Both the position numbers and the translations under genes were made by a program. The notes beneath the pieces were generated by a model. That model was given only the letters and a program-made list of their open reading frames with translations, made no database searches and was not told where the DNA came from. Of a stretch of DNA of 64,000 nt, positions 1 to 64,000 are shown one piece after another. Every line of letters starts with the position of its first letter. Position 1 is the stretch's first letter. Origin of the DNA: a phage. The DNA lies in sequence record PZ809289.1. The stretch is one strand, 5' to 3'.

Positions 1-311
1 AAGCCGAACAACTTTTTAACAGGTCGGTTGAAAATGCTCGTAGAGCTATTCTGCGTAATCCTAAATTGAAACCTGTTTATGATGTACTGGACGAAGTTCG
101 TCGTTGTGCTTTAATTAACATGGTATTCCAAATGGGTGAAGCAGGTGTAGCTGGGTTCACTAACTCTTTACGTATGCTCCAACAGAAACGTTGGAATGAT
201 GCGGCAGTTAACCTGGCTCAATCCCGTTGGTATAAACAAACCCCTAATCGTGCTAAGCGCGTGATTTCTACATTTAAAACAGGTACTTGGAAAGCATATG
301 AAAACTTATAA
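1..311 (+). CDS. e: Endolysin (T4-type lysozyme), C-terminal part; 5' end outside window
   Basis: Frame open from window edge; ...[49 protein letters not shown]...[20 protein letters not shown] matches the T4 lysozyme C-terminus nearly residue for residue. Confidence 0.95.
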
Positions 312-696
312 TGAATTTATCGCAGAGAATGTAATTCCTGCATCTAAAGAACTTTTGGCAATGTTCGAATCTGAAGAGTTCACTGAAGAACTGAATGAGA
401 ATCTGACCCAGGCCACTCCTCAGGTTATTCGCGTTCGTAATGCCCTTCAGACAGGCATGCAGGCTCGCGTCTCTAAGACTATGAAGCTGGCCTTCACCAC
501 TTCTAAAAATGAAGACTACGGTGATGGTATTGCAATGAACACTGGACAGTATTATGTTGAGTGGAATGGCGAAACCGGTACTGCTAAGATTCGCCAAACC
601 AGAGCAGCGGGTGGTAAAATGTTGGACATTAAACTGAACGTTAAAGAGAAAGACGTCGCGGCTTTGTTCAAGAATTGGATGAAGACCTATAAATAA
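298..696 (+). CDS. Internal head protein-like (132 aa) with capsid-targeting sequence
   Basis: N-terminus [10 protein letters not shown] = T4 internal-protein CTS (prohead protease cleaves after E); start overlaps e stop. Confidence 0.8.
688..695 (+). promoter_or_regulatory. T4-type late promoter box TATAAATA
   Basis: Exact TATAAATA overlapping the stop of the preceding ORF, upstream of internal-protein gene 779. Confidence 0.5.
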
Positions 697-725
697 GTTT
701 ACATCTCCTAGAATTGTGATAGTAT
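697..725 (+). promoter_or_regulatory. Early promoter-like element (GTTTAC -35, 17-bp spacer, TAGTAT -10)
   Basis: GTTTAC 697-702, hexamer 720-725; member of repeated cassette family. Confidence 0.5.
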
Positions 726-778
726 ATCTACAGTTACTTGAACAGACCAATTAAAATATTTTCCTTTAAGGAACCCGT

Positions 779-1375
779 ATGAAAACGTATAAAGAATTTA
801 TCGCCGAAGCTTCTGTAGGAAAGGTCCAAGGCATTAATAAAGATGAGTGGACTTACAAAGGAAACGGCGTTGACAACCCAGGAAACGGTTTTGACGCTAA
901 AACAGCTCCTATTGAACGGTACTTGGCTACAAAAGCTTCCGACTTTAAAGCTTTCGCCTGGGAAGGACTTCGCTGGCGTAACGACCTAAATATTGAAGCT
1001 GATGGACTTAAATTTGCCCATATCCAAGATGTTGTTGCTAGTAACTTGGACGCAGCTTTTGTTAAAGCTGACGGTGACCTTCGTCGCTGGAATTTAAAAC
1101 TGTTCTCTAAACAGAAAGGTCCTGTATTTGTACCTAAAGCAGGTAAATGGACTATTGATAATAAATTGGCTAAAGCAGTTAACTTCGCTGGTCTTGAATT
1201 TGCCAAGCATAAATCCGCATGGAAAGGTCTTGATGCAATGACTTTCCGTAAAGAATTTGCCGATGTTATGGCTAAAGGCGGCTTTAAGGCAGAAATAGAT
1301 ACCTCTAAAGGTACGTTTAAAGACGCTAATATTCAGTACGCTTACGCCGTTGCTAATGCAGCCCGTGGTAATTAA
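779..1375 (+). CDS. Internal head protein-like (198 aa) with capsid-targeting sequence
   Basis: N-terminus MKTYKEFIAEA; RBS AAGGAA upstream. Confidence 0.8.
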   Translation: MKTYKEFIAEASVGKVQGINKDEWTYKGNGVDNPGNGFDAKTAPIERYLATKASDFKAFAWEGLRWRNDLNIEADGLKFAHIQDVVASNLDAAFVKADGDLRRWNLKLFSKQKGPVFVPKAGKWTIDNKLAKAVNFAGLEFAKHKSAWKGLDAMTFRKEFADVMAKGGFKAEIDTSKGTFKDANIQYAYAVANAARGN

Positions 1376-1399
1376 TAAAGCCGATACTTGATAAAAGTT

Positions 1400-1428
1400 G
1401 TTTACATCTCCTGTAGTCATGATACTAT
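1400..1428 (+). promoter_or_regulatory. Early promoter with stem-loop (PeSL-like cassette) upstream of denV
   Basis: GTTTAC 1400-1405, TG-extended -10 TACTAT 1423-1428; 12-bp perfect inverted repeat 1406-1417/1439-1450 pairs the spacer with the SD GGAG of denV. Confidence 0.6.
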
Positions 1429-1455
1429 AGACCTATCAACTACAGGAGATTAAAA

Positions 1456-1863
1456 ATGACTCGTATCAACCTTACCTTAGTATCTGAATTGGCTGACCAA
1501 CACTTAATGGCTGAATATCGTGAATTACCACGTGTTTTCGGTGCAGTTCGTGAACGTATTGCCAAAGGGCAAGGCTTCTCTGATATCCCTAAAGACTTCC
1601 GCCTTGGTTCAGGGCACGTCAAGTTCTTTTATGACAAAATTGGTTTTTTGTTCTTGCGACAAAATGCAATAATTGAGGAACTTCTGAAGCGTGGTTACCA
1701 GATTCAAAATACCCATGTAGACGTAGCGGATATTCCATTACGGCTTATGAACGATTTCACTCCAACCGAAGCTGATATAGCTTTAAGCCAAGCTCGTCTG
1801 GATGAAAAAATTGCACAGCGTCCTACCTGGTACAAACATTATGGCAAGGCTATTTACGCTTAA
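1456..1863 (+). CDS. denV: Endonuclease V, pyrimidine-dimer DNA glycosylase
   Basis: [31 protein letters not shown]...[15 protein letters not shown] is near-identical in ends and length to T4 DenV. Confidence 0.95.
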
Positions 1864-1906
1864 TTAAATCCGTGATAGAATACTTCTATCAACTTAAGGA
1901 ATAACA

Positions 1907-2206
1907 ATGAAAACTTATCAAGAATTTATCACAGAAGCCAAAGCTCCTAAAGCATTTCAAATTGGAGTTCAAGGCAATTTAGACCAAGAATATGTTGATG
2001 CTATTGTAGCAAGCCTCGGTAAACAGGGCGTACAAGTCGATTTTGTTGATTTTACCAAAGGTAATACTTTTAATATTGTTACATCTAAAGGTTCTTTAGC
2101 TAAAGTTAAAAAGGCCTTTGGCGTAGCACAAGCATATGAAATCGACCACTCCGAATTAGAAAATAAAGGTCGCCAGAACACAATTAGAGGTTCTGGTTCT
2201 TTCTAA
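1907..2206 (+). CDS. Internal head protein-like (99 aa) with capsid-targeting sequence
   Basis: N-terminus MKTYQEFITEAK; RBS AAGGAA. Confidence 0.8.
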   Translation: MKTYQEFITEAKAPKAFQIGVQGNLDQEYVDAIVASLGKQGVQVDFVDFTKGNTFNIVTSKGSLAKVKKAFGVAQAYEIDHSELENKGRQNTIRGSGSF

Positions 2207-2310
2207 TAAAGGCAAGCCGGCCCTCTCCTCATGAACGTCTAGTCCTCTGGGTGATGAACCCAAGGATGAATTATGTGCCAAGGATTAGTCCATAACTTAA
2301 AGAGTCAAAA

Positions 2311-2670
2311 ATGAAAACATATCAGCAATTTATTACTGAATCTACCCAACGTATTAACGAAGCTATGTCGCCTGAACAGTTGGCTAAAGCTAAAGAAGGC
2401 CTGAACCCATCTGAAGTTTTTAAAGTTACAGGTAAAGACTTTGCTTCTATGGCCACTAACCAAAGCCTGGCTAAAGAACTTAAATCTAAATCTAACTTCA
2501 TTCATGCTACATGGAATGGTGATTCTCTTACTTCAATAAGTGTGTACAATAAAAAAGGTCTCCTTAAGAGTTCTTATGGCGCGGATGCCATCCGTGTTTC
2601 TAAATCAGATTGGCATAAAAACACTACTAAAGCAGAAAAACCTCATAACCCGGCACTAGACCATCTTTAA
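2311..2670 (+). CDS. Internal head protein-like (119 aa) with capsid-targeting sequence
   Basis: N-terminus MKTYQQFITEST; preceded by 13-codon uORF. Confidence 0.8.
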   Translation: MKTYQQFITESTQRINEAMSPEQLAKAKEGLNPSEVFKVTGKDFASMATNQSLAKELKSKSNFIHATWNGDSLTSISVYNKKGLLKSSYGADAIRVSKSDWHKNTTKAEKPHNPALDHL

Positions 2671-2678
2671 GGCTTAAT

Positions 2679-2936
2679 ATGAAAACTTACCAAGAATTTA
2701 TTACAGAATCCACTTTAGTTTCTAAACGTTGGAATATGATTGTAAACGTTAAACCTTCCGGCACTGAAGTTTCTATGGCCGACCCTAATGATGACGAACT
2801 TGAGCACGCTTTTAGCTCTAAAGAAACTGACGAGAAAGTGGTTAAGCAACTGGTTGCTGATGCAGATCAACTTCGTAAAGTAGCAGATGTTGTTAAGCTG
2901 TTTACTAAGAAAGGTTTTAAACACGAAGAACGTTAA
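2679..2936 (+). CDS. Internal head protein-like (85 aa) with capsid-targeting sequence
   Basis: N-terminus MKTYQEFITEST. Confidence 0.8.
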   Translation: MKTYQEFITESTLVSKRWNMIVNVKPSGTEVSMADPNDDELEHAFSSKETDEKVVKQLVADADQLRKVADVVKLFTKKGFKHEER

Positions 2937-3052
2937 TTAGCATTTTAAATGGGAGCAACCTGGACCTCACAATTCTGTGAGGGACTCCCGCCAACCTGTA
3001 ATAAGGTCGAGCCCAAGTGCGGTAATGGGTAAATGCAGAAAGGGACGAATTA

Positions 3053-3613
3053 ATGTGCCAAGGAACGGCCCTCAAAGGAAATACTATGAAATTTTTAACC
3101 CCTATTTATCTAACCTTAATGCACGCCTTCGCTGAACGCGCCATTGAACGTTTAGACTCAGACCAATATACCTGGTATGAACCTACTTCACGAATGCAAG
3201 AGTTTGGTACTCTTCGTCTTGATGGCGGTCGACAAACGGGTAAAACAAGTGCCATTGCGCAGTTTGCTGCGGATTGGGTTTCCAAAGGTAATGATGTGAT
3301 TGTTATGTCGAGTTCTTCGCATCGCTCGCGAGAAATTTGTAATATAATAAAACAGGTTTCTAAGGCACACCCACATCTCCAAGTCGAAGGTCCCGGTTTT
3401 GTTGTCTATGATACCGTGCGCAGTTTCCTTGATGAAGACAATTTCCATAAGTATCGTGGACTATCTGTTACTCGATTATTGATTATTATCGAAGAGCCAA
3501 TGCGCCTTCCAACGATGGATAAGTTCTATGAAGCTTACCAGGTAATGATTAATAAATTTATGTGCCAAGGCGACAAGCCTTTGCCTCTGTTCTTTGTGAT
3601 AGGAATGCAATGA
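3053..3613 (+). CDS. Hypothetical protein with P-loop-like GRQTGKTS motif (186 aa; alternative start 3086)
   Basis: ORF with RBS AAGGGA before ATG 3053; second RBS AAGGAA before ATG 3086; Walker-A-like DGGRQTGKTS. Confidence 0.55.
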   Translation: MCQGTALKGNTMKFLTPIYLTLMHAFAERAIERLDSDQYTWYEPTSRMQEFGTLRLDGGRQTGKTSAIAQFAADWVSKGNDVIVMSSSSHRSREICNIIKQVSKAHPHLQVEGPGFVVYDTVRSFLDEDNFHKYRGLSVTRLLIIIEEPMRLPTMDKFYEAYQVMINKFMCQGDKPLPLFFVIGMQ

Positions 3614-3906
3614 TGACCGATGAAGAACTTTTTGAGTTCTGTTATTTCTCACGTAAGGTCCGAAGAGAGGACCTTACTGCAAATTTCGAATATGCTTATT
3701 TCTACCCACTAGAATACGTGTTCATGACAGGGCCCTTTAAGGGCTCTCGTTTTAGATGTCATGCTCCTAGTATCCGATTAATGAAACAGGTTCCTTACTT
3801 CACTCTCGAGTTCATCTCAGGGCCTTGTAAGGGTATTATTACTCGTAGTCTCTTGACTTATGACCAAGAGATTCATATGATTTCTGACTGGAAAAAATAT
3901 GTCTAA
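3610..3906 (+). CDS. Hypothetical protein (98 aa)
   Basis: ATG overlapping upstream stop (ATGA coupling); track ORF begins at upstream GTG 3562. Confidence 0.5.
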   Translation: MMTDEELFEFCYFSRKVRREDLTANFEYAYFYPLEYVFMTGPFKGSRFRCHAPSIRLMKQVPYFTLEFISGPCKGIITRSLLTYDQEIHMISDWKKYV

Positions 3907-4117
3907 ATTGACAATTGAAGGCTCTGATGAAGCTCTGAAGATGTTTGTTGACTGGTTCCATGAACAAGGCGAGCATGGCTTTATGGAATGTTGGGATGGC
4001 GGACAATGGAATGGTAAAGAAACCGTTTATCCTAGCACATATATCTCTGTTCGTGGTGGATATGATGGGATTCATTTAGTTGAATATGATATTGCATCTG
4101 ATGAGGAAGTGAAATGA
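3899..4117 (+). CDS. Hypothetical acidic protein (72 aa)
   Basis: ORF overlapping upstream stop; acidic composition typical of T4 early proteins. Confidence 0.5.
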   Translation: MSKLTIEGSDEALKMFVDWFHEQGEHGFMECWDGGQWNGKETVYPSTYISVRGGYDGIHLVEYDIASDEEVK

Positions 4118-4392
4118 TTGAAGATATCAAGGGTTATAAACCGCATACCGACGATAAAATCGGTAAAGTGAATGCTATCAAAGATGCTGAAGTTCGTCTT
4201 GGGTTAATGTTTAAAGCTCTAGAAGAAGAACATGTTACCTATTATATGAACTTAGATACCGAAGAGGTTTCTGAACAAGAACTAGACCAGGCTCATGAAC
4301 GCATTACCCAGATTCGTAATGCAATTGACCGTCTTAAAGAAGCTAGTATGTGGGCTTGTCGCTCTGTGTTCCAACCAGAAGAAAAGTACTAA
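4114..4392 (+). CDS. Hypothetical protein (92 aa)
   Basis: ATGA start/stop coupling with upstream ORF. Confidence 0.5.
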   Translation: MIEDIKGYKPHTDDKIGKVNAIKDAEVRLGLMFKALEEEHVTYYMNLDTEEVSEQELDQAHERITQIRNAIDRLKEASMWACRSVFQPEEKY

Positions 4393-4396
4393 AGCA

Positions 4397-4425
4397 GTTT
4401 ACATCTCCTGTAGGTATGATACTAT
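4397..4425 (+). promoter_or_regulatory. Early promoter with stem-loop (PeSL-like) upstream of regB
   Basis: GTTTAC 4397-4402, TACTAT 4420-4425, CCTATCAAC box, inverted repeat ATCTCCTGTAG/CTACAGGAGAT around the SD. Confidence 0.6.
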
Positions 4426-4453
4426 AAACCTATCAACTACAGGAGATTACAAA

Positions 4454-4912
4454 ATGTCAGAAATTAATTCAGAAGTATTCATCCGCCGCAACAAATTACG
4501 TCGTCAGTTCGAAACCGAATTCCGTGAACTGAATGCGTCCATCAAAAAAGCCGCCATTAAGAGCGGAGTCCCAGCCTTCTTTATTAAGTACTCTAATCAC
4601 TTGTTGGACCGTGCTATCCAACGTGAAATCGACGAAAAATACGTTTTTGCTTTATTCAAGCAACTCCATAACCATGTTAAAGAAATTCATGAATTTTTAA
4701 TCCAGGAACCTCTACCTGATGTAGAATCCGAAATTGTCCCTGGTAAAGTGTATCGTCCATTGCGTCTCGAAATTACCGATAAAACCTTATGGCTAGGTAT
4801 GACAGTAGACCGTAAACATCCTGATAAAGGATACTCATTAAAATGTCGTATGGCATTTGTTAACTCTAAACGTTTAGAAGGTAAAACCAGCACGAAAGTA
4901 ATCTATCTTTAA
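4454..4912 (+). CDS. regB: RegB sequence-specific endoribonuclease
   Basis: MSEINSEVFIRRNKLRRQFETEFRELN...HLLDRAIQREIDEKYVF...LEITDKTLWLG closely matches T4 RegB (about 152 aa). Confidence 0.9.
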   Translation: MSEINSEVFIRRNKLRRQFETEFRELNASIKKAAIKSGVPAFFIKYSNHLLDRAIQREIDEKYVFALFKQLHNHVKEIHEFLIQEPLPDVESEIVPGKVYRPLRLEITDKTLWLGMTVDRKHPDKGYSLKCRMAFVNSKRLEGKTSTKVIYL

Positions 4913-4924
4913 TAATGAGGTCTC

Positions 4925-5464
4925 ATGAAAAAAGTATTAGCCACTTTACTATTGACAGTTAGTATGTCTGCCTATAGCGTAGAGCCTACTTTCAACAGTG
5001 AGCAACTCGACAATTTGCATTATGCATATGCTTTCGGTGAACAATACCAAAAGTCGGGAAAGTTCAAAGAAACCCCTAATCAAAAAGGATTAGGATATAT
5101 TATGGCCGGATTACTATGGCAGGAATCATCCGCCGGAATTAATCAAGGTTTAAATAAAGATAAGCACCATGCTTATGGCATGTTCCAAAATTACTTGCCT
5201 ACGTTAAGAAGTCGTGTTCAACAGGTAGGTTGGAAGATGTCTGACAAAGAAATAATTCGTATGGTCCAAAAACGACAGAACAGTGCCTCTTGGGCCTACA
5301 TTGAGCTGTCTTATTGGATTGATGTTCACAAAGGTGACCTGAGAAAAGCGATTGCTTCTTATAATGCGGGCTGGAACGTCAAAGCAGGCAGTAAATATGC
5401 TTCTGAAGTTCTAGAAAAGGCCAATTATCTAAAATCTAAAAAGATGTTTGAGGCGGTGTATTAA
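4925..5464 (+). CDS. Secreted lytic-transglycosylase-like protein (SLT fold), 179 aa
   Basis: N-terminal signal peptide MKKVLATLLLTVSMSAYS; catalytic-type E-S motif (LLWQESSAGINQG) and AYNAG motif of family-1 lytic transglycosylases. Confidence 0.7.
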   Translation: MKKVLATLLLTVSMSAYSVEPTFNSEQLDNLHYAYAFGEQYQKSGKFKETPNQKGLGYIMAGLLWQESSAGINQGLNKDKHHAYGMFQNYLPTLRSRVQQVGWKMSDKEIIRMVQKRQNSASWAYIELSYWIDVHKGDLRKAIASYNAGWNVKAGSKYASEVLEKANYLKSKKMFEAVY

Positions 5465-5821
5465 ATGATTAAGCAGATGACTATAGCGCTTATGTTGATT
5501 GCTCCGGGAGTATTAGCGTCACAAGTTGGTGATAGTAATAATTCAATTGTCGAGTATGCTACCCGTACAGCAAAAGATTATTGTCATCCGAGCAATACTG
5601 AATGCATTATCGAATTCAGTTCAAAAATCACAGCTGCTTTTAAAGATGGCCAGAACGACGTAGAGCATCGCCGAATGAAAGAGAAAACTCTTTCTAAAAG
5701 ATACGAGCAACGTCTAAACGTTACTGAATGTATTCCATCTGATAAAAAGTACAAAGAAATGTGCGCGTCTATGGTAGACAGACTCGTTGACTCATACAAC
5801 CGAGGATTAAACTCTAAATGA
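5465..5821 (+). CDS. Secreted/periplasmic hypothetical protein (118 aa)
   Basis: Signal-peptide-like N-terminus MIKQMTIALMLIAPGVLASQ; TAAATG coupling. Confidence 0.55.
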   Translation: MIKQMTIALMLIAPGVLASQVGDSNNSIVEYATRTAKDYCHPSNTECIIEFSSKITAAFKDGQNDVEHRRMKEKTLSKRYEQRLNVTECIPSDKKYKEMCASMVDRLVDSYNRGLNSK

Positions 5822-6285
5822 TTATTGATTATATTAAGGGCGATATCGTCGCCCTGTTTCTTCAAGGTAATAATGTTGCACACGGGTGCAACTGTTTCCA
5901 CACAATGGGTTCAGGTGTAGCTGGGCAATTGGCTAAGGCTTATCCGCCTATTCTCGCTATCGATAAAACTACTTATTTAGGCAATTTGGCAAAACTTGGC
6001 ACGTTTACTCAAGCTACAGGTAATAATGGCCAAATTTGCTATAATTTATATACCCAATACGAACCAGGCCCTAATCTTGATTATGGTGCTTTAGTAAACT
6101 GTATGATAGAATTAAATCAACAAGCAAAAGGTCTTTTGTTTAAACCAAGAATTTATATCCCTCGCATTGGTTGTGGTATTGCTGGTGGTGATTGGGACAA
6201 GGTTTATCAATTGATTAATTTGTTTACTCCTGATATTAATTTAGTGGTGGTAGATTATGAAAGCCCATTACCCGCATCCGTTTGA
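5818..6285 (+). CDS. Macro-domain protein (155 aa)
   Basis: Motifs VAHGCNCFHTMGSGVAGQLAKA (N-terminal Gly-rich ADP-ribose-binding loop) and IPRIGCGIAGGDW (C-terminal macro motif). Confidence 0.65.
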   Translation: MIIDYIKGDIVALFLQGNNVAHGCNCFHTMGSGVAGQLAKAYPPILAIDKTTYLGNLAKLGTFTQATGNNGQICYNLYTQYEPGPNLDYGALVNCMIELNQQAKGLLFKPRIYIPRIGCGIAGGDWDKVYQLINLFTPDINLVVVDYESPLPASV

Positions 6286-6469
6286 CCCTAAAAACAAAGC
6301 GGAAATTATTCGACGCTGGACCGAAACACGAGTAACTAAATGCCCTATAAAAAGTCAACACAACACCGATAAATGGTATATTGGTGAATATGTTGAATAT
6401 ACTTTTATAGATAAAAATAAACGTAAACAGCATGTAGAAGAATATTGCTTAAAGGTGCAATGGTTATGA
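6257..6469 (+). CDS. Hypothetical protein (70 aa)
   Basis: ORF overlapping end of macro gene; weak RBS. Confidence 0.4.
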   Translation: MKAHYPHPFDPKNKAEIIRRWTETRVTKCPIKSQHNTDKWYIGEYVEYTFIDKNKRKQHVEEYCLKVQWL

Positions 6470-6651
6470 GTCTGAGTAAAGAACAGAAAGATAAATTGTT
6501 TGAGCTTATCCATGAACTTCTAGATGAGCATGCAGAAGCAAATTCTTTTTATGATGAATATGGCCCGCTATCTCCCGAACATCAGGAAGAATTTGTCAAT
6601 CGATTTGATGAGAAAGAAAACGAATTAATAGCTTATGTGAATACGCTTTAA
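6460..6651 (+). CDS. Hypothetical acidic protein (63 aa; alt starts 6445 TTG, 6466)
   Basis: RBS AAGGTG 5 nt upstream of ATG 6460. Confidence 0.45.
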   Translation: MVMSLSKEQKDKLFELIHELLDEHAEANSFYDEYGPLSPEHQEEFVNRFDEKENELIAYVNTL

Positions 6652-6660
6652 GAAGGTAAT

Positions 6661-7398
6661 ATGGCAAAGGAATTCCATTATAATTACTTGACTGTAATAA
6701 AAACCCATAAGGCAAATTATTACTATGTAGGTAAACACTCCACTGATAATCTTTCAGACGGGTATTATGGAAGTGGTACGGTAGTTAAAAATATTTGTAA
6801 AAAGCATCCTTATAAAACTCGTATATTAGAATTCTTCGAATCTGAAGAAGAGGCGTATGCCGCCGAAATTCCTTTAGTTGAAAAGGCTAAATTAAAATAT
6901 GGTAAGCATTCTTTAAATTTTGCTGATGGCGGAAGAGGTAAAAAGAAAGGAACCAAATTATCTAATTTAACTAAACAGAAAATGTCTAGGTCTAGAAAAG
7001 GAGTTAAATGGAGCAAAGCCAGAATAGAAGCTTCTAAATTCACCACTTCTAATAAAGGTTTAAACCATTATTCCAATAGAATAGGATTTAGTGATGAGCA
7101 TAAAGCTAAAATAGGATTAGCCTCTAAAAAATTAAAAGGATTTAAACATAGCGCTGAAACCATAGAAAATATGAGTAACGCCAAAAAGGGCAAAAAGAAT
7201 CCCATGTACGGTAAAAAGGGCGCTATGGCAGGAAAACCTTCTCCTATAAGAAACGAATCTTGGAAATTTTACGATGAATTAAAACTCTTATGGGAAGAAT
7301 CCAATAAGCCTTCAGCATATATGTTTAAAAAGATAGCTATAAGCAAAGGTTATCCTAATTGCTCTTATAGAGGAGTTGTATTTAAATGGCAAGCTTGA
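6661..7398 (+). CDS. GIY-YIG homing endonuclease (Seg-like) with NUMOD3-type repeats
   Basis: YNYLTVIKTHKANYYYVGKHS GIY-YIG core; repeated NPMYGKKG-type motifs; inserted just upstream of tk. Confidence 0.75.
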   Translation: MAKEFHYNYLTVIKTHKANYYYVGKHSTDNLSDGYYGSGTVVKNICKKHPYKTRILEFFESEEEAYAAEIPLVEKAKLKYGKHSLNFADGGRGKKKGTKLSNLTKQKMSRSRKGVKWSKARIEASKFTTSNKGLNHYSNRIGFSDEHKAKIGLASKKLKGFKHSAETIENMSNAKKGKKNPMYGKKGAMAGKPSPIRNESWKFYDELKLLWEESNKPSAYMFKKIAISKGYPNCSYRGVVFKWQA

Positions 7399-7958
7399 TG
7401 TTTCACTATGCGGCGATGAATTCCGGGAAAACCGCTTCATTGCTAACGGCAGCTCATAACTACAAAGAACGTGGTATGGGCGTACTCCTTTTAAAGCCTG
7501 CGATAGACAATAGAGAATCAAGCCATAGCATTTCGTCTCGTATAGGGATTAGTCAAGAGGCTAATGCCGTGACTCCGGATATGGACCTATACGAGTTCTA
7601 TCGTTGGGCTGAATCTCAAAAAGATATCCACTGTGTATTTGTGGATGAAGCACAGTTCTTAGAACCTGCACAGATAAAACAACTGGCAAAGATAGTAGAC
7701 AATTATAATGTTCCGGTTATGTGCTATGGACTAAGAACTGATTTTCAGGGTAAACTGTTTCCTGGCTCTGCTGAATTACTCGCTACAGCAGATAAACTCG
7801 TTGAGTACAAAGGTGTGTGCCATTGCGGCCGTAAAGCTACTATGACGGCTCGTATCCAGGATGGTATCGCAATTAAGGACGGCGCCCAAGTTTCTATAGG
7901 TGGCAACGATTCTTACGTGTCATTGTGCAGGAAGCACTGGATAGAAATAACGAGTTGA
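7386..7958 (+). CDS. tk: Thymidine kinase
   Basis: MASLMFHYAAMNSGKTASLLTAAHNYKERGM... with Walker A and C-terminal zinc ribbon CHCGRKAT...C; matches T4 Tk. Confidence 0.95.
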   Translation: MASLMFHYAAMNSGKTASLLTAAHNYKERGMGVLLLKPAIDNRESSHSISSRIGISQEANAVTPDMDLYEFYRWAESQKDIHCVFVDEAQFLEPAQIKQLAKIVDNYNVPVMCYGLRTDFQGKLFPGSAELLATADKLVEYKGVCHCGRKATMTARIQDGIAIKDGAQVSIGGNDSYVSLCRKHWIEITS

Positions 7959-7965
7959 GGGTATT

Positions 7966-8244
7966 ATGGACCTAAATTCAAAGATTTTAATTCTAGCGTT
8001 CGCTGTGGCCATTTCTTATATTGTTCTTTCGCCTATCATGGATGATGTGGCTTACAAAAGAGAGATAGAGGTTGTAGCAGCGACGTATAATGCTAATAAT
8101 AAAGAGTGTCCTAATAAAAATGGGATGGATTTAATTAAAGCGCATTATATGCTTTCCATTACCTCGCCTATACAGAGGAATTGGGTTGAATATAATTTTA
8201 ACGACGTGTTCTATTCTTATTGTCGTAAGCTTAAAAAGCTATAA
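7966..8244 (+). CDS. Hypothetical membrane-anchored protein (92 aa)
   Basis: Hydrophobic N-terminus ILILAFAVAISYIVL. Confidence 0.5.
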   Translation: MDLNSKILILAFAVAISYIVLSPIMDDVAYKREIEVVAATYNANNKECPNKNGMDLIKAHYMLSITSPIQRNWVEYNFNDVFYSYCRKLKKL

Positions 8245-8247
8245 ATA
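8240..8247 (+). promoter_or_regulatory. T4-type late promoter box TATAAATA
   Basis: Exact TATAAATA about 90 nt upstream of lipoprotein ORF 8337. Confidence 0.4.
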
Positions 8248-8336
8248 ATAATACTAACCGTAGAGCTTTAGCTTTTGGTAATCGCTATCGGTTAAGGCCG
8301 AAAGGCAAATAGTATAAAACAACAAAGGACTTTTGT

Positions 8337-8630
8337 ATGGATATTTTCCGTACAGCGGCTTGTATCCTTATGGCGGGATGTTTAAGCCCTACAGTTTCAC
8401 TAGCAAATAATACCAATGATAAATTGATGGATGCATTTGCTAGTAGTGCGATGCCTGTTTATGCGCAAATGAGTAGACCCAGCGTAAAGGCCTCCGAAGA
8501 CTATTGGGCCTATGTTACGGCTTCCTGGAAGATTTCAAGTTGTCGGACTATAGAAGCGTGCTCAATTGAAGGTCGGGCCATCGGAGAGCGTTATGTAAAA
8601 CTAATGAAGGTGGAAGATGAAGTTCAATGA
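8337..8630 (+). CDS. Predicted lipoprotein (97 aa)
   Basis: Lipobox ILMAGC near N-terminus; RBS AAAGGA. Confidence 0.55.
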   Translation: MDIFRTAACILMAGCLSPTVSLANNTNDKLMDAFASSAMPVYAQMSRPSVKASEDYWAYVTASWKISSCRTIEACSIEGRAIGERYVKLMKVEDEVQ

Positions 8631-9000
8631 TTTCGTACCCGGTCGAGGGTCTGAAGTGGATTCTTATATTGGTTGGCTACTGGTTTCTTTAGCCTATTTT
8701 AAGTCAGCCCATTTAGAAACCAAAAGCTATGCAAGACACAAAGCGTATGACTTCTATTATGTAGAAGTTCAAGGACCGCTGGACCAATTTAGTGAGCAAT
8801 ATCTTGGGTTCAGTGGCAAAGAATATAAAGCATCATTACCGTCTGCTTCAGACTTGCCTAAGGACCCGGTAGATTTTCTTGACGAGCTTCTTAAAGCATC
8901 TGATAAAATCTATGACACCCTTCCTAAGGCCATCCAGTCGACTTTGGACGATATCACTGGCGTCTTTTACCAGACTAAGTATTTGCTGACGTTAGAATAA
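8617..9000 (+). CDS. Hypothetical protein (127 aa)
   Basis: RBS GGTGGA; overlaps upstream ORF end. Confidence 0.5.
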   Translation: MKFNDFVPGRGSEVDSYIGWLLVSLAYFKSAHLETKSYARHKAYDFYYVEVQGPLDQFSEQYLGFSGKEYKASLPSASDLPKDPVDFLDELLKASDKIYDTLPKAIQSTLDDITGVFYQTKYLLTLE

Positions 9001-9005
9001 TCAAA

Positions 9006-9031
9006 GGTCTCACTTCGGTGGGACCTTTTTT
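9006..9031 (+). terminator. Rho-independent terminator (8-bp stem, UUCG tetraloop, U6)
   Basis: GGTCTCAC-TTCG-GTGGGACC followed by TTTTTT. Confidence 0.8.
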
Positions 9032-9040
9032 CGTTTAGGT

Positions 9041-9069
9041 GTTTACATCCTCTAGGAACATGATACTAT
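9041..9069 (+). promoter_or_regulatory. Early promoter (PeSL-like)
   Basis: GTTTAC 9041-9046, TG-extended TACTAT 9064-9069, CCTATCAAC box. Confidence 0.6.
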
Positions 9070-9097
9070 AGACCTATCAACTAATGAGGAGAACAGT

Positions 9098-9334
9098 ATG
9101 AAACTTACAAGTACTACGGTTTCATTAGAATATGAAATCAACGGTCGTATCCTTGAGATTAAGATATTCGACGACCGAAGTATCTTCGCTGATTATCGAG
9201 GATACAGAATTCGTCTAGAAAAGGACGAGCTCAAGGAACCGTGGCTCCTTAAAGACACATTAAAGGGTTGTGGATGTAAACTGAATACTACTCAAGCCCA
9301 AGAATTAATTTCTACTATCAACAAATACTGGTGA
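9098..9334 (+). CDS. Hypothetical protein (78 aa)
   Basis: RBS GAGGAG; first gene after promoter. Confidence 0.55.
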   Translation: MKLTSTTVSLEYEINGRILEIKIFDDRSIFADYRGYRIRLEKDELKEPWLLKDTLKGCGCKLNTTQAQELISTINKYW

Positions 9335-9338
9335 TATT

Positions 9339-9521
9339 ATGTTAACTACTGAACAGATTGAACAAATCCTTAAACTAGCTACTGCTATTGAACGTGATTC
9401 TTATGATAGTGCAGTAGAACATTGCGAAGGCTATTCATATTCCGCAATAGAGCAGTGTAAACGAGATTTGGATAACTCTAAAGCGGCATTGGTTGAGTAT
9501 CTTAATGAGTTGAAAGCATAA
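9339..9521 (+). CDS. Hypothetical protein (60 aa)
   Basis: ORF tightly packed after 9098 gene. Confidence 0.45.
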   Translation: MLTTEQIEQILKLATAIERDSYDSAVEHCEGYSYSAIEQCKRDLDNSKAALVEYLNELKA

Positions 9522-9540
9522 TGGCTGATGGCACAGGAAC

Positions 9541-9642
9541 ATGAAGATGATTTATTACTTAGAACCCTGGGCTTGGTCAACAATGATTATAGGCCCTATT
9601 TTAATCGGTTTATTCTTTTCATGGTTAGTGAGGAAATTGTAA
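9541..9642 (+). CDS. Hypothetical small membrane peptide (33 aa)
   Basis: MKMIYYLEPWAWSTMIIGPILIGLFFSWLVRKL; stop overlaps next start (TAAATG); below ORF-track cutoff. Confidence 0.35.
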   Translation: MKMIYYLEPWAWSTMIIGPILIGLFFSWLVRKL

Positions 9643-9840
9643 ATGTTATACGATCCAAATGGTTGTTCTGAAGATGGTGTGATTGCCCTTTTAGCAGATG
9701 TTGAAGAATCTGACGATGACGTCTTTGTTAAAGATTGGGAAGAAAAAGGTGGAATCACGCTCCAACAAGAAAATGATATGATTTGTCTGAATGCAGACCA
9801 AGTCGAAGAGCTTTATAGTATTTTAAAACATAACCGTTGA
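9643..9840 (+). CDS. Hypothetical very acidic protein (65 aa)
   Basis: ORF; D/E-rich. Confidence 0.5.
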   Translation: MLYDPNGCSEDGVIALLADVEESDDDVFVKDWEEKGGITLQQENDMICLNADQVEELYSILKHNR

Positions 9841-9850
9841 GGAATAGAAA

Positions 9851-10411
9851 ATGATTATTGAAACAACTGAATTGTTTGGCGAACTGTCCGCTGAAGTAGT
9901 TAATAACGCAATTGAGCTTTCACAAGAAGACGATAAAATCGTACTGACTATCGCTGATATTAAACCGCTTTATGATTTAATGGTTTTAGATAGACACGAT
10001 TATCTTAACGGTCGGGCTAGTGCTCCTATCGATATCAATGATGATATGTTTGCCTATATCTATAAAAATGAAACCGGGTTTAATCTGGAAAATGGTATTG
10101 AATGTCTGAGCATCAGCGATTCTGATAAATTCTTTGATTGTATTTTCAAACTGTTCCAGGAAGAATGCAAGCCGGAAGTTGAATGGAAAGTCCCTGGCCA
10201 AGATGCCGTGATTCGTTCTAGTGAAACCTTTGAAGGTGATGAAGAAGAACTGAATTATGATACTGAATTAACCGTGTATCAACATCAGGGCCGTGATTTG
10301 TTATCCTTGACCCAAAGACACGATGGTGAAAGTGAAGTGGTATTTACTAAAGACGAACTAAAAGTTTTAGTCTCTTATCTGAACTCTGTTATCCCAACTA
10401 TGAACTCTTAA
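9851..10411 (+). CDS. Hypothetical acidic protein (186 aa)
   Basis: RBS GAGGAA; strongly acidic composition. Confidence 0.55.
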   Translation: MIIETTELFGELSAEVVNNAIELSQEDDKIVLTIADIKPLYDLMVLDRHDYLNGRASAPIDINDDMFAYIYKNETGFNLENGIECLSISDSDKFFDCIFKLFQEECKPEVEWKVPGQDAVIRSSETFEGDEEELNYDTELTVYQHQGRDLLSLTQRHDGESEVVFTKDELKVLVSYLNSVIPTMNS

Positions 10412-10421
10412 GGAAAATATT

Positions 10422-10874
10422 ATGATTATCAATGCAAACTCTTGGCACGCTAAACTTCATGACCGTTTTTATGACAGTCATTCTCGACCGCACTCTTTAT
10501 GTGCTTACTTCTGGAAAATGGTTTGGGCTTGTTTTGCTTGTGCTGTTGTTGCAGGTAGTACGCTTTTTGGATTAACTGTTGCAGGTGTTGGTGTATTAGA
10601 GCATTTCTTTGTATTAAGTACCCCTGTTCTGTTGAGTCTAGGGTTTGTTTTAGGATTGGTTGCAATAGCTCTTATTATTGCGCTATCCATTGGTTTGGCA
10701 TTAGGTGTGATGAATTTACACGCATGGTATGATGCACGTAGAGAAGAAAAGGAATGGCAACGTATTCAAGCTGAGCGTGAAGGCCGAGAAACTAAAGAAA
10801 ATATCGTTATTCAATACATTAAAGCTCGTAAATCTAAGGTCTGTCCGGTAATCCACTTCGAGGACAAAGAATGA
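10422..10874 (+). CDS. Hypothetical membrane protein (150 aa)
   Basis: Two long hydrophobic segments (VWACFACAVVAGSTLFGLTVAGVGVL..., LLSLGFVLGLVAIALIIALSIGLALGV). Confidence 0.55.
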   Translation: MIINANSWHAKLHDRFYDSHSRPHSLCAYFWKMVWACFACAVVAGSTLFGLTVAGVGVLEHFFVLSTPVLLSLGFVLGLVAIALIIALSIGLALGVMNLHAWYDARREEKEWQRIQAEREGRETKENIVIQYIKARKSKVCPVIHFEDKE

Positions 10875-11881
10875 GAACAGTTATGAAAGGCTACTTCGGT
10901 AGCCACCTTTATGGAACAAGTACTCCGGAATCTGACGTCGATTTTAAAGAAATCTTTGTTCCACATCCGCGTGATATTCTGTTAGGTACGGCTATGAACC
11001 ATACCAACCTGAATACGAATAACACTGCTTCCAAAAACACTAAAGATGATGTTGACCATGAGCTTTACAGCCTGAAATATTTCTTTAAACTAGCGGCTGA
11101 AGGCGAAACCGTTGCTCTGGACATGATTCATACTCCACCTGAACTGGTGGTTAAATCTGATTTACCTGATGTATGGAAATTTATCCAAGACAATCGTTCT
11201 CGGTTCTATACGACTAACATGAAAGCCTATTTAGGGTACGTCCGTAAGCAAGCTTCTAAATATGGTGTTAAGGGTTCTCGACTAGCTGCACTGCGTGGTG
11301 TACTGGCTATTGTTAACCAGATTCCTGAACAGTGGGTCGATTATCAAGAAGATGGTTCGACTAAACAACGTCGTACTAAGGTAGAAGATATTAAACATCG
11401 ACTCCCTGAAAATGAGTTCTGTGAATGGGTATTCCATAACCATGAGAAAACAGGCCCTCAAACGTTCTATACTGTTCTAGGACGTAAGTACCAAACTACT
11501 TTGTCTTTAATCGAGCTCAAGCAATCTCTGAATAAGCTTGATGCTGAATATGGCGAACGTGCTCGTAAGGCTGAAGCTAATGAAGGTATTGACTGGAAAG
11601 CTCTGAGCCATGCTTATCGGGCTGGATATCAATTGTTGGAAATCTACCAAACAGGCGACCTGGTATTCCCATTGCGCGAAGCCTCTATCATTAAGCTGAT
11701 TAAGGCCGGTGAACTTCCATTTAAAGAGGTCCAAGAACTTCTTGAAGACACTGTTGATTTAGTCGAAGTACTGGCTATCCAGGCTCATAAGAACGGTATG
11801 CCTGCTAAGGTAGATATGAAGTTCTGGGACAAGTTTGTTGAAGAGGTATACCTTGACAACCACAACTCTTATTATCGATAA
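10871..11881 (+). CDS. Pol-beta-superfamily (minimal) nucleotidyltransferase-domain protein (336 aa)
   Basis: GSHLYGTSTPESDVDF fits the GS-x9-13-DxD nucleotidyltransferase signature; ATGA coupling. Confidence 0.6.
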   Translation: MRTVMKGYFGSHLYGTSTPESDVDFKEIFVPHPRDILLGTAMNHTNLNTNNTASKNTKDDVDHELYSLKYFFKLAAEGETVALDMIHTPPELVVKSDLPDVWKFIQDNRSRFYTTNMKAYLGYVRKQASKYGVKGSRLAALRGVLAIVNQIPEQWVDYQEDGSTKQRRTKVEDIKHRLPENEFCEWVFHNHEKTGPQTFYTVLGRKYQTTLSLIELKQSLNKLDAEYGERARKAEANEGIDWKALSHAYRAGYQLLEIYQTGDLVFPLREASIIKLIKAGELPFKEVQELLEDTVDLVEVLAIQAHKNGMPAKVDMKFWDKFVEEVYLDNHNSYYR

Positions 11882-11888
11882 CGAAGAA

Positions 11889-12077
11889 ATGAAGGTCTTT
11901 TTATCATATGGAAGACCCCATAAAACCCGACGTTGGTATCTTGAAGCTGTCTGTAAAGAAACCGGACGTCGAGTCAATATCAAGTACGTGTGCAAACCTA
12001 CGCCTAAACAGACAAGACAATTTGTTAACTGGGCTATAAATGATATACGCTTCCATAATTTTTGGAGCGCAATTTAG
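11889..12077 (+). CDS. Hypothetical basic protein (62 aa)
   Basis: ORF between NTase gene and terminator; track start 11835 overlaps upstream gene. Confidence 0.4.
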   Translation: MKVFLSYGRPHKTRRWYLEAVCKETGRRVNIKYVCKPTPKQTRQFVNWAINDIRFHNFWSAI

Positions 12078-12098
12078 GAACCTTCGGGTTCCTTTTTT
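12077..12098 (+). terminator. Rho-independent terminator (GGAACC-UUCG-GGUUCC-U6)
   Basis: Perfect 6-bp stem, UUCG loop, T6. Confidence 0.8.
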
Positions 12099-12118
12099 GG
12101 GTTTAGTGCAAAAAAAGA

Positions 12119-12147
12119 GTTTACACCTTCGTAGAGCATGTTATTAT
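12119..12147 (+). promoter_or_regulatory. Early promoter (PeSL-like)
   Basis: GTTTAC 12119-12124, TATTAT 12142-12147, GACCTATCAA box. Confidence 0.55.
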
Positions 12148-12172
12148 GGACCTATCAAATCTACTGAGTGAA

Positions 12173-13165
12173 ATGGAGAATATAATGTTAACTATCAAAA
12201 TCAACAAAGGTATCTATCGCGGTAATGTAATCTCCGGTACGTTCATGAGTTCAGGTAAAACCTGGTTCCCTAATAAAATTCATGAATCCGAAGCTCACCT
12301 CGGTGATGGTAAGGTATTTGTACAGATTGATGGTGTTGAACGTGGTGTATGGGTGTTCAAATGTGACGTTGAAATGGAAGGTGCTGAAGCTCCTGCAGTT
12401 GTTACTGAATCCGCTGAAGAAATGAAACATCGCATTAACAAACGTTTTAAAGTAATGAACATGATGACTAGTGGAATCATCGATGGTAAAATTCGTTCCC
12501 TTATCATCTCTGGTGCCGCAGGTATTGGTAAAACATATTCTTTGGATAAAGCATTACAGAATGCCCACGAAAATGAAACTATCGAATATAAATCAATCAA
12601 CGGAAAGATTAGTGGAATCGGTCTTTACGAGCAGCTTTGGAATAACCGCGGCCCTAATAGTGTTCTTCTTATTGATGATGTTGATGTATTCTCTGATATG
12701 GATATCCTGAACCTGTTAAAAGCAGCATTGGATACTGGTGAAAAACGTAAGGTGTGCTGGAGCACTTCAAGTTCTTATCTTGATGATAAAAATATCGATA
12801 AAGAATTTGAGTATGAAGGCACCATCGTGTTCATCACCAACGTTGATATTGACCGTGAATTAGAGCGTGGAACTAAACTTGCTCCACACCTCCAGGCTTT
12901 AGTATCTCGTTCAGTTTACTTAGACCTCGGAGTTCACTCTAACGAAGAGATTATGGTTCGTGTTGAAGACGTTATCCTGTCCACTGATATGATGCAAAAC
13001 CGTGGTCTGACTGATGCCGAGACTTACCAAGCTTTAGCATGGATGAAGGCTAATGTATCTCGTCTTCGTAACGTATCATTACGTACAGCTCTTTATCTGG
13101 CGGACTTCATTGCCACCGATAAAAATGACTGGAGCGAAATCGCTGAAGTTACACTTCTGAAATAA
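12173..13165 (+). CDS. P-loop NTPase (AAA-like ATPase) of unknown role (330 aa)
   Basis: Walker A SGAAGIGKT and Walker B VLLIDDVD; ATG 12146 of the track ORF lies inside the promoter -10, so start moved to 12173 after ACTGAG RBS. Confidence 0.6.
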   Translation: MENIMLTIKINKGIYRGNVISGTFMSSGKTWFPNKIHESEAHLGDGKVFVQIDGVERGVWVFKCDVEMEGAEAPAVVTESAEEMKHRINKRFKVMNMMTSGIIDGKIRSLIISGAAGIGKTYSLDKALQNAHENETIEYKSINGKISGIGLYEQLWNNRGPNSVLLIDDVDVFSDMDILNLLKAALDTGEKRKVCWSTSSSYLDDKNIDKEFEYEGTIVFITNVDIDRELERGTKLAPHLQALVSRSVYLDLGVHSNEEIMVRVEDVILSTDMMQNRGLTDAETYQALAWMKANVSRLRNVSLRTALYLADFIATDKNDWSEIAEVTLLK

Positions 13166-13174
13166 GGGTGAATT

Positions 13175-13516
13175 ATGTTTGAACAATTTAGTTATGACCT
13201 TATAAAAGCAGAGTTGAAGTACTCTAATGCCGTGAAACAGTCCGTCGAGGACTATGATAAAGAACTTATCGATGGATATACTAATAGAGTTTATAAAACT
13301 GATTGTGAAGAAGGAGACTACAAGAGACTGCTCTTGGCCGCGAAGACCCAGGCCTTAATAAATCTAGACCGCAAGCAGGTAAAGTTGGCAGGCGACTTCC
13401 GAGATGAACTCTGCGCCATCAGGAATGAATATCGCATTCGTATTGAACACCAACGGAAAGAGAACACCCAATCCGCCTGGTTTAGTGGTCAAGCCGGTGA
13501 AAAAAGTTTCTATTAG
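13175..13516 (+). CDS. Hypothetical protein (113 aa)
   Basis: RBS AAGGGTG. Confidence 0.5.
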   Translation: MFEQFSYDLIKAELKYSNAVKQSVEDYDKELIDGYTNRVYKTDCEEGDYKRLLLAAKTQALINLDRKQVKLAGDFRDELCAIRNEYRIRIEHQRKENTQSAWFSGQAGEKSFY

Positions 13517-13518
13517 TT

Positions 13519-13547
13519 GTTTACATCTCCAGTAGAAATGATACTAT
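13519..13547 (+). promoter_or_regulatory. Early promoter with stem-loop (PeSL-like)
   Basis: GTTTAC 13519-13524, TACTAT 13542-13547, CCTATCAAC, inverted repeat TCTCCAGTAG/CTACTGGAG. Confidence 0.6.
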
Positions 13548-13573
13548 AGACCTATCAACTACTGGAGGTTAAC

Positions 13574-14098
13574 ATGAACGCTAAAGATATTTTTTCACTC
13601 ATCAATTATAACAATGGTAATTTCAAATCCGAAAAACAAAGCAAGTTCTTTAACGACGTTGCTTGTGGTAATGAGATTACTGTATCTGGAGGAGAGATTT
13701 ACAAAAGCCGTTGGAACTGGATTGTTGTCATCGATTCAGTTGGTATTGTAGAGCTCTATAAAAACACTAACAAAAAACGTACTCTTCACTGGAGTCGTGA
13801 AACCAATCAAGCTTATCAAGCTGAACGTAACAAACGTTTAATGCCTACCGAATCTGACCTGGCAAACGTTAAATCTGATATCGCTTATTTCGATAATCTG
13901 ATTGCTGAACAACAAGCAGTTATTGATAAGTTTGACGAAATCAAAGCTTGTAAAGAGATTCCTGAATTTATGCGGGAATCAGTAAACGAACAGTACGCCC
14001 TCACTTCAGGTCGTATCGAGCAGTACAAATCACAACGAGCTGAACGCCAAGCTCTGCTTCATAAATTTGAAGAGCGTTTAAAGACGGTTCTCGCATAA
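13574..14098 (+). CDS. Hypothetical protein (174 aa)
   Basis: ORF after promoter; SD inside hairpin 3' arm. Confidence 0.55.
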   Translation: MNAKDIFSLINYNNGNFKSEKQSKFFNDVACGNEITVSGGEIYKSRWNWIVVIDSVGIVELYKNTNKKRTLHWSRETNQAYQAERNKRLMPTESDLANVKSDIAYFDNLIAEQQAVIDKFDEIKACKEIPEFMRESVNEQYALTSGRIEQYKSQRAERQALLHKFEERLKTVLA

Positions 14099-14161
14099 AC
14101 GCTTTATACCAAGGATGGTATAATGGTTCTAGGTTCTTAATTACTTACTGAGGAAATTATT

Positions 14162-15004
14162 ATGTCACAGGCAATTAATCAAATTCGTTCTGAAGTTAAA
14201 AAAGTTATTAAATTTGGTCGTATTCCACTGAATAAAGAAGTGGTTGAAAAGGTTTTGGCCATGATGTGGGAAAAGTTTGAAGTTTGTATTTCTGTAGATG
14301 AATTCACTAAAATATTTGACAAGACTAAAGGTTTGTTTACGTTAGAAGACCGAGTCATGAAATCTCTTCACAGGGCCGGTATGTTGACTCGTGCTAACGC
14401 CAGAATTATTCTTAGAAATTATAACAAAGGCTATGACCTCTATGGTCGTTTAATTCCAGCGATGTCATTTGATGAAGTTGTTAAAGACCTTCGTACTAAC
14501 CAACGTCGTTTACTAGCACTGGGTGCTCGCCTTGCAAAAGGTCAAGATAAGCAAATGCCATTTAAGACTAATGGTTCAGGCGATTGGATTATCTTTAATA
14601 TTGTCAACCAACCAGGTAACGAAAACGAGTATCTTACTTCAACTTTTAGTGGTTGTCAATATGACAACTGGAAATTCCATCTTCGATTGGCTTTGTCCGA
14701 ACTCGAACGTAGTGGTATTCTTACCTTCGATAATGTTAATACCAGTACAGGCTGGCGTATTAAACTTGTTAAGCCAGGTAATGATGTTAAGAGTCATTCA
14801 GAAGCTCCTAAACCGGAACCTGTACCAGTGCGCAGCAATGAGAAGCACCAAGCTCAAATCGAGTATTTTAGCAATTTGCTTACTTGTCTTAATGTTACAA
14901 TTCAACAACAAGATGATGAGATTTTCCGACTCTCTGGTCTGAATGCTAAAGCCAAGGCTGAACGTCAAAAATATATCGATATCCTAAATCTTCTTAAGGA
15001 TTAA
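14162..15004 (+). CDS. Hypothetical protein (280 aa); leader and first codons shared with ORF 21282
   Basis: RBS ACTGAGGA; N-terminus MSQAI. Confidence 0.55.
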   Translation: MSQAINQIRSEVKKVIKFGRIPLNKEVVEKVLAMMWEKFEVCISVDEFTKIFDKTKGLFTLEDRVMKSLHRAGMLTRANARIILRNYNKGYDLYGRLIPAMSFDEVVKDLRTNQRRLLALGARLAKGQDKQMPFKTNGSGDWIIFNIVNQPGNENEYLTSTFSGCQYDNWKFHLRLALSELERSGILTFDNVNTSTGWRIKLVKPGNDVKSHSEAPKPEPVPVRSNEKHQAQIEYFSNLLTCLNVTIQQQDDEIFRLSGLNAKAKAERQKYIDILNLLKD

Positions 15005-15006
15005 TT

Positions 15007-15222
15007 ATGGAAATTATTGGTTTTATTCTTGCTTATCTTGTGATAGGATTTATTACTGCTTTGATTGCGCATAAAACAGGCGCGTGGAACCCGGTTAAAA
15101 TTGAATCAAGCTATGATGCGGTATTCATTACATTTGTATGGCCAGTATTTTGCTTTGCCTGGTTATGTATGCTAATTCTGTGGCCTATCGCTAAACTCTA
15201 TGAAAAATTATTTGGACTCTGA
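15007..15222 (+). CDS. Hypothetical small membrane protein (71 aa)
   Basis: Two hydrophobic helices; RBS AAGGA. Confidence 0.5.
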   Translation: MEIIGFILAYLVIGFITALIAHKTGAWNPVKIESSYDAVFITFVWPVFCFAWLCMLILWPIAKLYEKLFGL

Positions 15223-15223
15223 T

Positions 15224-16093
15224 ATGAACATTAAAACACGTAAAGAATATTCCATCTATGACCATGACACGACTCGTCGTATCGCTATCGATCGGCTGGC
15301 AGACTTTGGCCATATTTGTAATGGTAATTATACTTATGGTGTAGGTCGTAAAGGGACTTATATTAGTTCTTTGAACGATTATTGCCGTTGCCCTGCTCAT
15401 TTATTTGGTGCAACACTGCGAGCTAATATCAAAGACCTCTTGGCTACCGCAGGACGTATTTCTACGGTTCCTGTCAATATCAAGAATATTAATTTTACGG
15501 CTCGTAACCTAGTCATTAATATTCTGCCTGACGGTATTCAAGTTCGTTTCCGTCCTACCTCAAAAGGTAATAAGGCCCTTCGTGAAGCATTCGAAACCTT
15601 ATTCAGAGAGGCAATGACCCGTATTAAGGCAGTAGAATCATATAAAGTTACAACCGATGAATATGCTGATTGTTTTGAGCGGGCTGATGCAGTGTATTTT
15701 AATGTTAAACTAACTCGTGAATATCTTTTGTCTTATGCCCCTTATCAATCCCAACAAAAGGACCCACAAATGGAACGTCGTATCTCTACCGCATCATATG
15801 GGCCCGTAGGCCAGTATGCAGCCTATGACAAATTCAAAACCACTGCTGTACCAAGCCCATTCAATTCCGAACCGTATCATTGGAAAATTAAACCCGAGAA
15901 TTCTTTGGTGGTTACTAACCCTACGATGAAACCTATCGAGAAGTATCATGAGGACCACCTCCAGGAATCAATCCACCGTTTAAACGGTCAGATCGAAGAT
16001 GAGAAAAAGAGTATCCAAGACGTATTGATTCGCATCAAGAACATGGAACTCCAGCGTGACAAGCTCCGCGCGGCAGTATTAGCTCTAAAATAA
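15224..16093 (+). CDS. Hypothetical protein (289 aa)
   Basis: ATG immediately after upstream stop; track start 15200 overlaps upstream gene. Confidence 0.5.
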   Translation: MNIKTRKEYSIYDHDTTRRIAIDRLADFGHICNGNYTYGVGRKGTYISSLNDYCRCPAHLFGATLRANIKDLLATAGRISTVPVNIKNINFTARNLVINILPDGIQVRFRPTSKGNKALREAFETLFREAMTRIKAVESYKVTTDEYADCFERADAVYFNVKLTREYLLSYAPYQSQQKDPQMERRISTASYGPVGQYAAYDKFKTTAVPSPFNSEPYHWKIKPENSLVVTNPTMKPIEKYHEDHLQESIHRLNGQIEDEKKSIQDVLIRIKNMELQRDKLRAAVLALK

Positions 16094-16094
16094 T

Positions 16095-16124
16095 GTTTAC
16101 ATCCAAGGATGGATGGAGTATAAT
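16095..16124 (+). promoter_or_regulatory. Early promoter-like element (GTTTAC, 18 bp, TATAAT)
   Basis: GTTTAC 16095-16100, TATAAT 16119-16124. Confidence 0.55.
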
Positions 16125-16150
16125 CTTTTAAATCTACTGAGGAGAATATC

Positions 16151-17161
16151 ATGACTCGTACTGAATACATCAATGCCTTTACTACGTATATCACTACCAA
16201 CACCCCTCCGTTAACCCCATACGAGGTAATAGTTTCTAATATCAATAAATGGGTCGACCAAATTGATGATGCATTATCGCGCTGTTTCAAAGCTGAAATC
16301 GAAAAGATTGCAGGCCGTTTGTGCATTCATGATATCATTAAAACATTTAAAGGTTCTCGACTGCTTTCGCGCCTGGTCAATAAGGACATCCTTTCTGAGT
16401 TCGGTAAAGAGAAATATCCAGGTTCCAACCGTGTTGTTAACTACAAATGGTTTGGTGATACCATAAAAGGTTATATCAAAATTAAAGGTATGGACCCTAA
16501 TAGTTTATTTCCGCAACGTTGGGTTAGCGAATTCAAGGCTAACTCTGCATTAATTCTCAAAGCGGCCTCTAAAACTATAGTTTCCGGTGATTGTCGTACT
16601 ATTCACCCGATGGCTAATTGCATGATTAAAACAAATAGTTATAAAGGAAAAGCTATTATTTCTGTTATTTGGTCACCTAATAGGAAACCTAAAGATGATG
16701 TGGAAGTTGTAAAGTATCAAGATATTGCTTACGATACCTTGAATACTATCGAACAAGCTTTAGCTCTGATGGATACCGTAGAGAAATATGAGACCCAAGA
16801 AGTTAAACACCACTTAGGCTGGAAAGGATATGAAGTCTTAGTAACAGTCCGTGAAATCAAATGTACCGTTCCAAAAACTGATGCTGAAATTTACAAAGAA
16901 AAATGTGAGGAAATTGTGAACACTGATAAAGAGCCTGCTACATTAGAAGATTTGATTAACGACTTGAACAGCCCTATCATGGCCCCTACACCAATTACTA
17001 AATCCAAGTTACCGGAAGTCGTTGCCTTGGAAAAAGCGTATAAAGACGCCCTTGCTATCAACAAAAAACTGGCCGGGCAATATACTGCTGCCAAGAAACT
17101 TTGGGAAGAGTCTACCAATCGTTTAGACCGTCTTGAACAAGCTCTGGAGCTGTTGAAATGA
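16151..17161 (+). CDS. Hypothetical protein (336 aa)
   Basis: RBS ACTGAGGAG. Confidence 0.55.
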   Translation: MTRTEYINAFTTYITTNTPPLTPYEVIVSNINKWVDQIDDALSRCFKAEIEKIAGRLCIHDIIKTFKGSRLLSRLVNKDILSEFGKEKYPGSNRVVNYKWFGDTIKGYIKIKGMDPNSLFPQRWVSEFKANSALILKAASKTIVSGDCRTIHPMANCMIKTNSYKGKAIISVIWSPNRKPKDDVEVVKYQDIAYDTLNTIEQALALMDTVEKYETQEVKHHLGWKGYEVLVTVREIKCTVPKTDAEIYKEKCEEIVNTDKEPATLEDLINDLNSPIMAPTPITKSKLPEVVALEKAYKDALAINKKLAGQYTAAKKLWEESTNRLDRLEQALELLK

Positions 17162-17379
17162 AATACCAATTAGCTGAAGATATTGACCAAACTATTCCTG
17201 ATTGGAATGCCATTATTAAAATTGTCGAACGTCGTGAAAAAGCTTCTAAGAACGTTCCGAACTGTCCGGAATGTGGAACTGAACAGGTTCAATTGGTCCA
17301 TTGGCAGACTAGTAATCTTCGTTACAAATGCCGCCATTGTAAACATAAATTTGAGCGAGAAGAAAATGGCAAAGCGTAA
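17158..17379 (+). CDS. Small zinc-ribbon protein (73 aa)
   Basis: CPECG...17 residues...CRHC four-Cys arrangement; ATGA coupling. Confidence 0.5.
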
Positions 17380-17602
17380 AGAATATGTAGAGGCTGCCGA
17401 TAAGGCAGTCCGCGAACTTACTCTAGCTTATTATAAAGAGCACGGTAAATTTCCGGACAGTTATTCAGTATTGAAATCTGCTTTAACTCGCTCGTATAAT
17501 AATATACTATCTGATGTGTATAATTTAAAATATGAGCACATGGAAAAATATGGAACAGAACTTGACCGTTCTGAAGCATTCAAACAAATATTAGGAATTT
17601 AA
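17366..17602 (+). CDS. Hypothetical protein (78 aa)
   Basis: [15 protein letters not shown]...; RBS GAGAAGAAA; track ORF 17183 extends upstream in same frame. Confidence 0.45.
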
Positions 17603-17603
17603 A

Positions 17604-17867
17604 ATGTTTAAAGTTTATGGTTATGATTCAAATATTCACCGTTGTGTTTTCTGTGATAATGCCAAACGACTGCTTGATGTTAAGAAACAACCTTACGAAT
17701 TCATTAACGTGATGCCGGAAAAAGGTGTATTTGATGATGAGAAGATTGCTCAACTCCTGGCTGCGCTTGGTCGCGAATCTCAAATCGGTTTGACCATGCC
17801 GCAAGTATTTGCTCCGGACGGAACTTCTATTGGTGGCTTTGACCAACTGCGAGCGTATTTCAAATGA
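17604..17867 (+). CDS. nrdC: Thioredoxin/glutaredoxin NrdC
   Basis: MFKVYGYDSNIHRCVFCDNAKRLLDVKKQPYEFINVMPEKGVFDDEKIAQLL... near-identical to T4 NrdC (87 aa). Confidence 0.9.
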   Translation: MFKVYGYDSNIHRCVFCDNAKRLLDVKKQPYEFINVMPEKGVFDDEKIAQLLAALGRESQIGLTMPQVFAPDGTSIGGFDQLRAYFK

Positions 17868-18034
17868 TTGAATTAATGTTGGTTGTTTTGTATCTTATCA
17901 TCGGTATTGGTTATGCTAAGACCCTAGCTAAATTAGATGATTCAGGTGACTTTTGTTGGTGGTTGACGTCTATGATTTGTTGGCCTTTATTTCTGGTTGG
18001 TGCTTCATTCTGGAACTTCAAATGATTGAATTAA
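17859..18034 (+). repeat. Direct repeat of 18-bp junction TTCAAATGATTGAATTAA flanking a small ORF
   Basis: Copies at 17859-17876 and 18017-18034; each supplies a stop plus overlapping ATG so both downstream ORFs begin MIEL. Confidence 0.7.
17864..18025 (+). CDS. Hypothetical small membrane protein (53 aa)
   Basis: MIELMLVVLYLIIGIGYAKTL...; ATGA coupling with nrdC; not in ORF track (<60 aa). Confidence 0.4.
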   Translation: MIELMLVVLYLIIGIGYAKTLAKLDDSGDFCWWLTSMICWPLFLVGASFWNFK

Positions 18035-18330
18035 ACGAACAAACCATTTTTCTAGGTGATGGTACCGAAGATGACCTGGAATATAAACTATACGAATATA
18101 TGGTTTGGTTGGCTAAAGCAGAAGGTATAGACTTTGCTGTAGCCCATCCATATGGCGAGAACACTGTTGTAATCGGCGGCACCGCTTACGAAGTCCAATG
18201 GCAATACGTTGGCCTTGAATCTGAAGAATTTGAAGAAGATGAACACGGTGATTGGCATCCAGTCGGTCCTTGGTACTGGGAACACGGTGAACCTGATTTT
18301 GAAGTAAGTAGTTGGTGGTGTGACCGTTAA
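18022..18330 (+). CDS. Hypothetical acidic protein (102 aa)
   Basis: MIELNEQTIFLGDG...; ATGA coupling. Confidence 0.5.
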   Translation: MIELNEQTIFLGDGTEDDLEYKLYEYMVWLAKAEGIDFAVAHPYGENTVVIGGTAYEVQWQYVGLESEEFEEDEHGDWHPVGPWYWEHGEPDFEVSSWWCDR

Positions 18331-18385
18331 GCCATGGTATGTCGCTCGGTGGGATACGATAGAACCTACCGAGCCAGAGGAACCC

Positions 18386-18415
18386 GTTTACAACGATTCC
18401 GAAATAGAGTATAAT
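18386..18415 (+). promoter_or_regulatory. Early promoter-like element (GTTTAC, 18 bp, TATAAT)
   Basis: GTTTAC 18386-18391, TATAAT 18410-18415. Confidence 0.5.
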
Positions 18416-18461
18416 GAACCTTCAAACAATGATTTAATTGATATGGAATATGGGTTTTACT

Positions 18462-18647
18462 ATGAAAACTGAACTGATTTATACTGAAAAGTTAAATGGC
18501 GGTAAAGTCTGGAAACTTCTTATTAAAGGAAGTCCTACTGATCAGTTTATGGCCACTTGTGTAGGGTTATACACCCGTCCTACTAAAAAGATGATTCGTC
18601 AATTTAAACGGTTGCATCGCTCGTTTTATAGTACATTTGAAAAATAA
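18462..18647 (+). CDS. Hypothetical protein (61 aa; alternative starts TTG 18438 or ATG 18450)
   Basis: ORF downstream of promoter; start uncertain. Confidence 0.4.
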   Translation: MKTELIYTEKLNGGKVWKLLIKGSPTDQFMATCVGLYTRPTKKMIRQFKRLHRSFYSTFEK

Positions 18648-18682
18648 TAAATACCCTTATCTAATAATGGTAAGGGTTTATT

Positions 18683-19156
18683 ATGTTGTTGACCGGCAAA
18701 TTATACAAAGAAGAAAAACAAAAACTTTATGATGCACAATGTGGTAAGTGTTTGATTTGTAAACGTGAATTAAACCCTGATGTTCAAAGTAACCACCTTG
18801 ACCACGACCATGAATTGAACGGGCCAAAAGCCGGTAAGGTTCGTGGTTTACTATGTAACCTGTGCAATGCTGCAGAAGGACAAATGAAGCATAAGTTCAA
18901 CCGTTCTGGTCTTAAAGGTCAAAACGTTGACTACCTCGAATGGTTAGAGAATTTGCTGGTCTATCTGAAAGCTGATTATACTGAAAACAATATTCATCCT
19001 AATTTCGTTCCTGATAAAACCAAAGAGTTCAGCAGGTTGGGTAAGGAAGAAATGATTGCTGAAATGCTTTCACACGGAATGACTTATAATGAATCTGCCA
19101 CTAAGAAACAAATGGTGGATTCATTCAAAAAACAACTGAGGAAATCGCTTAAATGA
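18683..19156 (+). CDS. 49: Endonuclease VII (Holliday-junction resolvase)
   Basis: MLLTGKLYKEEKQKLYDAQCGKCLICKRELNPDVQSNHLDHDHELNGPKAGKVRGLLCNLCNAAEG... near-identical to T4 gp49 (157 aa). Confidence 0.95.
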   Translation: MLLTGKLYKEEKQKLYDAQCGKCLICKRELNPDVQSNHLDHDHELNGPKAGKVRGLLCNLCNAAEGQMKHKFNRSGLKGQNVDYLEWLENLLVYLKADYTENNIHPNFVPDKTKEFSRLGKEEMIAEMLSHGMTYNESATKKQMVDSFKKQLRKSLK

Positions 19157-19278
19157 TTAATTTTTATGGCTACACATTTTATGCTTTAGCCGAATCTCTG
19201 AATGATGCGGTGCGTATTATGGGTGTTGAGTATCCTGCTCAATGGTTATTTGTTGTAACTAACATGTGGGTTCTTTAA
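19153..19278 (+). CDS. Hypothetical small protein (41 aa)
   Basis: ATGA coupling with gene 49; below track cutoff. Confidence 0.35.
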   Translation: MINFYGYTFYALAESLNDAVRIMGVEYPAQWLFVVTNMWVL

Positions 19279-19493
19279 TGAATAAATTTCGTAATGCTGT
19301 TTCTGATATCCTGGCTAATATAACATTGGTTCTGTTTATCGTATGCCTTTTAATCCTGGCTATTCCGTTTGGATTGCTGTTCATGATTATTGGTGCTCTG
19401 AGTACTGAAAAAGGTCTTGAAGGGTCCGAGTTCGACAAACGAATCCAGGCTGTTCATAGTGTTATTGCAAAAATGATGAAGGTGAAAGAATGA
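19278..19493 (+). CDS. Hypothetical membrane protein (71 aa)
   Basis: MNKFRNAVSDILANITLVLFIVCLLILAIPFGLLFMIIGAL; track start is GTG 19266. Confidence 0.5.
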   Translation: MNKFRNAVSDILANITLVLFIVCLLILAIPFGLLFMIIGALSTEKGLEGSEFDKRIQAVHSVIAKMMKVKE

Positions 19494-19786
19494 AACGTTT
19501 TGAAGAATATGTAGCTTTGAATTGGACCGCTTGGGACAAGTTTGGTGATGATTGGTACTTCCATGACTGTGACCTGAACCCTGAATTCTTTAAAGGTAAG
19601 GAAGACGACCTCAAGGACATCTATGCTCTGTCAGAGATTCATGGTATTAAACCTACTGTCTATTTCTCTTTTGATGATACCGGGTTCCTTATCCAGATTT
19701 ACGTCCCATACGGAACTAATGAAGACGAAGTTCTAAAAACTTGGGACTACCAAGGAGTTATTTCCTGTGGACCAAAAGTTAACTAA
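19490..19786 (+). CDS. Hypothetical protein (98 aa)
   Basis: ATGA coupling. Confidence 0.5.
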   Translation: MKRFEEYVALNWTAWDKFGDDWYFHDCDLNPEFFKGKEDDLKDIYALSEIHGIKPTVYFSFDDTGFLIQIYVPYGTNEDEVLKTWDYQGVISCGPKVN

Positions 19787-20084
19787 AATTGAGATTTACG
19801 GTATCCCTGAGACAGTCATGCGCTGTCCAGGGTGCATTGCTGTTCTATCGCTCCTAAATTCCCTTTCTATCCCACATACTTTCTATCCTGTGATTAATCA
19901 GACGCCGTCAGGCGCAGTATATGACAAGCCTCTTATAGTATCATTGGCCAAACGTGCAGGCTTCAAGAGCTTAGCGATACGCTATCCTGTCATATTTGTC
20001 GATAATAAGAAAATAGAAAATATTCCTGCCTTCAAATCGCTTTTGATTGAACTTGGTTATGACCAAGATTTAATTGAAGATTAG
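19767..20084 (+). CDS. Glutaredoxin/thioredoxin-fold protein with CPGC motif (NrdH-like position)
   Basis: GTG start; KIEIYG beta-strand followed by CPGC redox motif. Confidence 0.5.
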   Translation: MDQKLTKIEIYGIPETVMRCPGCIAVLSLLNSLSIPHTFYPVINQTPSGAVYDKPLIVSLAKRAGFKSLAIRYPVIFVDNKKIENIPAFKSLLIELGYDQDLIED

Positions 20085-20085
20085 T

Positions 20086-20114
20086 ATTTACTTCCTCTCC
20101 TCACGTGTTATAGT
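20086..20114 (+). promoter_or_regulatory. Early promoter variant with stem-loop (PeSL-like)
   Basis: ATTTAC 20086-20091, TATAGT 20109-20114, CCTATCAAC box; 13-bp near-perfect inverted repeat pairing spacer with SD GAGGAG. Confidence 0.5.
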
Positions 20115-20143
20115 CTATCCTATCAACACATGAGGAGAACATT

Positions 20144-20326
20144 ATGACTATCCAAGATAAAGAAATTAAAGCCGACCAGTATTATTCAGTAAATGGCTAC
20201 CCTGTTCAAGTAACAAAGGTAACAAATCTCGATGTATGGTATCAACCTTTGACTCACCCTGATGCTCCATTGATGGTGTGTGACCGTTCTTTATTTTGTT
20301 CAGTAGCTAAGGAAATTAAATCATGA
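20144..20326 (+). CDS. Hypothetical protein (60 aa)
   Basis: RBS GAGGAG. Confidence 0.5.
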   Translation: MTIQDKEIKADQYYSVNGYPVQVTKVTNLDVWYQPLTHPDAPLMVCDRSLFCSVAKEIKS

Positions 20327-20577
20327 GTCTGAAATTACATTCAATGAAAAATATCATTACCCTTAATCTGGATGATGAGCGCCTGATTTTTCTCACCGTC
20401 ACTGATAAGAATATTGAAATTGCAAATGGTCCTAAGACTTATTGTTGCCCGGTGAAGAATTGGAAACATGTAACCTTTTTGACCCTGTGCGACCGTCTGA
20501 AAGATATTAAGTTAGATTTGGATGTCAAAGATGTCCAATACATTAAAAATCTTATTGGATACAAACTGCTGAGGTAA
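20323..20577 (+). CDS. Hypothetical protein (84 aa)
   Basis: ATGA coupling. Confidence 0.5.
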   Translation: MSLKLHSMKNIITLNLDDERLIFLTVTDKNIEIANGPKTYCCPVKNWKHVTFLTLCDRLKDIKLDLDVKDVQYIKNLIGYKLLR

Positions 20578-20579
20578 CT

Positions 20580-20873
20580 ATGGGTAAAACTATTCGTCGT
20601 AAAGAATTGTCTGTAAAAGATTTTTATTATTCCGGACGTCGTAAAGCACCGGACGGCGTAAGTCAGGAACTGGTTGAAGAAAATATCTTCCGTTCCGACA
20701 AGTGGAAACGTATGCGCGGTGTTGATTCTGAAGTTAAGAACGAAATGAACCGCCAGCTTCGTAAAGAAGTGAGAAAGCTGAAAAAAGATGTTTACAATGA
20801 CGATGAACCTGATTACAATACTTCTCATCGAGTTGCAAAACGTAAATCAAACGAATGTTATCGTTATAGCTGA
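20580..20873 (+). CDS. Hypothetical basic protein (97 aa)
   Basis: RBS GAGG; K/R-rich. Confidence 0.5.
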   Translation: MGKTIRRKELSVKDFYYSGRRKAPDGVSQELVEENIFRSDKWKRMRGVDSEVKNEMNRQLRKEVRKLKKDVYNDDEPDYNTSHRVAKRKSNECYRYS

Positions 20874-20880
20874 GGAAAAT

Positions 20881-21012
20881 ATGAATATCAAACGAATGCT
20901 TTTTAAGCAAGGACTATACACTTTAAATGTTAGTCCAAAGGGCGATACAACCACGTGGTCAGTAAATGACTGGATTAAATTCATTGATAAACACGGAAAC
21001 TGGAAAATTTAA
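20881..21012 (+). CDS. Hypothetical small protein (43 aa)
   Basis: RBS GAGGAAAAT; track ORF 20788 extends upstream in frame. Confidence 0.4.
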   Translation: MNIKRMLFKQGLYTLNVSPKGDTTTWSVNDWIKFIDKHGNWKI

Positions 21013-21213
21013 ATGAATCCTGAATCTAAATTATCACAGCGAATTGCTGAAGCTCGTCGTCAGTTCTTTGAAAATATGATAGCCCAAGGTATTGATGACG
21101 AAGTTTTTCTGAACTGGTTTTGGAACCACAAATATTCAAGTTGTTCAGGCGCTTTATTAATTTCAGCTGCATCTATGTACGAAGGCTGGAAAGGTGCAAT
21201 GAGTCAAAAATAG
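21013..21213 (+). CDS. Hypothetical protein (66 aa)
   Basis: TAAATG coupling. Confidence 0.45.
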   Translation: MNPESKLSQRIAEARRQFFENMIAQGIDDEVFLNWFWNHKYSSCSGALLISAASMYEGWKGAMSQK

Positions 21214-21242
21214 TTTACAAACTCTTGGGACCAGAGTATAAT
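21213..21242 (+). promoter_or_regulatory. Early promoter-like element (GTTTAC, 18 bp, TATAAT)
   Basis: GTTTAC 21213-21218, TATAAT 21237-21242; GGACC/GGTCC hairpin across -10. Confidence 0.55.
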
Positions 21243-21281
21243 GGTCCTACGGATTATAACTTTAAAACTGAGGAAATTATT

Positions 21282-21611
21282 ATGTCACAAGCTATTAAAA
21301 ACGTACTGAACTCTTTCGCTTTCGATAAAGTAAACGAACTGATGAAAACAGGTTTTGTAACTCCTCAGGTTCTTGACCAATGGGTTGCTGAACTGTTACC
21401 TATCATGCACTCTAAAGACCAGAAAATTGGTAAGAACGGTATTCGTGAAATCCTGGTTCAATATATCCTCGATGAATTCGATGTCGCTGCCTTTGGTGTA
21501 GAATCTAAAGCTTGGTGCCCTGGTGAAATCACGGATAAAACTATCCGTCGTATGAAAAACCAACGTAAGAAAAAATTCGTCGACCTGAAAATTGTTAAGG
21601 CAGCTAAATGA
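21282..21611 (+). CDS. Hypothetical protein (109 aa); leader and first codons shared with ORF 14162
   Basis: RBS ACTGAGGA; N-terminus MSQAI. Confidence 0.55.
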   Translation: MSQAIKNVLNSFAFDKVNELMKTGFVTPQVLDQWVAELLPIMHSKDQKIGKNGIREILVQYILDEFDVAAFGVESKAWCPGEITDKTIRRMKNQRKKKFVDLKIVKAAK

Positions 21612-21856
21612 ATAATTTGCCTGAGGGTGTATCGGTTATAATAGTCCTTAAAGCTTTAGCCGGGTTCCAACGTACACCCATGATGAATAATATTGAAACT
21701 ATTATAAAAGCGGCTAAGATGCTAAGTGGAAGTCATCGTGATTTCAGGATATTTCCTATAAGCTCTAAAACCACTTATATGAAAATGCCTGACCCAAAAA
21801 TAGCTTGGGATGAAGGCATGACATTAAATGAATTTGAGGATTATTTGAATGATTAA
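21608..21856 (+). CDS. Hypothetical protein (82 aa)
   Basis: ATGA coupling. Confidence 0.5.
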   Translation: MNNLPEGVSVIIVLKALAGFQRTPMMNNIETIIKAAKMLSGSHRDFRIFPISSKTTYMKMPDPKIAWDEGMTLNEFEDYLND

Positions 21857-22115
21857 AATAAAACTCTCTAATTACGATAAAAACTTGGAAATGATTGCTA
21901 TGAAAGAAGAACTCTTGAATGATGTCCGCTTTACCGGTTATGCAGTTCAATTTAATGGTGATGGGACTCTCCAGATTGAGGGTGACCACTTTATCATCGA
22001 ATACGAATTTAAACAGTACTGGCTTTATGCGAAGGATGAAGTTGGCGGTGTTGATTACGTCGACGAGTTCGATAACCTAGATGACGCATTGGAAGGAGCT
22101 CGATTCCTACAATGA
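21849..22115 (+). CDS. Hypothetical acidic protein (88 aa)
   Basis: Overlapping start. Confidence 0.5.
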   Translation: MIKIKLSNYDKNLEMIAMKEELLNDVRFTGYAVQFNGDGTLQIEGDHFIIEYEFKQYWLYAKDEVGGVDYVDEFDNLDDALEGARFLQ

Positions 22116-22375
22116 AACCCATATCCACCACCCTCGCCTACGAAGGTCTCGGATTTTTCTTAATAGATAACTGTATGGATGTTGAGTTTGTTTGTGGTGA
22201 GACTTCTTTAGTATGGAAGTCTCATATTTCCAAATACAACCATCGCGAATATCCAGGTCTTTTTAAAGAATTTTGTGGATATATGTCTGAACATGGATGT
22301 ACTGATACAATTTCTTATTCCGAGTTCACACAAATCCTTGAAACCGTATTTCAGGCTTATTGCTTACTCCGTTGA
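22112..22375 (+). CDS. Hypothetical protein (87 aa)
   Basis: ATGA coupling. Confidence 0.5.
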   Translation: MKPISTTLAYEGLGFFLIDNCMDVEFVCGETSLVWKSHISKYNHREYPGLFKEFCGYMSEHGCTDTISYSEFTQILETVFQAYCLLR

Positions 22376-22441
22376 TGCTTTAAAAGGGTCTTCAAATACT
22401 ATGATATAATAGACCTATGATTTGAGTTATCTGAGGTAACA

Positions 22442-22999
22442 ATGACCGAAATTAAACTGACTAAAAATAACTATGTAAATAATAAGGAGCTTCTGAAAGC
22501 TATCACCCAATGGAAAACAGAACTCAGAGAAAATACCGATCCTAATAAAATAGTTCGCCAGAACGACGTTATCGGCTTGGCTATTATGCTCATTGCTGAA
22601 GGACTAAGTAAACGTTTCAACTTCTCAGGATATACCCAATCTTGGAAGCAAGAAATGATTGCTGATGGAATCGAAGCTTCGATTAAAGGTCTTCACAACT
22701 TCGACGAAACAAAATACGACAACCCACATGCATATATCACTATGGCTTGTTTTAATGCCTTCGTTCAGCGTATCAAAAAAGAACGTAAAGAAATGGCAAA
22801 GAAATATAGCTACTTCGTCCATAATGTCTATGACAGTAATGATGACGACATGGTAGGTATTGCAGATGAAACCTTTATCCAAGATATCTACGACAAAATG
22901 ACTCAGTATGAAACCTCTTTAACTAAAGCACCAGGGTCTGATAAGAGTGCCGAACCTAAAGTTGGTGAACTGGATTTTTTATATGGAACATCAGATTAA
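22442..22999 (+). CDS. 55: Late-transcription sigma factor gp55
   Basis: ...[91 protein letters not shown]... essentially T4 gp55 (185 aa). Confidence 0.95.
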
Positions 23000-23213
23000 T
23001 ATCACTCCACTTTTAGATGGAATGGAAGACTTCGAAGCACTCCCTTATTTTATTAAATTGATATTACGGGATGTTAAAGGTCTTCCTATTGATATTGACC
23101 CACTTAACGTCAGGAATATTGAATTCACTTCTCCTGACAATAACGTAGATTACCGTTATCATGTTGAGAACGCTAATTTCTACTTCACTATTGAATTGAC
23201 TCCAAAGGATTAA
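22983..23213 (+). CDS. Hypothetical protein (76 aa)
   Basis: ATG overlapping end of gene 55; track start 22947 further upstream. Confidence 0.45.
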
Positions 23214-23214
23214 T

Positions 23215-23526
23215 ATGCAAAGCCATGACATTTCTCAATTGACTGATGAGCAAATTGAAGAAGCCCAGCAACGTTTAGAAGAGCACAATATTAAAGAAGC
23301 TAATTCTCAAGCGGCTAAGATTCTTAAGAAGAATGCTCGTGAAATCCGTCGTTTAAATCTCCATGCCCAAGGCGCTGTACTTGAAAACAACTTTGAAGCA
23401 TATAAGTACGCTTTAATTAAATTACGTGGTATTTACCGTCAACCTGTTACTGATGAACTTGTTCAATTGATGTGGGAATCTACCCGCAAACAAATTTGGG
23501 AAATCGTCAATGGCCCTAGTAAATAA
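23215..23526 (+). CDS. Hypothetical protein (103 aa)
   Basis: RBS AAAGGA. Confidence 0.5.
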   Translation: MQSHDISQLTDEQIEEAQQRLEEHNIKEANSQAAKILKKNAREIRRLNLHAQGAVLENNFEAYKYALIKLRGIYRQPVTDELVQLMWESTRKQIWEIVNGPSK

Positions 23527-23710
23527 ACCCTTTAAACGGCTTCTTATTGGAGCCGCCTTTAGACTTCGCTCATACGGTAATATCTGTATTAAGCAGTCCG
23601 AAACCGAATATAAAATGGTCGGCCAGTATTCCGATGGAATTTTTCGGATTGAGCCCGTAGCCAAGGTTTGGGTAGATTCTCATCAACTTAAGAAATGGTG
23701 GCAACGATGA
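23510..23710 (+). CDS. Hypothetical protein (66 aa)
   Basis: ORF overlapping upstream end; weak RBS. Confidence 0.35.
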   Translation: MALVNKPFKRLLIGAAFRLRSYGNICIKQSETEYKMVGQYSDGIFRIEPVAKVWVDSHQLKKWWQR

Positions 23711-23768
23711 TAACGTGGACAGGCGGCTAATGAAAGACGAATACGAAAAAGTTTAAGAGGTTGTATGA

Positions 23769-23942
23769 ATGACGAATTCGATGGATTTTGATAAGATTAA
23801 ATCTGACAAAAATGAGATGATACTTCAATTTGAAGCCGCTCGTATTAAAGCAGAAAATGAAGGTACTATTACCTATAAGCCTATCAAGTTCAGGTCTAAT
23901 CACGAACCTCTGTACGGTGTATTAGTTGGTAAAGGAGCTTAG
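23769..23942 (+). CDS. Hypothetical small protein (57 aa)
   Basis: RBS AAGAGG; ends inside terminator stem; below track cutoff. Confidence 0.35.
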   Translation: MTNSMDFDKIKSDKNEMILQFEAARIKAENEGTITYKPIKFRSNHEPLYGVLVGKGA

Positions 23943-23953
23943 GCTCCTTTTTT
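23934..23953 (+). terminator. Rho-independent terminator (GGAGC-UUAG-GCUCC-U6)
   Basis: 5-bp GC stem, 4-nt loop, T-run. Confidence 0.7.
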
Positions 23954-23982
23954 GCTTTATATTCGGATGATAAAATAAATCT

Positions 23983-24600
23983 ATGAAATACATCACATAC
24001 CTGACAATATATTCCGGGACTAAGCTTCCACCGTTTTATATAGGGTCTACCACTTTAGAGAAGCATTCAAAAGGATATCACGGGAGTGTCCTTTCTAAAG
24101 CATATAAAGAAATCTATAAAAATGAGCTTTTAGAGCATCCAGAATTATTTGACTCATGTATTGTAAGTGAACACCCTACAAGAGAAGAGGCTTTAGAAGC
24201 TGAAAGAATGTACCAGTTAAGAACGGATGCGGCCCAAAATCCTCTATTCTTTAATAGGGCTGTCGCAGCTCCTAAAGGATTCTTTGGGCTTTCGCTACCT
24301 AAAGAGCAACACCCTCTTTACGGCTCTCATAATGCTAAAGGGTATATTCATTCCTATAATCCTATTACATTAGAACAAACCTTTGCACCTACAGTCCCCG
24401 AAGGATATGTAGAAGGTCGTTCACCTAATTATAAAGCATCTAGTCATAATAAGGGCAGGAAGTGGTATAATAACGGAATAGAACATAAACTGATTAACCC
24501 ATCTAATATTCCTGATGGGTGGGTCAAAGGTAAACTTCCTGGCTCTGCTTCTAAAGCAGCCTCCAAAATGTGGGAACGGATACGTAATGAAAATTCTTAA
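23983..24600 (+). CDS. GIY-YIG homing endonuclease (Seg-like), paralog of 56748
   Basis: MKYITYLTIYSGTKLPPFYIGST GIY-YIG core; NUMOD-like HPLYGSHNAKG; sits where T4 has alpha-gt (between 55 and 47). Confidence 0.75.
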   Translation: MKYITYLTIYSGTKLPPFYIGSTTLEKHSKGYHGSVLSKAYKEIYKNELLEHPELFDSCIVSEHPTREEALEAERMYQLRTDAAQNPLFFNRAVAAPKGFFGLSLPKEQHPLYGSHNAKGYIHSYNPITLEQTFAPTVPEGYVEGRSPNYKASSHNKGRKWYNNGIEHKLINPSNIPDGWVKGKLPGSASKAASKMWERIRNENS

Positions 24601-25609
24601 TACGGGTGACTGGCACCTTGGAGTGAAGAACGACGACCCTTGGGTGCAAAATATTCAATTGGCAGGCATTAAAGACGCCATCAATTATTCTAAAGCAAAT
24701 GGTATCACTGTCTGGATTCAGTATGGTGATATTTTTGATGTTCGTAAAGCAATTACTCATAAGTGCATGGAATTTGCCAGACATATTTCAGATTTGCTTA
24801 AAGAAAATGGCATTACCATGTATACTGTTGTTGGTAACCATGATGCACACTACAAAAATACCTTGACACCGAACGCTGCTTCTGAAGTTCTGGGTAAATA
24901 CGACCATATCAAGGTTATTGAGAAACCTACTACGGTTAATTTTGATGGTACAGAAATTGATTTGATTCCATGGATGTGTGAAGAAAACACGACCGATATC
25001 ATGGACCATATCAAAAATACTACTGCCGATTTCTGTATTGGCCACTGGGAATTAAATGGTTTCTATTTCTATAAAGGAATGAAATCACATGGTTTAGAAC
25101 CTGATTTCCTTAAGAAGTATAAGCAAGTATGGTCTGGTCACTTCCACACCATTTCTGATGCAGCAAACGTCAAGTATATTGGTACGCCATGGACCCTGAC
25201 TGCAGGTGATGAGAACGACCCTCGTGGCTTCTGGATTTTCGATACAGAAACCCATAAAATGGATTTCATCATCAATGAAACTTGTTGGCATCGTAAGATT
25301 CATTATCCGAATGCGACTATCGATTACAAAGATTTTACAAATATTGCGGTTCGTGTTATAGTCGATAAAATTGATGACGGGCTTACCAAGTTCGAATCTG
25401 AACTTGAAAAGGTTGTTCACTCTTTACGTATTGTGTCTAAGGTAGATAACAGTGTTGATATCGATGATTCTGAAGAGGAAGATGAAGTTAAGTCCCTCTT
25501 GGATATGATGTATGATTATATCGATGCCCTTCCTGATGGCCACACTGAAGACGATGTTAAAGCCCTTAAGACTATGGCCGCACAACTTTATAATGAGGTT
25601 ACACGATGA
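24587..25609 (+). CDS. 47: Recombination nuclease subunit gp47 (Mre11/SbcD-like)
   Basis: MKILNTGDWHLGVKNDDPW... calcineurin-like phosphoesterase motifs (GDWHLG, GDIFD, GNHD, GHWE...H); track ORF 24515 begins upstream in frame. Confidence 0.9.
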   Translation: MKILNTGDWHLGVKNDDPWVQNIQLAGIKDAINYSKANGITVWIQYGDIFDVRKAITHKCMEFARHISDLLKENGITMYTVVGNHDAHYKNTLTPNAASEVLGKYDHIKVIEKPTTVNFDGTEIDLIPWMCEENTTDIMDHIKNTTADFCIGHWELNGFYFYKGMKSHGLEPDFLKKYKQVWSGHFHTISDAANVKYIGTPWTLTAGDENDPRGFWIFDTETHKMDFIINETCWHRKIHYPNATIDYKDFTNIAVRVIVDKIDDGLTKFESELEKVVHSLRIVSKVDNSVDIDDSEEEDEVKSLLDMMYDYIDALPDGHTEDDVKALKTMAAQLYNEVTR

Positions 25610-25869
25610 CTTTAGATGAATTCAAAAAATCAGGCCTTGAACTAGAACACGACTGCATCGTTATTGATGACGATAACCAAACGAATATCATTAAGTTCTG
25701 GTTTGAAGCCGTGAGCACTCGCGATACCAACGAGCTTATTAAAGTTTATGTTGCTACTGATTGGGCTGTGGAATTTAGCTTTAATGTAATGGTAGATGAT
25801 ACTCCAGAAACATTAATTCATATGGCTGAATCATGCATCAAGGATGCTTATAATGATGAAAATGTATAA
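25606..25869 (+). CDS. Hypothetical protein (87 aa)
   Basis: ATGA coupling with 47. Confidence 0.5.
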   Translation: MTLDEFKKSGLELEHDCIVIDDDNQTNIIKFWFEAVSTRDTNELIKVYVATDWAVEFSFNVMVDDTPETLIHMAESCIKDAYNDENV

Positions 25870-26068
25870 ACATGATTTTCATATTGGCGATGGCTGGTTC
25901 GGTAATGTAGAATGGGACGTGGATGGTTCTTGGTATACCGGAACTATGTATGTCACTTCTGAATATTCTGAAGGTGTTTCATGGGCCATGGAACTTGACG
26001 ACGTGTTTGCTTCTTCCGAAGAAATGCTAGAATATGCTGAACAAACAATTCGTGAGAACAATACATGA
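25853..26068 (+). CDS. Hypothetical acidic protein (71 aa; track start 25844)
   Basis: RBS AAGGA 9 nt upstream of ATG 25853. Confidence 0.45.
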   Translation: MMKMYKHDFHIGDGWFGNVEWDVDGSWYTGTMYVTSEYSEGVSWAMELDDVFASSEEMLEYAEQTIRENNT

Positions 26069-27747
26069 AAACGTTTAAGTTAAAGAAAGTAACGTATAAA
26101 AATATTATGTCGGTAGGCCAGCAACCTATTACAATCCAACTTGATAAGGTCCAAAAGACCTTAGTCACCGGTAAAAACGGCGCTGGTAAATCTACGTTCC
26201 TTGAAGCCGTTACATTTGCTCTGTTCGGTAAGCCTTTTCGTGATGTTAAGAAAGGGCAGTTGATTAACTCAAGTAATAAGAAAGACCTTTTGGTCGAACT
26301 GTGGATGGAATATGATGGCAAAGAATACTATATCAAGCGCGGGCAAAAACCCAATATTTTTGAAATCTCTTGTGGCGGTGAACGTCTTGATGAATCTGCC
26401 AGCAGTAAAGACTTCCAAGCAGAATTTGAACAGCTTATCGGAATGTCATATACCAGTTTCAAACAGATTGTCGTACTTGGTACAGCAGGGTATACCCCTT
26501 TCATGGGTTTGTCGACCCCTGCGCGCCGAAAGCTTGTGGAAGACCTCTTAGAGGTTTCTGTATTAGCGGATATGGACAAGTTGAACAAATCTTTGATTCG
26601 TGAGACTAATAGCCAAATCCAAGTAATCGACGTTAAACAGGATTCTATTATCCAGCAAATTAAAATTTATAATGACAACGAAGAACGTCAGCGTAAATTA
26701 TCAGGTGAGAACGCAGCACGTCTACAAACAATGTACGATGAGCTCGTTAAAGAAGCCAGGACTGCGAAGGGCAATATAGAAAAACTGACTGATGAATTAC
26801 TCAATGTCATCGTCGATGATGACCCTAGCAACTCTATGAGTGACCTGAGCAATAAAGGATTTGCAATCAAGAATGATATGGCAACCTTTACTAAGGTCGT
26901 GAAATTATACGAAACCGGTGGTAGTTGTCCTACATGTATGCAAGGACTGGAAGAGCATGGAAATATCCTTACTAAAATTAAGGATAAGAACTTTGAGCTT
27001 CAAAAATCTTTGGATAAGATTAACGAACAGTACCAAGAACTCAAGCTCATTAAGGACCAAGTAACCGAACAACGTAATAAAGCTCTGGCTATTAAATCTC
27101 AGATAGCTACTCATAAGCAACAAGCCATTACTGCCGTAGAGAAAGCTAAAAAAGTTAAAGTATTAATCGACCAAGCAGCTGCTGAGTTCGTAAGTAATGC
27201 CGAAGAGATTGCCGCGCTTCAAGCAGAGCTTGATAAAATCGTCTCTACCAAATCGTCCTTGGTAATGGAAAAATACCATCGTGGAATTCTGACAGAAATG
27301 TTGAAGGATACTGGTATTAAAGGTTCCATTATTAAGAAATACATTCCTATCTTTAATAAGCAGATAAATTCTTATTTGAAGATTATGGAAGCGGACTACG
27401 TCTTTACACTAGACGAAGAGTTCAATGAGACGATTAAATCACGTGGACGTGAAGACTTTAGTTATGCTTCATTTTCACAGGGTGAGAAAGCACGTATTGA
27501 TATCGCACTACTTTTTACATGGCGCGATATTGCTTCTAAGGTATCAGGTGTTAATATCAGCACGTTAATTCTTGATGAGGTATTTGACAGTGCTACTGAC
27601 GCTGAAGGCGTTAAGACCATTGCAACCATCTTGAATAGCCTTGAGGATACGAACGTGTTCATTATCTCTCACCGAGACCATGACCCACAAGCTTATGGCC
27701 AACATCTTCAAATGAAGAAAGTTGGACGATTCACGGTGATGGAATGA
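26065..27747 (+). CDS. 46: Recombination ATPase subunit gp46 (Rad50/SbcC-like)
   Basis: 560 aa; Walker A GKNGAGKST, Zn-hook CPTC, signature FSQGEKAR, Walker B LILDE; collinear with T4 gp46. Confidence 0.95.
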   Translation: MKTFKLKKVTYKNIMSVGQQPITIQLDKVQKTLVTGKNGAGKSTFLEAVTFALFGKPFRDVKKGQLINSSNKKDLLVELWMEYDGKEYYIKRGQKPNIFEISCGGERLDESASSKDFQAEFEQLIGMSYTSFKQIVVLGTAGYTPFMGLSTPARRKLVEDLLEVSVLADMDKLNKSLIRETNSQIQVIDVKQDSIIQQIKIYNDNEERQRKLSGENAARLQTMYDELVKEARTAKGNIEKLTDELLNVIVDDDPSNSMSDLSNKGFAIKNDMATFTKVVKLYETGGSCPTCMQGLEEHGNILTKIKDKNFELQKSLDKINEQYQELKLIKDQVTEQRNKALAIKSQIATHKQQAITAVEKAKKVKVLIDQAAAEFVSNAEEIAALQAELDKIVSTKSSLVMEKYHRGILTEMLKDTGIKGSIIKKYIPIFNKQINSYLKIMEADYVFTLDEEFNETIKSRGREDFSYASFSQGEKARIDIALLFTWRDIASKVSGVNISTLILDEVFDSATDAEGVKTIATILNSLEDTNVFIISHRDHDPQAYGQHLQMKKVGRFTVME

Positions 27748-27935
27748 GTGATTTTATAACAGGCCAGCATTTGTTGGCCGTTCCTGAACTAAAGCGGTAT
27801 GTTTTAGTTAATAACTTCTCTGGAGACGAACATCTTGTTACTGAAGATTATCTCCGAAATGCTTTTAAGTCAGAGTATGATAGAATCATGTCGAACAGGA
27901 ATCCTGCCTGGTTCGTTTATGAATACTTTGATTAA
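27744..27935 (+). CDS. Hypothetical protein (63 aa)
   Basis: ATGA coupling with 46. Confidence 0.5.
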   Translation: MSDFITGQHLLAVPELKRYVLVNNFSGDEHLVTEDYLRNAFKSEYDRIMSNRNPAWFVYEYFD

Positions 27936-27995
27936 ATTAAGTGCTTTAAAATATTGATTTATAATACATCTACCAACCAAATGAGAGAAAATATT

Positions 27996-28409
27996 ATGTT
28001 TGCTAACGCTATTACTGTTAAAGATATCCAAGTTAAAACCATTCGTACTGATTCCAACCCACATAATCAAAACCGTATCCGTAAATCATGGGTACTGAAT
28101 ATTGATACCGACTCTGCACGTCGTCTGCAGTCTCTTCCACAAGAAACTAAGTTCATGCTCTACGGTATCATTGATAACGACGTATCCGATAAGTGGGTAG
28201 AAATTATGCGTCGCCACTATAATGATTCACTGGCCGCAGGTGCTAAACTGGTTATCGACCGTGATGGTTCTGAACGTCTCGAAGATGATTATTGCGTAGA
28301 TTTTGACGAACAACTGCTTGAAGCCGGTGCTATTGTTGCTTCCCAGATTCCAGAGTATATTGAATCTCTGCCTGAATCCATTCGTAAACAAATGATCGTT
28401 ATTGCTTAA
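27996..28409 (+). CDS. Hypothetical protein at the rpbA position (137 aa)
   Basis: RBS GAGAGAAA; lies between 46 and 45 as T4 rpbA does; identity by position only. Confidence 0.45.
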   Translation: MFANAITVKDIQVKTIRTDSNPHNQNRIRKSWVLNIDTDSARRLQSLPQETKFMLYGIIDNDVSDKWVEIMRRHYNDSLAAGAKLVIDRDGSERLEDDYCVDFDEQLLEAGAIVASQIPEYIESLPESIRKQMIVIA

Positions 28410-28433
28410 TTTTTGACTTGATAAGGAAACATT

Positions 28434-29132
28434 ATGAAATTCTCTAAAGAAACTCTGAACATTCTGAAAAACTTCTCCAGTATTAACCCAGGTATCATGC
28501 TTAAGCCTGGTAACACTATTCTAACTCGTTCAGTAACGGGTGCAAGTTATGGTGAAGCTACTGTAAGCGATACCTTTGATATCGAAGCCGCAATCTATGA
28601 TTTGAACGGCTTCTTAAGTATTCTGTCATTGGTATCTGATAGTGCTGAAGTTTCGGTAAGTGAAGACCAAACCACCTTAATTATTAAAGACCAACGTTCA
28701 ACTATTAAATGGCCTATTGCCGACCCAAGTACAATTGCATTCCCAAGCAAAGCTATTCCATTCCCGGTGGCTGAAGTTATTTTTGACCTTAAAGCCGAAG
28801 ATTACCAACAGTTGATGCGTGTGTCCTCTGGATTGAGTATTGATACATTTGCTATCACTGTAGACAACGGTAAAATTGTAATCAATGGCTACAAACAAGT
28901 TGATGATAAGGACCTGGCACGTCCATTGTATTCCTTAGTGGTTGCAGACCATGATGGTCCTGAATTCAAATTCATTATCAACAAAACTAATATGAAAATG
29001 ATGCCTGCCGATTACCATGTATTGTTATGGGCTCGTGGTGAAGGTCAGGACGCTCGTTTCGCAGCCAAGTTTGAAGGTTCACAAGCTTCTTATGTATTGG
29101 CTATGGAAGCAGGCTCAAGCCACTCGTTCTAA
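28434..29132 (+). CDS. 45: Sliding clamp gp45
   Basis: MKFSKETLNILKNFSSINPGIMLKPGNTILTRSVTGASYGEA...AIYDLNGFLSILSLV... collinear with T4 gp45 (about 230 aa). Confidence 0.95.
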   Translation: MKFSKETLNILKNFSSINPGIMLKPGNTILTRSVTGASYGEATVSDTFDIEAAIYDLNGFLSILSLVSDSAEVSVSEDQTTLIIKDQRSTIKWPIADPSTIAFPSKAIPFPVAEVIFDLKAEDYQQLMRVSSGLSIDTFAITVDNGKIVINGYKQVDDKDLARPLYSLVVADHDGPEFKFIINKTNMKMMPADYHVLLWARGEGQDARFAAKFEGSQASYVLAMEAGSSHSF

Positions 29133-29710
29133 TGTATATATGTTATCATAATACGATAACCAACACTAAAACCAAGTGTGTCTATCATTATTTTGGTAGA
29201 CACCGTGTTACTGCTGAAGAATACTACGGTACAGGTAAGTTTGTTAAGAAATGCAAACGAGAAAATGCTATTACTCCAGGTCTTTGGGAGTTTTGTGTTG
29301 AAGTTATCCATACAGTGGATACGTTTAAAGAAGCCAAGATTATTGAAGAAGAGCTTGTTAAAGAAGGCATATCAAAATATGGTATCCTTTGTGTTAATAA
29401 GAATCCTGGTGGTGATGGCGGTGTGGATTACCACACCGAAGAATCTAAACGTAAAATGTCAGAAACTAGAACAGGAAAATCAAGAATATTTTCCGAAAGT
29501 CATAAAGAAAATTTAAGTAAACGAGCCAGAAAATACTCTGATGTTTGGTCCGAACCTGTATATTCAAATCTTAAAACCATTTGGCTGGAAACAGGTATGT
29601 TAAAACGCGGACGGTTTAGTACGCTTTTACAAAAATATGGGTATAATTATTCTGCGAATGAATTGAATAAAATTGTTAAACATTTTAATGAGGAAAATAA
29701 TAATGAGTAA
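29132..29710 (+). CDS. GIY-YIG-like homing endonuclease inserted between 45 and 44
   Basis: YICYHNT...VYHYFGRH core like the other Seg-like ORFs; NUMOD-like NPGGDGG...SRIFSESHKENLSKRA; TAATG coupling. Confidence 0.6.
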   Translation: MYICYHNTITNTKTKCVYHYFGRHRVTAEEYYGTGKFVKKCKRENAITPGLWEFCVEVIHTVDTFKEAKIIEEELVKEGISKYGILCVNKNPGGDGGVDYHTEESKRKMSETRTGKSRIFSESHKENLSKRARKYSDVWSEPVYSNLKTIWLETGMLKRGRFSTLLQKYGYNYSANELNKIVKHFNEENNNE

Positions 29711-30680
29711 AGTAGTAAATGGTTTAACTATTAATGAAAACGACTTCATGTGGGAACAGAAATATCGTCCAGGTACTTTATCTGAGTGTATTCTGCCTGC
29801 TCATGATAAAGAAACCCTCCAAGCCATTGTTAATAAGGGCCTAATCCCTAACATTATCCTAGTCTCTGCTTCACCAGGCACAGGTAAAACTACCGTAGCT
29901 AAAGCATTGTGTGCTGATACAAATTCAGATATGCTTTTTGTTAACGGTTCCGACTGCCGTATTGATTTCGTTCGTAATGAACTTACTCGTTTTGCATCTT
30001 CCAAATCTATCGAAGGTAAACGTAAGGTAATTGTTATCGACGAATTCGACCGTGCTGGTGTTGCTGAAGCTCAACGTCACCTTCGTTCGTTCTTAGAAGC
30101 CTATTCCTCAAACTGTTCTGTAATTATTACAGCAAACAATATTGATGGTATTATCGGCCCACTTCAATCCCGTTGTCGCGTTATTAAATTTGGTGAAGCC
30201 ACTCCAGCTGACCAAACATCCATGATGAAAGAAATGATTCATCGTGCTGTAGCGATCTGTAAAAACGAAAATATCGAAGTCGAAGACCTTAAAGTTATTG
30301 CTGCTTTAGTTAAACAAAACTTTCCTGATTTCCGTAAAACAGTTAACCAACTGGACCGTTACTCATCCAGTGGTAAAATCGATACAGGCATTTTGAGTAT
30401 TGTAATGAATACCAATTCGCCTATCGATGAAGTAGTGGCTGCACTTAAAGATAAAAACTTTAAAGAACTCCGTGCATTAGCTCCACGCCATGTCAATGAC
30501 TATTCCAACTTTATTATGACGCTGGCTAACGAACTCTATGGTAAATTGCCTGGGCCAAGCATTGTTAGAATGTATGAAATTGTCGGTGAAAATAACCAAT
30601 ACCACGGTATTGCGGCTAACCCAGAAATTCACATGACTTATCTGTTCATCCAACTTGCTCTGGAGCTCCAATGGCTATAA
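29703..30680 (+). CDS. 44: Clamp-loader large subunit gp44 (AAA+)
   Basis: ...WEQKYRPGTLSECILPAHDKETL...SASPGTGKTTVAKALC...VIDEFDR...SNCSVIITANN... collinear with T4 gp44; track ORF begins 29673. Confidence 0.9.
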   Translation: MSKVVNGLTINENDFMWEQKYRPGTLSECILPAHDKETLQAIVNKGLIPNIILVSASPGTGKTTVAKALCADTNSDMLFVNGSDCRIDFVRNELTRFASSKSIEGKRKVIVIDEFDRAGVAEAQRHLRSFLEAYSSNCSVIITANNIDGIIGPLQSRCRVIKFGEATPADQTSMMKEMIHRAVAICKNENIEVEDLKVIAALVKQNFPDFRKTVNQLDRYSSSGKIDTGILSIVMNTNSPIDEVVAALKDKNFKELRALAPRHVNDYSNFIMTLANELYGKLPGPSIVRMYEIVGENNQYHGIAANPEIHMTYLFIQLALELQWL

Positions 30681-31243
30681 GTCTTTTTGATGATGACGTT
30701 GAACTGAACGAACATGAAGTTGCTTGGAAATCACGTAACGACGCTGCAATTCAAGCCTTGGCCGATTCATTTAAAGAAAAGGCTGAAAACGAACTGTTCG
30801 CCATTATGAACGATATCACATATGGTAAGAACCAACGTAACTTGGCTCAGTCGGAAAACTACAATCAATTTTGGCTCGATAATAGTTTGAGCCAACATGT
30901 GGATTGTATTATGCAGGCTGCAATGGTTAACTGTCTGAAACTTGATGACCAAAGTCATTTCAACTATCTTTTACACGCTGTTCCTAAGGGTAAGAGGTTT
31001 GGTAAATGGGCTAAGGCCCATGATGATGAAGTTAGTGTAGTTTTTATTACTCGTTTATTGATGAAATACCATTCAATTAATAATGATGACGCTTATCGTT
31101 ATCTCGAGACTTATAAAATTAAAGGCCATCTTCCTGCAGTGCTTAAGAAGATGAAAGGGTTGGTTACGGACGAATTCCTGAAATCCGTAACTAAAAATGT
31201 TAAAGAACAAAAAGACTTGAAAAAGAAAGCATTGGAATGGTAA
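30671..31243 (+). CDS. 62: Clamp-loader small subunit gp62
   Basis: 190-aa ORF overlapping end of 44, in the T4 44-62-regA order. Confidence 0.8.
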   Translation: MAISLFDDDVELNEHEVAWKSRNDAAIQALADSFKEKAENELFAIMNDITYGKNQRNLAQSENYNQFWLDNSLSQHVDCIMQAAMVNCLKLDDQSHFNYLLHAVPKGKRFGKWAKAHDDEVSVVFITRLLMKYHSINNDDAYRYLETYKIKGHLPAVLKKMKGLVTDEFLKSVTKNVKEQKDLKKKALEW

Positions 31244-31249
31244 ATTAAA

Positions 31250-31612
31250 ATGATTGAAATTACTCTGAAACAACCTGAAGACTTCTTGAAAGTTAAAGAG
31301 ACCCTAACTCGTATGGGTATCGCTAATAATAAAGAAAAGAAACTATATCAATCCTGCCACATTCTGCAAAAGCAAGGGCTGTATTATATCGTCCACTTTA
31401 AAGAGATGTTACGTATGGATGGCCGCCAAGTTGATATCGATGGTGAAGACTACCAACGTCGTGATTCAATTGCCCAGCTTCTTAAGGAGTGGGGACTGAT
31501 TGATATAGTAGACGACTCTGAGCTGTTCGAAATCACTAATAATTTCCGTGTCATTTCCTTTAAGCAGAAAAATGACTGGGAACTACTGTCTAAGTATACC
31601 ATTGGTAATTAA
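31250..31612 (+). CDS. regA: Translational repressor RegA
   Basis: MIEITLKQPEDFLKVKETLTRMGIANNKEKKLYQSCHILQKQGLYYIVHFKEMLRMDGRQV... near-identical to T4 RegA. Confidence 0.95.
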   Translation: MIEITLKQPEDFLKVKETLTRMGIANNKEKKLYQSCHILQKQGLYYIVHFKEMLRMDGRQVDIDGEDYQRRDSIAQLLKEWGLIDIVDDSELFEITNNFRVISFKQKNDWELLSKYTIGN

Positions 31613-31613
31613 T

Positions 31614-31829
31614 ATGATTCTTGAAATTGAAACGTGTGAACGTCTTAAAGAGGTATACGGACTTTCTCCAACTCAAACGATTTTTGACCTTTCCGAAGAG
31701 CTCCAAATAGAATTTCAAAAGGACCTCCAAAAGTTACTACATCCTGGCCAGCAAGTCTTCCAGGCTATGATTAAAACTAAAGACGAAGATGGTAATTCAA
31801 CTATTAAACGTCAGACAATAGAAATTTAA
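31614..31829 (+). CDS. Hypothetical protein (71 aa)
   Basis: ATG 2 nt after regA stop; track ORF 31548 overlaps regA. Confidence 0.45.
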   Translation: MILEIETCERLKEVYGLSPTQTIFDLSEELQIEFQKDLQKLLHPGQQVFQAMIKTKDEDGNSTIKRQTIEI

Positions 31830-31832
31830 GCA

Positions 31833-31852
31833 AAGGGACTTCGGTCCCTTTT
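31833..31852 (+). terminator. Hairpin AGGGAC-UUCG-GUCCCU + U4 (terminator, or part of gene 43 regulatory region)
   Basis: 6-bp stem with UUCG loop and short T-run about 60 nt upstream of the polymerase start. Confidence 0.55.
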
Positions 31853-31910
31853 GGAGTATAATGATTCATCAACAAACAAAAGACAATCACTCGTCTATAA
31901 AGGAAATGAA

Positions 31911-34622
31911 ATGCAAGAATTCTATTTGACAGTCGAACAAATCGGTGATAATATTCTCGAACGTTACATCGATAAAAATGGTAACGAACGTAGTCGTGAA
32001 GTTCCTTACAAGCCTACAATGTTTATGCATGCTAATCCAGAGCAAGCCGTAAAATACATTGATATCTATGGTAAGGGTTGTGTTAAGAAAGAATTCGATT
32101 CTATGCGTGATGCATCCCAATGGATGAAACGTATGGATGATATGGGTCTCGAAGCCCTGGGTATGGACGACTATAAATTAGCCTATTTGTCTGATACCTA
32201 TCGTAAAGAAATCAGATATGATTCTTCTAAGATTCGTATTGCTAACTTCGACATCGAGGTAACATCTCCTGATGGATTCCCTGAACCAGCTCAGGCTAAA
32301 CATCCTATCGATGCCATTACCCACTACGACTCGATTGACGATAAATTCTATGTATTCGACCTTTTAGTTTCGCCTTATGGTACTGTCGAAGAGTGGTCGA
32401 TTAAAATCGCTGAGAAACTCCAAGACGAAGGCGGTGACGAAGTTCCACAAGAAATCATTGACAAAATCGTTTATCTTCCGTTTAATTCTGAAGAAGAAAT
32501 GATGCTTGAGTACTTGAATTTCTGGCAACAGAAAACTCCTGTGATTTTGACTGGATGGAACGTTGAGTCGTTTGACGTACCATACGTTTATAACCGTCTG
32601 AAAAATCTGTTCGGTGAGAACACTGCTAAGCGATTAAGCCCACATCGTAAAACTCGTGTTAAAGTTATCGAGAACATGTACGGTGCTCGTGAAATCATTA
32701 CATTGTTCGGTATCTCTGTTCTGGATTATATCGACCTGTATAAAAAATTCAGCTTTACCAACCAGCCTTCTTATTCTCTGGATTATGTTTCTGAATATGA
32801 ATTGAAAGTAGGTAAGTTGAAATATGATGGCCCAATCTCCAAGTTACGTGAGACGAACCACCAACGATATATTTCCTATAACATTATCGACGTATATCGT
32901 GTAGTGCAGATTGATATGAAGCGTCAGTTCATTCTTCTGAGTTTGGACATGGGTTATTATGCCAAGATGCAGATTCAGTCGGTGTTCAGCCCAATTAAGA
33001 CTTGGGACGCTATTATCTTTAATAGCCTTAAAGAACAAGGCAAGGTAATTCCACAAGCTCGTTCGCACGTGGTCCAACCTTATCCTGGTGCTTTCGTTAA
33101 GGAACCGATTCCTAACGCTTACAAATATGTAATGAGTTTCGACCTTACATCTCTGTACCCGAGTATCATTAGACAAGTGAATATAAGCCCAGAGACCATC
33201 GCAGGGACATTCGCTAACGCACCGATACATGAATATATTGCCGGAACAGCTCCGCGTCCTAGCGACACCTACAGTTGCTCTCCTAACGGCATGATGTATT
33301 ATAAAGACCGTGAAGGTGTGATTCCGACAGAAATCACAAAGGTATTCTTGCAGCGTAAAGAACATAAAGGTTACATGCTTGCAGCTCAACGTAATGGCGA
33401 GTTAATTAAAGAAGCATTGGAAAATCCTAATCTCTCAGTTGATAGTCCACTGGATATCGATTATCGTTTTGACTTCTCTGACGAAATCAAAGCCCAGATT
33501 AAAGCACTGTCAGCGCCTTCTTTAAGAGAAATGTTGAAGAAAGCCGAGCTCACTGAAGTTGCAGGTAACACTGCTCAGATTAACCGTAAGTTGCTTATCA
33601 ACTCCCTTTATGGTGCACTTGGTAACGTATGGTTCCGTTACTATGACCTCAGGAACGCAACTGCAATCACATTGTTTGGTCAAATGGCCCTCCAATGGAT
33701 TGAACGTAAGGTTAACGAATATCTGAATAGCGTGTGTAAGACTGAAAACCAGAAGTTCGTGCTCTACGGTGATACTGACTCCATTTATGTTAAGGCAGAT
33801 GCAATCATCAATAAAGTAGGCGAAGATAAATTCCGTGATACTAACCACTGGGTCGACTTCTTAGATAAATTTGCACGTGAACGTATGGAACCAGCTATTG
33901 ATGCAGGCTTCCGTGAGATGTGTGAGTACATGAACAACAAACAGCACTTGATGTTCATGGACCGAGAAGCTATCGCAGGTCCTCCACTTGGTTCTAAAGG
34001 CCTTGGTGGATTCTGGACAGGCAAGAAACGTTATGCACTTAACGTTTGGGACATGGAAGGTACTCGTTATGCTGAACCACACTTGAAAATCATGGGTCTC
34101 GAAACTCAGAAATCAAGTACACCTAAAGCAGTTCAGAAAGCTCTGAAGGAATGTATCCGTCGTATGCTTCAGGAAGGCGAGGCATCTTTGCAAGAATATT
34201 TCAAACAGTTTAATAAGGAATTTAACGAACTCGATTATGTAAGCATTGCAGCAGTATCCAGTGCTAACAACATCGAGAAATATAATGAAGGTGGATTCCC
34301 GGGTTCTAAATGTCCATACCACATCAAAGGTTGCTTAGCTTACATGCGTGCTTCTGCAGGTGATTTGACTATGCCTCGCATCGTTGATGGTGAAAAGGTA
34401 TATGTACTGCCACTTAAAGAAGGCAACCCGTTTGGTGAAGCTTGTATGGCATGGCCGTCAGGTATTGAACTTCCGGTTCAGATTCGTGACCAAGTCCTCC
34501 GTTGGATGGACTACAACGTACTGTTCCAAAAGACCTTTATCAAACCTCTGACCGGTTTTACTGAGTCTGCTAAAATCGACTACGAGAAAAAAGCAACATT
34601 ATTTGATATGTTCGACTTTTAA
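31911..34622 (+). CDS. 43: DNA polymerase gp43 (family B, with 3'-5' exonuclease)
   Basis: MQEFYLTVEQIGDNILERYIDKNGNERSREV... collinear with T4 gp43; Exo I FDIEV, pol motifs SLYPSII and YGDTDS; RBS AAGGAA; track ORF 31851 has 20-codon upstream extension. Confidence 0.95.
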   Translation: MQEFYLTVEQIGDNILERYIDKNGNERSREVPYKPTMFMHANPEQAVKYIDIYGKGCVKKEFDSMRDASQWMKRMDDMGLEALGMDDYKLAYLSDTYRKEIRYDSSKIRIANFDIEVTSPDGFPEPAQAKHPIDAITHYDSIDDKFYVFDLLVSPYGTVEEWSIKIAEKLQDEGGDEVPQEIIDKIVYLPFNSEEEMMLEYLNFWQQKTPVILTGWNVESFDVPYVYNRLKNLFGENTAKRLSPHRKTRVKVIENMYGAREIITLFGISVLDYIDLYKKFSFTNQPSYSLDYVSEYELKVGKLKYDGPISKLRETNHQRYISYNIIDVYRVVQIDMKRQFILLSLDMGYYAKMQIQSVFSPIKTWDAIIFNSLKEQGKVIPQARSHVVQPYPGAFVKEPIPNAYKYVMSFDLTSLYPSIIRQVNISPETIAGTFANAPIHEYIAGTAPRPSDTYSCSPNGMMYYKDREGVIPTEITKVFLQRKEHKGYMLAAQRNGELIKEALENPNLSVDSPLDIDYRFDFSDEIKAQIKALSAPSLREMLKKAELTEVAGNTAQINRKLLINSLYGALGNVWFRYYDLRNATAITLFGQMALQWIERKVNEYLNSVCKTENQKFVLYGDTDSIYVKADAIINKVGEDKFRDTNHWVDFLDKFARERMEPAIDAGFREMCEYMNNKQHLMFMDREAIAGPPLGSKGLGGFWTGKKRYALNVWDMEGTRYAEPHLKIMGLETQKSSTPKAVQKALKECIRRMLQEGEASLQEYFKQFNKEFNELDYVSIAAVSSANNIEKYNEGGFPGSKCPYHIKGCLAYMRASAGDLTMPRIVDGEKVYVLPLKEGNPFGEACMAWPSGIELPVQIRDQVLRWMDYNVLFQKTFIKPLTGFTESAKIDYEKKATLFDMFDF

Positions 34623-34624
34623 GT

Positions 34625-34654
34625 GTTTACATACCACAAGGAACGTGGTAGTAT
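34625..34654 (+). promoter_or_regulatory. Early promoter variant (PeSL-like)
   Basis: GTTTAC 34625-34630, TG-extended TAGTAT 34649-34654, CCTATCAAC box. Confidence 0.5.
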
Positions 34655-34684
34655 CCTTCCTATCAACTACATGAGGAAATTACA

Positions 34685-34921
34685 ATGGAAGCTTTAATCG
34701 TTAGTGCTGGTGTTTTAGGATTCGGTTCTCTGGTTATTATGTTCATCGGTTACTTTTTACCATGGATTCTGGCTCTTCTGCGAGGCACTCGTAGTAATGT
34801 AGGAATTTTCTTCCTTAATCTCCTGTTAGGCTGGACGATGATTGGTTGGGTAGTGGCTTTAATCTGGGCTATCGTCGCTGAACGTAAATCAAACGCACAA
34901 ATCATTATTGTTAAACAATGA
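34685..34921 (+). CDS. imm: Small inner-membrane protein at the T4 imm position (78 aa)
   Basis: Two transmembrane helices; located directly downstream of 43 as T4 imm is; identity by position and topology. Confidence 0.55.
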   Translation: MEALIVSAGVLGFGSLVIMFIGYFLPWILALLRGTRSNVGIFFLNLLLGWTMIGWVVALIWAIVAERKSNAQIIIVKQ

Positions 34922-35055
34922 AAATAATTGTTTTATTTCTTATAATGGCTGCCTTTACCGTTTATTGGGCAGTGGCAATTCCGCCAATGATTCCGACACT
35001 CATCATTGGATGGATTATTCTTATAGCACAAATTAAGTATAACTGTTTTAATTGA
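34918..35055 (+). CDS. Hypothetical hydrophobic peptide (45 aa)
   Basis: MKIIVLFLIMAAFTVYWAVAIPPMIPTLIIGWIILIAQI...; ATGA coupling; below track cutoff. Confidence 0.35.
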   Translation: MKIIVLFLIMAAFTVYWAVAIPPMIPTLIIGWIILIAQIKYNCFN

Positions 35056-35062
35056 GGATATT

Positions 35063-35563
35063 ATGAAAAAGTTAATTATCGCAATGAGTATGCTCCTATC
35101 AGGTTGCGCGGTCCAATATGGTGATACAGTTTCGGCCGATGAAGTTGGTAAAGCTCGTATCGCAGCTGAACAGAAACAATTCGATGGCGAAATGAAATTC
35201 CGTGCAGGTTCTGGACTTGTGTACACCCGAGCTAATAATCAATGCGGTAATAACTGTGCAAAATATGCTCAACAAGAAATCGAATTCCAACGTGAACAAG
35301 AGTCCAAGCGTGAAGCGGTACTAGCCAAACACCAGGCAGAAATGAAGCGTCAAGATGATTTGTACAAAAAGCAGAAACTGTATGCGATGTGCGTAAACCA
35401 TATCAATCTACAGATTTCCATCCACGAGGCTCGTTATTACGAAATGCTCGAAACCGAGAGCTTCGGTAAAGCTCGTGATTATAAGAAACAAATCGATAAG
35501 CTCAAGACCAAAGTACCGGCGGCAATAGAACAGTGTATTGAAATCGGTAAAGATAAGATTTAA
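35063..35563 (+). CDS. Predicted lipoprotein with coiled-coil (166 aa)
   Basis: Lipobox LLSGC after signal sequence MKKLIIAMSM. Confidence 0.55.
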   Translation: MKKLIIAMSMLLSGCAVQYGDTVSADEVGKARIAAEQKQFDGEMKFRAGSGLVYTRANNQCGNNCAKYAQQEIEFQREQESKREAVLAKHQAEMKRQDDLYKKQKLYAMCVNHINLQISIHEARYYEMLETESFGKARDYKKQIDKLKTKVPAAIEQCIEIGKDKI

Positions 35564-35623
35564 GCAATACCAATTTATTAAAAATAGTGTATAATGTACC
35601 TACATTCACTTGAGGAACAGATA

Positions 35624-37297
35624 ATGAAAAAGGTTGTTATTTTAGGCGCGGGTCTTGGCTCACGGTTGTATCCAATTACCAACGAAATCCCGAAGGTACT
35701 GGTTAACTACAAACAACATACTGTATTAAAACATTTGTATGATTTGTATAGTAATCAATCAGATGAAATTATTCTGGTTATTCACAGCAAATTTAACGAC
35801 CTCGTTAAAGGCTATATTAAATCCATTAACATGATTAATAGTGATAAGCCTAAATTCACTATTCGTAACGTTGATGTTGCCAATGGTTCGGCTCATGCTA
35901 TCGATTGCATTGCTGAAGATATCATTGGGCACAATGTCTTGTTTAACTGGTGTGATATTATTCCTGAAGGTCATAAAGTTGAGTGGGATACCGACTACTG
36001 TTATACCTATGGGACCGACTGTCGTTTTACATTTGAAGAACCGTACTTGCGTGAAATTGGTACCGGTGGTGGCGTAGTTGGCTTGTATCAGGTGGCTAAT
36101 TGGACAGGTTTCGACCGTTCTAATTATGGTGAAGACCTTGCTGACAACCTGGATTCAATGGTCCATTTGACTGAACGTAAGTTAGACTTTGTAGTTGATG
36201 TTGGTGACAAACTGAAACTGGCTAAGGCCCATGAAGATTCTGAAATTAACCGTGAATTTAATAAATTAGAGTTCACTGAGAATCTAGCTATTAAAGTACC
36301 TACAAACGAATTAGGTAAAGAAATCCAATCTAAAGAAATCAATTGGTACAATTCTATTGATTCTGAATTCGTTCCTAGCATTGTAGACTTTGCTCCAGGT
36401 GAATTCATTAAAATGGAACGTATCTTTGGTCGAACCATGGCAGATGCCTACCGGTTTATGTCTAAAGAAACTAAAGTCCTAATGGTTTATAAGGTTATTA
36501 GTGCATTACGTTCGTTCGGTGGAACTATCGATAATCCGTCCGATGAGCAATGGTATTCTGATGTTAAGAAAGAAGTATTGGACAAGGTCCTTATTCGTAA
36601 TGCTTCTATTGCCGGATTGATTGAAGGCTTTGCTCCACAGGGTATTACCCATGTTAACGACTTCAAGGTAGGCGACCCAGAAAAACTTCTTCGTCACGCC
36701 TTAGAAATTCTGTCTGAACATAAAGAACCGTACCAACTTATTCATGGCGACCCGCACTACAGTAATATTATGTTGTCGGACGAAGGTAATATTAAAATCA
36801 TCGACCCACGTGGTTATTTTGGTAATAGTTCTAAAGGCCCTGCGATTTATGATGAAGCTAAGGTGCTTTATTCTATCGATGGTTATGACAAATTTAACTC
36901 TGACCCTCTATGGGGTGGCTTAACTCGTAACGGAACTCGTGTATTCGTTGATATTGAAAAGGTTATGCCTTTAGATGATATTCCGATGTGTACATTTAAG
37001 CACAAGCTCTGGATTGCTGTTATCTGGATGGCATTGGCAGGTTACTTTAAAAATAACCCTCTGAAAGCTCTGGGCGCTTATTACAATGGGCTATATCAAC
37101 TGAGTGTGCTGCTGAAGCGGCATCCTCGTAAGCGTAAGCTTATCACAGGTGAATTCGTTGATGAAGTTCGCGACCCTATCACGGCTCAAATTATCACTCG
37201 TTGTCCTGATAAGTGGGTTTTGCTTGACCAGGAAACTGGTGTAAAATATAAACCTACAGGTTCTACCGAACTCCACAAACAATGGAAGAAAATTTAA
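35624..37297 (+). CDS. Bifunctional sugar-phosphate nucleotidyltransferase / APH-choline-kinase-like kinase fusion (557 aa)
   Basis: N-terminus KVVILGAGLGSRLYPITNEIPKVLV = G-x-G-x-R-x-P...PK NDP-sugar pyrophosphorylase signature; C-terminus HGDPHYSNIM...IIDPRG = Brenner kinase motif; RBS GAGGAA; track ATG 35594 lies inside TATAAT. Confidence 0.65.
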   Translation: MKKVVILGAGLGSRLYPITNEIPKVLVNYKQHTVLKHLYDLYSNQSDEIILVIHSKFNDLVKGYIKSINMINSDKPKFTIRNVDVANGSAHAIDCIAEDIIGHNVLFNWCDIIPEGHKVEWDTDYCYTYGTDCRFTFEEPYLREIGTGGGVVGLYQVANWTGFDRSNYGEDLADNLDSMVHLTERKLDFVVDVGDKLKLAKAHEDSEINREFNKLEFTENLAIKVPTNELGKEIQSKEINWYNSIDSEFVPSIVDFAPGEFIKMERIFGRTMADAYRFMSKETKVLMVYKVISALRSFGGTIDNPSDEQWYSDVKKEVLDKVLIRNASIAGLIEGFAPQGITHVNDFKVGDPEKLLRHALEILSEHKEPYQLIHGDPHYSNIMLSDEGNIKIIDPRGYFGNSSKGPAIYDEAKVLYSIDGYDKFNSDPLWGGLTRNGTRVFVDIEKVMPLDDIPMCTFKHKLWIAVIWMALAGYFKNNPLKALGAYYNGLYQLSVLLKRHPRKRKLITGEFVDEVRDPITAQIITRCPDKWVLLDQETGVKYKPTGSTELHKQWKKI

Positions 37298-37656
37298 TGC
37301 ATCTGTGTTTTGATATCGATAATACCATTACTCACTGGCAAGATGACCGTGATTACGAAAACTTTAAACCGGACACCGAAATGGTGTCCATGATTAATAA
37401 GCTTTATGATGAAGGGTACGAGATTACCTTGTTCACTGCCCGTGGTATGACTTCATGCGGCCCGGGTCGAATCTTGGTTGAAGTAGTTCCTGCATTAGTT
37501 AAGAACCTTGAAAAGATTGGATTGAAATATCACAATCTGCTTACACATAAGCCGAGTTATACTTTTATCATCGATGACCGAGCAATCCGTCCTGACCACT
37601 TTAAAGAAATGGTTCGTGAAGGAACTCTTGAAACCTATAAGGCATATCATCCGTGA
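37297..37656 (+). CDS. HAD-superfamily phosphatase (119 aa)
   Basis: Motif I FDIDNTIT (DxDxT), later T, K and IIDDR motifs; TAATG coupling. Confidence 0.6.
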   Translation: MHLCFDIDNTITHWQDDRDYENFKPDTEMVSMINKLYDEGYEITLFTARGMTSCGPGRILVEVVPALVKNLEKIGLKYHNLLTHKPSYTFIIDDRAIRPDHFKEMVREGTLETYKAYHP

Positions 37657-38189
37657 AACCAAAAATCATTGTTATCGACGGCCCGGATAATTCCGGGAAG
37701 TCTACTTTAATTGAATCACTTTTATCTGATAAGAAATATCGTCTTATTGATTTCCCTAAAAAGATTAATGGCAAATGCATTTCATTAGGGACTGATAATG
37801 ACAAGGCTTTAGTCGAGACGTTGTATAAGTTTTTAGACCCTAATTTTGTCTACATCTTAGACCGTGGGTATCCTAGTAATATTGTTTACTCTGGATTCCT
37901 TCGTGGTGAAATGGACCCTTATGTAGAACTGGAAGATTGGAAAGGGTTTAAATCTGAATTCAATATTATTGAGGTTATTTTAACCCGTAATCCACTGGAT
38001 AAAGACTTTGAAGATGACCTTATTAAATTAACCAAAGACGAGTTCAACCTAACTATCCGGCAATATGAAACATGTTTTGAAAACGTGTTTAAAATCTTAA
38101 ATCACGACGGCCATAATAACTTGCTTAACGTCGATATGGTAGAATTAAAACGTCTGAATGAATATATTGAAAATAAGGTGAATAAATGA
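37653..38189 (+). CDS. P-loop nucleoside/nucleotide kinase-like protein (178 aa)
   Basis: IVIDGPDNSGKSTL Walker A at residues 6-19, dTMP/dNK-kinase-like; GTG start overlapping upstream stop. Confidence 0.6.
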   Translation: MKPKIIVIDGPDNSGKSTLIESLLSDKKYRLIDFPKKINGKCISLGTDNDKALVETLYKFLDPNFVYILDRGYPSNIVYSGFLRGEMDPYVELEDWKGFKSEFNIIEVILTRNPLDKDFEDDLIKLTKDEFNLTIRQYETCFENVFKILNHDGHNNLLNVDMVELKRLNEYIENKVNK

Positions 38190-38884
38190 AACACATTACC
38201 GCTGTTAGTTTTGAAAACGCGTTTAAGCAAATGAACGAAGAAATCCTGGAAGCCCCACAGTTTGCAGTTGATTCTCGTATCGGCCGTTGTTATGAAATTG
38301 GTTCTGCTTCGGTAGAAGTACTGGATGCAAGCACCTATAAATTCACCGACCCTCGTATTAATCGTATCAACTATGATTATGCCGAATCTTTCTGGAAGTT
38401 TATGATTTCTGGTGGTACTGACGCCGCCGAAGCATTTAAGGAATACCCTAATGTTGCTAAGTTCATTGATAAGCCGAAAAGTGACGTATTGCCTGCAAAC
38501 TTCAACACTTTCTATGGACCTAGAATTGTGGCCCAACTCCCAGCCTTACTTAAAGAGCTTAAAGAGAAGCCTAACTCAAGACGAGTTGTGTTCCAAATTC
38601 TCCAAGAACAAGACCAAGCCCTCCTTGATTCTGACGAATCCTTAGAATATCCATGTACTGATTCAGTGACATATTATATTCGTGATGGACGTCTTTATGC
38701 ACATACCCATATGCGTTCACAGAACTGTGCTATTGTTATGCAGCTGGATTTCTATCTGCAGGGTAAACTGATGGCCTTTATTGCTGAACAGTGTGGTGTT
38801 GGTCTGGGTACGTATTCCCATACTATGGTTAGTGCACACGTATTTGAACGTGATTTTGACTACGTTCGAGGATTCCTGAAATGA
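38186..38884 (+). CDS. 42: dCMP hydroxymethylase-like enzyme (thymidylate-synthase fold)
   Basis: NSRRVVFQ..., YPCTDSVTYYIRD (catalytic Cys), HMRSQNCAIVMQLDF (Asp at the cytosine-specifying position) align with T4 gp42 MCTNTVQYLIRD...MRSNDVVFGFRND. Confidence 0.7.
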   Translation: MKHITAVSFENAFKQMNEEILEAPQFAVDSRIGRCYEIGSASVEVLDASTYKFTDPRINRINYDYAESFWKFMISGGTDAAEAFKEYPNVAKFIDKPKSDVLPANFNTFYGPRIVAQLPALLKELKEKPNSRRVVFQILQEQDQALLDSDESLEYPCTDSVTYYIRDGRLYAHTHMRSQNCAIVMQLDFYLQGKLMAFIAEQCGVGLGTYSHTMVSAHVFERDFDYVRGFLK

Positions 38885-39774
38885 GTTTGTTTATCGTTCC
38901 TATTTTCAGTATGCGTAGTTACGAAACAGGTGAATATGCCGTCCTTAAGGACGGCAATTTTCAACTCCATTTAAACCGTGCTTGCCCAGGTGATTATCTG
39001 GCTTATCCTAGAAATTCGAGCGATATCAAAGAATGCATTGAATTATTTCCTGAACTGAATTTTGTACCTCTTTGGTATAAAGAAAATGCTTATGAAACTC
39101 GTAAACATTTTTGGTCTGAAAATGAGTTCGTTGTTGATTCGTTAATCGAATACTATGACTGCTCAGGATTGGTAACCGATATCACAGGTTATGATGGTGC
39201 TCATACCGTACAATTCAACTTTAACATTACAATGGACCCTGAAGTTCCTCGTTATTACATCGATGAGTTTATTGATACCGACGTGGGTTCAGTTGAACGT
39301 TCGATTTATACTACAGTCTTGAATCAATGTCAGAAAGACGTCCTGGTGTCACGAGGTGCGTCCTCTGATAAGATTTTTGTAGACCAAAAGGTAATTAATC
39401 CGGCAGTAATTGAGCGTTACTCTGAAGGTCTAGCGCCTATTAAAATTGATGGTATTTTCCATCCATTCCGTATCTCTGATAAATGTTATCAATTCGAAAG
39501 AGTTGTAGACCAAGCTGCGGCTGAAGGTTCTCGCCTTTATATCACCGATCCGAATGATTCATTTAAGCGTGAAGACTATCGTCCTGATGTAGAGATTATT
39601 AAATTCAAACCGAGTAAGGTTGAATATTATCAGATTCTGAAATCAAGACCTCATATCATTTATCATGAGAATCCCGGTTTAGTATTCCATCCTGGTCTGG
39701 CTGAATTCATTTATTTCGGTGCCCACATCCATTCTGAGCACGAAATGCCAAGTTATGAGGACGTGGTCCTTTAA
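38881..39774 (+). CDS. Unassigned 297-aa protein in the beta-glucosyltransferase slot (candidate DNA-modifying transferase)
   Basis: ATGA coupling to hydroxymethylase gene; lies between 42 and uvsX; no similarity to T4 beta-gt recognised by eye. Confidence 0.5.
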   Translation: MSLFIVPIFSMRSYETGEYAVLKDGNFQLHLNRACPGDYLAYPRNSSDIKECIELFPELNFVPLWYKENAYETRKHFWSENEFVVDSLIEYYDCSGLVTDITGYDGAHTVQFNFNITMDPEVPRYYIDEFIDTDVGSVERSIYTTVLNQCQKDVLVSRGASSDKIFVDQKVINPAVIERYSEGLAPIKIDGIFHPFRISDKCYQFERVVDQAAAEGSRLYITDPNDSFKREDYRPDVEIIKFKPSKVEYYQILKSRPHIIYHENPGLVFHPGLAEFIYFGAHIHSEHEMPSYEDVVL

Positions 39775-39851
39775 CGCTGTAAATGTGAAGTGATATAATT
39801 ACCCTATCTTAAAACGTGAGTAAAATATAATGATGCCTATGGAAAAATATA

Positions 39852-41024
39852 ATGTCTGATTTAAAATCCCGTTTGATTAAAGCTTCTACTTCTAAAATGA
39901 CCGCCGACCTGACCAAATCTAAATTGTTTAATGGTCGTGACGAAGTTCCTACTCGTATCCCTATGCTGAATATTGCATTGGGCGGTGCGTTGAATGCAGG
40001 CTTACAATCAGGTTTGACAATCTTTGCTGCTCCATCTAAACACTTTAAAACGTTGTTTGGACTTACCATGGTTGCGGCATATATGAAGAAATATCCAGAC
40101 GCAATTTGTTTGTTCTATGACTCTGAGTTTGGTGCTTCAGAATCTTATTTCCGTTCGATGGGTGTTGATTTGGAACGTGTGGTTCATACACCAATCCAGT
40201 CAGTCGAACAGCTTAAAGTTGATATGACCAACCAGTTAGAAGAAATTACTCGTGGCGAAAAGGTTATTATCTTTATCGACTCCATTGGTAACACTGCTTC
40301 TAAGAAAGAAACCGAAGATGCTTTGAACGAGAAAGTTGTAGGTGATATGACCCGTGCTAAGTCACTGAAATCTCTGTTCCGTATCGTAACACCTTATCTG
40401 ACTATCAAAGATATCCCTTGTGTAGCAATCAACCACACGGCTATGGAAATTGGTGGAATGTACCCTAAAGAGATTATGGGTGGTGGTACTGGTATTCTGT
40501 ACTCTGCTTCTACCGTGTTCTTTATCTCTAAACGTCAGGTTAAAGATGGTACTGAGCTCACTGGTTATGACTTCACACTGAAGGCCGAGAAATCTCGTAC
40601 GGTTAAAGAGAAATCAACGTTCCCGATTACAGTGAACTTCGAAGGTGGTATCGACCCATTCAGTGGATTGCTTGAAATGGCTACTGATATTGGCTTTGTC
40701 GTGAAACCTAAAGCTGGCTGGTATAATCGTGCATTCCTTGACGAAACCACAGGCGAAATGGTTCAAGAAGAAAAAGCATGGCGTGCTAAAGCTACCGATT
40801 GTGTCGAGTTCTGGGGACCGCTGTTTAAACATGCCCCGTTCCGTGAAGCAATCGAGAATAAGTATAAGCTCGGTGCAATTAATTCTATTAAAGAAGTTGA
40901 CGATGCAGTGAACGACCTTATTAACTCTCGTGTCTCTAAGAACGTTGCTGTTAAATTAGGTGGTAATGCCCAAAGCGCCGCTGATATCGAAAACGATTTG
41001 GAAGAGATGAATTTAGATGACTGA
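39852..41024 (+). CDS. uvsX: Recombinase UvsX (RecA-like)
   Basis: 390 aa; RecA core with Walker A; collinear with T4 UvsX. Confidence 0.9.
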   Translation: MSDLKSRLIKASTSKMTADLTKSKLFNGRDEVPTRIPMLNIALGGALNAGLQSGLTIFAAPSKHFKTLFGLTMVAAYMKKYPDAICLFYDSEFGASESYFRSMGVDLERVVHTPIQSVEQLKVDMTNQLEEITRGEKVIIFIDSIGNTASKKETEDALNEKVVGDMTRAKSLKSLFRIVTPYLTIKDIPCVAINHTAMEIGGMYPKEIMGGGTGILYSASTVFFISKRQVKDGTELTGYDFTLKAEKSRTVKEKSTFPITVNFEGGIDPFSGLLEMATDIGFVVKPKAGWYNRAFLDETTGEMVQEEKAWRAKATDCVEFWGPLFKHAPFREAIENKYKLGAINSIKEVDDAVNDLINSRVSKNVAVKLGGNAQSAADIENDLEEMNLDD

Positions 41025-41346
41025 TTTATCTGATTTAGATAATTTCGTTAAAGATACCGAAGAGGGTCCTAGTGACCCTCGTTATTATGAGAAATCATTA
41101 GATATAATCCGTAAGTCAATGGGTTCTGTTAAGCAGGAAATTATGCTTACTTTACCCGATGGCACTGCTCACATCGTTTATGTGATGAATATTGTTATTG
41201 AGAAAGATGGAAAAGTGTCGGTTGATTTCGGAACACCTTCCGAAGACCGAAAAGAAGAGCTGGCGCTTCATGTAGAAAAATGTGTTACAATGCAAATACA
41301 AGAAGAACTGGATAAAATTAAATCTAAGAGGTGGTGGAAGTGGTAG
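41017..41346 (+). CDS. 40: gp40 head-vertex assembly chaperone-like protein (109 aa)
   Basis: Position between uvsX and 41; overlaps both neighbours. Confidence 0.7.
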   Translation: MTDLSDLDNFVKDTEEGPSDPRYYEKSLDIIRKSMGSVKQEIMLTLPDGTAHIVYVMNIVIEKDGKVSVDFGTPSEDRKEELALHVEKCVTMQIQEELDKIKSKRWWKW

Positions 41347-42770
41347 AAACTATTTTGGCTCAACTGCTAGGCAATAGTGATTATTTCACTAAGGTCTGGC
41401 CTTATATGAATGATTCTTATTTTGACCAGGGTCCTGCAAAGACCCTTTTCAAAGAAATTAAAAAACATGTCAATGAATATAATGCAGTGCCTTCTAAGAA
41501 CGCATTGAGCATTGCATTAGATAACAGTACGCTTTCAGAAGTTGAACACCAAGGCGCTAAAGAGCTTTTAAGTTCGCTGAATGCCGGACCTGAAGACCAA
41601 GAATGGTTGGTTAAAGAGACGGAGAAATACGTTCAGAAAGCAGCGATGTATAATGCAACTTCAAAAATCATTGAAATCCAAACTAATGCCGACCTTCCGG
41701 TTGAGCAACAAAATAGAAAACTTCCAGGTATTGGTGCTATTCCAGATATCATGCGTGATGCATTATCGATTTGTTTCGATTCTGAATTAGGTCATGACTG
41801 GATGGATGACTATGAAGAACGATTCAAAAGTTATTCTGATAAAGCACGTAAGGTTCCATTCCGTCTTAATATTCTGAATAAGATTACCAAGGGTGGTGCT
41901 GAGTTTGGTACTGAAAACGTATTGTTGGCAGGAACAAACGTAGGTAAGTCTCTTGGTCTTTGTTCATTGGCTGCTGATTACCTTCAATCTGGTTACGATG
42001 TTCTTTATATCTCCATGGAGATGGCAGAGGAAGTATGTGCTAAGCGTATCGATGCCAACCTTCTGGACGTGTCGCTGGATGATATCGATGATGGTCACGT
42101 CTCGTGGCCTGAATATAAAGCTAAGATGGATAAATGGCGTTCAACTGCTACTTTAGGTCGTTTAAAGATTAAACAGTATCCTACTGGCGGTGCTAATGCC
42201 GATACATTCCGTGCATTATTAAACGAATACAAGCTCAAACAAAACTTTGTCCCTCAGGTTGTTATCGTTGACTACTTGGCTATCTGTGCATCGTCTCGTA
42301 CGAAAGTTTTCTCTGAAAACAGTTACGGATTGATTAAGATGGTCGCCGAAGAACTACGTGGACTTGCAGTAGAGAAGAAATTATTGCTGTGGACAGCAGC
42401 CCAGACTACTCGTGGTGCGAACGTTGCAGCCGAAATCGATATGGCCGATATTGCTGAATCCTTTGGTATTGCACATACTGCAGACTTCATGTTAGGTGTG
42501 GTCGAGACAGAAGAATTTGCTCAAATGGGTATGCAGATGGTTAAGCAGCTTAAATCTCGTTATGGTGATAAGAGCTACTACAACAAATTTAAGATTGGTG
42601 TTAAGAAAGGAAATCAACGTTGGTATGAAGTTGAAGACGATTCCAACCCAGGTCCAGTGAACACGGTACGTGAGGCTACAGGTGAGATGAATCGCCAAGC
42701 CGAGGTCAATCGACAGACGCGTGTTAATAGAAGTGATTTGGACGATTTAGCAGCATCTATCAAATTTTAA
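41331..42770 (+). CDS. 41: Replicative DNA helicase gp41 (DnaB-like)
   Basis: GTG start; MVEVVETILAQLLGNSDYFTKVWPYM... and LAGTNVGKSLGLCSLAADYLQSGYDVLYISMEMAEEVCAKRIDANLLDVSLDDIDDGH match T4 gp41. Confidence 0.95.
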   Translation: MVEVVETILAQLLGNSDYFTKVWPYMNDSYFDQGPAKTLFKEIKKHVNEYNAVPSKNALSIALDNSTLSEVEHQGAKELLSSLNAGPEDQEWLVKETEKYVQKAAMYNATSKIIEIQTNADLPVEQQNRKLPGIGAIPDIMRDALSICFDSELGHDWMDDYEERFKSYSDKARKVPFRLNILNKITKGGAEFGTENVLLAGTNVGKSLGLCSLAADYLQSGYDVLYISMEMAEEVCAKRIDANLLDVSLDDIDDGHVSWPEYKAKMDKWRSTATLGRLKIKQYPTGGANADTFRALLNEYKLKQNFVPQVVIVDYLAICASSRTKVFSENSYGLIKMVAEELRGLAVEKKLLLWTAAQTTRGANVAAEIDMADIAESFGIAHTADFMLGVVETEEFAQMGMQMVKQLKSRYGDKSYYNKFKIGVKKGNQRWYEVEDDSNPGPVNTVREATGEMNRQAEVNRQTRVNRSDLDDLAASIKF

Positions 42771-42790
42771 GGAGCTTCGGCTCCTTTTTT
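42771..42790 (+). terminator. Rho-independent terminator (GGAGC-UUCG-GCUCC-U6)
   Basis: Immediately after gene 41 stop. Confidence 0.8.
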
Positions 42791-42800
42791 GTTTTTAAGG

Positions 42801-42829
42801 GTTTACATCTCCTGTAGGTGTGATACTAT
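42801..42829 (+). promoter_or_regulatory. Early promoter with stem-loop (PeSL-like)
   Basis: GTTTAC 42801-42806, TACTAT 42824-42829, GACCTATCAAC box. Confidence 0.6.
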
Positions 42830-42853
42830 AGACCTATCAACTTGGAGAACAAA

Positions 42854-43171
42854 ATGAAAACCATCGACTGTAAAGCAGAATATAAAGTGTATTATCACGG
42901 AAGTTGTAGTGTTGCTAATATCGGTAATATGCTTTGTCCTCCTGAGGAGACAGGAGTTCTGTCTGAAACTGGTCGTAAGAAAAACCTAAATCGTGTGTTC
43001 TTTACTGAAGATATTGGTTTGGCTAAGATTTATGCTGGACGTGCAGCTCGTTCAGTGGGAGGAGAACCCCGTCTTTATCGTGTAATTGCTCCGGTAGATG
43101 TGGTTTGTTTAAATGATACTAAAGGCGCTACGGTTTATCATGCTGAATGGGCCTTCTGTGAGGAAATCTAA
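42854..43171 (+). CDS. Hypothetical protein (105 aa)
   Basis: RBS GGAG; track start is TTG 42842. Confidence 0.5.
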   Translation: MKTIDCKAEYKVYYHGSCSVANIGNMLCPPEETGVLSETGRKKNLNRVFFTEDIGLAKIYAGRAARSVGGEPRLYRVIAPVDVVCLNDTKGATVYHAEWAFCEEI

Positions 43172-43366
43172 ATGTCCAAATTGACTACGGTAAAATTTGT
43201 ATGCTGTTTTAATAATGATGATACCACTACCAAAGAAGCTTCAGTACCTGAAAATGATATTGTGTGGGTGGCTACTCAATTCGCTGAAGTCAATAACATT
43301 CTAGTCAAGGCCTATGTTGATGGCGTAGAAGTTTATGAACATGATGCACGTATTAAGGAAATCTAA
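43172..43366 (+). CDS. Hypothetical protein (64 aa), tandem paralog 1
   Basis: Shares ...QFAEVNNILVKAYVDG...E.D.R with the next ORF. Confidence 0.5.
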   Translation: MSKLTTVKFVCCFNNDDTTTKEASVPENDIVWVATQFAEVNNILVKAYVDGVEVYEHDARIKEI

Positions 43367-43570
43367 ATGCCTAAATTAGAGAAAGTAGTGTTTATTGGTT
43401 GGTTTGAAAATGGTAATATGTTTACCAAAGAAACCGTTCTAGATGTTAGTGACCAAAATATGATTGAATGGGTTACAGTGCAGTATGCAGAAGTGAATAA
43501 TGCGCTGGTGAAAGCCTTTGTTGATGACAATAAAGTTTTTGAGTGTGATTATCGTTCTAACGAAAAATAA
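43367..43570 (+). CDS. Hypothetical protein (67 aa), tandem paralog 2
   Basis: ...QYAEVNNALVKAFVDD...ECDYR; same architecture as 43172 ORF. Confidence 0.5.
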   Translation: MPKLEKVVFIGWFENGNMFTKETVLDVSDQNMIEWVTVQYAEVNNALVKAFVDDNKVFECDYRSNEK

Positions 43571-43572
43571 CA

Positions 43573-43601
43573 GTTTACATCAAAGGGGTAATGTAGTATA
43601 T
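43573..43601 (+). promoter_or_regulatory. Early promoter variant with hairpin (PeSL-like)
   Basis: GTTTAC 43573-43578; 8-bp inverted repeat GGGGTAAT/ATTACCCC across the -10; CCTATCAAC box. Confidence 0.5.
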
Positions 43602-43630
43602 TACCCCTATCAACTACCGAGGAGAACATT

Positions 43631-43924
43631 ATGAAAAAGTTATTAATCGCAGCAATCCTTACAGTAGCATCATGTGGCACAGCTCCAGTTACGGCTGGAT
43701 TGGATAAAGACCTTTGTGAATGGTCTATGACTGCAGACCAAGAATCGGTTGAACATCAGATTTATGCCGATATCATGAACATCACTAAACGCGACCGCCC
43801 TGATATGGCTAAAGAAGTGTCAGACCAATTAGCTTCAGGTGGTGTTATGCAATATAACCGGAATTTGTATTGTGATGCCAATTTCGATAACAAAAATATC
43901 GTTAAAGAGGTGACAGGTGAATAA
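43631..43924 (+). CDS. Predicted lipoprotein (97 aa)
   Basis: Signal sequence MKKLLIAAILTVASCG with lipobox; RBS GAGGAG. Confidence 0.55.
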   Translation: MKKLLIAAILTVASCGTAPVTAGLDKDLCEWSMTADQESVEHQIYADIMNITKRDRPDMAKEVSDQLASGGVMQYNRNLYCDANFDNKNIVKEVTGE

Positions 43925-44357
43925 GATTAACAGAAATTTAGTTATCAAAAAACTTCGTTGTAAAAATCCAAATGCACAAGCATACAGGATGTTTTGGAGC
44001 GACGACCACCAATACCTGGGTTATTTTCTTGTTGATAGCGATGATCGAATTACAATGGCTCATAAACTTCTTAACAGAGAATTAAACCATTGGCAAGAAC
44101 TTATCGCGGTGAGGTCTAAATTATTTTCGTGCAATACAATGCACCAATTGGTTTATTTTTTCGCTGAAGGTATTCCTGACAAGGTTGAGTTTGATGGATT
44201 CGAATTTAAAGACATCCTCCCAGACAACGAATTGAACGACCGCGTTAATATGGACATCCCTAGCAAGTATATCAAAAACAGTCTGTTGAAAATTCTGGAA
44301 GCTCCGGTTTATTCAATAGATGACCAGATTTTTAATGCCTTTATGAATCGAGGTTAA
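43917..44357 (+). CDS. Hypothetical protein (146 aa, GTG start; first ATG at 43989)
   Basis: RBS AAAGAGG before GTG. Confidence 0.45.
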   Translation: MNKINRNLVIKKLRCKNPNAQAYRMFWSDDHQYLGYFLVDSDDRITMAHKLLNRELNHWQELIAVRSKLFSCNTMHQLVYFFAEGIPDKVEFDGFEFKDILPDNELNDRVNMDIPSKYIKNSLLKILEAPVYSIDDQIFNAFMNRG

Positions 44358-44358
44358 T

Positions 44359-44580
44359 ATGTTTGTCTTAACTCAATTCTCTAAAGCGGTGTATAGTTAC
44401 TCTTGTCAGTGGGAAGTCTTTATCGATTCTCCTTCACCTAAGTATGGTGTTTTTGGACGAGTAACTACTCAAGCTTATGTCGCACGGCCGACTAAGCGCC
44501 AGCTTCGTAAACTTAAAAAGGCCCATCGCCAACTGATTGAGAGAAGGGAACAATATGAGTGCAATGTGTACGGGCTCTAA
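44359..44580 (+). CDS. Hypothetical basic protein (73 aa)
   Basis: RBS GAGG. Confidence 0.5.
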   Translation: MFVLTQFSKAVYSYSCQWEVFIDSPSPKYGVFGRVTTQAYVARPTKRQLRKLKKAHRQLIERREQYECNVYGL

Positions 44581-53014: not shown

Positions 53015-53685
53015 AAGATATAATTATTGACTTTGAAACCTTTGCCACTACTCAAAATGCAGCGGTTATCGACCTAGCCGTAATTGCTTACGACCCTAAT
53101 CCAGAGGTTGTAGAAACGTTTGAAGAGCTTACTCAACGAGGCCTTCGTATTAAATTTGACCTCGCTTCTCAACGTGATAAACGACTGTTTTCTAAAAGCA
53201 CGTTGCAGTGGTGGAAAGAGCAAGGGCCTGAAGCGCGTAAAAACCTGGCTCCATCTGAAATTGATGTGTCCACTTCTATTGGTCTCGGTAATTTCCTGGA
53301 ATACTGCCGTAAAAACGAAGTGGACCAATGGAAATCTCAGATGTGGTGTCGTGGAATGTCCTTTGACTTTCCTATCTTAGTCGACCTTATTCGTGATGCT
53401 TATCGTTCTGAAGGTGTTCCTGAGAATGAAATCGATACCAGTAAATTAGAACCGGTTAAATTCTGGAACCAACGTGACATCCGTACGGCTATTGAAGCAT
53501 ATTCACTAACTCGTGGATTGAGCATGTGTCCTCTGCCTAACGGAACATTGAATGGCTTTGTTGCCCATGACTCCATCCATGACTGTGCTAAGGATATCTT
53601 GATGCTGAAATATGCCCAACGTTATGCCTTAGGCCTGGAAGATGTCCCTGAGAATCCTGACCCGTTAAGTGTAAAAAATCGATAA
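53011..53685 (+). CDS. dexA: Exonuclease A (DEDD-type 3'-5' exonuclease)
   Basis: MKDIIIDFETFATTQNAAVIDLAVIAY... DEDD exo I motif at N-terminus; 224 aa; position downstream of dda as in T4. Confidence 0.85.
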   Translation: MKDIIIDFETFATTQNAAVIDLAVIAYDPNPEVVETFEELTQRGLRIKFDLASQRDKRLFSKSTLQWWKEQGPEARKNLAPSEIDVSTSIGLGNFLEYCRKNEVDQWKSQMWCRGMSFDFPILVDLIRDAYRSEGVPENEIDTSKLEPVKFWNQRDIRTAIEAYSLTRGLSMCPLPNGTLNGFVAHDSIHDCAKDILMLKYAQRYALGLEDVPENPDPLSVKNR

Positions 53686-53689
53686 AAGT

Positions 53690-53718
53690 GTTTACTTCTC
53701 CTCATGACATGATACTAT
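53690..53718 (+). promoter_or_regulatory. Early promoter with stem-loop (PeSL-like)
   Basis: GTTTAC 53690-53695, TACTAT 53713-53718, CCCTATCAAC; 11-bp inverted repeat TTCTCCTCATG/CATGAGGAGAA. Confidence 0.6.
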
Positions 53719-53745
53719 CTACCCTATCAACATGAGGAGAACAAA

Positions 53746-54255
53746 ATGAAAATTTATCGAGTGGAGTCATCGTTCAGTATCTTAGATAACAGCGATGTTA
53801 TAGCAATCACTCACCAACAGTGCCGCCAATTAACACCGTATAGAGGCTCGTTTGATGAATGGAGCGAAGGTTGGTTATTAGAAGTAGGTTTCGACAAACC
53901 TAATTTTAGACACCACCATACCAATAATAAAAATATTCCGCTACCAGGTCAAGACAAGTTGTTGGTGGAAAATTCTAATAAAACCATTCGAACTAAGTGG
54001 GGCCAGCCTGATTATGAAGGCTGCGATGATTATATTCCAGGTTGGTTTGTTAATCTCTACCATTTTGCTTTTGCCAGTGAGTATGATATGATGCGCTGGT
54101 TCACTCGTGAAGAGCGTGAAGAATTATCTTCTAAAGGATTCTATCTTGCCGTTTACGAAATCCCTGAAGATGAGGTTGTCATTGGTGGCCGCCAAGTAAT
54201 GTTCCGCAAATCCCATGCTGAACTCGTAGATTTTATTGAATTGAGAACAATATGA
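53746..54255 (+). CDS. Hypothetical protein (169 aa)
   Basis: RBS GAGGAG. Confidence 0.55.
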   Translation: MKIYRVESSFSILDNSDVIAITHQQCRQLTPYRGSFDEWSEGWLLEVGFDKPNFRHHHTNNKNIPLPGQDKLLVENSNKTIRTKWGQPDYEGCDDYIPGWFVNLYHFAFASEYDMMRWFTREEREELSSKGFYLAVYEIPEDEVVIGGRQVMFRKSHAELVDFIELRTI

Positions 54256-54800
54256 AATTTAATTACAACCCTAAATACACCCCGAATCCGGCAGCTAAAC
54301 TGATTGATTTTGATGTTTTAAGCACTTATGTATGCCCTGTTAAACCACTGGAAATTAAGGAACCTGCTATGAATACTCAGACTATCGAAATCGGCAAAAC
54401 CTACAAACTGGTTGAACCTGAAATTAAAACTAAGGCCTTGATTTCTGGCCATAAAACTCTGACTGAGGTTTTTGGCGAAGGCGAATTTATTGTTGAAGAA
54501 TTTACCAAAAGTGACTGGTTTACTAAATCTTACGTCATCCACGGCCGTCGATTAGATAATAACAAAATAGAGAAAATCTTGGTTTATGAAGATGAGTTCA
54601 TCCTGTTCCAAGAAGTTGAAGAACAAGACCCTACCGACCTTCTGTGTGCTGCTGTGTCTATCCGTCGTCCTTTTGATAATCCTATCTGTGGTTGGGTAAC
54701 AGACCAGTGGGTTGAAGACGGTGTTGAGCTGCTGAACGTTGTACATGCTGGTGATTTTAGCGTAGTACCTCGTAGTGCAGTGGTTAATGTATTGAATTAG
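54252..54800 (+). CDS. Hypothetical protein (182 aa), paralog of 54874
   Basis: C-terminus ...CGWVTDQWVEDGVELLNVVHAGDFSVVPRS parallels the next ORF. Confidence 0.55.
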   Translation: MKFNYNPKYTPNPAAKLIDFDVLSTYVCPVKPLEIKEPAMNTQTIEIGKTYKLVEPEIKTKALISGHKTLTEVFGEGEFIVEEFTKSDWFTKSYVIHGRRLDNNKIEKILVYEDEFILFQEVEEQDPTDLLCAAVSIRRPFDNPICGWVTDQWVEDGVELLNVVHAGDFSVVPRSAVVNVLN

Positions 54801-54802
54801 TA

Positions 54803-54831
54803 GTTTACTTTATCGAGAGCCATGTTATAAT
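54803..54831 (+). promoter_or_regulatory. Early promoter with hairpin across -10
   Basis: GTTTAC 54803-54808, TG-extended TATAAT 54826-54831; 9-bp inverted repeat GAGAGCCAT/ATGGCTCTC. Confidence 0.55.
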
Positions 54832-54873
54832 GGCTCTCATGGAGAATAAACTTATTAACCAAGAGAGAAAATT

Positions 54874-55425
54874 ATGATTACTATCGGTGAAATTGTTCGT
54901 GTATCCAAAGAATCTCGCTCAAAAGCCGCGGGTCGTTTTGTTGAAGTTGCTGGTATTCGTACTAATTTAGTAGGTGGAATTAAAGAAGTTAAAGTGCGTA
55001 TTATTCCTAAAAATGGCCAGACTGAAACTCAATTCGCTTATGTGCATCCTAAATTCCTGGAATCAACTGAATTCACTGGACACATCGCTCCTGTAGTTGA
55101 AGAAGTTGAATCCCATGATGGGTATGTATGTGAAAGCAATGATATCCGTGGCGTAGTAGCTCAAGACGTTGAAACTATTGACCAATCTCATGTTGGTGTT
55201 GATTTCAAATGGAAATTAGGTAAAGGTGTCTTTTTCGTTTCACCTAAACCGTTTGAATACAATTGCAAGTATGGTCCGACTTATGAAACCACTAGTATGT
55301 CCGGTTACATCACAGACCAATGGGTTGAAGAAGGTGTTAAGCTGTATAACATCGTGTTCCTTGGCACCTTTAAAGTAGTTCCTGAAAGTTTTATTGTTGA
55401 GTACGCTGATATTCATTTTGCATAA
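54874..55425 (+). CDS. Hypothetical protein (183 aa), paralog of 54252
   Basis: C-terminus ...SGYITDQWVEEGVKLYNIVFLGTFKVVPES. Confidence 0.55.
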   Translation: MITIGEIVRVSKESRSKAAGRFVEVAGIRTNLVGGIKEVKVRIIPKNGQTETQFAYVHPKFLESTEFTGHIAPVVEEVESHDGYVCESNDIRGVVAQDVETIDQSHVGVDFKWKLGKGVFFVSPKPFEYNCKYGPTYETTSMSGYITDQWVEEGVKLYNIVFLGTFKVVPESFIVEYADIHFA

Positions 55426-55436
55426 AGTTTAAAAAC

Positions 55437-55467
55437 AGTATACAACAGGGTAGTAGTGTGATACTAT
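55437..55467 (+). promoter_or_regulatory. Early promoter variant (PeSL-like)
   Basis: GTATAC at -35 position, TG-extended TACTAT 55462-55467, CCCTATCAAC box. Confidence 0.4.
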
Positions 55468-55497
55468 TACCCTATCAACAAATGAGAGGAAAATAAA

Positions 55498-55716
55498 ATG
55501 GCTAAAGTTACTGTGAACTCGACTCGTGAAGAATTTGAAGATGTTCTGTTCAACCCTGATTTAATCGTGGTTCAAAAGGAACATTCTGATACGTTTTCTC
55601 ATTTATCGTCGGTTTATGTATACGAAAACCAAGGTGATGAAAACCCTATCTATGCGGTGTTCCGTGAAATCACTGCTGAAGGCACCGACTTCTGGAAGGA
55701 AACTTATAATGCTTAA
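55498..55716 (+). CDS. Hypothetical protein (72 aa)
   Basis: RBS GAGAGGAAAA. Confidence 0.5.
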   Translation: MAKVTVNSTREEFEDVLFNPDLIVVQKEHSDTFSHLSSVYVYENQGDENPIYAVFREITAEGTDFWKETYNA

Positions 55717-56236
55717 TCAAGAACTTGAATTTGAAAAAGGTAAATGGTACTATTTTAAAGATGATGCGGCAGAAGCTGAATTCCGTAAGCTGAATTCCCA
55801 TAATATTAGGAATCCTAATAATTCTTCTATAGCAGATATCATTGTCAATTCTGAAGGTTTTTGCCCTGTTAGATTAGCGGCAGGTTATGTGATGAACGTG
55901 GACTTGGCTTATGGTGATAACACTGATATGGTTTTATATCCAAGCGAGCGTAAATTCTTTACTGAAATGGTTGTAGTTGACAGTGAAGACGAATGGGCTG
56001 AAGATGGTTTCTCTGAAGAAGACAAGTCTGAAGATGCAGCCCCATCTGAACCAAGCGATTTCCCTTTGACTAAAATCACTATGGAAATGGGTTTAGTTAG
56101 CAGTGAAGACGAAGACCAGTCTGAAGATGCCGCCCCATCTGAACCTAGTGATTTCCCTTTGACTAAAATCACTATCTCTAATAATTCTGAAGCCTGGACT
56201 GTTTACCAGATGTTGAAAGCTCACTTTAAGGAATAA
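55709..56236 (+). CDS. Hypothetical acidic protein with internal tandem repeat (175 aa)
   Basis: ATG overlapping upstream stop (ATGCTTAA); contains two copies of SEDAAPSEPSDFPLTKIT; track start 55616 overlaps upstream gene. Confidence 0.5.
   Translation: MLNQELEFEKGKWYYFKDDAAEAEFRKLNSHNIRNPNNSSIADIIVNSEGFCPVRLAAGYVMNVDLAYGDNTDMVLYPSERKFFTEMVVVDSEDEWAEDGFSEEDKSEDAAPSEPSDFPLTKITMEMGLVSSEDEDQSEDAAPSEPSDFPLTKITISNNSEAWTVYQMLKAHFKE
56027..56175 (+). repeat. Intragenic direct repeat, two 56-bp copies 93 bp apart
   Basis: 56027-56082 and 56120-56175 differ at about 3 positions; in-frame duplication. Confidence 0.8.
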
Positions 56237-56238
56237 TA

Positions 56239-56412
56239 TGCCACTTTATGATTATAAATGCCAATCTGAAGACTGTGCAAAAGAATACGAAAAAATCAAG
56301 AAAATCTCTGAAAGAGATAATGATGTTTGTCCTGATTGCCATCGGCTGGCTGTTCGGTTAGTCTCGGCTCCTAAACATGTTAATGGCGGTTTTTACGACC
56401 TGCTGACTAAGT
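56239..56412 (+). CDS. Small zinc-ribbon protein (57 aa)
   Basis: CQSEDC...17 residues...CPDC four-Cys arrangement; below track cutoff. Confidence 0.4.
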
Positions 56413-56420
56413 GAGAAATT

Positions 56421-56681
56421 ATGAAATATATTAATCGTTCTATTGCAGCTCTCGTATTAGCAGTTTCGTTGGTTGGATGTACTGATGCTGATAATGCTAC
56501 CCGTGTATTGGATGCAAATGGCTACGAACAAATCCAAATCACAGGATACAACCTATTCGGCTGTTCTGAAGATGATTTCCAACGTACAGGCTTTATTGCT
56601 GTGGGTCCGACAGGTAAAAGGGTTGAAGGAACAGTTTGTTCTGGGTTATTCTTTAAAAAGTCGACCATTCGATTTGATTAA
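56421..56681 (+). CDS. Predicted lipoprotein (86 aa)
   Basis: Signal sequence with lipobox LVGC. Confidence 0.55.
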   Translation: MKYINRSIAALVLAVSLVGCTDADNATRVLDANGYEQIQITGYNLFGCSEDDFQRTGFIAVGPTGKRVEGTVCSGLFFKKSTIRFD

Positions 56682-56700
56682 GGGCTTCGGCCCTTTTCTT
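56681..56700 (+). terminator. Rho-independent terminator (AGGGC-UUCG-GCCCU-U4)
   Basis: Stem-loop begins at last base of upstream stop codon. Confidence 0.7.
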
Positions 56701-56747
56701 GTTAAGCAAAGTATCCAAATCCTTAAATCTATGTTATAATACATATT

Positions 56748-57428
56748 ATGAAATATATAACATACTTAACAATATATGATGGAACAAAGCTACCTCCATT
56801 TTATATAGGCTCCACTTATTTGGATAAACACCTAGCTGGATATCATGGTTCGGTGACATCCAAAAAGTACGAAGACCTATATAATAAAGAGCTTGAGGAA
56901 CATCCTGAATTATTTGATAGCATGATTTTGGGTGAATTTGAAACCAGAGAAGAAGCTACATTTTGCGAGCTTTATTACCAAAAACTTTATAACGTGGTCA
57001 AAAGTAATTTATTTTTCAATATGGCATATGCTACCGTTGACGGATGTTTTGGTATGGATGTTTGTAAAGAAAATAATCCATTTTGGAACCATAAACATTC
57101 TGAAAGTACATTAAAAGCCCAATCTGATGCTAAGATTGGAGAGCTTAATCCTATGTACGGGACTAAACGCCCTGAGCATTCTAAAGCAATGTCAAAAGAA
57201 AATAATCCTTTTTATGATAAGAAACACACCGAAGAAGGATTGGTTAAGTGTGGAATTAAAAATCGTAAAAGTCCGGTATGGGAATATGAATCTGCTTTAG
57301 AAAAATTATGGTTAGAATTAGATAAACCTAAATTGGCTATGTTTATGCGAGAAAGTATTAAACGCGGTTTTCCTGAAGGTTCATACAAAAATATTTTACG
57401 ACAATTCGAGAGAAGACATAATGATTGA
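56748..57428 (+). CDS. GIY-YIG homing endonuclease (Seg-like), paralog of 23983
   Basis: MKYITYLTIYDGTKLPPFYIGSTYLDKH...; NUMOD3 repeats NPFWNHKHSE, NPMYGTKRPEHS, NPFYDKKHTEEG; directly upstream of gene 39. Confidence 0.75.
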   Translation: MKYITYLTIYDGTKLPPFYIGSTYLDKHLAGYHGSVTSKKYEDLYNKELEEHPELFDSMILGEFETREEATFCELYYQKLYNVVKSNLFFNMAYATVDGCFGMDVCKENNPFWNHKHSESTLKAQSDAKIGELNPMYGTKRPEHSKAMSKENNPFYDKKHTEEGLVKCGIKNRKSPVWEYESALEKLWLELDKPKLAMFMRESIKRGFPEGSYKNILRQFERRHND

Positions 57429-59241
57429 TAATAAAATTGAAATGCTTAGTATTAAAGAACACGTTATTAAACGCCCTGGAATGTACATAGGAAGTGTATC
57501 ATTCGAGGACCATGAACGTTTTCTCTTTGGCGAATTTAAAAAAATTCGTTATGTTGCGGGTGTTCTCAAATTAGTAGATGAAATCATTGATAACTCTGTC
57601 GATGAAGCCATTCGTACCAATTTTAAATTTGCAAATAAAATCTCAGTTGGTATTGATTTAAAAACTAATAAAGTTACTGTAGAAGATAATGGTCGTGGCA
57701 TTCCACAGGCTATGGTTATTACTCCTGAAGGTGAAGAAATCCCAGGACCTGTGGCTGCCTGGACCAAGACTATGGCAGGTGGTAACTTTGGCGACGATAA
57801 AGAACGAGTCACGGGTGGCCAAAACGGTGTAGGCTCAAGCTTAACAAATATTTTCTCTACATTGTTTACAGGTGTAACTTCAGATGGCAAAAATGAGCTA
57901 TCAGTAAATTGTTCTAATAACGCCGATAACGTTTCTTGGAAAACCAAAGCATCTAAAGCCAATGGAACAAAGGTTGAATTTATTCCAGATTTTACCCACT
58001 TTGAAATGTCGGCTTTTGACCAAATCTATTTAGATGTTACTTTAGACCGTTTGCAAACCTTGTCAGTGGTTTATCCCGACATAGAATTTAAATTTAATGG
58101 TAAAAAGGTTCAAGGCCAGTTTAAAAAATATGCTAAGCAGTTTGATGAAGAAGTTGTAACTCAAGAACAAGAAACATGCTCTATTGCAATCGGTCGAAGC
58201 CCTGACGGATTCCGTCATTTAACTTATGTGAACAATATTCATACTAAAAATGGTGGCCATCACATTGAATGCGTAATGGATGATATGTGTGATGAATTGA
58301 TTCCAGCTATTAAAAAGAAATATAAAATCGAAGTAACTAAGGCTCGCGTTAAAGAATGTCTAACTATGTTGATGTTTGTCCGTGGAATGAAAAACCTTCG
58401 TTTTGATTCCCAGACTAAAGAGCGTTTGACTAGCCCTTATGGCGAAATCCGTAGTCATATTCAGTTAGATACTAAAAAGTTGGCCAAAAGCATTCTGAAT
58501 TCTGAAGCAGTATTGATGCCCATTATCGAAGCTGCTTTAGCACGTAAATTAGCAGCTGAAAAGGCTGCCGAAACTAAAGCCGCTAAGAAAGCTTCTAAAG
58601 CCAAGGTCCATAAGCATATTAAAGCTAACCTATACGGCAAAGATGCTGATACAACCCTGTTCCTAACCGAAGGTGATTCCGCTATGGGTCCTTTCATTGA
58701 AGTCCGTAATAAAGACCTTCAAGGTGGCTATCCATTACGTGGTAAGGTTATGAATACCTGGGGAATGACAGCAACAGATATCATGAAGAACAAGGAACTA
58801 TTTGATATCTGTGCAATCACTGGATTGGTTATTGGTGAACCTGCAGAGAAAACTAACTATCGTAATATTGCTATTATGACTGATGCCGATGTGGATGGTA
58901 CTGGCTCGATTTATCCATCATTGCTAGCCTTCTTTAGTCAATGGCCTGAATTGTTCGAACAAGGCCGAGTACGTTTCTGTAAAACACCTGTAATTATTGC
59001 CCAGGTTGGTAAAGAACAAGAATGGTTCTATGATGTTCCTAGTTATACCAAAGCTAAGGACTCTCTACCAAAACATTCTATTCGGTATATCAAAGGACTA
59101 GGTTCTCTTGAGAAAGCTGAATACCGTCGAATGATTCAAGACCCTAAATTTGATGTGGTTCAATTACCTGAAGATTGGAAAGAACAGTTCGAAATGCTCC
59201 TTGGTAATGACCCACAACTCCGTAAGGCCTGGATGTCGTAA
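57421..59241 (+). CDS. 39: DNA topoisomerase II large subunit (GyrB-like ATPase), unsplit 39+60 form
   Basis: 606 aa; GHKL ATPase N-terminus aligning to T4 gp39, continuing without interruption through the region T4 encodes as gene 60. Confidence 0.9.
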   Translation: MIDNKIEMLSIKEHVIKRPGMYIGSVSFEDHERFLFGEFKKIRYVAGVLKLVDEIIDNSVDEAIRTNFKFANKISVGIDLKTNKVTVEDNGRGIPQAMVITPEGEEIPGPVAAWTKTMAGGNFGDDKERVTGGQNGVGSSLTNIFSTLFTGVTSDGKNELSVNCSNNADNVSWKTKASKANGTKVEFIPDFTHFEMSAFDQIYLDVTLDRLQTLSVVYPDIEFKFNGKKVQGQFKKYAKQFDEEVVTQEQETCSIAIGRSPDGFRHLTYVNNIHTKNGGHHIECVMDDMCDELIPAIKKKYKIEVTKARVKECLTMLMFVRGMKNLRFDSQTKERLTSPYGEIRSHIQLDTKKLAKSILNSEAVLMPIIEAALARKLAAEKAAETKAAKKASKAKVHKHIKANLYGKDADTTLFLTEGDSAMGPFIEVRNKDLQGGYPLRGKVMNTWGMTATDIMKNKELFDICAITGLVIGEPAEKTNYRNIAIMTDADVDGTGSIYPSLLAFFSQWPELFEQGRVRFCKTPVIIAQVGKEQEWFYDVPSYTKAKDSLPKHSIRYIKGLGSLEKAEYRRMIQDPKFDVVQLPEDWKEQFEMLLGNDPQLRKAWMS

Positions 59242-59285
59242 TAAATACGTATGGTACTAATTGGTGCCATACAAAAGGAGACTTT

Positions 59286-59447
59286 ATGAGAAAGTACTGG
59301 GTTACGCTCGTCACCGGTGAATACGGTTATATCTGGACTGATACTAGACCTCAGTTTGCAGAATACGTGACTATTACAGTCGAGACATGGGACGGCGAAG
59401 TTTACCAAACCCGCGGACAAGTCTATAAGGTCGATTCAAGTAACTAA
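59286..59447 (+). CDS. Hypothetical small protein (53 aa)
   Basis: Strong RBS AAGGAG; followed by terminator; below track cutoff. Confidence 0.45.
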   Translation: MRKYWVTLVTGEYGYIWTDTRPQFAEYVTITVETWDGEVYQTRGQVYKVDSSN

Positions 59448-59448
59448 T

Positions 59449-59468
59449 AAGGGCCTTCGGGCCCTTTT
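59449..59468 (+). terminator. Rho-independent terminator (AAGGGCC-UUCG-GGCCCUU-U4)
   Basis: 7-bp stem, UUCG loop, T-run. Confidence 0.75.
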
Positions 59469-59472
59469 CGGG

Positions 59473-59502
59473 GTTTACAAAGACCCGTGGTTATGATAGG
59501 AT
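59473..59502 (+). promoter_or_regulatory. Early promoter-like element
   Basis: GTTTAC 59473-59478, TG-extended TAGGAT 59497-59502. Confidence 0.45.
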
Positions 59503-59519
59503 TATCTAGAGGTGAGAAT

Positions 59520-59843
59520 ATGATTATGCAAGATAACAGTATAGTGAACACTGACAACCTGGCTCTATCCTTTATGGAAACAGCCATACGAAATTGTAAG
59601 GACGAAGGAATAGTGACTACAAGCGGTAAGGGACTTGAATACCTTAAGGCTGTAAAATCTATTGCCTTAAAGATTAAAGATAACCAGGCGCTCTCTCCTG
59701 TGGTCCAGGAAAAGGTTTTAGAGATAATGTATCGCCACAGAGAGCACAAAAGTACAATGGGTTCTATGAGAAGAATTCTGGCTGAACTAGGTTCTACCAG
59801 AGAATATGTTCAACATGAGGTAGTTAAAAATGACAAACTTTAA
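59520..59843 (+). CDS. Hypothetical protein (107 aa)
   Basis: RBS GAGGTGAG; track start 59487 falls inside promoter. Confidence 0.5.
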   Translation: MIMQDNSIVNTDNLALSFMETAIRNCKDEGIVTTSGKGLEYLKAVKSIALKIKDNQALSPVVQEKVLEIMYRHREHKSTMGSMRRILAELGSTREYVQHEVVKNDKL

Positions 59844-60033
59844 AGTGAATATTGATTTGTTCGATAAAGCCGTCCATAAAGAATTCCGGTTAATCCAGCG
59901 ATTTTTTGATATCAATGCGGCTGAGGATTTTAAAGAACGCTTTAAAGAAATCAGATATAAAATACTCAACGACATCGCTACTAAGGACGAGCTCCTTGAA
60001 GTGGCAGACATTTTTAAACGTAACCTGAATTGA
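59830..60033 (+). CDS. Hypothetical protein (67 aa), rIIA-proximal
   Basis: ORF overlapping upstream end. Confidence 0.5.
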   Translation: MTNFKVNIDLFDKAVHKEFRLIQRFFDINAAEDFKERFKEIRYKILNDIATKDELLEVADIFKRNLN

Positions 60034-60040
60034 GAAAAAT

Positions 60041-62251
60041 ATGATTATTGAAACCGAAAAAGAACAAATCATTGGTAATGGTGCTAAGTCCACAGGCTTT
60101 ACTATTCAGGCATCGCCTAAGGTCTTTAAAATTTTGTCATCAGACCTTTATAGTAATAAAGTACGTGCCGTAGTTCGTGAACTGATTACTAACATGATTG
60201 ATGCCCATATTCTAAATGGTAATAAAGAACGTTGGAAAGTACAGGTTCCTGGTAAACTGGACCCTCGCTTTGTATGCCGTGACTTCGGGCCGGGTATGAG
60301 TGATTTCCAAATTCGTGGTGATGAAAACGAAACAGGTTTGTATAACTCTTATTTCGCGTCGTCCAAAACCGCTTCTAACGATTTCATCGGCGGCTTTGGC
60401 CTTGGTTCAAAATCTCCGTTCAGTTATACCGAAACGTTTAATATTACCTCATGGCACAATGGCGAAGTTCGCGGTTATGTAGCATATATGGATGGTGATG
60501 GCCCGCAGATTAAACCTACTTTCGTAGAACCTATGCAGCCAGGTGATAAAACAGGTATCGAAATCACGGTTCCTGTTGATGAAGAAGATTTCCGTAAGTT
60601 TGAAACTGAAGTTCGTTATATCATGCGGCCTTTCATTGGTCTTGGTGATGTAGACGGTGTTGAAGTTGATTATTTCCCTGAATTTGACGATTACCATCCT
60701 GTAACCACTACAAATTATGGCAGCTTCGAACGTTCAGGACTTTATGCAGTTTATGGTGGTATTGTTTATCCATTGGATTCCGCCTATAATAAAGGCACGT
60801 GGATGCGTACTCGCCATGATGTAGTTTATATTAAGTTCCCTATGGGTTCACTGGATATTGCTCCTTCTCGTGAAGTGTTGTCTCTTGATAAACGTACGAT
60901 GGAAAATATTGCAACCCGTATCGAAGCACTGGATGCAGTGGTCTTTAAAAACGATACACAGGAATGGGTTGAATCTGATAATCCACGCCATGTTTATCGT
61001 GACCTTTCTAACCTTGGTTACAGTGCTCGTGACTATCTTACCAAAAAAGGTGGAACTAGCCTGTTTACTACAGAAAAATTGACATATGAGAAATTATACC
61101 AGCGTTATACCCTTCAAAACGACCTTATTAATTTAGGTGTGGTTTACGAAGTCGTTTCAGACCCACGTTTGAAACGAATTAAGTCAAGTGGTAATACTTC
61201 TTCGGTAGCAGGACTTAGTAATTTATTAGGCATTAATAAGAAAGAAATCCATGTTGTTTATGATGATGAAAAAGGTCGTGTGCCATTAGTTCGAGGTCTT
61301 TGGGCTCTGGCAATGGACAACAGTGCTTCGGCTAAGAAAATTGTTAAAGAGAACAATATTCCTAAATACGGAACTGACCTTATTTTTGTCGACCCAAATT
61401 CAATGTTGCAAATGCAACAACTTGAAAAGGTTAAAGAACTTTTTAAAGGTGACACAATTCATTTTTATAAAGTCTCTGAACTGAATAAAATTGTTAAGCC
61501 ATGGATTCCGGTTACTGTCCGTTCATCAGAACCGCGTCCTAAAACACCGAGTGCTTATCGTTGGTTCATTAAAGACGGGCGCTGGCAACAAGAGACCATG
61601 TATTTGACTGCTGCCGAAGCAGAAGAAATTACAGGTTATGTTCTGTTTGGCAGTCGTTCTGATATTATGGGAATGGATGAAGCTTATGGTATCTTTGACA
61701 TCAATACCACTACCATGTGTCGTATGGCTAATTTGATTGGTGCTACCGAATTCCATATCATTCGCCCTCAGATTGCCAAAAAGATTAAAAAGTTAGGCCA
61801 ATGCGAATGCTTGATGGAAGCTACATTAGAAGCTTATGCTGAAGCCTTAGACGCGGTAGATGTTGATGACTACCTTGGTAGCAATACTCGAGCTCGGTAT
61901 TACCTTGAAATCATTGCTAAGTTCCCTCAGCTTAATTTCATGACCAAGTATTTCAGTGATAAGCCGGTAACTGAAGCATATACTCGTCTGAGTAATTTCT
62001 ATGATATATTCCGTTATATGAATTTCCATGGTTATATCACTGATGATAAGCTTTCCGTTATCAAGAAAATTTGTAACAATACTTTTTTTAAGTTGACTGA
62101 TAATGCTTCAAGCAACAATGATAAAATGACTGTACAGTTTGAATCTGATTACCATTTAGTTTCGGACTACATGTATCGTCGTGGAACATCCATTACCGAG
62201 GCTTCTGTAGCTCAAATTGTTAAATTCATGAAAGCCGTGGAAGCGGCTTAA
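60041..62251 (+). CDS. rIIA: rIIA membrane-associated protein (lysis-inhibition/exclusion locus)
   Basis: 736 aa; N-terminal GHKL-like motif VRAVVRELITNMIDAH and GFGLGSKS; size and position match T4 rIIA. Confidence 0.9.
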   Translation: MIIETEKEQIIGNGAKSTGFTIQASPKVFKILSSDLYSNKVRAVVRELITNMIDAHILNGNKERWKVQVPGKLDPRFVCRDFGPGMSDFQIRGDENETGLYNSYFASSKTASNDFIGGFGLGSKSPFSYTETFNITSWHNGEVRGYVAYMDGDGPQIKPTFVEPMQPGDKTGIEITVPVDEEDFRKFETEVRYIMRPFIGLGDVDGVEVDYFPEFDDYHPVTTTNYGSFERSGLYAVYGGIVYPLDSAYNKGTWMRTRHDVVYIKFPMGSLDIAPSREVLSLDKRTMENIATRIEALDAVVFKNDTQEWVESDNPRHVYRDLSNLGYSARDYLTKKGGTSLFTTEKLTYEKLYQRYTLQNDLINLGVVYEVVSDPRLKRIKSSGNTSSVAGLSNLLGINKKEIHVVYDDEKGRVPLVRGLWALAMDNSASAKKIVKENNIPKYGTDLIFVDPNSMLQMQQLEKVKELFKGDTIHFYKVSELNKIVKPWIPVTVRSSEPRPKTPSAYRWFIKDGRWQQETMYLTAAEAEEITGYVLFGSRSDIMGMDEAYGIFDINTTTMCRMANLIGATEFHIIRPQIAKKIKKLGQCECLMEATLEAYAEALDAVDVDDYLGSNTRARYYLEIIAKFPQLNFMTKYFSDKPVTEAYTRLSNFYDIFRYMNFHGYITDDKLSVIKKICNNTFFKLTDNASSNNDKMTVQFESDYHLVSDYMYRRGTSITEASVAQIVKFMKAVEAA

Positions 62252-62265
62252 TCTAAGGAAATATT

Positions 62266-63234
62266 ATGTACAATATTAAGTGTTTGACCTCCGCTGAGCA
62301 AGTTGAAATCGTTAAGTTATATATTTCTGGTAATTATACTCAGAATGAGTTGGCTGACTGGTACAGTGTATCAGTTGATACAATCCGTAAAGTCCTGAAA
62401 AATGCTAAAGGAGCTGGACAGGCCCAGGTAGTTATTACCGGAAATATCAAAGTAACAGTTCCTAACGAGCCTCGTGAAGTTCCCGTTGAAGTTACTATTG
62501 GCGGCTCTCGCCCTGAAATTATCTGGAACGCGAGTTCTAAATTCGTATCCATCACTGAAGGTCGTACAGTATGGAACACCACTAATAAGAACAAACATTT
62601 TGATGCCATCGTACAGGCTCTTAAAGAATCTCGTTTCGATGACGCGATTAAACTGATTTCCATTAAAGAAGCCGTTAAGGCCTTTGTTAAAGGCAACGTT
62701 CGTATTGAAGGTGGACGTCTGGTTTACCAAGGCATTGAATTGCGTTCAGGGTTGATTGACCGTATTATCACTTCAATGGAAAACGGTGAAGACTTCGAAT
62801 TCTACCTGCCGTTCCTTGAGAACCTGTTAGAAAACCCAAGCGAAAAAGCTGTACAACGTTTGTTCGACTTCTTGGTGGCAAACGACATCAAAATTACTGA
62901 AGATGGTCACTTTATTACGTGGAAGGTGGTTAACTCCGATTACACCGACTGCCGTACCGGTACGTTTGATAACTCGCCAGGCAAACCGGTTAAAATGCCT
63001 CGTTCTCGTGTAAATGACGATGATGAAGTAACCTGTTCAAGTGGTCTGCACGTTTGCTCTCGTAGTTATATCGGTCATTTTGGTAACTCAAGCTGTAAAG
63101 TGGTTTCATGTAAAGTTAACCCACGTGATGTTGTTAGTATTCCGGTCGATTACGGTGATGCTAAAATGCGTGTATGTTATTATGAAGTTCTAGAAGACGT
63201 CACCGAACAGTTCGCAAACGAATACAAATACTAA
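62266..63234 (+). CDS. rIIB: rIIB protein
   Basis: 322 aa immediately downstream of rIIA; N-terminus MYNIKCLTSAEQVEIVKLYISGNYTQNELADWYSVSVDTIRKVL resembles T4 rIIB. Confidence 0.85.
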   Translation: MYNIKCLTSAEQVEIVKLYISGNYTQNELADWYSVSVDTIRKVLKNAKGAGQAQVVITGNIKVTVPNEPREVPVEVTIGGSRPEIIWNASSKFVSITEGRTVWNTTNKNKHFDAIVQALKESRFDDAIKLISIKEAVKAFVKGNVRIEGGRLVYQGIELRSGLIDRIITSMENGEDFEFYLPFLENLLENPSEKAVQRLFDFLVANDIKITEDGHFITWKVVNSDYTDCRTGTFDNSPGKPVKMPRSRVNDDDEVTCSSGLHVCSRSYIGHFGNSSCKVVSCKVNPRDVVSIPVDYGDAKMRVCYYEVLEDVTEQFANEYKY

Positions 63235-63240
63235 ATCAAT

Positions 63241-63262
63241 AACGGAGGCTTCGGCCTCCTAA
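63241..63262 (+). terminator. Hairpin GGAGGC-UUCG-GCCUCC after rIIB (possible weak terminator, no U-tract)
   Basis: Perfect 6-bp stem with UUCG loop; lacks T-run. Confidence 0.4.
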
Positions 63263-63271
63263 TGAGGAATT

Positions 63272-63469
63272 ATGTTAGGTTACCAAGCACGTGTAGTTGA
63301 AGAATACGACCAGTTGGTTCTTAAAATTAACGCACTAGAAACCTTTATTGAAGGTGGTGTTTTTGAAACTCTTGATATCCGTCAACAAGGGTTACTGATT
63401 GCACAACTGGATGCGATGGGCGCTTATGCTCATTGTTTAGAGGTTCGTATTTCTTATTTCGGTGAGTAA
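63272..63469 (+). CDS. Hypothetical protein (65 aa)
   Basis: RBS GAGGAA. Confidence 0.5.
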   Translation: MLGYQARVVEEYDQLVLKINALETFIEGGVFETLDIRQQGLLIAQLDAMGAYAHCLEVRISYFGE

Positions 63470-63470
63470 A

Positions 63471-63788
63471 ATGATTAATTATATGAATGTTGGCGACGAA
63501 GATATCAAAAATTCATATCTCCAAGGTAACCATGTGGTAGATAAGGTTTATTGTGTAGATGTAATCAAATCCGATAAAGCCACGGGCCATCTTTTCGCCG
63601 CAGACGTGATTTTTGATTCAATTGAAAACCTTAAAAAATTAGACCACAGTAAATTGAGTGAAAACTCTCGTATCTATTTTGGTAATGTTCACGTCGAAGA
63701 ATTGTATATTGGTGGTGATTATGAACCCGTCAAATCCGGGACTAGTTCGACTGTCGAAGATGCCGACATTTACCCTGAAGACATCTGA
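63471..63788 (+). CDS. Hypothetical protein (105 aa; track uses GTG 63462)
   Basis: RBS GGTGAG before ATG 63471. Confidence 0.5.
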   Translation: MINYMNVGDEDIKNSYLQGNHVVDKVYCVDVIKSDKATGHLFAADVIFDSIENLKKLDHSKLSENSRIYFGNVHVEELYIGGDYEPVKSGTSSTVEDADIYPEDI

Positions 63789-63801
63789 TTTAACAGGTGA
63801 A

Positions 63802-64000
63802 ATGAAGGTCAAGATTAAGGACACCGTATTGTATTCCTTAAGCCAAGACCCGTCCCAAGATAAGAAAGAAGTATTGACTCGGTGTGTCATTGCAACGTAT
63901 GCCGAGTATATGGTGGCTGATTGGTTGAAAGGATACGTTAACAGTGGTCTGGAAGACCATGATGACCCTTATACCTATGCCTGGGATGTTTTAGCGCATC
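63802..64000 (+). CDS. Hypothetical protein, 3'-truncated by window edge
   Basis: RBS AGGTGA then ATG 63802; frame open to end of window. Confidence 0.45.
   Translation, partial: MKVKIKDTVLYSLSQDPSQDKKEVLTRCVIATYAEYMVADWLKGYVNSGLEDHDDPYTYAWDVLAH

Follow-up and report, generated by a model that had tools for sequence, protein, structure and literature searches.

A probable orthologue of the T4 gene 49 initiation-region hairpin, with its late-promoter box, in a Dhakavirus and its relatives

The stretch of phage DNA analysed here (record PZ809289.1, 64,000 nucleotides, referred to as the window) carries gene 49 in a region that shows 99.3% identity to Escherichia phage QL01 (Dhakavirus, Straboviridae) by sequence comparison. 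The open reading frame at 18683-19156 matches PF02945 (4.8e-20) and PF09124 (1.9e-26), the Pfam families of endonuclease VII. The genes upstream of it are tightly packed and all lie on the plus strand, and the TAA stop codon of its nearest neighbour (18645-18647) overlaps a putative late-promoter box and falls inside the lower stem of a hairpin, 5 nt to the 5' side of the upper stem. The plus strand reads gAAAAATAATAAATACCCTTATCTAATAATGGTAAGGGTTTATTATGTTG between 18640 and 18690, and the features of the locus are the following:

18387-18415, plus strand: sigma-70-type promoter-like site (TTTACA, 17 nt, TATAAT; 11/12 matches), a consensus match only
18462-18647, plus strand: small upstream ORF, DUF7279, 61 aa (ORF list, Pfam)
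18644-18650, plus strand: 5' strand of the lower stem, AT-rich, 7 bp, AUAAUAA (RNA fold)
18646-18653, plus strand: late-promoter box AATAAATA, the A(-13) variant of TATAAATA, taken as positions -13 to -6 (motif)
18651-18652, plus strand: bulge of 2 nt (RNA fold)
18653-18661, plus strand: 5' arm of the upper stem, 9 bp, ACCCUUAUC (RNA fold, covariation)
about 18659, plus strand: predicted late transcription start (+1), from the position of the box (PMC1524935)
18662-18668, plus strand: loop of 7 nt, UAAUAAU, variable among relatives (RNA fold)
18669-18677, plus strand: 3' arm of the upper stem, GGUAAGGGU, including the Shine-Dalgarno sequence AAGGG at 18672-18676 (RNA fold)
18678-18684, plus strand: 3' strand of the lower stem, UUAUUAU, made up of the spacer and the A and U of the gene 49 start codon (RNA fold)
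18683-19156, plus strand: gene 49, recombination endonuclease VII, 157 aa (Pfam)

The original prediction had placed at the start of gene 49 a hairpin that would sequester its ribosome-binding site, and the sequence bears out every coordinate given in this proposal. The two halves of the inverted repeat, ACCCTTA (18653-18659) and TAAGGGT (18671-18677), are located exactly where they were said to be, the repeat ends 5 nt before the start codon (TTATT, 18678-18682, preceding ATG at 18683-18685), and the Shine-Dalgarno sequence AAGGG at 18672-18676 sits in the 3' arm. Folded as RNA, 18642-18685 forms a two-part hairpin spanning 18644-18684 on the plus strand, in which the AT-rich extension at the base, also anticipated, becomes a lower stem of 7 bp (18644-18650 with 18678-18684). 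The same hairpin is retained when the sequence is folded in contexts of 71 nt and 121 nt. Its minimum free energy is -15.5 kcal/mol as compared to -5.25 +/- 2.31 kcal/mol for dinucleotide shuffles (z -4.44; 0 of 200 shuffles as stable), and the locus thus possesses what characterizes the ribosome-binding-site-sequestering hairpins of T4, a stable helix with the Shine-Dalgarno sequence and/or the start codon in its 3' strand. By stability alone the gene 49 hairpin is not exceptional: about 0.5% of all 44-nt plus-strand segments of the window fold at -15.5 kcal/mol or lower, and 83 plus-strand clusters reach -14 kcal/mol or lower. It stands out from chance because of its position at a start site, its identity to the T4 element and the covariation in relatives. 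A scan of 17500-19500 against Rfam gave no match at E <= 1.

Where does late transcription begin relative to this helix? Late promoters of T4 consist of an 8-bp box at -13 to -6 (PMC1524935). The original prediction had pointed to the upstream sequence TAATAAATA (18645-18653) as being one mismatch away from a late box; the location is right, and the mismatch is the A at -13, which happens to be the commonest natural variant, found in nine of 50 listed T4 late promoters, 32 of which are perfect (PMC2988020). In the window, AATAAATA adjoins the 5' arm of the upper stem. With the box taken as -13 to -6, the late start should therefore fall at about 18659, within this arm, and the box appears to be placed such that late RNA loses most of the 5' strand of the helix. 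In one Mosigvirus record the corresponding box upstream of gene 49 carries the annotation T4-late promoter; a literature search for RNA-seq start-site mapping of T4 covering gene 49 yielded nothing usable. Counting such boxes carries no weight in itself. There are four occurrences of TATAAATA in the whole window, all on the plus strand, where 6.2 are expected, and three of AATAAATA, where 9.0 are expected, and all 100 shuffles contained at least three of the latter. As the boxes are if anything depleted, AATAAATA is significant not by number but by its conserved placement.

Structure predictions for the two kinds of transcript indicate a large difference in accessibility. On read-through RNAs of 121-339 nt the predicted probability of being unpaired is 0.001 for the Shine-Dalgarno sequence, in line with the predicted sequestration of the gene 49 ribosome-binding site, and about 0.24 for the AUG. 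In RNAs starting at 18657-18661 these values are predicted to be 0.36-0.54 for the Shine-Dalgarno sequence and 0.58-0.82 for the AUG, and the predicted cost of opening 18670-18685 is 16.1 kcal/mol on read-through RNA versus 4.4 kcal/mol on late RNA. Even in the late RNA the Shine-Dalgarno sequence is predicted to be free only about half of the time, which counts against a sequestration switch. As to the origin of long transcripts, sigma-70-type promoter-like sites with 11/12 matches each are present on the plus strand upstream of gene 49 at 16096, 17471 and 18387, and the last of these (18387-18415) is a candidate source of early transcripts carrying both arms of the hairpin. A consensus scan found no other terminator-like site on the plus strand upstream of 18653. 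Promoter-like sites on the same strand without an earlier terminator-like site make long transcripts with both arms plausible.

The element is closely matched in T4 itself. In the T4 genome (NC_000866) gene 49 occupies 46382-46855, with pin upstream and a nested product of 105 aa annotated. The T4 leader reads AATAAATACCCTTATC-TATTTAA-GGTAAGGGTTTATTATG and that of the window AATAAATACCCTTATC-TAATAAT-GGTAAGGGTTTATTATG; box, both stems and spacer are base-for-base identical, and the orthologous gene follows, while four of the seven loop bases differ. Gene, position and logic are shared, with the Shine-Dalgarno sequence and the AUG paired on long RNA and the late start inside the 5' arm. What differs is the gene upstream, which in T4 is pin, ending 4 nt before the box, and in the window the ORF with DUF7279, whose stop codon overlaps the box. 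The last 18 residues of this ORF resemble the C-terminus of T4 Pin, the Lon inhibitor (10/18 identical, E 1e-6 for the pair), suggesting that the coding sequence beside the hairpin is conserved even where the upstream gene differs. For the T4 genes e, soc, 49 and I-TevI the Shine-Dalgarno sequence and/or the AUG are described as sequestered in a helix that lowers 30S binding, and for gene e late promoters just upstream yield RNAs without the 5' strand of the helix (PMC3014915 section 29). The same account is given in section 12 of a second review, which refers to Barth et al., 1988 (Genetics 120:329) for gene 49 (PMC2988022). On the silencing of T4 gene 49 by a start-region hairpin on early read-through RNA, which the original prediction had invoked as precedent, the two reviews agree in these sections (PMC3014915, PMC2988022).

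Is this arrangement maintained in evolution? Among 46 IMG/VR loci whose gp49 is 52-100% identical, 29 distinct leaders were obtained. All 29 have (N)ATAAATA or TAAATA directly before the 5' arm and carry the Shine-Dalgarno sequence in the 3' arm, the late box being conserved at the same position before gene 49 in all relatives; the comparison of Shine-Dalgarno and AUG placement covered the relatives other than the group with genomes of 174-180 kb, in which box and hairpin are likewise present. All 29 fold at -9.8 to -16.5 kcal/mol, and at -2.7 kcal/mol or weaker when folded from the predicted late start. The arm sequences themselves vary widely, pairs such as CCCTTATC/GGTAAGGG, GGTTCATC/GGTGAACC, CTCTTATC/GGTAAGAG, CCTCTATA/TATAGAGG and GAGTCAT/ATGACTC being found, and the helix is maintained by compensatory changes. 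In a MAFFT alignment of the 29 distinct sequences 91.3% of the cells are paired, as compared to 39-49% in slid controls, with compensatory changes at six of eight pairs and a covariation score of 0.608 versus 0.22 for shuffled alignments, a value reached by none of 500 shuffles. An alignment of 38 distinct sequences fitted to a covariance model gave similar numbers (93% of cells paired, slid controls 39-47%, compensatory changes at seven of eight pairs, covariation score 0.693 versus 0.21 shuffled). The covariance model of the element has a single match in the 64-kb window, at 18646-18688, and also finds leaders outside its training set (L091, L110, L113). More distant gp49 homologues likewise have box and hairpin, and in one locus, L106, the box lies in the loop and not before the 5' arm, with the same outcome. 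In the loci of the Aeh1 group the box is CTAAATA, which is the published late consensus of Aeh1 (PMC1524935), indicating that the box changes with the promoter specificity of the lineage.

Taken together, the element is in our estimation, with a probability of about 85%, the orthologue of the T4 gene 49 translation-initiation-region hairpin with its built-in late promoter. What is directly established is the structure with its stability and covariation, the identity of the element to that of T4, and where the box lies with respect to the stem. The original suggestion of a ribosome-binding-site-sequestering hairpin combined with a near-consensus late box, as in T4 gene 49, thus appears well founded, supported as it is by orthology to T4 and strong covariation. 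For this phage we infer an active late promoter, its exact start site, the existence of read-through transcripts and the effect on translation, and the device could be imagined to operate in the following way. Long transcripts arriving from upstream by early or middle read-through would carry both arms, and the RNA would fold. In the folded long RNA the Shine-Dalgarno sequence and part of the gene 49 AUG would be buried and 30S initiation would be poor. Late in infection, gp55-RNA polymerase would recognize AATAAATA (18646-18653) and start at about 18659. The resulting late RNA would be devoid of most of the 5' arm, its start region would be open, and endonuclease VII would be made at the time when DNA packaging needs it.

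Could a hairpin at this position have a different purpose? Its main role might be to stop transcription of the early genes upstream, as an intrinsic (Rho-independent) terminator or an attenuator. A lenient consensus scan does pass 18653-18677 as terminator-like, with 9 pairs (4 G-C) and the tail TTATTATGTT, and the record of phage NBG2 (NC_054925.1, 42226-42273; 479-526 of locus L048) labels the orthologous hairpin as a terminator overlapping the endonuclease VII start codon, a label that an automatic tool probably assigned in error. With intrinsic terminators the element shares a hairpin followed by a T-rich stretch. It differs from them in the AU-rich stem and in a tail that is interrupted, coding and not conserved: the hairpin is present in many relatives where the 8 nt after it contain no more than 1-2 U (L012, L036, L042, L044, L046, L047 and the group with genomes of 174-180 kb are examples), and the U-rich tail, where present, is the coding sequence for Met-Leu-Leu. 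The GC-rich stem and conserved U tract of an intrinsic terminator are thus both missing in spite of the lenient scan. The window itself offers textbook examples on the plus strand for comparison (8995-9038, 12063-12106 and 59445-59470), which have GC-rich stems, TTCG loops and runs of 4-6 T, unlike the AU-rich gene 49 stem with its 7-nt loop. Termination would furthermore leave unexplained that the late box always adjoins the 5' arm and that the Shine-Dalgarno sequence is always in the 3' arm. Termination as the main function was rejected because the U tail is not conserved, and we consider it improbable; some pausing or partial termination at the hairpin may occur. Equally improbable is a role in RNA processing or stability, in which the helix would be cut by a nuclease or would protect the 3' end of the upstream message and would impose no block on translation. 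Covariation shows that the RNA helix matters and not why, and the 1988 study of T4 gene 49 by Barth and colleagues reportedly allowed for cleavage as well as sequestration. However, a processing element provides no reason for a Shine-Dalgarno sequence in the 3' arm in nearly every lineage, nor for a late box sitting just where late RNA loses the 5' arm.

A rather unlikely reading is a coupling gate, in which ribosomes finishing the upstream ORF melt the base of the stem, so that early translation of gene 49 would be tied to that of the upstream gene instead of being switched off. The upstream TAA (18645-18647) lies within the lower stem and ends 5 nt short of the upper one, and in nearly all relatives the upstream stop is found between a 9-nt overlap with the box and 13 nt before it. 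Such short distances are expected anyway in the tightly packed genomes of T4-like phages, and the distance from stop to box varies among relatives. Moreover, soc in the window has the same layout, and its T4 counterpart is described as not being expressed from early RNA (PMC2988022, PMC3014915), for which reason coupling is treated here as a secondary layer. Ribosomes that terminate there are expected to open the lower stem, and possibly the first pairs of the upper one, so that some coupled early translation may occur. There is finally the idea that the inverted repeat acts at the level of the DNA, by forming a cruciform or serving as a palindrome to which a protein binds (endonuclease VII itself might use it as a substrate), prompted by the fact that an inverted repeat in double-stranded DNA adjoins the gene for a cruciform-cutting enzyme. 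One pair of the helix is U.G in 23 of the 29 sequences, which corresponds to an A.C mismatch on the opposite strand, and the minus strand folds 5 kcal/mol less well (-10.3 versus -15.5 kcal/mol for the plus strand). Both observations favor a structure in the plus-strand RNA. The arms also change freely with pairing kept, arguing against a sequence-specific binding site. The cruciform was rejected on the grounds of the conserved U.G pair and the weaker minus-strand fold, and action at the DNA level is extremely improbable.

The T4-like sequestering hairpin does not bring with it all features of gene 49 in T4. In T4, codon 53 is GTG behind GGAAAGG and is annotated as an internal start. Codon 53 of the window (18839-18841) is GTT, and the arrangement of two nested proteins with an internal GUG at this codon is thus absent. 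In most relatives the codon is GTT, GTA, GTC or ATT, some close relatives of T4 having GTA, and GTG occurs among the relatives compared only in T4, L009, L036/L037, L043, L045 and L046. The site homologous to the internal Shine-Dalgarno sequence and GUG of T4 is covered in the window by a hairpin at 18805-18848 on the plus strand, inside gene 49, which at -20.9 kcal/mol is the most stable 44-nt plus-strand hairpin of the whole window. This internal hairpin has about -15 to -23 kcal/mol in many genera and only -4.9 to -7.2 kcal/mol in T4 and the phages closest to it. It may have a function of its own, or may simply follow from the conserved HDHE...KVRG codons. The GTT at codon 53 together with the strong internal hairpin makes a nested product of the T4 type unlikely here, and the loss of the internal GUG suggests that the nested gp49 product of T4 is not a general feature. 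A wider reading, to which we give even odds, is that the box and hairpin of gene 49 constitute a family-wide cis-element of the Straboviridae, that the nested 12-kDa product is peculiar to T4 and a few others, and that early gp49 synthesis is fully shut off and not diverted to a short product. On this wider reading the range of the module may comprise coliphage, Klebsiella/Enterobacter, Aeromonas (Aeh1 group) and Acinetobacter lineages.

What does this add to the existing picture? The late-switch hairpin of gene 49 is real and strongly conserved, but it is already known and ordinary, and its importance goes little beyond annotation. A Dhakavirus has retained, without alteration, the classic T4 device for delaying the synthesis of endonuclease VII, and T4-like phages at large have kept it with compensatory changes. 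Its conservation over the family, and the lack of such conservation for the internal start, add modestly to what was known. For practical purposes, hairpins of this kind should not be annotated as terminators, as is the case in at least one GenBank record, and the combined signature of box and hairpin offers a way of predicting late translational control as new T4-like genomes appear.

Among known systems, the nearest to the gene 49 element apart from its T4 counterpart are the T4 modules of soc, e and I-TevI, which share its design: TATAAATA immediately precedes the 5' arm of a helix or lies within this arm, and on read-through RNA the helix sequesters the Shine-Dalgarno sequence and/or the AUG (PMC3014915, PMC2988022). 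They differ from the gene 49 element in belonging to other genes and having unrelated stem sequences. In the soc module it is the AUG, rather than the Shine-Dalgarno sequence, that is the main paired element. A second case of the same design in the window is indeed found at 46804-46860, before a Soc-like ORF of 77 aa (46843-47076, plus strand). There, TATAAATA (46804-46811) is directly followed by CACCTGTAATTAA; this pairs with TTAATTATGGGTG, a stretch that takes in the ATG, and the fold has -13.1 kcal/mol with the 5' arm and -2.4 kcal/mol without it; the soc case of T4 is already known. At 59240-59289 on the plus strand, AATAAATA (59240-59247) is followed by a 10-bp hairpin, GTATGGTACTAATTGGTGCCATAC, and then by AAAAGGAGACTTTATG. 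Since the Shine-Dalgarno sequence lies outside the hairpin, this site does not have the sequestering design.

A promoter is combined with a stem-loop also in the PeSL (promoter-early stem-loop) cassettes of T4-type phages, which are intergenic as well (PMC2839356, PMC4122927). The window contains five palindromic cassettes of about 44 nt on the plus strand that resemble them (1407-1450, 4403-4446, 13525-13568, 20095-20138 and 53697-53740). In these the order is GTTTACA (-35-like), TCTCCTGTAG, TGATACTAT (-10-like, in the loop) and CTACAGGAGA, with an ATG 6-8 nt further on, so that a sigma-70-type promoter seems to be nested in a hairpin whose 3' arm is the Shine-Dalgarno sequence. PeSLs are repeated mobile cassettes with early promoters of the sigma-70 type, whereas the gene 49 element has a late box, is present in a single copy in the window and is orthologous across genera.

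Follow-up and report, generated by a model that had tools for sequence, protein, structure and literature searches.

A Dhakavirus with a GT-B glycosyltransferase in a predicted arabinosyl-5-hydroxycytosine cluster and an unrelated, predicted homing endonuclease gene upstream of gene 47

Introduction

In phage T4, the glucosyltransferase gene a-gt sits between mobB/a-gt.2 and 47.1, and b-gt lies between 42 and segA/uvsX. An initial annotation of phage record PZ809289.1 found neither gene at these positions and took their absence as independent synteny evidence for a modification other than glucosylation. The locus thus raises three questions: what occupies the two slots, whether the homing endonuclease gene noticed in the first of them has anything to do with the missing a-gt, and what the DNA modification of this phage might be. 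A non-glucosyl modification in such phages is not a new idea. Petrov et al., 2010 noted that JS98-type phages are without gt genes, and the arabinosyl explanation was extended by synteny in 2026, when Lee et al. listed Dhakaviruses among the genera with shared cluster synteny (PMC13326640); in the literature searched, Dhakavirus modification is predicted by synteny only. Here we examine the gene content of both slots in a 64-kb stretch of the PZ809289.1 genome, which we refer to as the window.

Results

The phage and its relatives

The PZ809289.1 phage is a T4-like coliphage of the genus Dhakavirus (JS98/QL01-like). Its closest relative is QL01, with 92–99% identity across the window and 99.8% DNA identity over positions 22400–26100. 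The window is a mosaic: against the phage record collection, the best matches run from 96 to 99.8% by segment and none is identical. For a whole-genome check of transferases, the complete QL01 genome served as a proxy alongside the window. The features discussed below are collected in Table 1.

Table 1. Features of the two gene blocks and their landmarks, in window coordinates.
Feature	Position	Strand	Evidence
Gene 55 (late sigma factor), left landmark	22442..22999	+	ORF; annotated 55 in QL01
a-gt.5 homolog, 76 aa, DUF5491; overlaps the end of gene 55	22983..23213	+	tblastn T4 a-gt.5 E 1.7e-14; Pfam DUF5491; phrog_1169
a-gt.4 homolog, 103 aa, DUF2654	23215..23526	+	tblastn T4 a-gt.4 E 1.5e-20; Pfam DUF2654 4e-23
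a-gt.3 homolog, 66 aa	23510..23710	+	tblastn T4 a-gt.3 E 7e-15; phrog_1648
a-gt.2 homolog, 57 aa, DUF5486	23769..23942	+	tblastn T4 a-gt.2 E 1.2e-17; Pfam DUF5486
Intrinsic-terminator-like hairpin, 8-bp stem, 4-nt loop, T run	23931..23950	+	AAAGGAGC-TTAG-GCTCCTTT, then T run
Possible T4-type middle promoter (inferred from sequence)	23953..23976	+	MotA-box-like TGCTTTA 23953–23959, 11 nt, TAAAAT 23971–23976
Predicted free-standing Seg-like GIY-YIG homing endonuclease gene, 205 aa	23983..24600	+	Fold search; family-level Pfam
Gene 47 (Mre11/SbcD-like)	24587..25609	+	First ~300–400 bp (24600–24900/25000) a sharply bounded divergent tract
Bifunctional sugar-1-phosphate nucleotidyltransferase (N-terminal) and kinase (C-terminal), AfhE-like	35624..37297	+	RB69 gp53+gp52 homolog
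Small HAD-type phosphatase, AfhF-like	37282..37656	+	RB69 gp51 homolog, 62% identity, E 2e-55
Thymidylate-kinase-like nucleotide kinase	37653..38189	+	RB69 gp45 homolog, 37% identity, E 5e-30; phrog_761
Predicted 5-hydroxy-dCMP synthase (thymidylate synthase superfamily), gene 42 position	38186..38884	+	78.8% identity to RB69 gp48
GT-B glycosyltransferase, 297 aa	38881..39774	+	RB69 gp47+gp46 ortholog; fold comparison
uvsX, right landmark	39852..41024	+	QL01 annotation
Gene 56 dCTPase/dUTPase; supplies dCMP, depletes dCTP	46280..46801	+	QL01 annotation mapped onto window

Neither slot holds a T4-type glucosyltransferase

In agreement with the initial annotation, a tblastn search of the window with T4 a-gt found nothing similar between genes 55 and 47 (best E 0.019, located elsewhere). 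Across the window and the complete QL01 genome, the best tblastn result for T4 a-gt and b-gt was a 36-residue match at chance level (E 0.019–0.068), and phmmer --max searches of the same two proteins against all ORFs of at least 50 aa gave best E values of 0.22 and 0.53. When RB69 gp3, gp50 and gp55 were searched alongside the T4 proteins by phmmer --max, nothing fell below E 0.09 in the window or QL01; apart from the 36-residue T4 a-gt match (E 0.068), tblastn with these five proteins gave no result at E ≤ 0.1. The whole-genome check that the initial annotation had called for therefore yielded no a-gt or b-gt homolog in the window and its QL01 proxy. The RefSeq annotation of QL01 contains no gene named glycosyltransferase, its rIIA.1–39 interval holds two small ORFs only, and ORFs of uncertain function in the nrdC region (186–339 aa), together with QL01 gp122, have no sugar-related Pfam or PHROG match. 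Four ORFs of 280–336 aa without an assigned function might still encode a cryptic transferase recognisable by its fold.

The interval between genes 55 and 47 holds four small ORFs rather than the three first counted. These a-gt.5, a-gt.4, a-gt.3 and a-gt.2 genes are homologs of the like-named genes of T4 and RB69. The predicted terminator also proved to be present, as a hairpin that encloses the a-gt.2 stop codon and is conserved in all 12 Dhakavirus alleles compared. Just downstream is a promoter-like motif whose TGCTTTA element we take to fit the MotA-box consensus; its TGCTTT core is conserved in all alleles compared, and a promoter is annotated at the equivalent place in the record of phage Lutter. 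Between a-gt.2 and gene 47, the a-gt slot contains only the terminator, this promoter-like motif and the endonuclease gene.

A predicted GIY-YIG homing endonuclease gene overlaps gene 47

As the initial annotation had stated, the stop of the 205-aa ORF overlaps the gene 47 ATG; the overlap is 14 nt. Assignment of this ORF to the GIY-YIG family needed a fold search because sequence probes and profiles were weak or negative: the protein alone scores below threshold against Pfam GIY-YIG (E 0.056), T4 segA and mobB used as tblastn probes against the window did not match it (segA matches other ORFs), and its family profile, run against PDB sequences, gave no more than a weak match to the I-TevI DNA-binding domain (E 0.041). 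The fold search matched the GIY-YIG catalytic fold, and Pfam support is present at the level of the family. Across 40 homologs down to 34% identity, residues Y6, Y10, Y19-I20-G21, E74 and N91 never vary and R67 seldom does; an arginine at the position of I-TevI R27 has no evident equivalent in the 205-aa sequence. At least 10 phages carry an intact copy of the ORF, at 84–99% identity. The putative -10 element ends 6 nt upstream of its start codon, for which no Shine-Dalgarno sequence is obvious. The HNH label that RefSeq and PHROG (phrog_10820) give this ORF was rejected; the protein does not qualify as HNH, and the fold search contradicts the label. We propose that this free-standing ORF in the 47.1 slot encodes a Seg-like GIY-YIG homing endonuclease, the activity being predicted from these features.

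Comparison of 12 Dhakavirus loci that are 92–100% identical outside the variable tract revealed four allele classes at this one site: the 205-aa endonuclease, a 251/284-aa endonuclease variant whose C-terminus differs from that of the 205-aa form, a 5-codon remnant or nothing, and 47.1. The window and WG01 are 100% identical on both flanks, and their divergence, to 76–87%, is confined to the initial 300 bp of gene 47; over the same 300 bp, the window and Bp7 share 61–70% identity. In 11 of the 12 genomes, endonuclease type and gene 47 5' haplotype go together, the exception being MX01, which has the 'endonuclease' haplotype without the endonuclease. Bp7 retains a deletion remnant at the site, and we therefore conclude that gain and loss are ongoing. 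As a whole, the allele series is tidy but conventional homing-endonuclease mosaicism. We suggest that the endonuclease would spread by cleaving alleles that lack it, with the cut probably falling within the 5' part of gene 47, and that repair would then copy the endonuclease gene together with ~300–400 bp of adjoining gene 47.

It is also conceivable, if unlikely, that the 205-aa ORF has decayed or been domesticated and survives as a relic, such as a DNA-binding regulator of gene 47 expression. The sub-threshold Pfam score, the lack of a clear Arg27 counterpart, the start codon context and the break in haplotype linkage in MX01 would all suit a relic, but a relic is harder to reconcile with invariant putative catalytic-fold residues (Y6, Y10, Y19, G21, E74, N91) in such divergent homologs, with an ORF kept intact in so many phages, with the sharp, allele-linked mosaic boundary in gene 47 and with the turnover that the Bp7 remnant records.

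Whichever its present activity, the endonuclease is unrelated to the absence of a-gt. The initial annotation had placed it there "instead" of a-gt, and the wider comparison does not bear out that word: the Tequatrovirus Lutter carries a-gt plus a 61%-identical endonuclease homolog directly upstream of gene 47, the 55–47 interval of T4 contains both a-gt and another homing endonuclease gene, mobB, and the Dhakaviruses WG01, Bp7 and AnYang, as well as RB69, have neither a-gt nor endonuclease. Klebsiella phage HMGUkp2 has an endonuclease homolog at the same site. We also rejected the idea that insertion of the endonuclease deleted a-gt, since endonuclease-free relatives carry 47.1 or nothing at the site, never a-gt.

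The b-gt slot belongs to an RB69-like modification cluster

Five consecutive window genes are homologs of RB69 gp52:53, gp51, gp45, gp48 and gp46:47, at 37–79% identity. They lie between imm and uvsX as one block, which is preceded by a lipoprotein-like ORF (35063–35563). The AfhE-like protein is colinear with RB69 gp53 and gp52 (44% and 41% identity, respectively) as one chain, with Pfam matches to NTP_transferase (2.4e-8, residues 3–100) and APH (8.8e-6, residues 346–417). The small phosphatase has a DIDNT motif and weak Pfam HAD matches; the RefSeq label of its gene, 'phosphoheptose isomerase', is a mislabel.

The thymidylate-synthase homolog matches PDB entries 9iqu/9iqc/9ir2 with E 1.5e-125 and is only 25% identical to T4 gp42. 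It also matches Pfam Thymidylat_synt (4.8e-14), and Cys157, the catalytic Cys of the PC motif, is invariant in the alignment. Both this protein and RB69 gp48 carry the D169N and N177D substitutions (E. coli ThyA numbering; RSQN...QLD), which are absent from T4 gp42 (RSND...RND) and from QL01 td (RSVD...PFN). D169N predicts 5hodCMP synthases and N177D corresponds to cytosine specificity (PMC13326640). The product of this gene is thus a predicted 5-hydroxy-dCMP synthase, with flavin/O2 hydroxylation suggested by homology. Given the D169N signature and the 79% identity to RB69 gp48, an experimentally verified enzyme, the decorated base is most likely 5-hydroxycytosine, not hydroxymethylcytosine.

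The ORF in the b-gt slot, between the synthase homolog and uvsX, lies where the initial annotation placed it; the ORF had been left unassigned there and can now be identified. It is colinear over its full length with RB69 gp47 and gp46 (70% and 64% identity) and belongs to phrog_3891 (E 8e-159). Its gene overlaps that of the synthase by 4 nt (38884/38881), and 353 phage records, among them those of Mosigvirus, Acinetobacter phages and Serratia 92A1, have an ortholog adjoining the synthase gene; in many phage records, the neighbour at the tblastn match carries the annotation 'thymidylate synthase'. The 297-aa sequence has no match among Pfam or PDB sequences and was resolved only by orthology to RB69 and by fold comparison. 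It is a GT-B glycosyltransferase, an ortholog of RB69 gp46:47 and of the DLP3 gp79-type 'arabinosyltransferase 1', and is predicted to transfer arabinose from UDP-Araf to 5-hydroxycytosine. In RB69 and DLP3, too, the arabinosyltransferase 1 activity is so far a proposal, and Lee et al. found single transferases to be without activity on 5hoC DNA (PMC13326640). An HMM search for paralogs of this transferase family found none in QL01 or the window. Homologs of RB69 gp3, gp50, gp55 and gp49 are likewise missing from the window and the complete QL01 genome by tblastn and phmmer, so that neither contains a homolog of the arabinose-5-phosphate isomerase (gp55).

Discussion

The DNA modification of this phage is very probably not glucosylation, and the cluster at 35624–39774 is stronger evidence for this than the gaps in synteny. 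The conclusion of the initial annotation holds, although the grounds shift: the endonuclease is irrelevant to it, and the b-gt slot is filled by a DNA-modifying transferase of another family. The glycosyltransferase hit that was to count against a non-glucosyl reading was, in spirit, found in the 297-aa ORF, and "non-glucosyl" nevertheless stands. An arabinosyl-5-hydroxycytosine cluster, with the endonuclease as an unrelated mobile gene, is in our judgment very probably the best joint explanation of the two loci.

We propose that the cluster is a reduced version of the arabinosyl-5-hydroxycytosine pathway of RB69, DLP3 and HY126, with each step assigned by homology. In this pathway, gp56 would make dCMP, which the thymidylate-synthase homolog would convert to 5-hydroxy-dCMP using flavin and O2. 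Kinases would then raise 5-hydroxy-dCMP to the triphosphate, and the phage polymerase would insert the product in place of C. In parallel, the AfhE-like enzyme and the HAD phosphatase may convert arabinose-5-phosphate to UDP-arabinofuranose, from which the GT-B enzyme would place arabinose on the 5-OH. E. coli makes arabinose-5-phosphate through KdsD/GutQ, and these host isomerases would have to supply it here because there is no phage isomerase. With one transferase only and no RB69 gp3 homolog, the product is predicted to be mono-arabinosyl-5-hydroxycytosine.

It is improbable that the cluster decorates 5-hydroxycytosine with another sugar, or with arabinose in another form or linkage. The cluster of Dhakaviruses is a reduced one, its AfhE-like protein is the more distant homolog noted above, and no isomerase, gp50 or gp49 homolog accompanies it; moreover, the 5hoC of RL38J1 carries hexoses, and Lee et al. 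expect further sugar combinations (PMC13326640). Against this, the phosphatase (62%) and the transferase (64–70%) are close to the RB69 enzymes, the activating enzyme keeps its two-domain architecture, and KdsD/GutQ furnish arabinose-5-phosphate in E. coli. That the endonuclease displaced a-gt, with the 297-aa ORF an unrelated unknown in the b-gt slot and no DNA glycosyltransferase present (leaving plain hmC or a non-sugar modification), is very improbable: the failure to detect a-gt or b-gt and the lack of any Pfam or PDB sequence match to the 297-aa ORF would fit, but that ORF encodes a GT-B ortholog of RB69 gp46:47, a-gt is also missing from RB69 and from Dhakaviruses without the endonuclease, Lutter has a-gt and an endonuclease homolog, and the gene found at the site as the alternative allele is 47.1 (47 aa) rather than a-gt.

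Returning to the arabinosyl pathway, a broader reading is quite possible, though we rate it slightly short of an even chance. Dhakaviruses may have the smallest arabinosyl-5-hydroxycytosine pathway among the comparisons made (one transferase, no phage isomerase, no gp50/gp49), in which host arabinose-5-phosphate would yield 5-hydroxycytosine that is mono-arabinosylated throughout, or the sugar might even be a different one; and the two endonuclease variants, which would have a catalytic domain in common but distinct C-terminal DNA-binding parts, and each of which goes with its own gene 47 5' haplotype, may amount to a natural experiment in Seg-type nuclease retargeting. If mono-arabinosylation is true, it bears on the restriction, CRISPR and glycosylase defences that Dhakavirus therapy candidates evade.

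The value of the finding is mainly one of correction, public annotations of key Dhakavirus genes being wrong. The labels in use are 'hypothetical protein', 'phosphoheptose isomerase', 'thymidylate synthase' and 'HNH endonuclease'.

Among known systems, the 205-aa ORF most readily compares with the T4 Seg proteins (SegA–G) and I-TevI, with which it shares an N-terminal GIY-YIG fold and, across its family, C-terminal NUMOD3 or I-TevI-like DNA-binding elements. Like the T4 seg genes, it is intergenic, free-standing and overlaps a downstream essential gene; it is also sporadic among close relatives, and the adjacent divergent tract is consistent with co-conversion or target immunity. It is not, however, a close homolog of any T4 Seg protein.

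The 297-aa enzyme has no detectable sequence similarity to T4 a-gt or b-gt (tblastn, phmmer) and is ~100 and ~50 residues shorter than alpha-GT (400 aa) and beta-GT (351 aa), respectively. Its acceptor is predicted to be 5-hydroxycytosine rather than hydroxymethylcytosine, and its donor a phage-made UDP-arabinofuranose, whereas T4 uses host UDP-glucose.

Far closer is RB69 (gp45–gp55 and gp3, with equivalent Afh genes in HY126; Thomas et al., 2018, PMC6024577; Lee et al., 2026, PMC13326640). The window has homologs of its gp45 kinase, gp46:47 GT-B enzyme, gp48, gp51 and gp52:53 in the same neighbourhood between DNA polymerase/imm and uvsX; both phages are without a-gt and b-gt, and both have the gene order 55, a-gt.5–.2, 47. 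The two differ in that the gp55 isomerase, gp50, gp49 and gp3, the second, beta-arabinosyltransferase (PDB 9iqz is a homolog), have no counterpart in the window or QL01, in that the window's kinase gene lies between those of the phosphatase and the synthase while that of RB69 is next to uvsX, and in the lipoprotein-like ORF before the window's block. Mono-arabinosylation is predicted for the window, as against di-arabinosylation in RB69. In this last respect a parallel may be the Shewanella phage Thanatos, distant in host and phage lineage, which, as cited in PMC13326640, has one transferase of the gp46:47/gp79 synteny type as its single arabinosyltransferase and mono-arabinosylated cytosine in its DNA.

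Results

By megablast, positions 22400-26100 are 99.8% identical to Escherichia phage QL01 (Straboviridae, Tevenvirinae, Dhakavirus) and 92-98% identical to other JS98-like phages. Nucleotide comparison with phage records found none that matches the whole window; against QL01 its identity is 92-99% block by block, with several insertions in the window, and complete-genome checks were run on QL01 as a proxy for the window phage. About 730 bp at 2261-2990 have no counterpart in QL01, where the flanks are contiguous.

Coordinates of features in the window and the matches supporting them
Feature	Position	Match or property
SegA-like ORF, 245 aa	6661-7398	T4 segA (tblastn E 2e-13); NUMOD3 (E 4e-13)
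nrdC-region ORF, 297 aa	15200-16093	DUF7235/phrog_2351
nrdC-region ORF, 336 aa	16151-17161	phrog_1435
a-gt.5 homolog	22983-23213	tblastn, T4 and RB69 proteins
gene 55	end 22999	
a-gt.4 homolog	23215-23526	tblastn, T4 and RB69 proteins
a-gt.3 homolog	23510-23710	tblastn, T4 and RB69 proteins
a-gt.2 homolog	23769-23942	tblastn, T4 and RB69 proteins
terminator-like hairpin	23931-23950	terminator scan
205-aa endonuclease ORF	23983-24600	14-nt overlap with gene 47
gene 47	start 24587	MKILNTGDWHLG...
ORF, 192 aa	29132-29710	NUMOD3; phrog_314 'homing endonuclease'
imm	34685-34921	
ORF, 166 aa	35063-35563	phrog_1754
nucleotidyltransferase/kinase (AfhE-like)	35624-37297	RB69 gp53 and gp52 (44%, 41%); Pfam NTP_transferase and APH
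HAD phosphatase	37282-37656	RB69 gp51 (62%); HAD motif DIDNT
kinase	37653-38189	RB69 gp45 (37%)
synthase	38186-38884	RB69 gp48 (79%)
297-aa ORF	38881-39774	RB69 gp47 and gp46 (70%, 64%)
uvsX	39852-41024	
ORF, 226 aa	56748-57428	NUMOD3; end inside gene 39 start (57421)

The initial annotation described three small ORFs, a terminator and a GIY-YIG homing endonuclease gene, and no a-gt, between genes 55 and 47. There are in fact four small ORFs, with tblastn E-values of 1e-14 to 1e-23 and Pfam matches to DUF5491, DUF2654 and DUF5486. The terminator is borne out by a hairpin kept in all compared relatives, the endonuclease stop does overlap the gene 47 start, and T4 a-gt has no significant tblastn match anywhere in the window. 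Downstream of the hairpin lies TGCTTTA, 11 nt, TAAAAT, a putative promoter resembling the T4 middle (MotA-dependent) consensus.

RefSeq and PHROGs label the 205-aa ORF 'HNH endonuclease', and Pfam gives it only a sub-threshold GIY-YIG match (E 0.056). We collected 250 homologs and aligned 40, in which Y6, Y10, G12, Y19-I20-G21, E74 and N91 are invariant; Pfam finds NUMOD3 in 26 of the 40, GIY-YIG in nine and HNH in none. Taken together with the AlphaFold model (pLDDT 87; N-terminal domain 90-98), these residues and matches show that the GIY-YIG assignment is right and the HNH label wrong.

The endonuclease does not, as had been proposed, sit there instead of a-gt. T4 has the order a-gt.2, mobB (an HNH homing endonuclease), a-gt, 47.1, 47, and in Tequatrovirus Lutter a-gt precedes a homolog, 61% identical to the 205-aa protein, that lies directly upstream of gene 47, so that both phages carry an endonuclease and a-gt, whereas RB69 (55, a-gt.5 to a-gt.2, 47) carries neither. 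A 67%-identical homolog also lies directly upstream of gene 47 in Klebsiella phage HMGUkp2. Within Dhakavirus, the stretch that separates the terminator from the gene 47 start codon takes four forms: the 205-aa endonuclease (window, QL01, IME08, NC-G); a variant of 251 aa (vB_EcoM_005, 1984-2739 of its locus) or 284 aa (KIT01, from 1983 of its locus); a first-five-codon remnant (Bp7) or nothing (AnYang); and the 47-aa gene 47.1 (WG01, C6, MX01, IME341). These forms, with the Lutter and HMGUkp2 homologs, indicate an endonuclease family that would target the gene 47 upstream site regardless of glucosyltransferase status.

The window and WG01 are 100% identical at 22400 to ~23960 and at 24900-26100, but over the initial 300 bp of gene 47 their identity drops to 76-87% (61-70% against Bp7). 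In the 12 genomes compared, three haplotypes occur in the 5' part of gene 47, the first travelling with the 205-aa endonuclease, the second with the long variant and the Bp7 remnant, and the third with the empty AnYang allele and the 47.1 alleles of WG01, C6 and IME341; the sole exception is MX01, the fourth 47.1 genome, which combines 47.1 with haplotype 1. This pattern is as expected if an endonuclease gene had been copied along with neighbouring target sequence that resists cleavage. For T4 SegF and SegG, marker exclusion and co-conversion of the Seg type are established. The 251- and 284-aa variants match the window's protein over the first ~165 residues, differ at the C-terminus and are linked to the second haplotype, which suggests that a DNA-binding module was exchanged together with its target sequence.

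The 64-kb window holds four homing endonuclease candidates, compared with none reported for JS98 and JS10 (Petrov et al., 2010). Genes 45 and 44 flank the 192-aa ORF, which probably encodes a further free-standing homing endonuclease and lies within a ~600-bp segment absent from QL01; the SegA-like ORF lies within a ~870-bp segment replacing ~135 bp of QL01, and the 226-aa ORF, with weak segA similarity, within a ~870-bp segment not common to QL01. Elsewhere, the two adjacent nrdC-region ORFs each match phrog_26858 weakly and so may be distant paralogs.

Between imm and uvsX lie six ORFs, the cluster members among them identified with RB69 proteins as probes. The 166-aa ORF in the gap between imm and the cluster is lipoprotein-like, with the signal sequence MKKLIIAMSMLLSGC....

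The synthase matches PDB 9iqu/9iqc/9ir2 (E 1.5e-125), deposited as 'thymidylate synthase'; because the neighbouring accession 9iqz is titled 'phage HY126 glycosyltransferase', we infer that all three are HY126 enzymes from the work of He et al. The window's synthase shares only 25% identity with T4 gp42, and alignment with RB69 gp48, T4 gp42 and td (the phage's thymidylate synthase) shows that its motif RSQN...QLD places Asn at ThyA-169 and Asp at ThyA-177, where T4 gp42 carries Asp/Asp and td Asp/Asn. According to Lee et al. (2026; PMC13326640), D169N predicts 5-hydroxy-dCMP synthases, N177D confers cytosine specificity, and RB69 gp48 makes 5-hydroxy-dCMP experimentally. Given this homology and signature, the base made is most likely 5-hydroxycytosine rather than hydroxymethylcytosine.

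An ORF of 297 aa does occupy the beta-gt slot, but it need not stay unassigned. Its RB69 homologs, genes 46 and 47, are a single gene that a sequencing error divides in two in the database record (PMC13326640). Searching Pfam and PDB sequences with the 297-aa ORF gave no match; an AlphaFold model (56 homologs) reached pLDDT 95.1 and pTM 0.89. A total of 353 phage records contain an ortholog, usually adjoining a 'thymidylate synthase', among them Mosigvirus (~67%) and Acinetobacter phages (~50%), and a protein-database search added a homolog from Serratia 92A1 at 45% identity. Orthology to RB69 gp46:47 and the synthase neighbourhood identify this ORF as the Dhakavirus counterpart of the enzyme proposed to act as first arabinosyltransferase, with activity predicted. 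Several QL01 RefSeq names are misleading: 'hypothetical protein' is used for both the transferase and the AfhE-like enzyme, the phosphatase is 'phosphoheptose isomerase', the synthase 'thymidylate synthase' and the GIY-YIG protein 'HNH endonuclease'.

Searches by tblastn and phmmer --max found no homologs of T4 a-gt or b-gt in the window or the complete QL01 genome, and none there of RB69 gp3 (the second arabinosyltransferase; PDB 9iqz), gp55 (arabinose-5-phosphate isomerase), gp50 or gp49. A family HMM search gave no paralog of the 297-aa transferase, and the QL01 rIIA.1-39 interval, the position of gp3 in RB69, contains only two small ORFs.

Discussion

With no homologs of gp3, gp55, gp50 and gp49 found in the window or QL01, the Dhakavirus cluster is a reduced version of that of RB69. 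In E. coli, KdsD and GutQ are a source of arabinose-5-phosphate. Because the isomerase is absent from the phage, arabinose-5-phosphate would have to be supplied by these host enzymes.

The initial annotation's conclusion, a non-glucosyl modification, is correct: no a-gt or b-gt homolog was found and an RB69-type cluster is present. Two of its details were wrong, and the matter was already explained. RB69 and JS98 were found to encode 42 and 56 homologs without glucosyltransferase genes, and whether they bear some other modification was at that time not known (Petrov et al., 2010); arabinose was later reported in RB69 DNA, with the genes placed between polymerase and uvsX (Thomas et al., 2018; PMC6024577), and Lee et al. 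(2026; PMC13326640) showed sugar linkage through 5-hydroxycytosine and listed Dhakaviruses among genera with a syntenic cluster. The literature searched contained no chemical analysis of Dhakavirus DNA.

What lies beyond that explanation is modest: the endonuclease allele series at gene 47, and a reduced, isomerase-less cluster with a single transferase. That single transferase predicts a mono-arabinosylated product, four unassigned ORFs of 280-336 aa lying outside the structure prediction. Phage Thanatos, cited by Lee et al. (PMC13326640), offers a parallel to the mono-arabinosylation predicted for Dhakavirus.

Follow-up and report, generated by a model that had tools for sequence, protein, structure and literature searches.

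Two predicted Seg-type GIY-YIG homing endonuclease genes with different DNA-binding halves directly upstream of genes 47 and 39 in a Dhakavirus

Background

The T4 proteins SegA, SegB, SegC, SegE, SegF, and SegG are proven site-specific nucleases, which cleave the adjacent gene in phages that lack the corresponding homing endonuclease gene (HEG) and are preferentially inherited, and the expression of HEGs in T4 is tightly restricted (PMC2988022, PMC2330249). Among them, SegG (gene 32.1) is a free-standing GIY-YIG HEG located between genes 59 and 32, and it cleaves gene 32 of phage T2 (PMC2988022). HEGs situated at the boundaries of genetic exchange, as well as the swapping of domains between HEGs, were described by Barth et al. 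2023 (PMC10448857). JS98, the type phage of the lineage considered here, was reported without HEGs (PMC2993671).

Two open reading frames, here called ORF-A and ORF-B, were analyzed in the window, i.e., the whole stretch of 64,000 nucleotides taken from sequence record PZ809289.1, whose source phage is a JS98-like Dhakavirus, a T4-like coliphage. Like SegG, both are free-standing and placed directly upstream of a key replication/recombination gene, but the loci differ (59/32 for SegG, a-gt.2/47 and 39.1/39 for ORF-A and ORF-B), and while cleavage and marker exclusion by SegG are experimentally proven, ORF-A and ORF-B are known by sequence and predicted structure. They have in common with I-TevI, the GIY-YIG endonuclease encoded in the td intron (PDB 1LN0, 1MK0, and 1I3J), the two-part build of a nuclease at the N-terminus linked to a DNA-binding region at the C-terminus, and they differ from it in being free-standing instead of intron-encoded. 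With the HEGs of Barth et al. 2023 they share the position next to essential genes, the sharp identity breakpoints, and the modular exchange of DNA-binding domains, although those are T5orf172 and IPA-HNH HEGs of ICP1-like phages and not Seg-type GIY-YIG genes of a Dhakavirus (PMC10448857). Literature searches turned up no HEG at either junction (gene 47 or gene 39) that had been named or characterised and, in the library searched, no published cleavage or preferential-inheritance test of ORF-A or ORF-B.

Results

Seg-like genes of the window and layout of the two loci

Exactly four Seg-like ORFs were found in the window by a six-frame profile scan (6661-7398, 23983-24600, 29132-29710, and 56748-57428), where the initial annotation had counted five homing-endonuclease-like genes. 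The additional candidate, an HNH-like ORF at 50389, was rejected as a HEG, as ORF 50389-51138 is orthologous to T4 Srd, with conserved synteny and 50% identity along its entire length (E 4e-75), and is not a mobile homing endonuclease gene. The two ORFs under study were present, as annotated, on the + strand upstream of genes 47 and 39: ORF-A (23983..24600, 205 aa) at the a-gt.2/47 junction and ORF-B (56748..57428, 226 aa) at the 39.1/39 junction, both predicted to be free-standing Seg-type GIY-YIG homing endonuclease genes. The third Seg-like GIY-YIG gene (6661..7398, + strand, 245 aa) carries NUMOD3 and overlaps the start of tk, and the fourth (29132..29710, + strand, 192 aa) lies at the junction of genes 45 and 44, both being sporadic in Dhakaviruses. 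The JS98-type (Dhakavirus) lineage is now known with up to four Seg-like genes per genome. Elsewhere in the window, a goF-like ORF contains a duplication that was detected by a repeat search, and Tandem Repeats Finder reported no tandem repeats in it.

ORF-A and ORF-B are intergenic and lie outside introns and inteins, and the genes on both sides are contiguous in HEG-less relatives. The stop codon of ORF-A ends at 24600, within gene 47 (24587..25609, + strand; Mre11/SbcD-like recombination nuclease subunit), the ATG of which starts at 24587 inside the 3' end of the HEG (14-nt overlap). Likewise, the stop codon of ORF-B ends at 57428 and the ATG of gene 39 (57421..59241, + strand; topoisomerase II large subunit fused with the gene 60 part) starts at 57421 (8-nt overlap). 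The overlap with both downstream start codons had been claimed before and is borne out, but calling the two overlapped genes "essential" is loose wording. In T4, mutants of genes 46/47 are DNA-arrest mutants and those of gene 39 are DNA-delay mutants.

Fold and catalytic motifs

The first 113 aa of each protein correspond to a predicted catalytic GIY-YIG domain (23983..24321 in ORF-A and 56748..57086 in ORF-B, both + strand), with the order beta-beta-alpha-alpha-beta-alpha in ORF-A. The AlphaFold (AF2) models of both N-terminal domains were confident (pLDDT about 95-98) and their best structural match was the catalytic domain of I-TevI; for ORF-B, Foldseek placed 1ln0 and 1mk0 on top (probability 0.99, target TM-score 0.60-0.62), with UvrC next. 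A GIY-YIG fold (a three-stranded antiparallel beta-sheet with flanking helices in about 100 aa), the absence of which had been named beforehand as refuting the initial reading, is predicted in both proteins.

The tyrosines of the GIY and YIG motifs were located on strand 1 (Y6, and also Y10) and on strand 2 (Y19-I20-G21), and Y6 and Y19 are invariant or near-invariant in 26-120 homologues. The conserved residues of ORF-A comprise Y6, Y19-I-G21, G31-Y32-H33-G34-S35, E74, and N91; Y32, E74, and N91 do not vary across the family alignments, in which Y6, Y19, G21, and G34 are either invariant or found in at least 90% of the sequences. E74 and N91 stand in the place of the catalytic Glu and the C-terminal Asn of I-TevI (E75 and N90) and align with the respective residues of the T4 Seg proteins. 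The pattern of ORF-A and ORF-B, Y...YIG...GY(H/M)GS...E...N, is found as well in T4 SegA-G, the alignment with which gave Y..Y(I/V)G...(D)G-Y-x-G-S...E...N as the common pattern, with the column of ORF-A Y32 filled in at least 90% of the 12 sequences and the G-Y-x-G-S motif common to SegE, SegA, ORF-A, and ORF-B.

No invariant Arg equivalent to I-TevI R27 was present between YIG and the catalytic Glu in the family alignments, where K27 is found in the majority only. Neither R27 nor H31 nor the long helix 1 of I-TevI has an aligned counterpart in ORF-A and ORF-B (sequence identity to I-TevI about 17-24%), in which a short helix 1 (residues 25-29) is followed by the GY(H)GS loop, invariant as G31-Y32-x-G34-S35. 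T4 SegA-G likewise have no invariant Arg aligned to R27, and most of them are proven nucleases.

Against the Pfam GIY-YIG model PF01541 (curated cutoff 22.6 bits), ORF-A scored 14.2 bits (E 0.056) and ORF-B 10.6 bits (E 0.73), and no precomputed PF01541 match was present among the listed homologues. The Pfam and NCBIfam scans gave just sub-threshold matches to GIY-YIG or group-I-intron-endonuclease models, and a sequence-profile search of the PDB did not reach the I-TevI catalytic domain, returning only a weak match to the I-TevI DNA-binding domain 1i3j. As sequence-profile searches were insufficient, structure prediction was needed; the sub-threshold PF01541 scores reflect the limited sensitivity of the model and do not contradict the fold evidence.

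Judging by sequence comparison, the catalytic domain appears nearest to SegG among the T4 relatives. In BLASTP, the ORF-A domain finds its best T4 match in SegG (30% over 102 aa, E 1e-7). SegG has the 'PP(F/Y)YIGS' and 'EAER.YQL' motifs in common with ORF-A and ORF-B, and in all three YIG is followed by no His, unlike in SegA-F, whose catalytic domains make up a separate subgroup ('YIGxH.T..L.DGYMGSG'). The SegG catalytic domain is, however, just about 25-30% identical, and its C-terminal half is unrelated to those of ORF-A and ORF-B.

Relatedness of the two proteins and their DNA-binding halves

The N-terminal domains of ORF-A and ORF-B are closer to each other than to those of the other two Seg-like genes of the window or of any T4 Seg protein. 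A direct count gave 55 identical residues in the first 80 (69%), in agreement with the roughly 70% annotated initially, and BLASTP aligned aa 1-113 at 59% identity (E 2e-44) and found no similarity past aa 113. The extensive divergence claimed at the nucleotide level was seen as well: over the region coding for the first 80 residues the identity is 62.5% (41% at third codon positions). The Nei-Gojobori values between the two genes are 0.81 for pS (saturated) and 0.30 for pN. The saturated pS next to the lower pN indicates that the similarity is ancient, lies at the protein level, and is far above chance.

In the AF2 secondary structure, the putative DNA-binding half of ORF-A (24322..24597, + strand) is made up of two beta-hairpin repeats, with the pattern ...(I/V)P(E/D)G(Y/W)V(E/K)G(R/K), and ends in a helix. 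This half matched the C-terminus of T4 SegE (44% over 63 aa, E 6e-10; BLASTP), with which it has a repeated hairpin-plus-'PxG(F/W)VKG' module in common. The corresponding half of ORF-B (57087..57425, + strand) is predicted to hold NUMOD3 repeats (Pfam E 1.7e-8) followed by a helical HTH-like domain (AF2 helices at residues 119-224), as in SegA, SegF, and I-TevI. BLASTP linked it to ORF 6661 (E 3e-12) and, through a common terminal helical module, to T4 SegA (E 1e-4), and its NUMOD3 region aligns weakly with the I-TevI DNA-binding domain 1i3j; a relationship of this half to T4 SegF was observed too. SegE (inh/uvsW) and SegA (uvsX/beta-gt) occupy other loci and have other targets than ORF-A and ORF-B.

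These matches suggest that the two DNA-binding halves are distinct modules common to other Seg proteins. The earlier statement on the C-terminal halves is thus right in that they differ, but they are different types of module and not diverged copies of one another, which points to retargeting through domain exchange instead of drift. As the DNA-binding halves differ, ORF-A and ORF-B are best described as anciently diverged relatives, almost certainly with different targets.

Divergent patches in genes 47 and 39

Compared with the HEG-less WG01, the window differs at a single position over the 1.46 kb preceding ORF-A and at no position over the 1.2 kb that follow the first 282 nt of gene 47, whereas those 282 nt hold 52 mismatches, so that a divergent patch covers the first ~280 nt of the gene (24595..24868, + strand; 82% identity). 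The small gene 47.1, as found in WG01, is replaced by ORF-A; in G9062, the HEG is placed after an intact 47.1. Positions 9, 10, 15, and 18 of gene 47 differ both between the window and WG01 and between G9062 and T4, and a dense cluster of differences between the window and WG01 is located at nt 43-96. Such differences between HEG-carrying and HEG-less alleles are no more than suggestive of a candidate ORF-A target site, since the first positions also lie inside the 3' coding overlap of the HEG, and the patch as a whole is a probable target region and co-conversion or immunity tract.

At the other locus, a block of ~1.1 kb at the 5' end of gene 39 (57421..58555, + strand) is 52-85% identical to the HEG-less QL01 in a MAFFT alignment, used as there is an indel between the two. 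Its flanks are 97-100% identical upstream (39.2-39.1) and 97-98% from 58558 on. The sharply bounded patches and the sporadic presence of the HEGs, a comparative and hence indirect line of evidence, would fit intronless homing with co-conversion, and the patches resemble the co-conversion of flanking markers associated with SegG, which Liu et al. are said to have reported in 2003. Divergent patches could also come from ordinary recombination between lineages, without a break made by a HEG.

Distribution and selection

Each of the two genes is present in some and absent from other near-identical Dhakaviruses, with ORF-A but not ORF-B in QL01 and IME08, ORF-B but not ORF-A in Bp7 and IME281, and neither in WG01, FB, and JS98. 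A-type orthologues directly precede gene 47 in Dhakavirus, Tequatrovirus, Mosigvirus, Klebsiella phages, and Aeromonas Biquartavirus (with at least 80% protein coverage in 95 phage records), and B-type orthologues directly precede gene 39 in Dhakavirus, Mosigvirus, and Klebsiella phages (with at least 80% coverage in 61 records). Relatives that carry only one or neither gene, together with orthologues at their own junctions across genera, argue for independent acquisition by horizontal homing or recombination, and neither the presence/absence pattern in Dhakavirus nor the orthologues at their own junctions gave any sign of a within-genome duplication. The dN/dS was about 0.11 between ORF-B and its IME281 orthologue and about 0.18 between ORF-A and its G9062 orthologue. 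Bp7 retains just the first 15 nt of ORF-A, and in FB an empty 39.1/39 site is joined to the HEG-linked gene 39 allele; this remnant and this empty site represent the loss stage of the HEG life cycle. The FB case also documents that the gene 39 allele can occur without the HEG.

Putative promoters and terminators

At the end of a-gt.2, a terminator scan identified an intrinsic-terminator-like hairpin with a T-run (23931..23950, + strand), which has the same sequence in WG01, Bp7, and IME08; it is part of the conserved backbone and occurs in HEG-less relatives as well. Next to it lies a T4 middle-promoter-like site (23950..23976, + strand), composed of a MotA box TTTGCTTTA, an 11-nt spacer, and the -10 TAAAAT, which is one of only 3 such sites found in the 64-kb window with a strict pattern search. 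The ATG of ORF-A follows 6 nt after the end of the -10, with no Shine-Dalgarno in between, and the same site would also drive 47.1-47 in the HEG-less WG01. At the second junction, a terminator-like hairpin after gene 39.1 (56680..56695, + strand) is again conserved backbone, and an extended -10-like element TGTTATAAT (56732..56740, + strand), read from the sequence, ends 7 nt before the ATG of ORF-B, which has no Shine-Dalgarno either. This element replaces the MotA-type middle promoter and the Shine-Dalgarno found before gene 39 in the HEG-less QL01 and FB.

Pattern search and inspection suggest a promoter function for both elements; a generic sigma-70 promoter scan scored neither junction above the expectation from shuffled sequence. 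Because a terminator lies just upstream, a Shine-Dalgarno is lacking, and the ATG comes 6-7 nt past the -10, the expression of ORF-A and ORF-B is, going by these consensus matches, probably kept low. Leaderless or SD-less expression as a conserved trait of the family was considered and rejected, as the orthologues of IME281 and AV118 have normal Shine-Dalgarno sequences.

Discussion

We consider it likely, with a probability of roughly 80%, that ORF-A and ORF-B are members of the large family of free-standing T4 Seg-type GIY-YIG homing endonucleases, that each occupies a cognate site of its own, immediately before a conserved gene of DNA metabolism (47 and 39, respectively), and spreads by homing, and that they are ancient relatives which entered a mosaic genome separately and are probably expressed at a low level. 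Homing would take place during the co-infection of one cell by a HEG-carrying phage and a HEG-less relative, when the C-terminal half would bind a sequence of the allele that lacks the HEG (most likely within the 5' portion of gene 47 or 39) and the tethered GIY-YIG domain would cut the double strand nearby. The break would be repaired by the phage recombination machinery from the HEG-carrying genome, by which the HEG would be copied along with adjacent polymorphisms (co-conversion). The resident genome would be immune through the differing sequence of its flanking patch, and the downstream gene would be translated from the start codon overlapping the 3' end of the HEG.

The initial annotation had favoured an old duplication followed by retargeting, i.e., one endonuclease gene would have been duplicated within the lineage and copied to the second junction, where its DNA-binding half would have mutated towards a new target. 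Ancient relatedness and different DNA-binding halves are the parts of this proposal that stand, as the N-terminal domains are clearly homologous (59% over 113 aa) and nearest to each other when compared with the other Seg-like genes of the window and the T4 Seg proteins. The duplication itself and the drift of the C-terminus are improbable, given that the C-terminal halves match different modules (SegE for ORF-A; ORF 6661, SegA, and NUMOD3 for ORF-B), that close relatives with only the one, only the other, or neither gene exist, that orthologues of both types recur at their respective junctions across several Straboviridae genera, and that the saturated synonymous sites make the split older than the Dhakavirus lineage.

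It is also unlikely that the two genes are decayed or domesticated relics which no longer home and are kept for the translation-initiation context of genes 47 and 39 or as DNA-binding regulators, a role likened to the autorepression by I-TevI. Such a reading could draw on the start-codon overlaps of 14 and 8 nt, on the displacement by ORF-B of the middle promoter and Shine-Dalgarno that precede gene 39 in QL01 and FB, on a Pfam GIY-YIG score below threshold with a canonical Arg that is not evident, and on the promoters of essential genes that T4 embeds inside seg genes (PMC2988022). However, each protein is under strong purifying selection along its entire length, the catalytic Tyr, Glu, and Asn included; 95 phage records hold intact full-length orthologues of ORF-A and 61 hold those of ORF-B; flanks that are almost identical to HEG-less genomes speak for a recent transfer; and HEG-less relatives express 47 and 39 anyway.

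Finally, the label 'HNH endonuclease', carried by PHROG phrog_10820 and the RefSeq records of QL01, Bp7, IME281, and G9062, is an annotation error and is refuted by fold and motifs, since the Pfam and NCBIfam scans revealed no HNH family, the predicted folds of both proteins match GIY-YIG and no HNH structures, the motifs align with T4 Seg proteins, and other depositors call the orthologues 'GIY-YIG homing endonuclease'.

Conclusions

ORF-A and ORF-B are selfish elements of an ordinary, already well-understood kind, and nothing about them is conceptually new, as HEGs beside essential genes, co-conversion, and domain swapping are already well described. They nevertheless provide two clean natural cases of identity breakpoints of the kind that intronless homing leaves in core genes, and, with a shared catalytic domain and different DNA-binding modules, a convenient natural pair for studies on the retargeting of Seg-type endonucleases. 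In addition, a systematic mis-annotation is corrected, from "HNH endonuclease" or "hypothetical protein" in RefSeq and phrog_10820 to Seg-type GIY-YIG.

More tentatively, and with the odds rather against it, the two genes could belong to a very large SegG-like GIY-YIG branch that is missed by the curated GIY-YIG models, does without the canonical central Arg, and carries diverged core-gene 5' segments from one phage lineage to another. Widely mislabelled as HNH, this branch counts about 1,100-1,300 clusters at 50% identity, and its invariant GY(H)GS loop may substitute for the central Arg. Its members may have carried such segments between phage lineages, perhaps even between genera, in the present case the ~280-nt stretch of gene 47 and the ~1.1-kb stretch of gene 39. 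Were this true, a small selfish gene would be a vehicle of allele replacement in the replication/recombination core of the Straboviridae.

Fold and kinship of the two proteins

ORF-A (23983–24600, 205 aa, upstream of gene 47) and ORF-B (56748–57428, 226 aa, upstream of gene 39) were found where the initial annotation had placed them. Its call of both as Seg-like, i.e., akin to the free-standing GIY-YIG homing endonucleases of T4-like phages, was right, as structure prediction recovered the GIY-YIG fold and alignments the motifs common to T4 Seg proteins. The N-terminal domain is hardly seen by curated sequence models: for Pfam GIY-YIG, ORF-A (E 0.056) and ORF-B (E 0.73) both fell below threshold, NCBIfam offered a weak group-I-intron-endonuclease match for ORF-B only, and a PDB profile search did not reach the I-TevI catalytic domain. 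The AlphaFold2 models (input alignments of 120 and 72 homologues) were confident (mean pLDDT 85.7 and 91.0, N-domain about 95–98) and both followed the order beta-beta-alpha-alpha-beta-alpha; in Foldseek, the ORF-B model matched I-TevI best (1ln0 and 1mk0, probability 0.99), followed by UvrC. Both proteins were assigned to phrog_10820 (“HNH endonuclease”) and phrog_314 (“homing endonuclease”), the first label being an annotation error, given the GIY-YIG fold.

Among T4 proteins, SegG comes closest to the catalytic domain (30% over 102 aa, E 1e−7). When the four Seg-like proteins of the window were aligned with T4 SegA–G and I-TevI, all shared Y...Y(I/V)G, a G-Y-x-G-S loop, the catalytic Glu (E74) and Asn (N91); in the family alignments E74, N91, and Y32 were invariant, and Y6, Y19, and G34 were found in all sequences or in no fewer than 90%. 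The central Arg (I-TevI R27), described as a defining residue of the GIY-YIG superfamily (PMC1564403), has no aligned counterpart in the window proteins or in T4 SegA–G, most of which are proven nucleases. The catalytic-domain family comprises 1,276 representatives of 50%-identity clusters at E ≤ 1e−3 (1,119 at E ≤ 1e−10), nearly all of 180–330 aa with the domain N-terminal.

ORF-A and ORF-B are 59% identical over residues 1–113 (BLASTP, E 2e−44), with no BLASTP similarity past residue 113. The previously noted identity of about 70% over the first 80 residues was reproduced (55/80, 69%), as was the extensive nucleotide divergence (first 80 codons 62.5% identical, third codon positions 41%). 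With Nei-Gojobori proportions of 0.81 (pS, saturated) and 0.30 (pN), the kinship is old and kept up by selection at the protein level.

In the AlphaFold2 model, the C-terminal half of ORF-A forms two beta-hairpin repeats, each ending in (I/V)P(E/D)G(Y/W)V(E/K)G(R/K), and it matches the C-terminus of T4 SegE (44% over 63 aa, E 6e−10). That of ORF-B carries NUMOD3 repeats (Pfam E 1.7e−8) followed by a helical domain, and matches the C-termini of T4 SegA (E 1e−4) and window ORF 6661 (E 3e−12). The two halves are thus different modules, not diverged copies, and since P0011, a Mosigvirus orthologue of ORF-A (267 aa), joins A-type hairpins to a B-type terminal domain in one protein, retargeting in this family goes by module exchange. 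Of the “old duplication followed by retargeting” proposed initially, the ancient relatedness stands, but the C-terminal halves are different modules and the genes were acquired independently.

Insertion sites and genomic placement

The position directly ahead of gene 47 is occupied by A-type orthologues (47–99% identical; 95 records with ≥80% of the protein covered) in Dhakavirus, Tequatrovirus, Mosigvirus, Klebsiella phages, and one Aeromonas Biquartavirus, and that directly ahead of gene 39 by B-type orthologues (63–100%; 61 records at the same coverage) in Dhakavirus, Mosigvirus, and Klebsiella phages. Their conserved C-terminal residues (...ENS-stop and ...ND-stop) constitute the already reported overlap with the downstream start codon, which reaches 14 nt into gene 47 (ATG at 24587) and 8 nt into gene 39 (ATG at 57421). 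The dN/dS against orthologues, about 0.1–0.2, argues for active proteins.

By megablast, the window belongs to the JS98-like genus Dhakavirus (99.8% identity to QL01 in the gene 47 region, 98.7% to Bp7 in the gene 39 region). Genes of the region are all on the + strand, in reversed order relative to the T4 map (tk ... 55, a-gt.5–a-gt.2, 47, 46, 45, 44, 62 ... srd, dda ... cef, goF, 39.2, 39.1, 39). As no single phage-collection record among the matches listed holds both ORF-A and ORF-B, the phage combines known Dhakavirus types as a mosaic.

The gene 47 junction

ORF-A is carried by QL01, IME08, IME540, NC-G, and LQ5, and is missing from WG01, FB, Bp7, and others. In WG01 its position is occupied by the small gene 47.1: the window differs from WG01 by 1 mismatch over 22500–23963, then has ORF-A in place of 47.1, shows 52 mismatches in the first 282 nt of gene 47 (82% identity), and has none from 24869 to 26070. 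A second genus shows a like pattern, with Tequatrovirus G9062 (with the homing endonuclease gene, HEG) and T4 (without it) 94% identical over gene 47 nt 1–282 and 98% afterwards.

Bp7 (L002, about 1440–1510) keeps the promoter but no more than the initial 15 nt of ORF-A (ATGAAATACAT...); about 20 nt later comes gene 47, whose 5′ allele is a third, far more divergent type (65% identical to the window, nt 1–282). The locus looks like a deletion derivative with near-complete internal loss of the endonuclease gene. By eye, the 3′ part of the remnant and the gene 47 5′ end are nearer to the Mosigvirus AV118 arrangement than to the window's, but a plain identity count over nt 1–282 does not bear this out (AV118 64%, window 65%).

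In G9062 (L011, 1920–2000), a 47.1-like coding sequence still stands immediately upstream of the A-type HEG, the ATG of which sits at the position of the gene 47 ATG in HEG-less phages. The HEG was probably inserted there downstream of a retained 47.1, whereas 47.1 was replaced in the Dhakavirus window, and insertion of the same HEG lineage appears to differ slightly between the two.

The gene 39 junction

Bp7 (100% aa identity), IME281, and Mosigvirus phages carry ORF-B; QL01, IME08, WG01, and JS98 lack it. Compared with QL01, identity is 97–100% across genes 39.2–39.1, falls to only 52–85% over the ~1.1 kb at the start of gene 39, and is back to 97–98% from 58558 onward. FB (L014 2262–2420 vs. 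window 56696–57520) lacks ORF-B and has the QL01-type empty intergenic region with a MotA-type promoter and Shine-Dalgarno (SD) sequence; from the gene 39 ATG on, it carries the allele that in Bp7 and the window is linked to the HEG, and the recombination joint falls exactly at the start codon. Such a combination points either to loss of the HEG by a recombinant or to a resistant allele predating the invasion.

Other genes of the window

Five HEG-like genes had been proposed; a six-frame profile scan returned exactly four Seg-like ORFs (6661, 23983, 29132, and 56748). The fifth candidate, 50389–51138 (+), is the syntenic, conserved T4 Srd orthologue (50% identity over full length, E 4e−75) and was rejected as a mobile HEG. 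Srd is annotated as an anti-sigma factor or decoy of sigma70; the N-terminal ~115–130 residues of this ORF match PHROG endonuclease, HNH endonuclease, and endonuclease VII families (E about 1e−16 to 3e−6), and it may therefore contain a nuclease-derived domain. The Seg-like GIY-YIG genes at 6661–7398 (+, overlapping the tk start) and 29132–29710 (+, between 45 and 44) are sporadic in Dhakaviruses (IME540, ABTNLS3, and VR5; Bp7, PSD2002, LQ5, and MX01, respectively), and no phage record among the matches listed has all four. Separately, a 68-nt direct repeat (56015–56082 and 56108–56175, +; 93% identical, spacing 93 nt) inside ORF 55616–56236 doubles the acidic 'SEDAAPSEPSDFPLTKIT' segment of a goF-like protein (phrog_622), a region where FB misses ~150 nt.

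Expression context

Terminator-like hairpins precede ORF-A (23931–23950) and ORF-B (56680–56695). In a strict pattern search for MotA-box middle promoters, the window gave only three matches, one upstream of ORF-A (23950–23976), its putative −10 ending 6 nt before the ATG with no SD; the same predicted promoter would serve 47.1 in WG01 via a normal leader. The remaining two (+) are at 24792–24819, within gene 47 in the HEG-associated divergent patch, and 62101–62127. ORF-B is preceded by TGTTATAAT, which ends 7 nt before the ATG, again with no SD, and stands in place of the middle promoter and SD serving gene 39 in QL01 and FB. The predicted messages would be poorly translated or leaderless, in accord with the tightly limited HEG expression of T4 (PMC2988022), a tentative reading because the SD-less arrangement is not conserved in orthologues.

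Interpretation and significance

The observed fold and motifs of the proteins, the selection on them, their sporadic distribution at conserved insertion sites, and the identity breakpoints are best explained if ORF-A and ORF-B are Seg-type GIY-YIG homing endonuclease genes, acquired independently of each other, that presumably spread via intronless homing. The cleavage targets would probably lie in the 5′ portions of genes 47 and 39 of genomes lacking the HEG, with the divergent flanking patch rendering the resident genome immune. The phenomenon is already well known (PMC2988022, PMC2993671, PMC10448857), and a literature search found no experimental work on HEGs at these two junctions. The finding is of modest value: it corrects an annotation, provides clean conversion tracts of natural origin, and offers a natural pair of proteins for studying domain swaps.

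Follow-up and report, generated by a model that had tools for sequence, protein, structure and literature searches.

Mosaicism and marker exclusion among T4-like phages are believed to be driven in large part by free-standing homing endonucleases, and genes of this kind are known to abound in the genomes of these phages. SegA-SegG of T4 are free-standing homing endonucleases belonging to the GIY-YIG type, and SegA and SegF among them are experimentally active. To our knowledge only a handful of such endonucleases have been characterised, all of them from T4. Genes 45 (sliding clamp) and 44 (clamp-loader large subunit) are adjacent in T4, as the earlier note on this DNA had stated, with a 50-nt spacer containing a UUCG hairpin and no ORF between them. 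Here we analysed a 64,000-nucleotide stretch of phage DNA (record PZ809289.1, hereafter the window), which belongs to a T4-like coliphage of the genus Dhakavirus and in which the same junction is occupied by a 192-aa ORF, a likely Seg-like GIY-YIG homing endonuclease gene.

Over the region 28434-30680 the window shares 98.8 % identity with phage Bp7 and 98.2 % with PSD2002, and all features described below lie on the plus strand. The upstream neighbour, gene 45 (28434..29132), was recognised by Pfam gp45-slide_C (1.5e-34) and DNA_PPF (3.9e-14) and by phrog_223 (2.9e-78), and the downstream neighbour, gene 44 (29703..30680), by Gp44_lid (2e-36), Gp44_C (2e-29) and phrog_168 (4.2e-127). The putative endonuclease gene is free-standing, starts with ATG and occupies 29132..29710. 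The TAA stop of gp45 (29130-29132) and the ATG of the ORF (29132-29134) share one nucleotide in a TAATG stop/start overlap (29130..29134), and the stop of the ORF (29708-29710) lies behind the ATG of gene 44 at 29703, which makes an overlap of 8 nt. The position of the ORF between genes 45 and 44 and both overlaps had been claimed beforehand and the coordinates agree exactly. The start of gene 44 at 29703 is preceded at the usual spacing by GAGG (29690-29693). The annotation of Bp7 places this start 15 nt upstream, at the in-frame ATG 29688, with an overlap of 23 nt, but homology with JS98 and T4 favours 29703. The ORF is unlikely to have arisen by chance, because with a stop-trinucleotide frequency of 0.066 in the window a given stretch of 192 codons would stay open with p ~2e-6, and because homologues with 60-78 % amino acid identity show dN/dS values of 0.12-0.22.

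Domain libraries recognised very little in the 192-aa protein. Pfam PF01541 (GIY-YIG) did not match it at E-values up to 1, nothing was obtained from NCBIfam, and a match to Arpin in the domain-library search was spurious. The PHROGs assignment was phrog_314, 'homing endonuclease' (9.2e-17). Pfam NUMOD3 reached 17.0 bits, below the cut-off of 20.4, while the relatives in the family pass this threshold with 37-77 bits. Many Seg-like proteins among our profile matches are likewise missed by PF01541. Close homologues are very rare: among 5.8 billion searched proteins there were only three clusters with 59-78 % identity, besides a single distant protein with NUMOD3. A profile of the four close sequences searched against 1.84 billion representatives retrieved 280 proteins, of which only two had E < 1e-30 and many of the distant ones contained NUMOD3, and a second profile search tied the family to proteins with PF01541 (GIY-YIG), PF19835 and PF07460.

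The N-termini of about 60 family members fall into two sub-types. The first is the classic Seg type, x-Y-x-Y-K-I-T-N ... K-x-Y-I-G-x-H-S, and the second, to which the 192-aa ORF belongs, reads F-x-Y-H-T-x-I ... H-Y-x-G-K-H-S-T and has a first hairpin longer by 3-4 residues. The motif residues of the protein are Y5, Y20-F21-G22, H24, Y31-x-G33-T34-G35, E72, N89 and G93-G94. In window numbering, Y5, G22, Y31, G33, G35 and N89 are invariant in both the 35- and the 63-sequence alignment, Y20 and E72 show full invariance in one of the two and conservation of at least 90 % in the second, and H24, S34 (T34 in the ORF), G93 and G94 are nearly invariant. A raw HMM alignment to SegA, in which Y5 stood two residues off register, had suggested a lost catalytic tyrosine; this was rejected, as Y5 is invariant in the larger alignments and the hairpin is longer throughout the subgroup (~60 N-termini).

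The 63-sequence profile aligns Y5, Y20, G22, E72 and N89 with Y6, Y17, G19, E75 and N90 of I-TevI (1LN0). The spacing between Y5 and Y20 is 15 residues compared with 11 in I-TevI, the longer hairpin being common to the subgroup. A conserved arginine after the second strand (R27 of I-TevI) is a canonical feature of GIY-YIG enzymes. It has no aligned counterpart here, as R27 lies in a six-residue segment by which I-TevI exceeds the Seg-like profile and which is absent throughout the family; R23 and R25 lie near the expected arginine position of the 192-aa ORF, next to the nearly invariant H24, and T4 SegA (GTHS) and SegF (GKHE) are in the same state around this position. The 63-sequence profile matches the full-length catalytic domain of I-TevI (1LN0, E = 1.2e-3; 1MK0, 4.4e-3) and weakly its DNA-binding domain 1I3J (E = 0.028), the latter at the NUMOD3-like stretch. 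A PDB sequence search with the shallow four-sequence profile returned nothing.

The protein can be divided into three parts. The GIY-YIG catalytic domain (aa 1-95, 29132..29416) is supported by the invariant alignment columns, by the HMM alignment to I-TevI and by an AlphaFold model built from the 63-sequence alignment, in which residues 1-90 are confident (pLDDT 88-97). Its layout, strand 2-11, strand 17-25, helix 36-47, strand 52-62 and helix 65-86, is the GIY-YIG core fold of three strands and two helices in the order strand-strand-helix-strand-helix. An older model from four sequences reached only pLDDT 60, gave meaningless Foldseek matches against PDB and was superseded. A flexible linker with a NUMOD3-like motif follows (aa 101-116, 29432..29479; model pLDDT 59-75), to which the sub-threshold Pfam NUMOD3 score and the alignment of the family profile to 1I3J point. 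The C-terminal part (aa 141-190, 29552..29701) forms a three-helix, homeodomain-like helix-turn-helix (HTH) domain, a Seg-like feature, and is presumed to be the DNA-binding and target-recognition module. With the I-TevI profile matches (1LN0, 1I3J) and with motif residues that are invariant or nearly so in the family, the earlier description of the ORF as GIY-YIG/NUMOD-like holds.

We compared the junction across phage records with an identity of at least 90 % over the 45-44 region. The gene is carried by about 6 of about 40 dhakaviruses, always at the 45/44 junction, and besides the window the carriers are only Bp7, PSD2002, vB_EcoM_005, MX01, SHP1 and LQ5. In about 40 other records that are at least 90 % identical, among them JS98, IME08, QL01, WG01, KIT01, ABTNLS3 and E33, the site is empty and the alignment falls into two pieces without the ORF. 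The earlier note had proposed a comparison with relatives lacking the insert, and in most of them the empty junction is a 56-61-nt spacer with a hairpin; in JS98 and ABTNLS3 the spacer measures 60-61 nt, and the hairpin of JS98 is AGGGAGGAATTTCCTCCCT. Outside the genus, a 60 % identical copy occurs at the same junction in VR20 (Gaprivervirus), the only carrier among 34 gaprivervirus records (about 17 gapriverviruses). In IMG/VR, a scan recovered vB_EcoM_005 and VR20 again and no further copy. Two metagenomic homologues (P0002 and P0003) are likewise placed between genes 45 and 44, and a synteny check of distant homologues (26-34 % identity) from Klebsiella phages placed them at unrelated loci. 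Because these distant homologues are elsewhere and P0002, P0003 and VR20 share the 45/44 site, the copies at this junction represent a locus-specific lineage. The gene is free-standing, sits between conserved genes, and is present or absent at one and the same site among close relatives.

Several observations speak about its mobility. For the endonuclease gene, the window, Bp7, PSD2002 and vB_EcoM_005 share DNA of 100 % identity, and their flanks differ by 1-3 %; identity across such backgrounds indicates very recent transfer. The copies of MX01 and LQ5 are 98.6 % identical with flanks at 94-96 %, and the carrier LQ5 agrees in its flanks at 99.0-99.2 % with ABTNLS3, which has no copy. The carrier PSD2002 is assigned to the species 'Dhakavirus wg01', and the type phage of that species, WG01, does not have the gene. 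The two dhakavirus alleles of the endonuclease are separated by dS 0.85, compared with 0.135 for gp44 and 0.37 for gp45. The dN/dS of the ORF, 0.12-0.22 overall and 0.10-0.25 in the catalytic domain, shows purifying selection, and its composition (GC 33.3 %, GC3 24.4 %) departs from that of its neighbours (39-41 % and 32-40 %). The gene also appears to decay, as the copy recorded for vB_EcoM_005 is truncated by a 112-nt deletion that removes the DNA-binding domain. Together, the recent transfer, the purifying selection and the deviating composition suggest a mobile element that is active or was so until recently. The earlier note had seen in the ORF a free-standing element that invaded the operon, and this view is strengthened by the empty junctions of most close relatives, by the same gene at the same junction in VR20 and by DNA that is more conserved than its flanks.

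The insertion is accompanied by a changed start of gene 44. In carriers, the whole hairpin spacer and the first 27 nt of gene 44 present in JS98 and ABTNLS3 are lost, and the ORF together with a 45-nt gene 44 start stands in place of the spacer and the original start. This 'long-type' 5' end of gene 44 (MSKVVNGLTINENDF, 29703..29747) was delimited from alignments and from the comparison of LQ5 with ABTNLS3, and it is six codons longer than the start in dhakaviruses without the endonuclease (MLTVNNNEF). The N-terminus of gp44 is accordingly MSKVVNGLTINENDFMWEQ in carriers versus MLTVNNNEFMWEQ in JS98 and ABTNLS3. The six extra codons resemble the original start in diverged form (MxxV-N-G, then LT(I/V)N), as if it had been duplicated. 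All carriers have the long N-terminus. It is also found, with no endonuclease gene, in seven gapriverviruses (SP18, 212, TH41, UPEC01, TH57, VR25 and P8), about 17 other gapriverviruses having the short start, so the long allele is not strictly diagnostic of homing. The insertion in VR20 is cleaner: the hairpin GGGGCTTCGGCCCC and GGAG are kept upstream of the ORF, and compared with SP18 only about 18 nt of the spacer are replaced. Between LQ5 and ABTNLS3 we found five SNPs within the 75 nt downstream of the junction and none in the 366 nt upstream, a cluster compatible with a short co-conversion tract.

At its 3' end the ORF carries the signals of its neighbour. In every copy the last codons (F-N-E-E-N-N-N) coincide with the ribosome-binding region of gene 44, TAATGAGGAAAATAATAATG (29686..29705), which is very close to the T4 counterpart GAATGAGGAAATTATG and resembles the RegA operator of T4 gene 44. 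RegA operators are A/U-rich, for example AAAUUAUGAUU and AAUAAUAAUAA (PMC3014915), and from the letters we infer that this region may act as a RegA-operator-like initiation region of gene 44. At the 5' end, no Shine-Dalgarno sequence was seen upstream of the ORF (AGCCACTCGTTCTAATG, window), and the T4 late-promoter motif TATAAATA was absent from its vicinity. Scans for sigma-70-type promoters and terminators around the ORF gave nothing convincing, and RNA folding of 29090-29190 nothing notable (z = -0.43). Low-level translation of the ORF probably depends on reinitiation after termination at the gp45 stop (TAATG), i.e. on coupling to gp45; translational coupling of the same kind has been discussed for MobE (PMC2988022). 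The gaprivervirus copy in VR20 has a GGAG of its own next to the hairpin.

In our view the 192-aa ORF is likely to encode an intact GIY-YIG homing endonuclease of the Seg-like kind that is active or was so until very recently, with an N-terminal nuclease domain, a putative NUMOD3-type linker and a C-terminal HTH DNA-binding domain, and that would spread by intronless homing at the 45/44 junction. The mechanism we propose is modelled on SegF, SegG and SegB of T4. During co-infection of a carrier and a relative with an empty junction, the enzyme would cut the empty allele at the spacer or at the 5' end of gene 44, or close to one of them, and the break would be repaired by T4-type recombination-dependent replication with the carrier genome as a template. 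The endonuclease gene and the adjacent long-type start of gene 44 would thereby be copied into the recipient, i.e. intronless homing with co-conversion. The carrier allele would itself be immune to cleavage, as it no longer contains the spacer and has a different sequence in place of the first ~27 nt of gene 44. The 3' end of the endonuclease gene preserves the ribosome-binding region of gene 44.

The ORF might instead be a dead or decaying remnant of a homing endonuclease that is no longer mobile and is kept only for the ribosome-binding region of gene 44, or because its deletion would harm gene 44 expression. The missing Pfam GIY-YIG match, the missing equivalent of I-TevI R27, the truncation in vB_EcoM_005 and the constraint that the gene 44 start region puts on the last nine codons would all fit such a remnant. 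We nevertheless consider it unlikely, given that the catalytic domain is under purifying selection, that every family-invariant motif residue is present, and that fully identical copies in diverged backgrounds imply a very recent transfer; the active T4 enzymes SegA and SegF, moreover, have the same architecture, including the lack of the segment around R27. Roughly as improbable to us is an active nuclease that serves mainly in competition between phages (marker exclusion) or brings the phage some other benefit, its patchy occurrence being due to recombination of the replication module and selection and not to homing drive. [quoted passage not shown] On the other hand, exclusion and homing are two readouts of one cleavage event, and the occupation of exactly one locus in two genera together with a rewritten flank that travels along is the pattern expected of site-specific, break-induced gene conversion.

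The earlier note had itself named the outcome that would speak against an endonuclease, namely a conserved non-nuclease gene present at this position in all relatives. An accessory gene of the replication operon could draw on the translational link to gp45 and gp44, and the product is annotated only as 'unknown' or 'hypothetical protein'. Yet most close relatives have an empty junction, and this absence, which extends to most dhakaviruses, most gapriverviruses and T4, contradicts such a gene; the GIY-YIG fold and motifs and the atypical composition also stand against it, so that we regard it as extremely improbable.

Within the homing interpretation, the long gp44 N-terminus (MSKVVNG-LTINEND) may, quite tentatively, be both a footprint of homing and an immunity allele. 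The target would then lie in the short-type start of gene 44 or in its ribosome-binding region, and the long allele, resistant to cleavage, would have moved between Gaprivervirus and Dhakavirus with the gene and survived in the seven endonuclease-less gapriverviruses after the gene was lost. If this were true, the locus would be a natural record of a cycle of invasion, fixation, decay and loss, in which an essential replication gene had its N-terminus and its translational control region rewritten by a selfish nuclease.

The element sits inside a core replication operon without breaking it, probably borrowing the translation of the clamp gene and holding the ribosome-binding region of the clamp loader within its own coding sequence. 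The near-isogenic pairs of carrier and non-carrier, LQ5/ABTNLS3 and PSD2002/WG01, offer a natural test system, and the natural series also includes two diverged alleles, an insertion in a second genus, a possibly immune 'long' allele without the endonuclease and a truncated copy. For dhakavirus engineering and therapy cocktails, biased inheritance of the replication-gene region is predicted in mixed infections. In the GenBank records of Bp7, MX01, VR20 and PSD2002 the 192-aa ORF is called 'unknown' or 'hypothetical protein', and none of the records inspected names it an endonuclease. A literature search of incomplete coverage turned up no previous account of an endonuclease gene at this junction; the element is of a known type, at a locus that is apparently new.

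The search for the closest Seg enzyme covered SegA, SegF and I-TevII. The ORF resembles the T4 Seg proteins in size (about 190-225 aa) and in its parts, a Seg-type GIY-YIG domain (Y-x-G-S/T-G, GG-x-GG), a basic, putatively NUMOD3-like linker and a DNA-binding domain that is C-terminal and helical, and also in being inserted between conserved genes, overlapping its neighbours and occurring sporadically among close relatives. The four-sequence profile aligns with SegA over residues 5-135 (28 bits) and with SegF over both domains. Identity to SegA and SegF is however low, with no match in T4 by tblastn at E = 1e-5, the strand hairpin of the subgroup is 3-4 residues longer (signature Y-H-T/N-x-I ... 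H-Y-x-G-K/R-H), and in T4 the 45/44 locus is empty. From I-TevI, which is encoded in the intron of the T4 td gene (PDB 1LN0, 1MK0, 1I3J), the ORF differs in not being intron-encoded, in lacking the R27/H31 segment, in having no evident zinc finger and in an identity of only about 13 %. MobE of the Aeromonas phage Aeh1 is similar in being wedged between essential genes and in an expression apparently tied to translation from upstream (coupling is discussed in PMC2988022). MobE is, in contrast, an HNH enzyme whose insertion splits nrdA, whereas at 45/44 the flanking genes are intact and only the N-terminus of gp44 is altered.

The endonuclease gene between genes 45 and 44 varies among its carriers. 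Residues ~126-148, encoded at window positions 29506-29575, form the linker that precedes the C-terminal domain, and this stretch has either been replaced or is hypervariable. The window and Bp7 alleles read ENLSKRARKYSDVWSEPVYSNLKT here, and the MX01 and VR20 alleles share LNCSKWQRSE(I/V)W(Q/N)xY(E/D)EL, which is 4 residues shorter.

A truncated copy was found in vB_EcoM_005 (MK295203), where positions 2199-3635 of region L005 are the counterpart of window 29132-30680. A 112-nt deletion has removed the C-terminal DNA-binding domain of the endonuclease together with the ribosome-binding site and ATG of gene 44, leaving codons 1-155 of the endonuclease fused in frame to gp44, and the fusion is annotated as a single 478-aa 'clamp loader'. 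Residue M155 of the endonuclease lies at the point of fusion, where it might provide gp44 with a new start (MLLNGLTINEND...). The deletion represents either a natural intermediate of decay or an assembly error; the vB_EcoM_005 genome is 155 kb long, compared with ~170 kb in relatives.

The 45/44 junction is not the only place where the presence of an endonuclease gene varies. At the junction of genes 46 and 45.2, corresponding to window position about 27744, Bp7 (44-760 of region L002) and MX01 (45-761 of region L003) carry on the minus strand a gene annotated as 'putative homing endonuclease', which is absent from the window, JS98, PSD2002 and ABTNLS3, where genes 46 and 45.2 directly overlap. 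This junction is a second polymorphic endonuclease site, within 1.5 kb of the one between genes 45 and 44.

The window itself encodes a second Seg-like GIY-YIG ORF of 245 aa (6661-7398, plus strand), which matched the Seg-like family profile A5 (E = 1e-31) and Pfam NUMOD3 (4.2e-13). The number of free-standing Seg-like endonuclease genes in the window is therefore two or more. At 23983-24600 on the plus strand, a 205-aa ORF matched profile A5 weakly (E = 2e-5) and had no hit in Pfam. The following ORF (24515-25609) begins inside this one, which is possibly an endonuclease gene that has diverged or is decaying.

Regarding gapriverviruses that lack the 45/44 endonuclease gene, the start of gene 44 has two forms, as compared at positions 1055-1100 of region L007 (SP18) and 1053-1080 of region L008 (P896). 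Seven of these phages have the long start (MTTVINGLTVNESDF) and ~17 the short one (MLTVNDKEF), and the two types are intermixed in their overall similarity to VR20.
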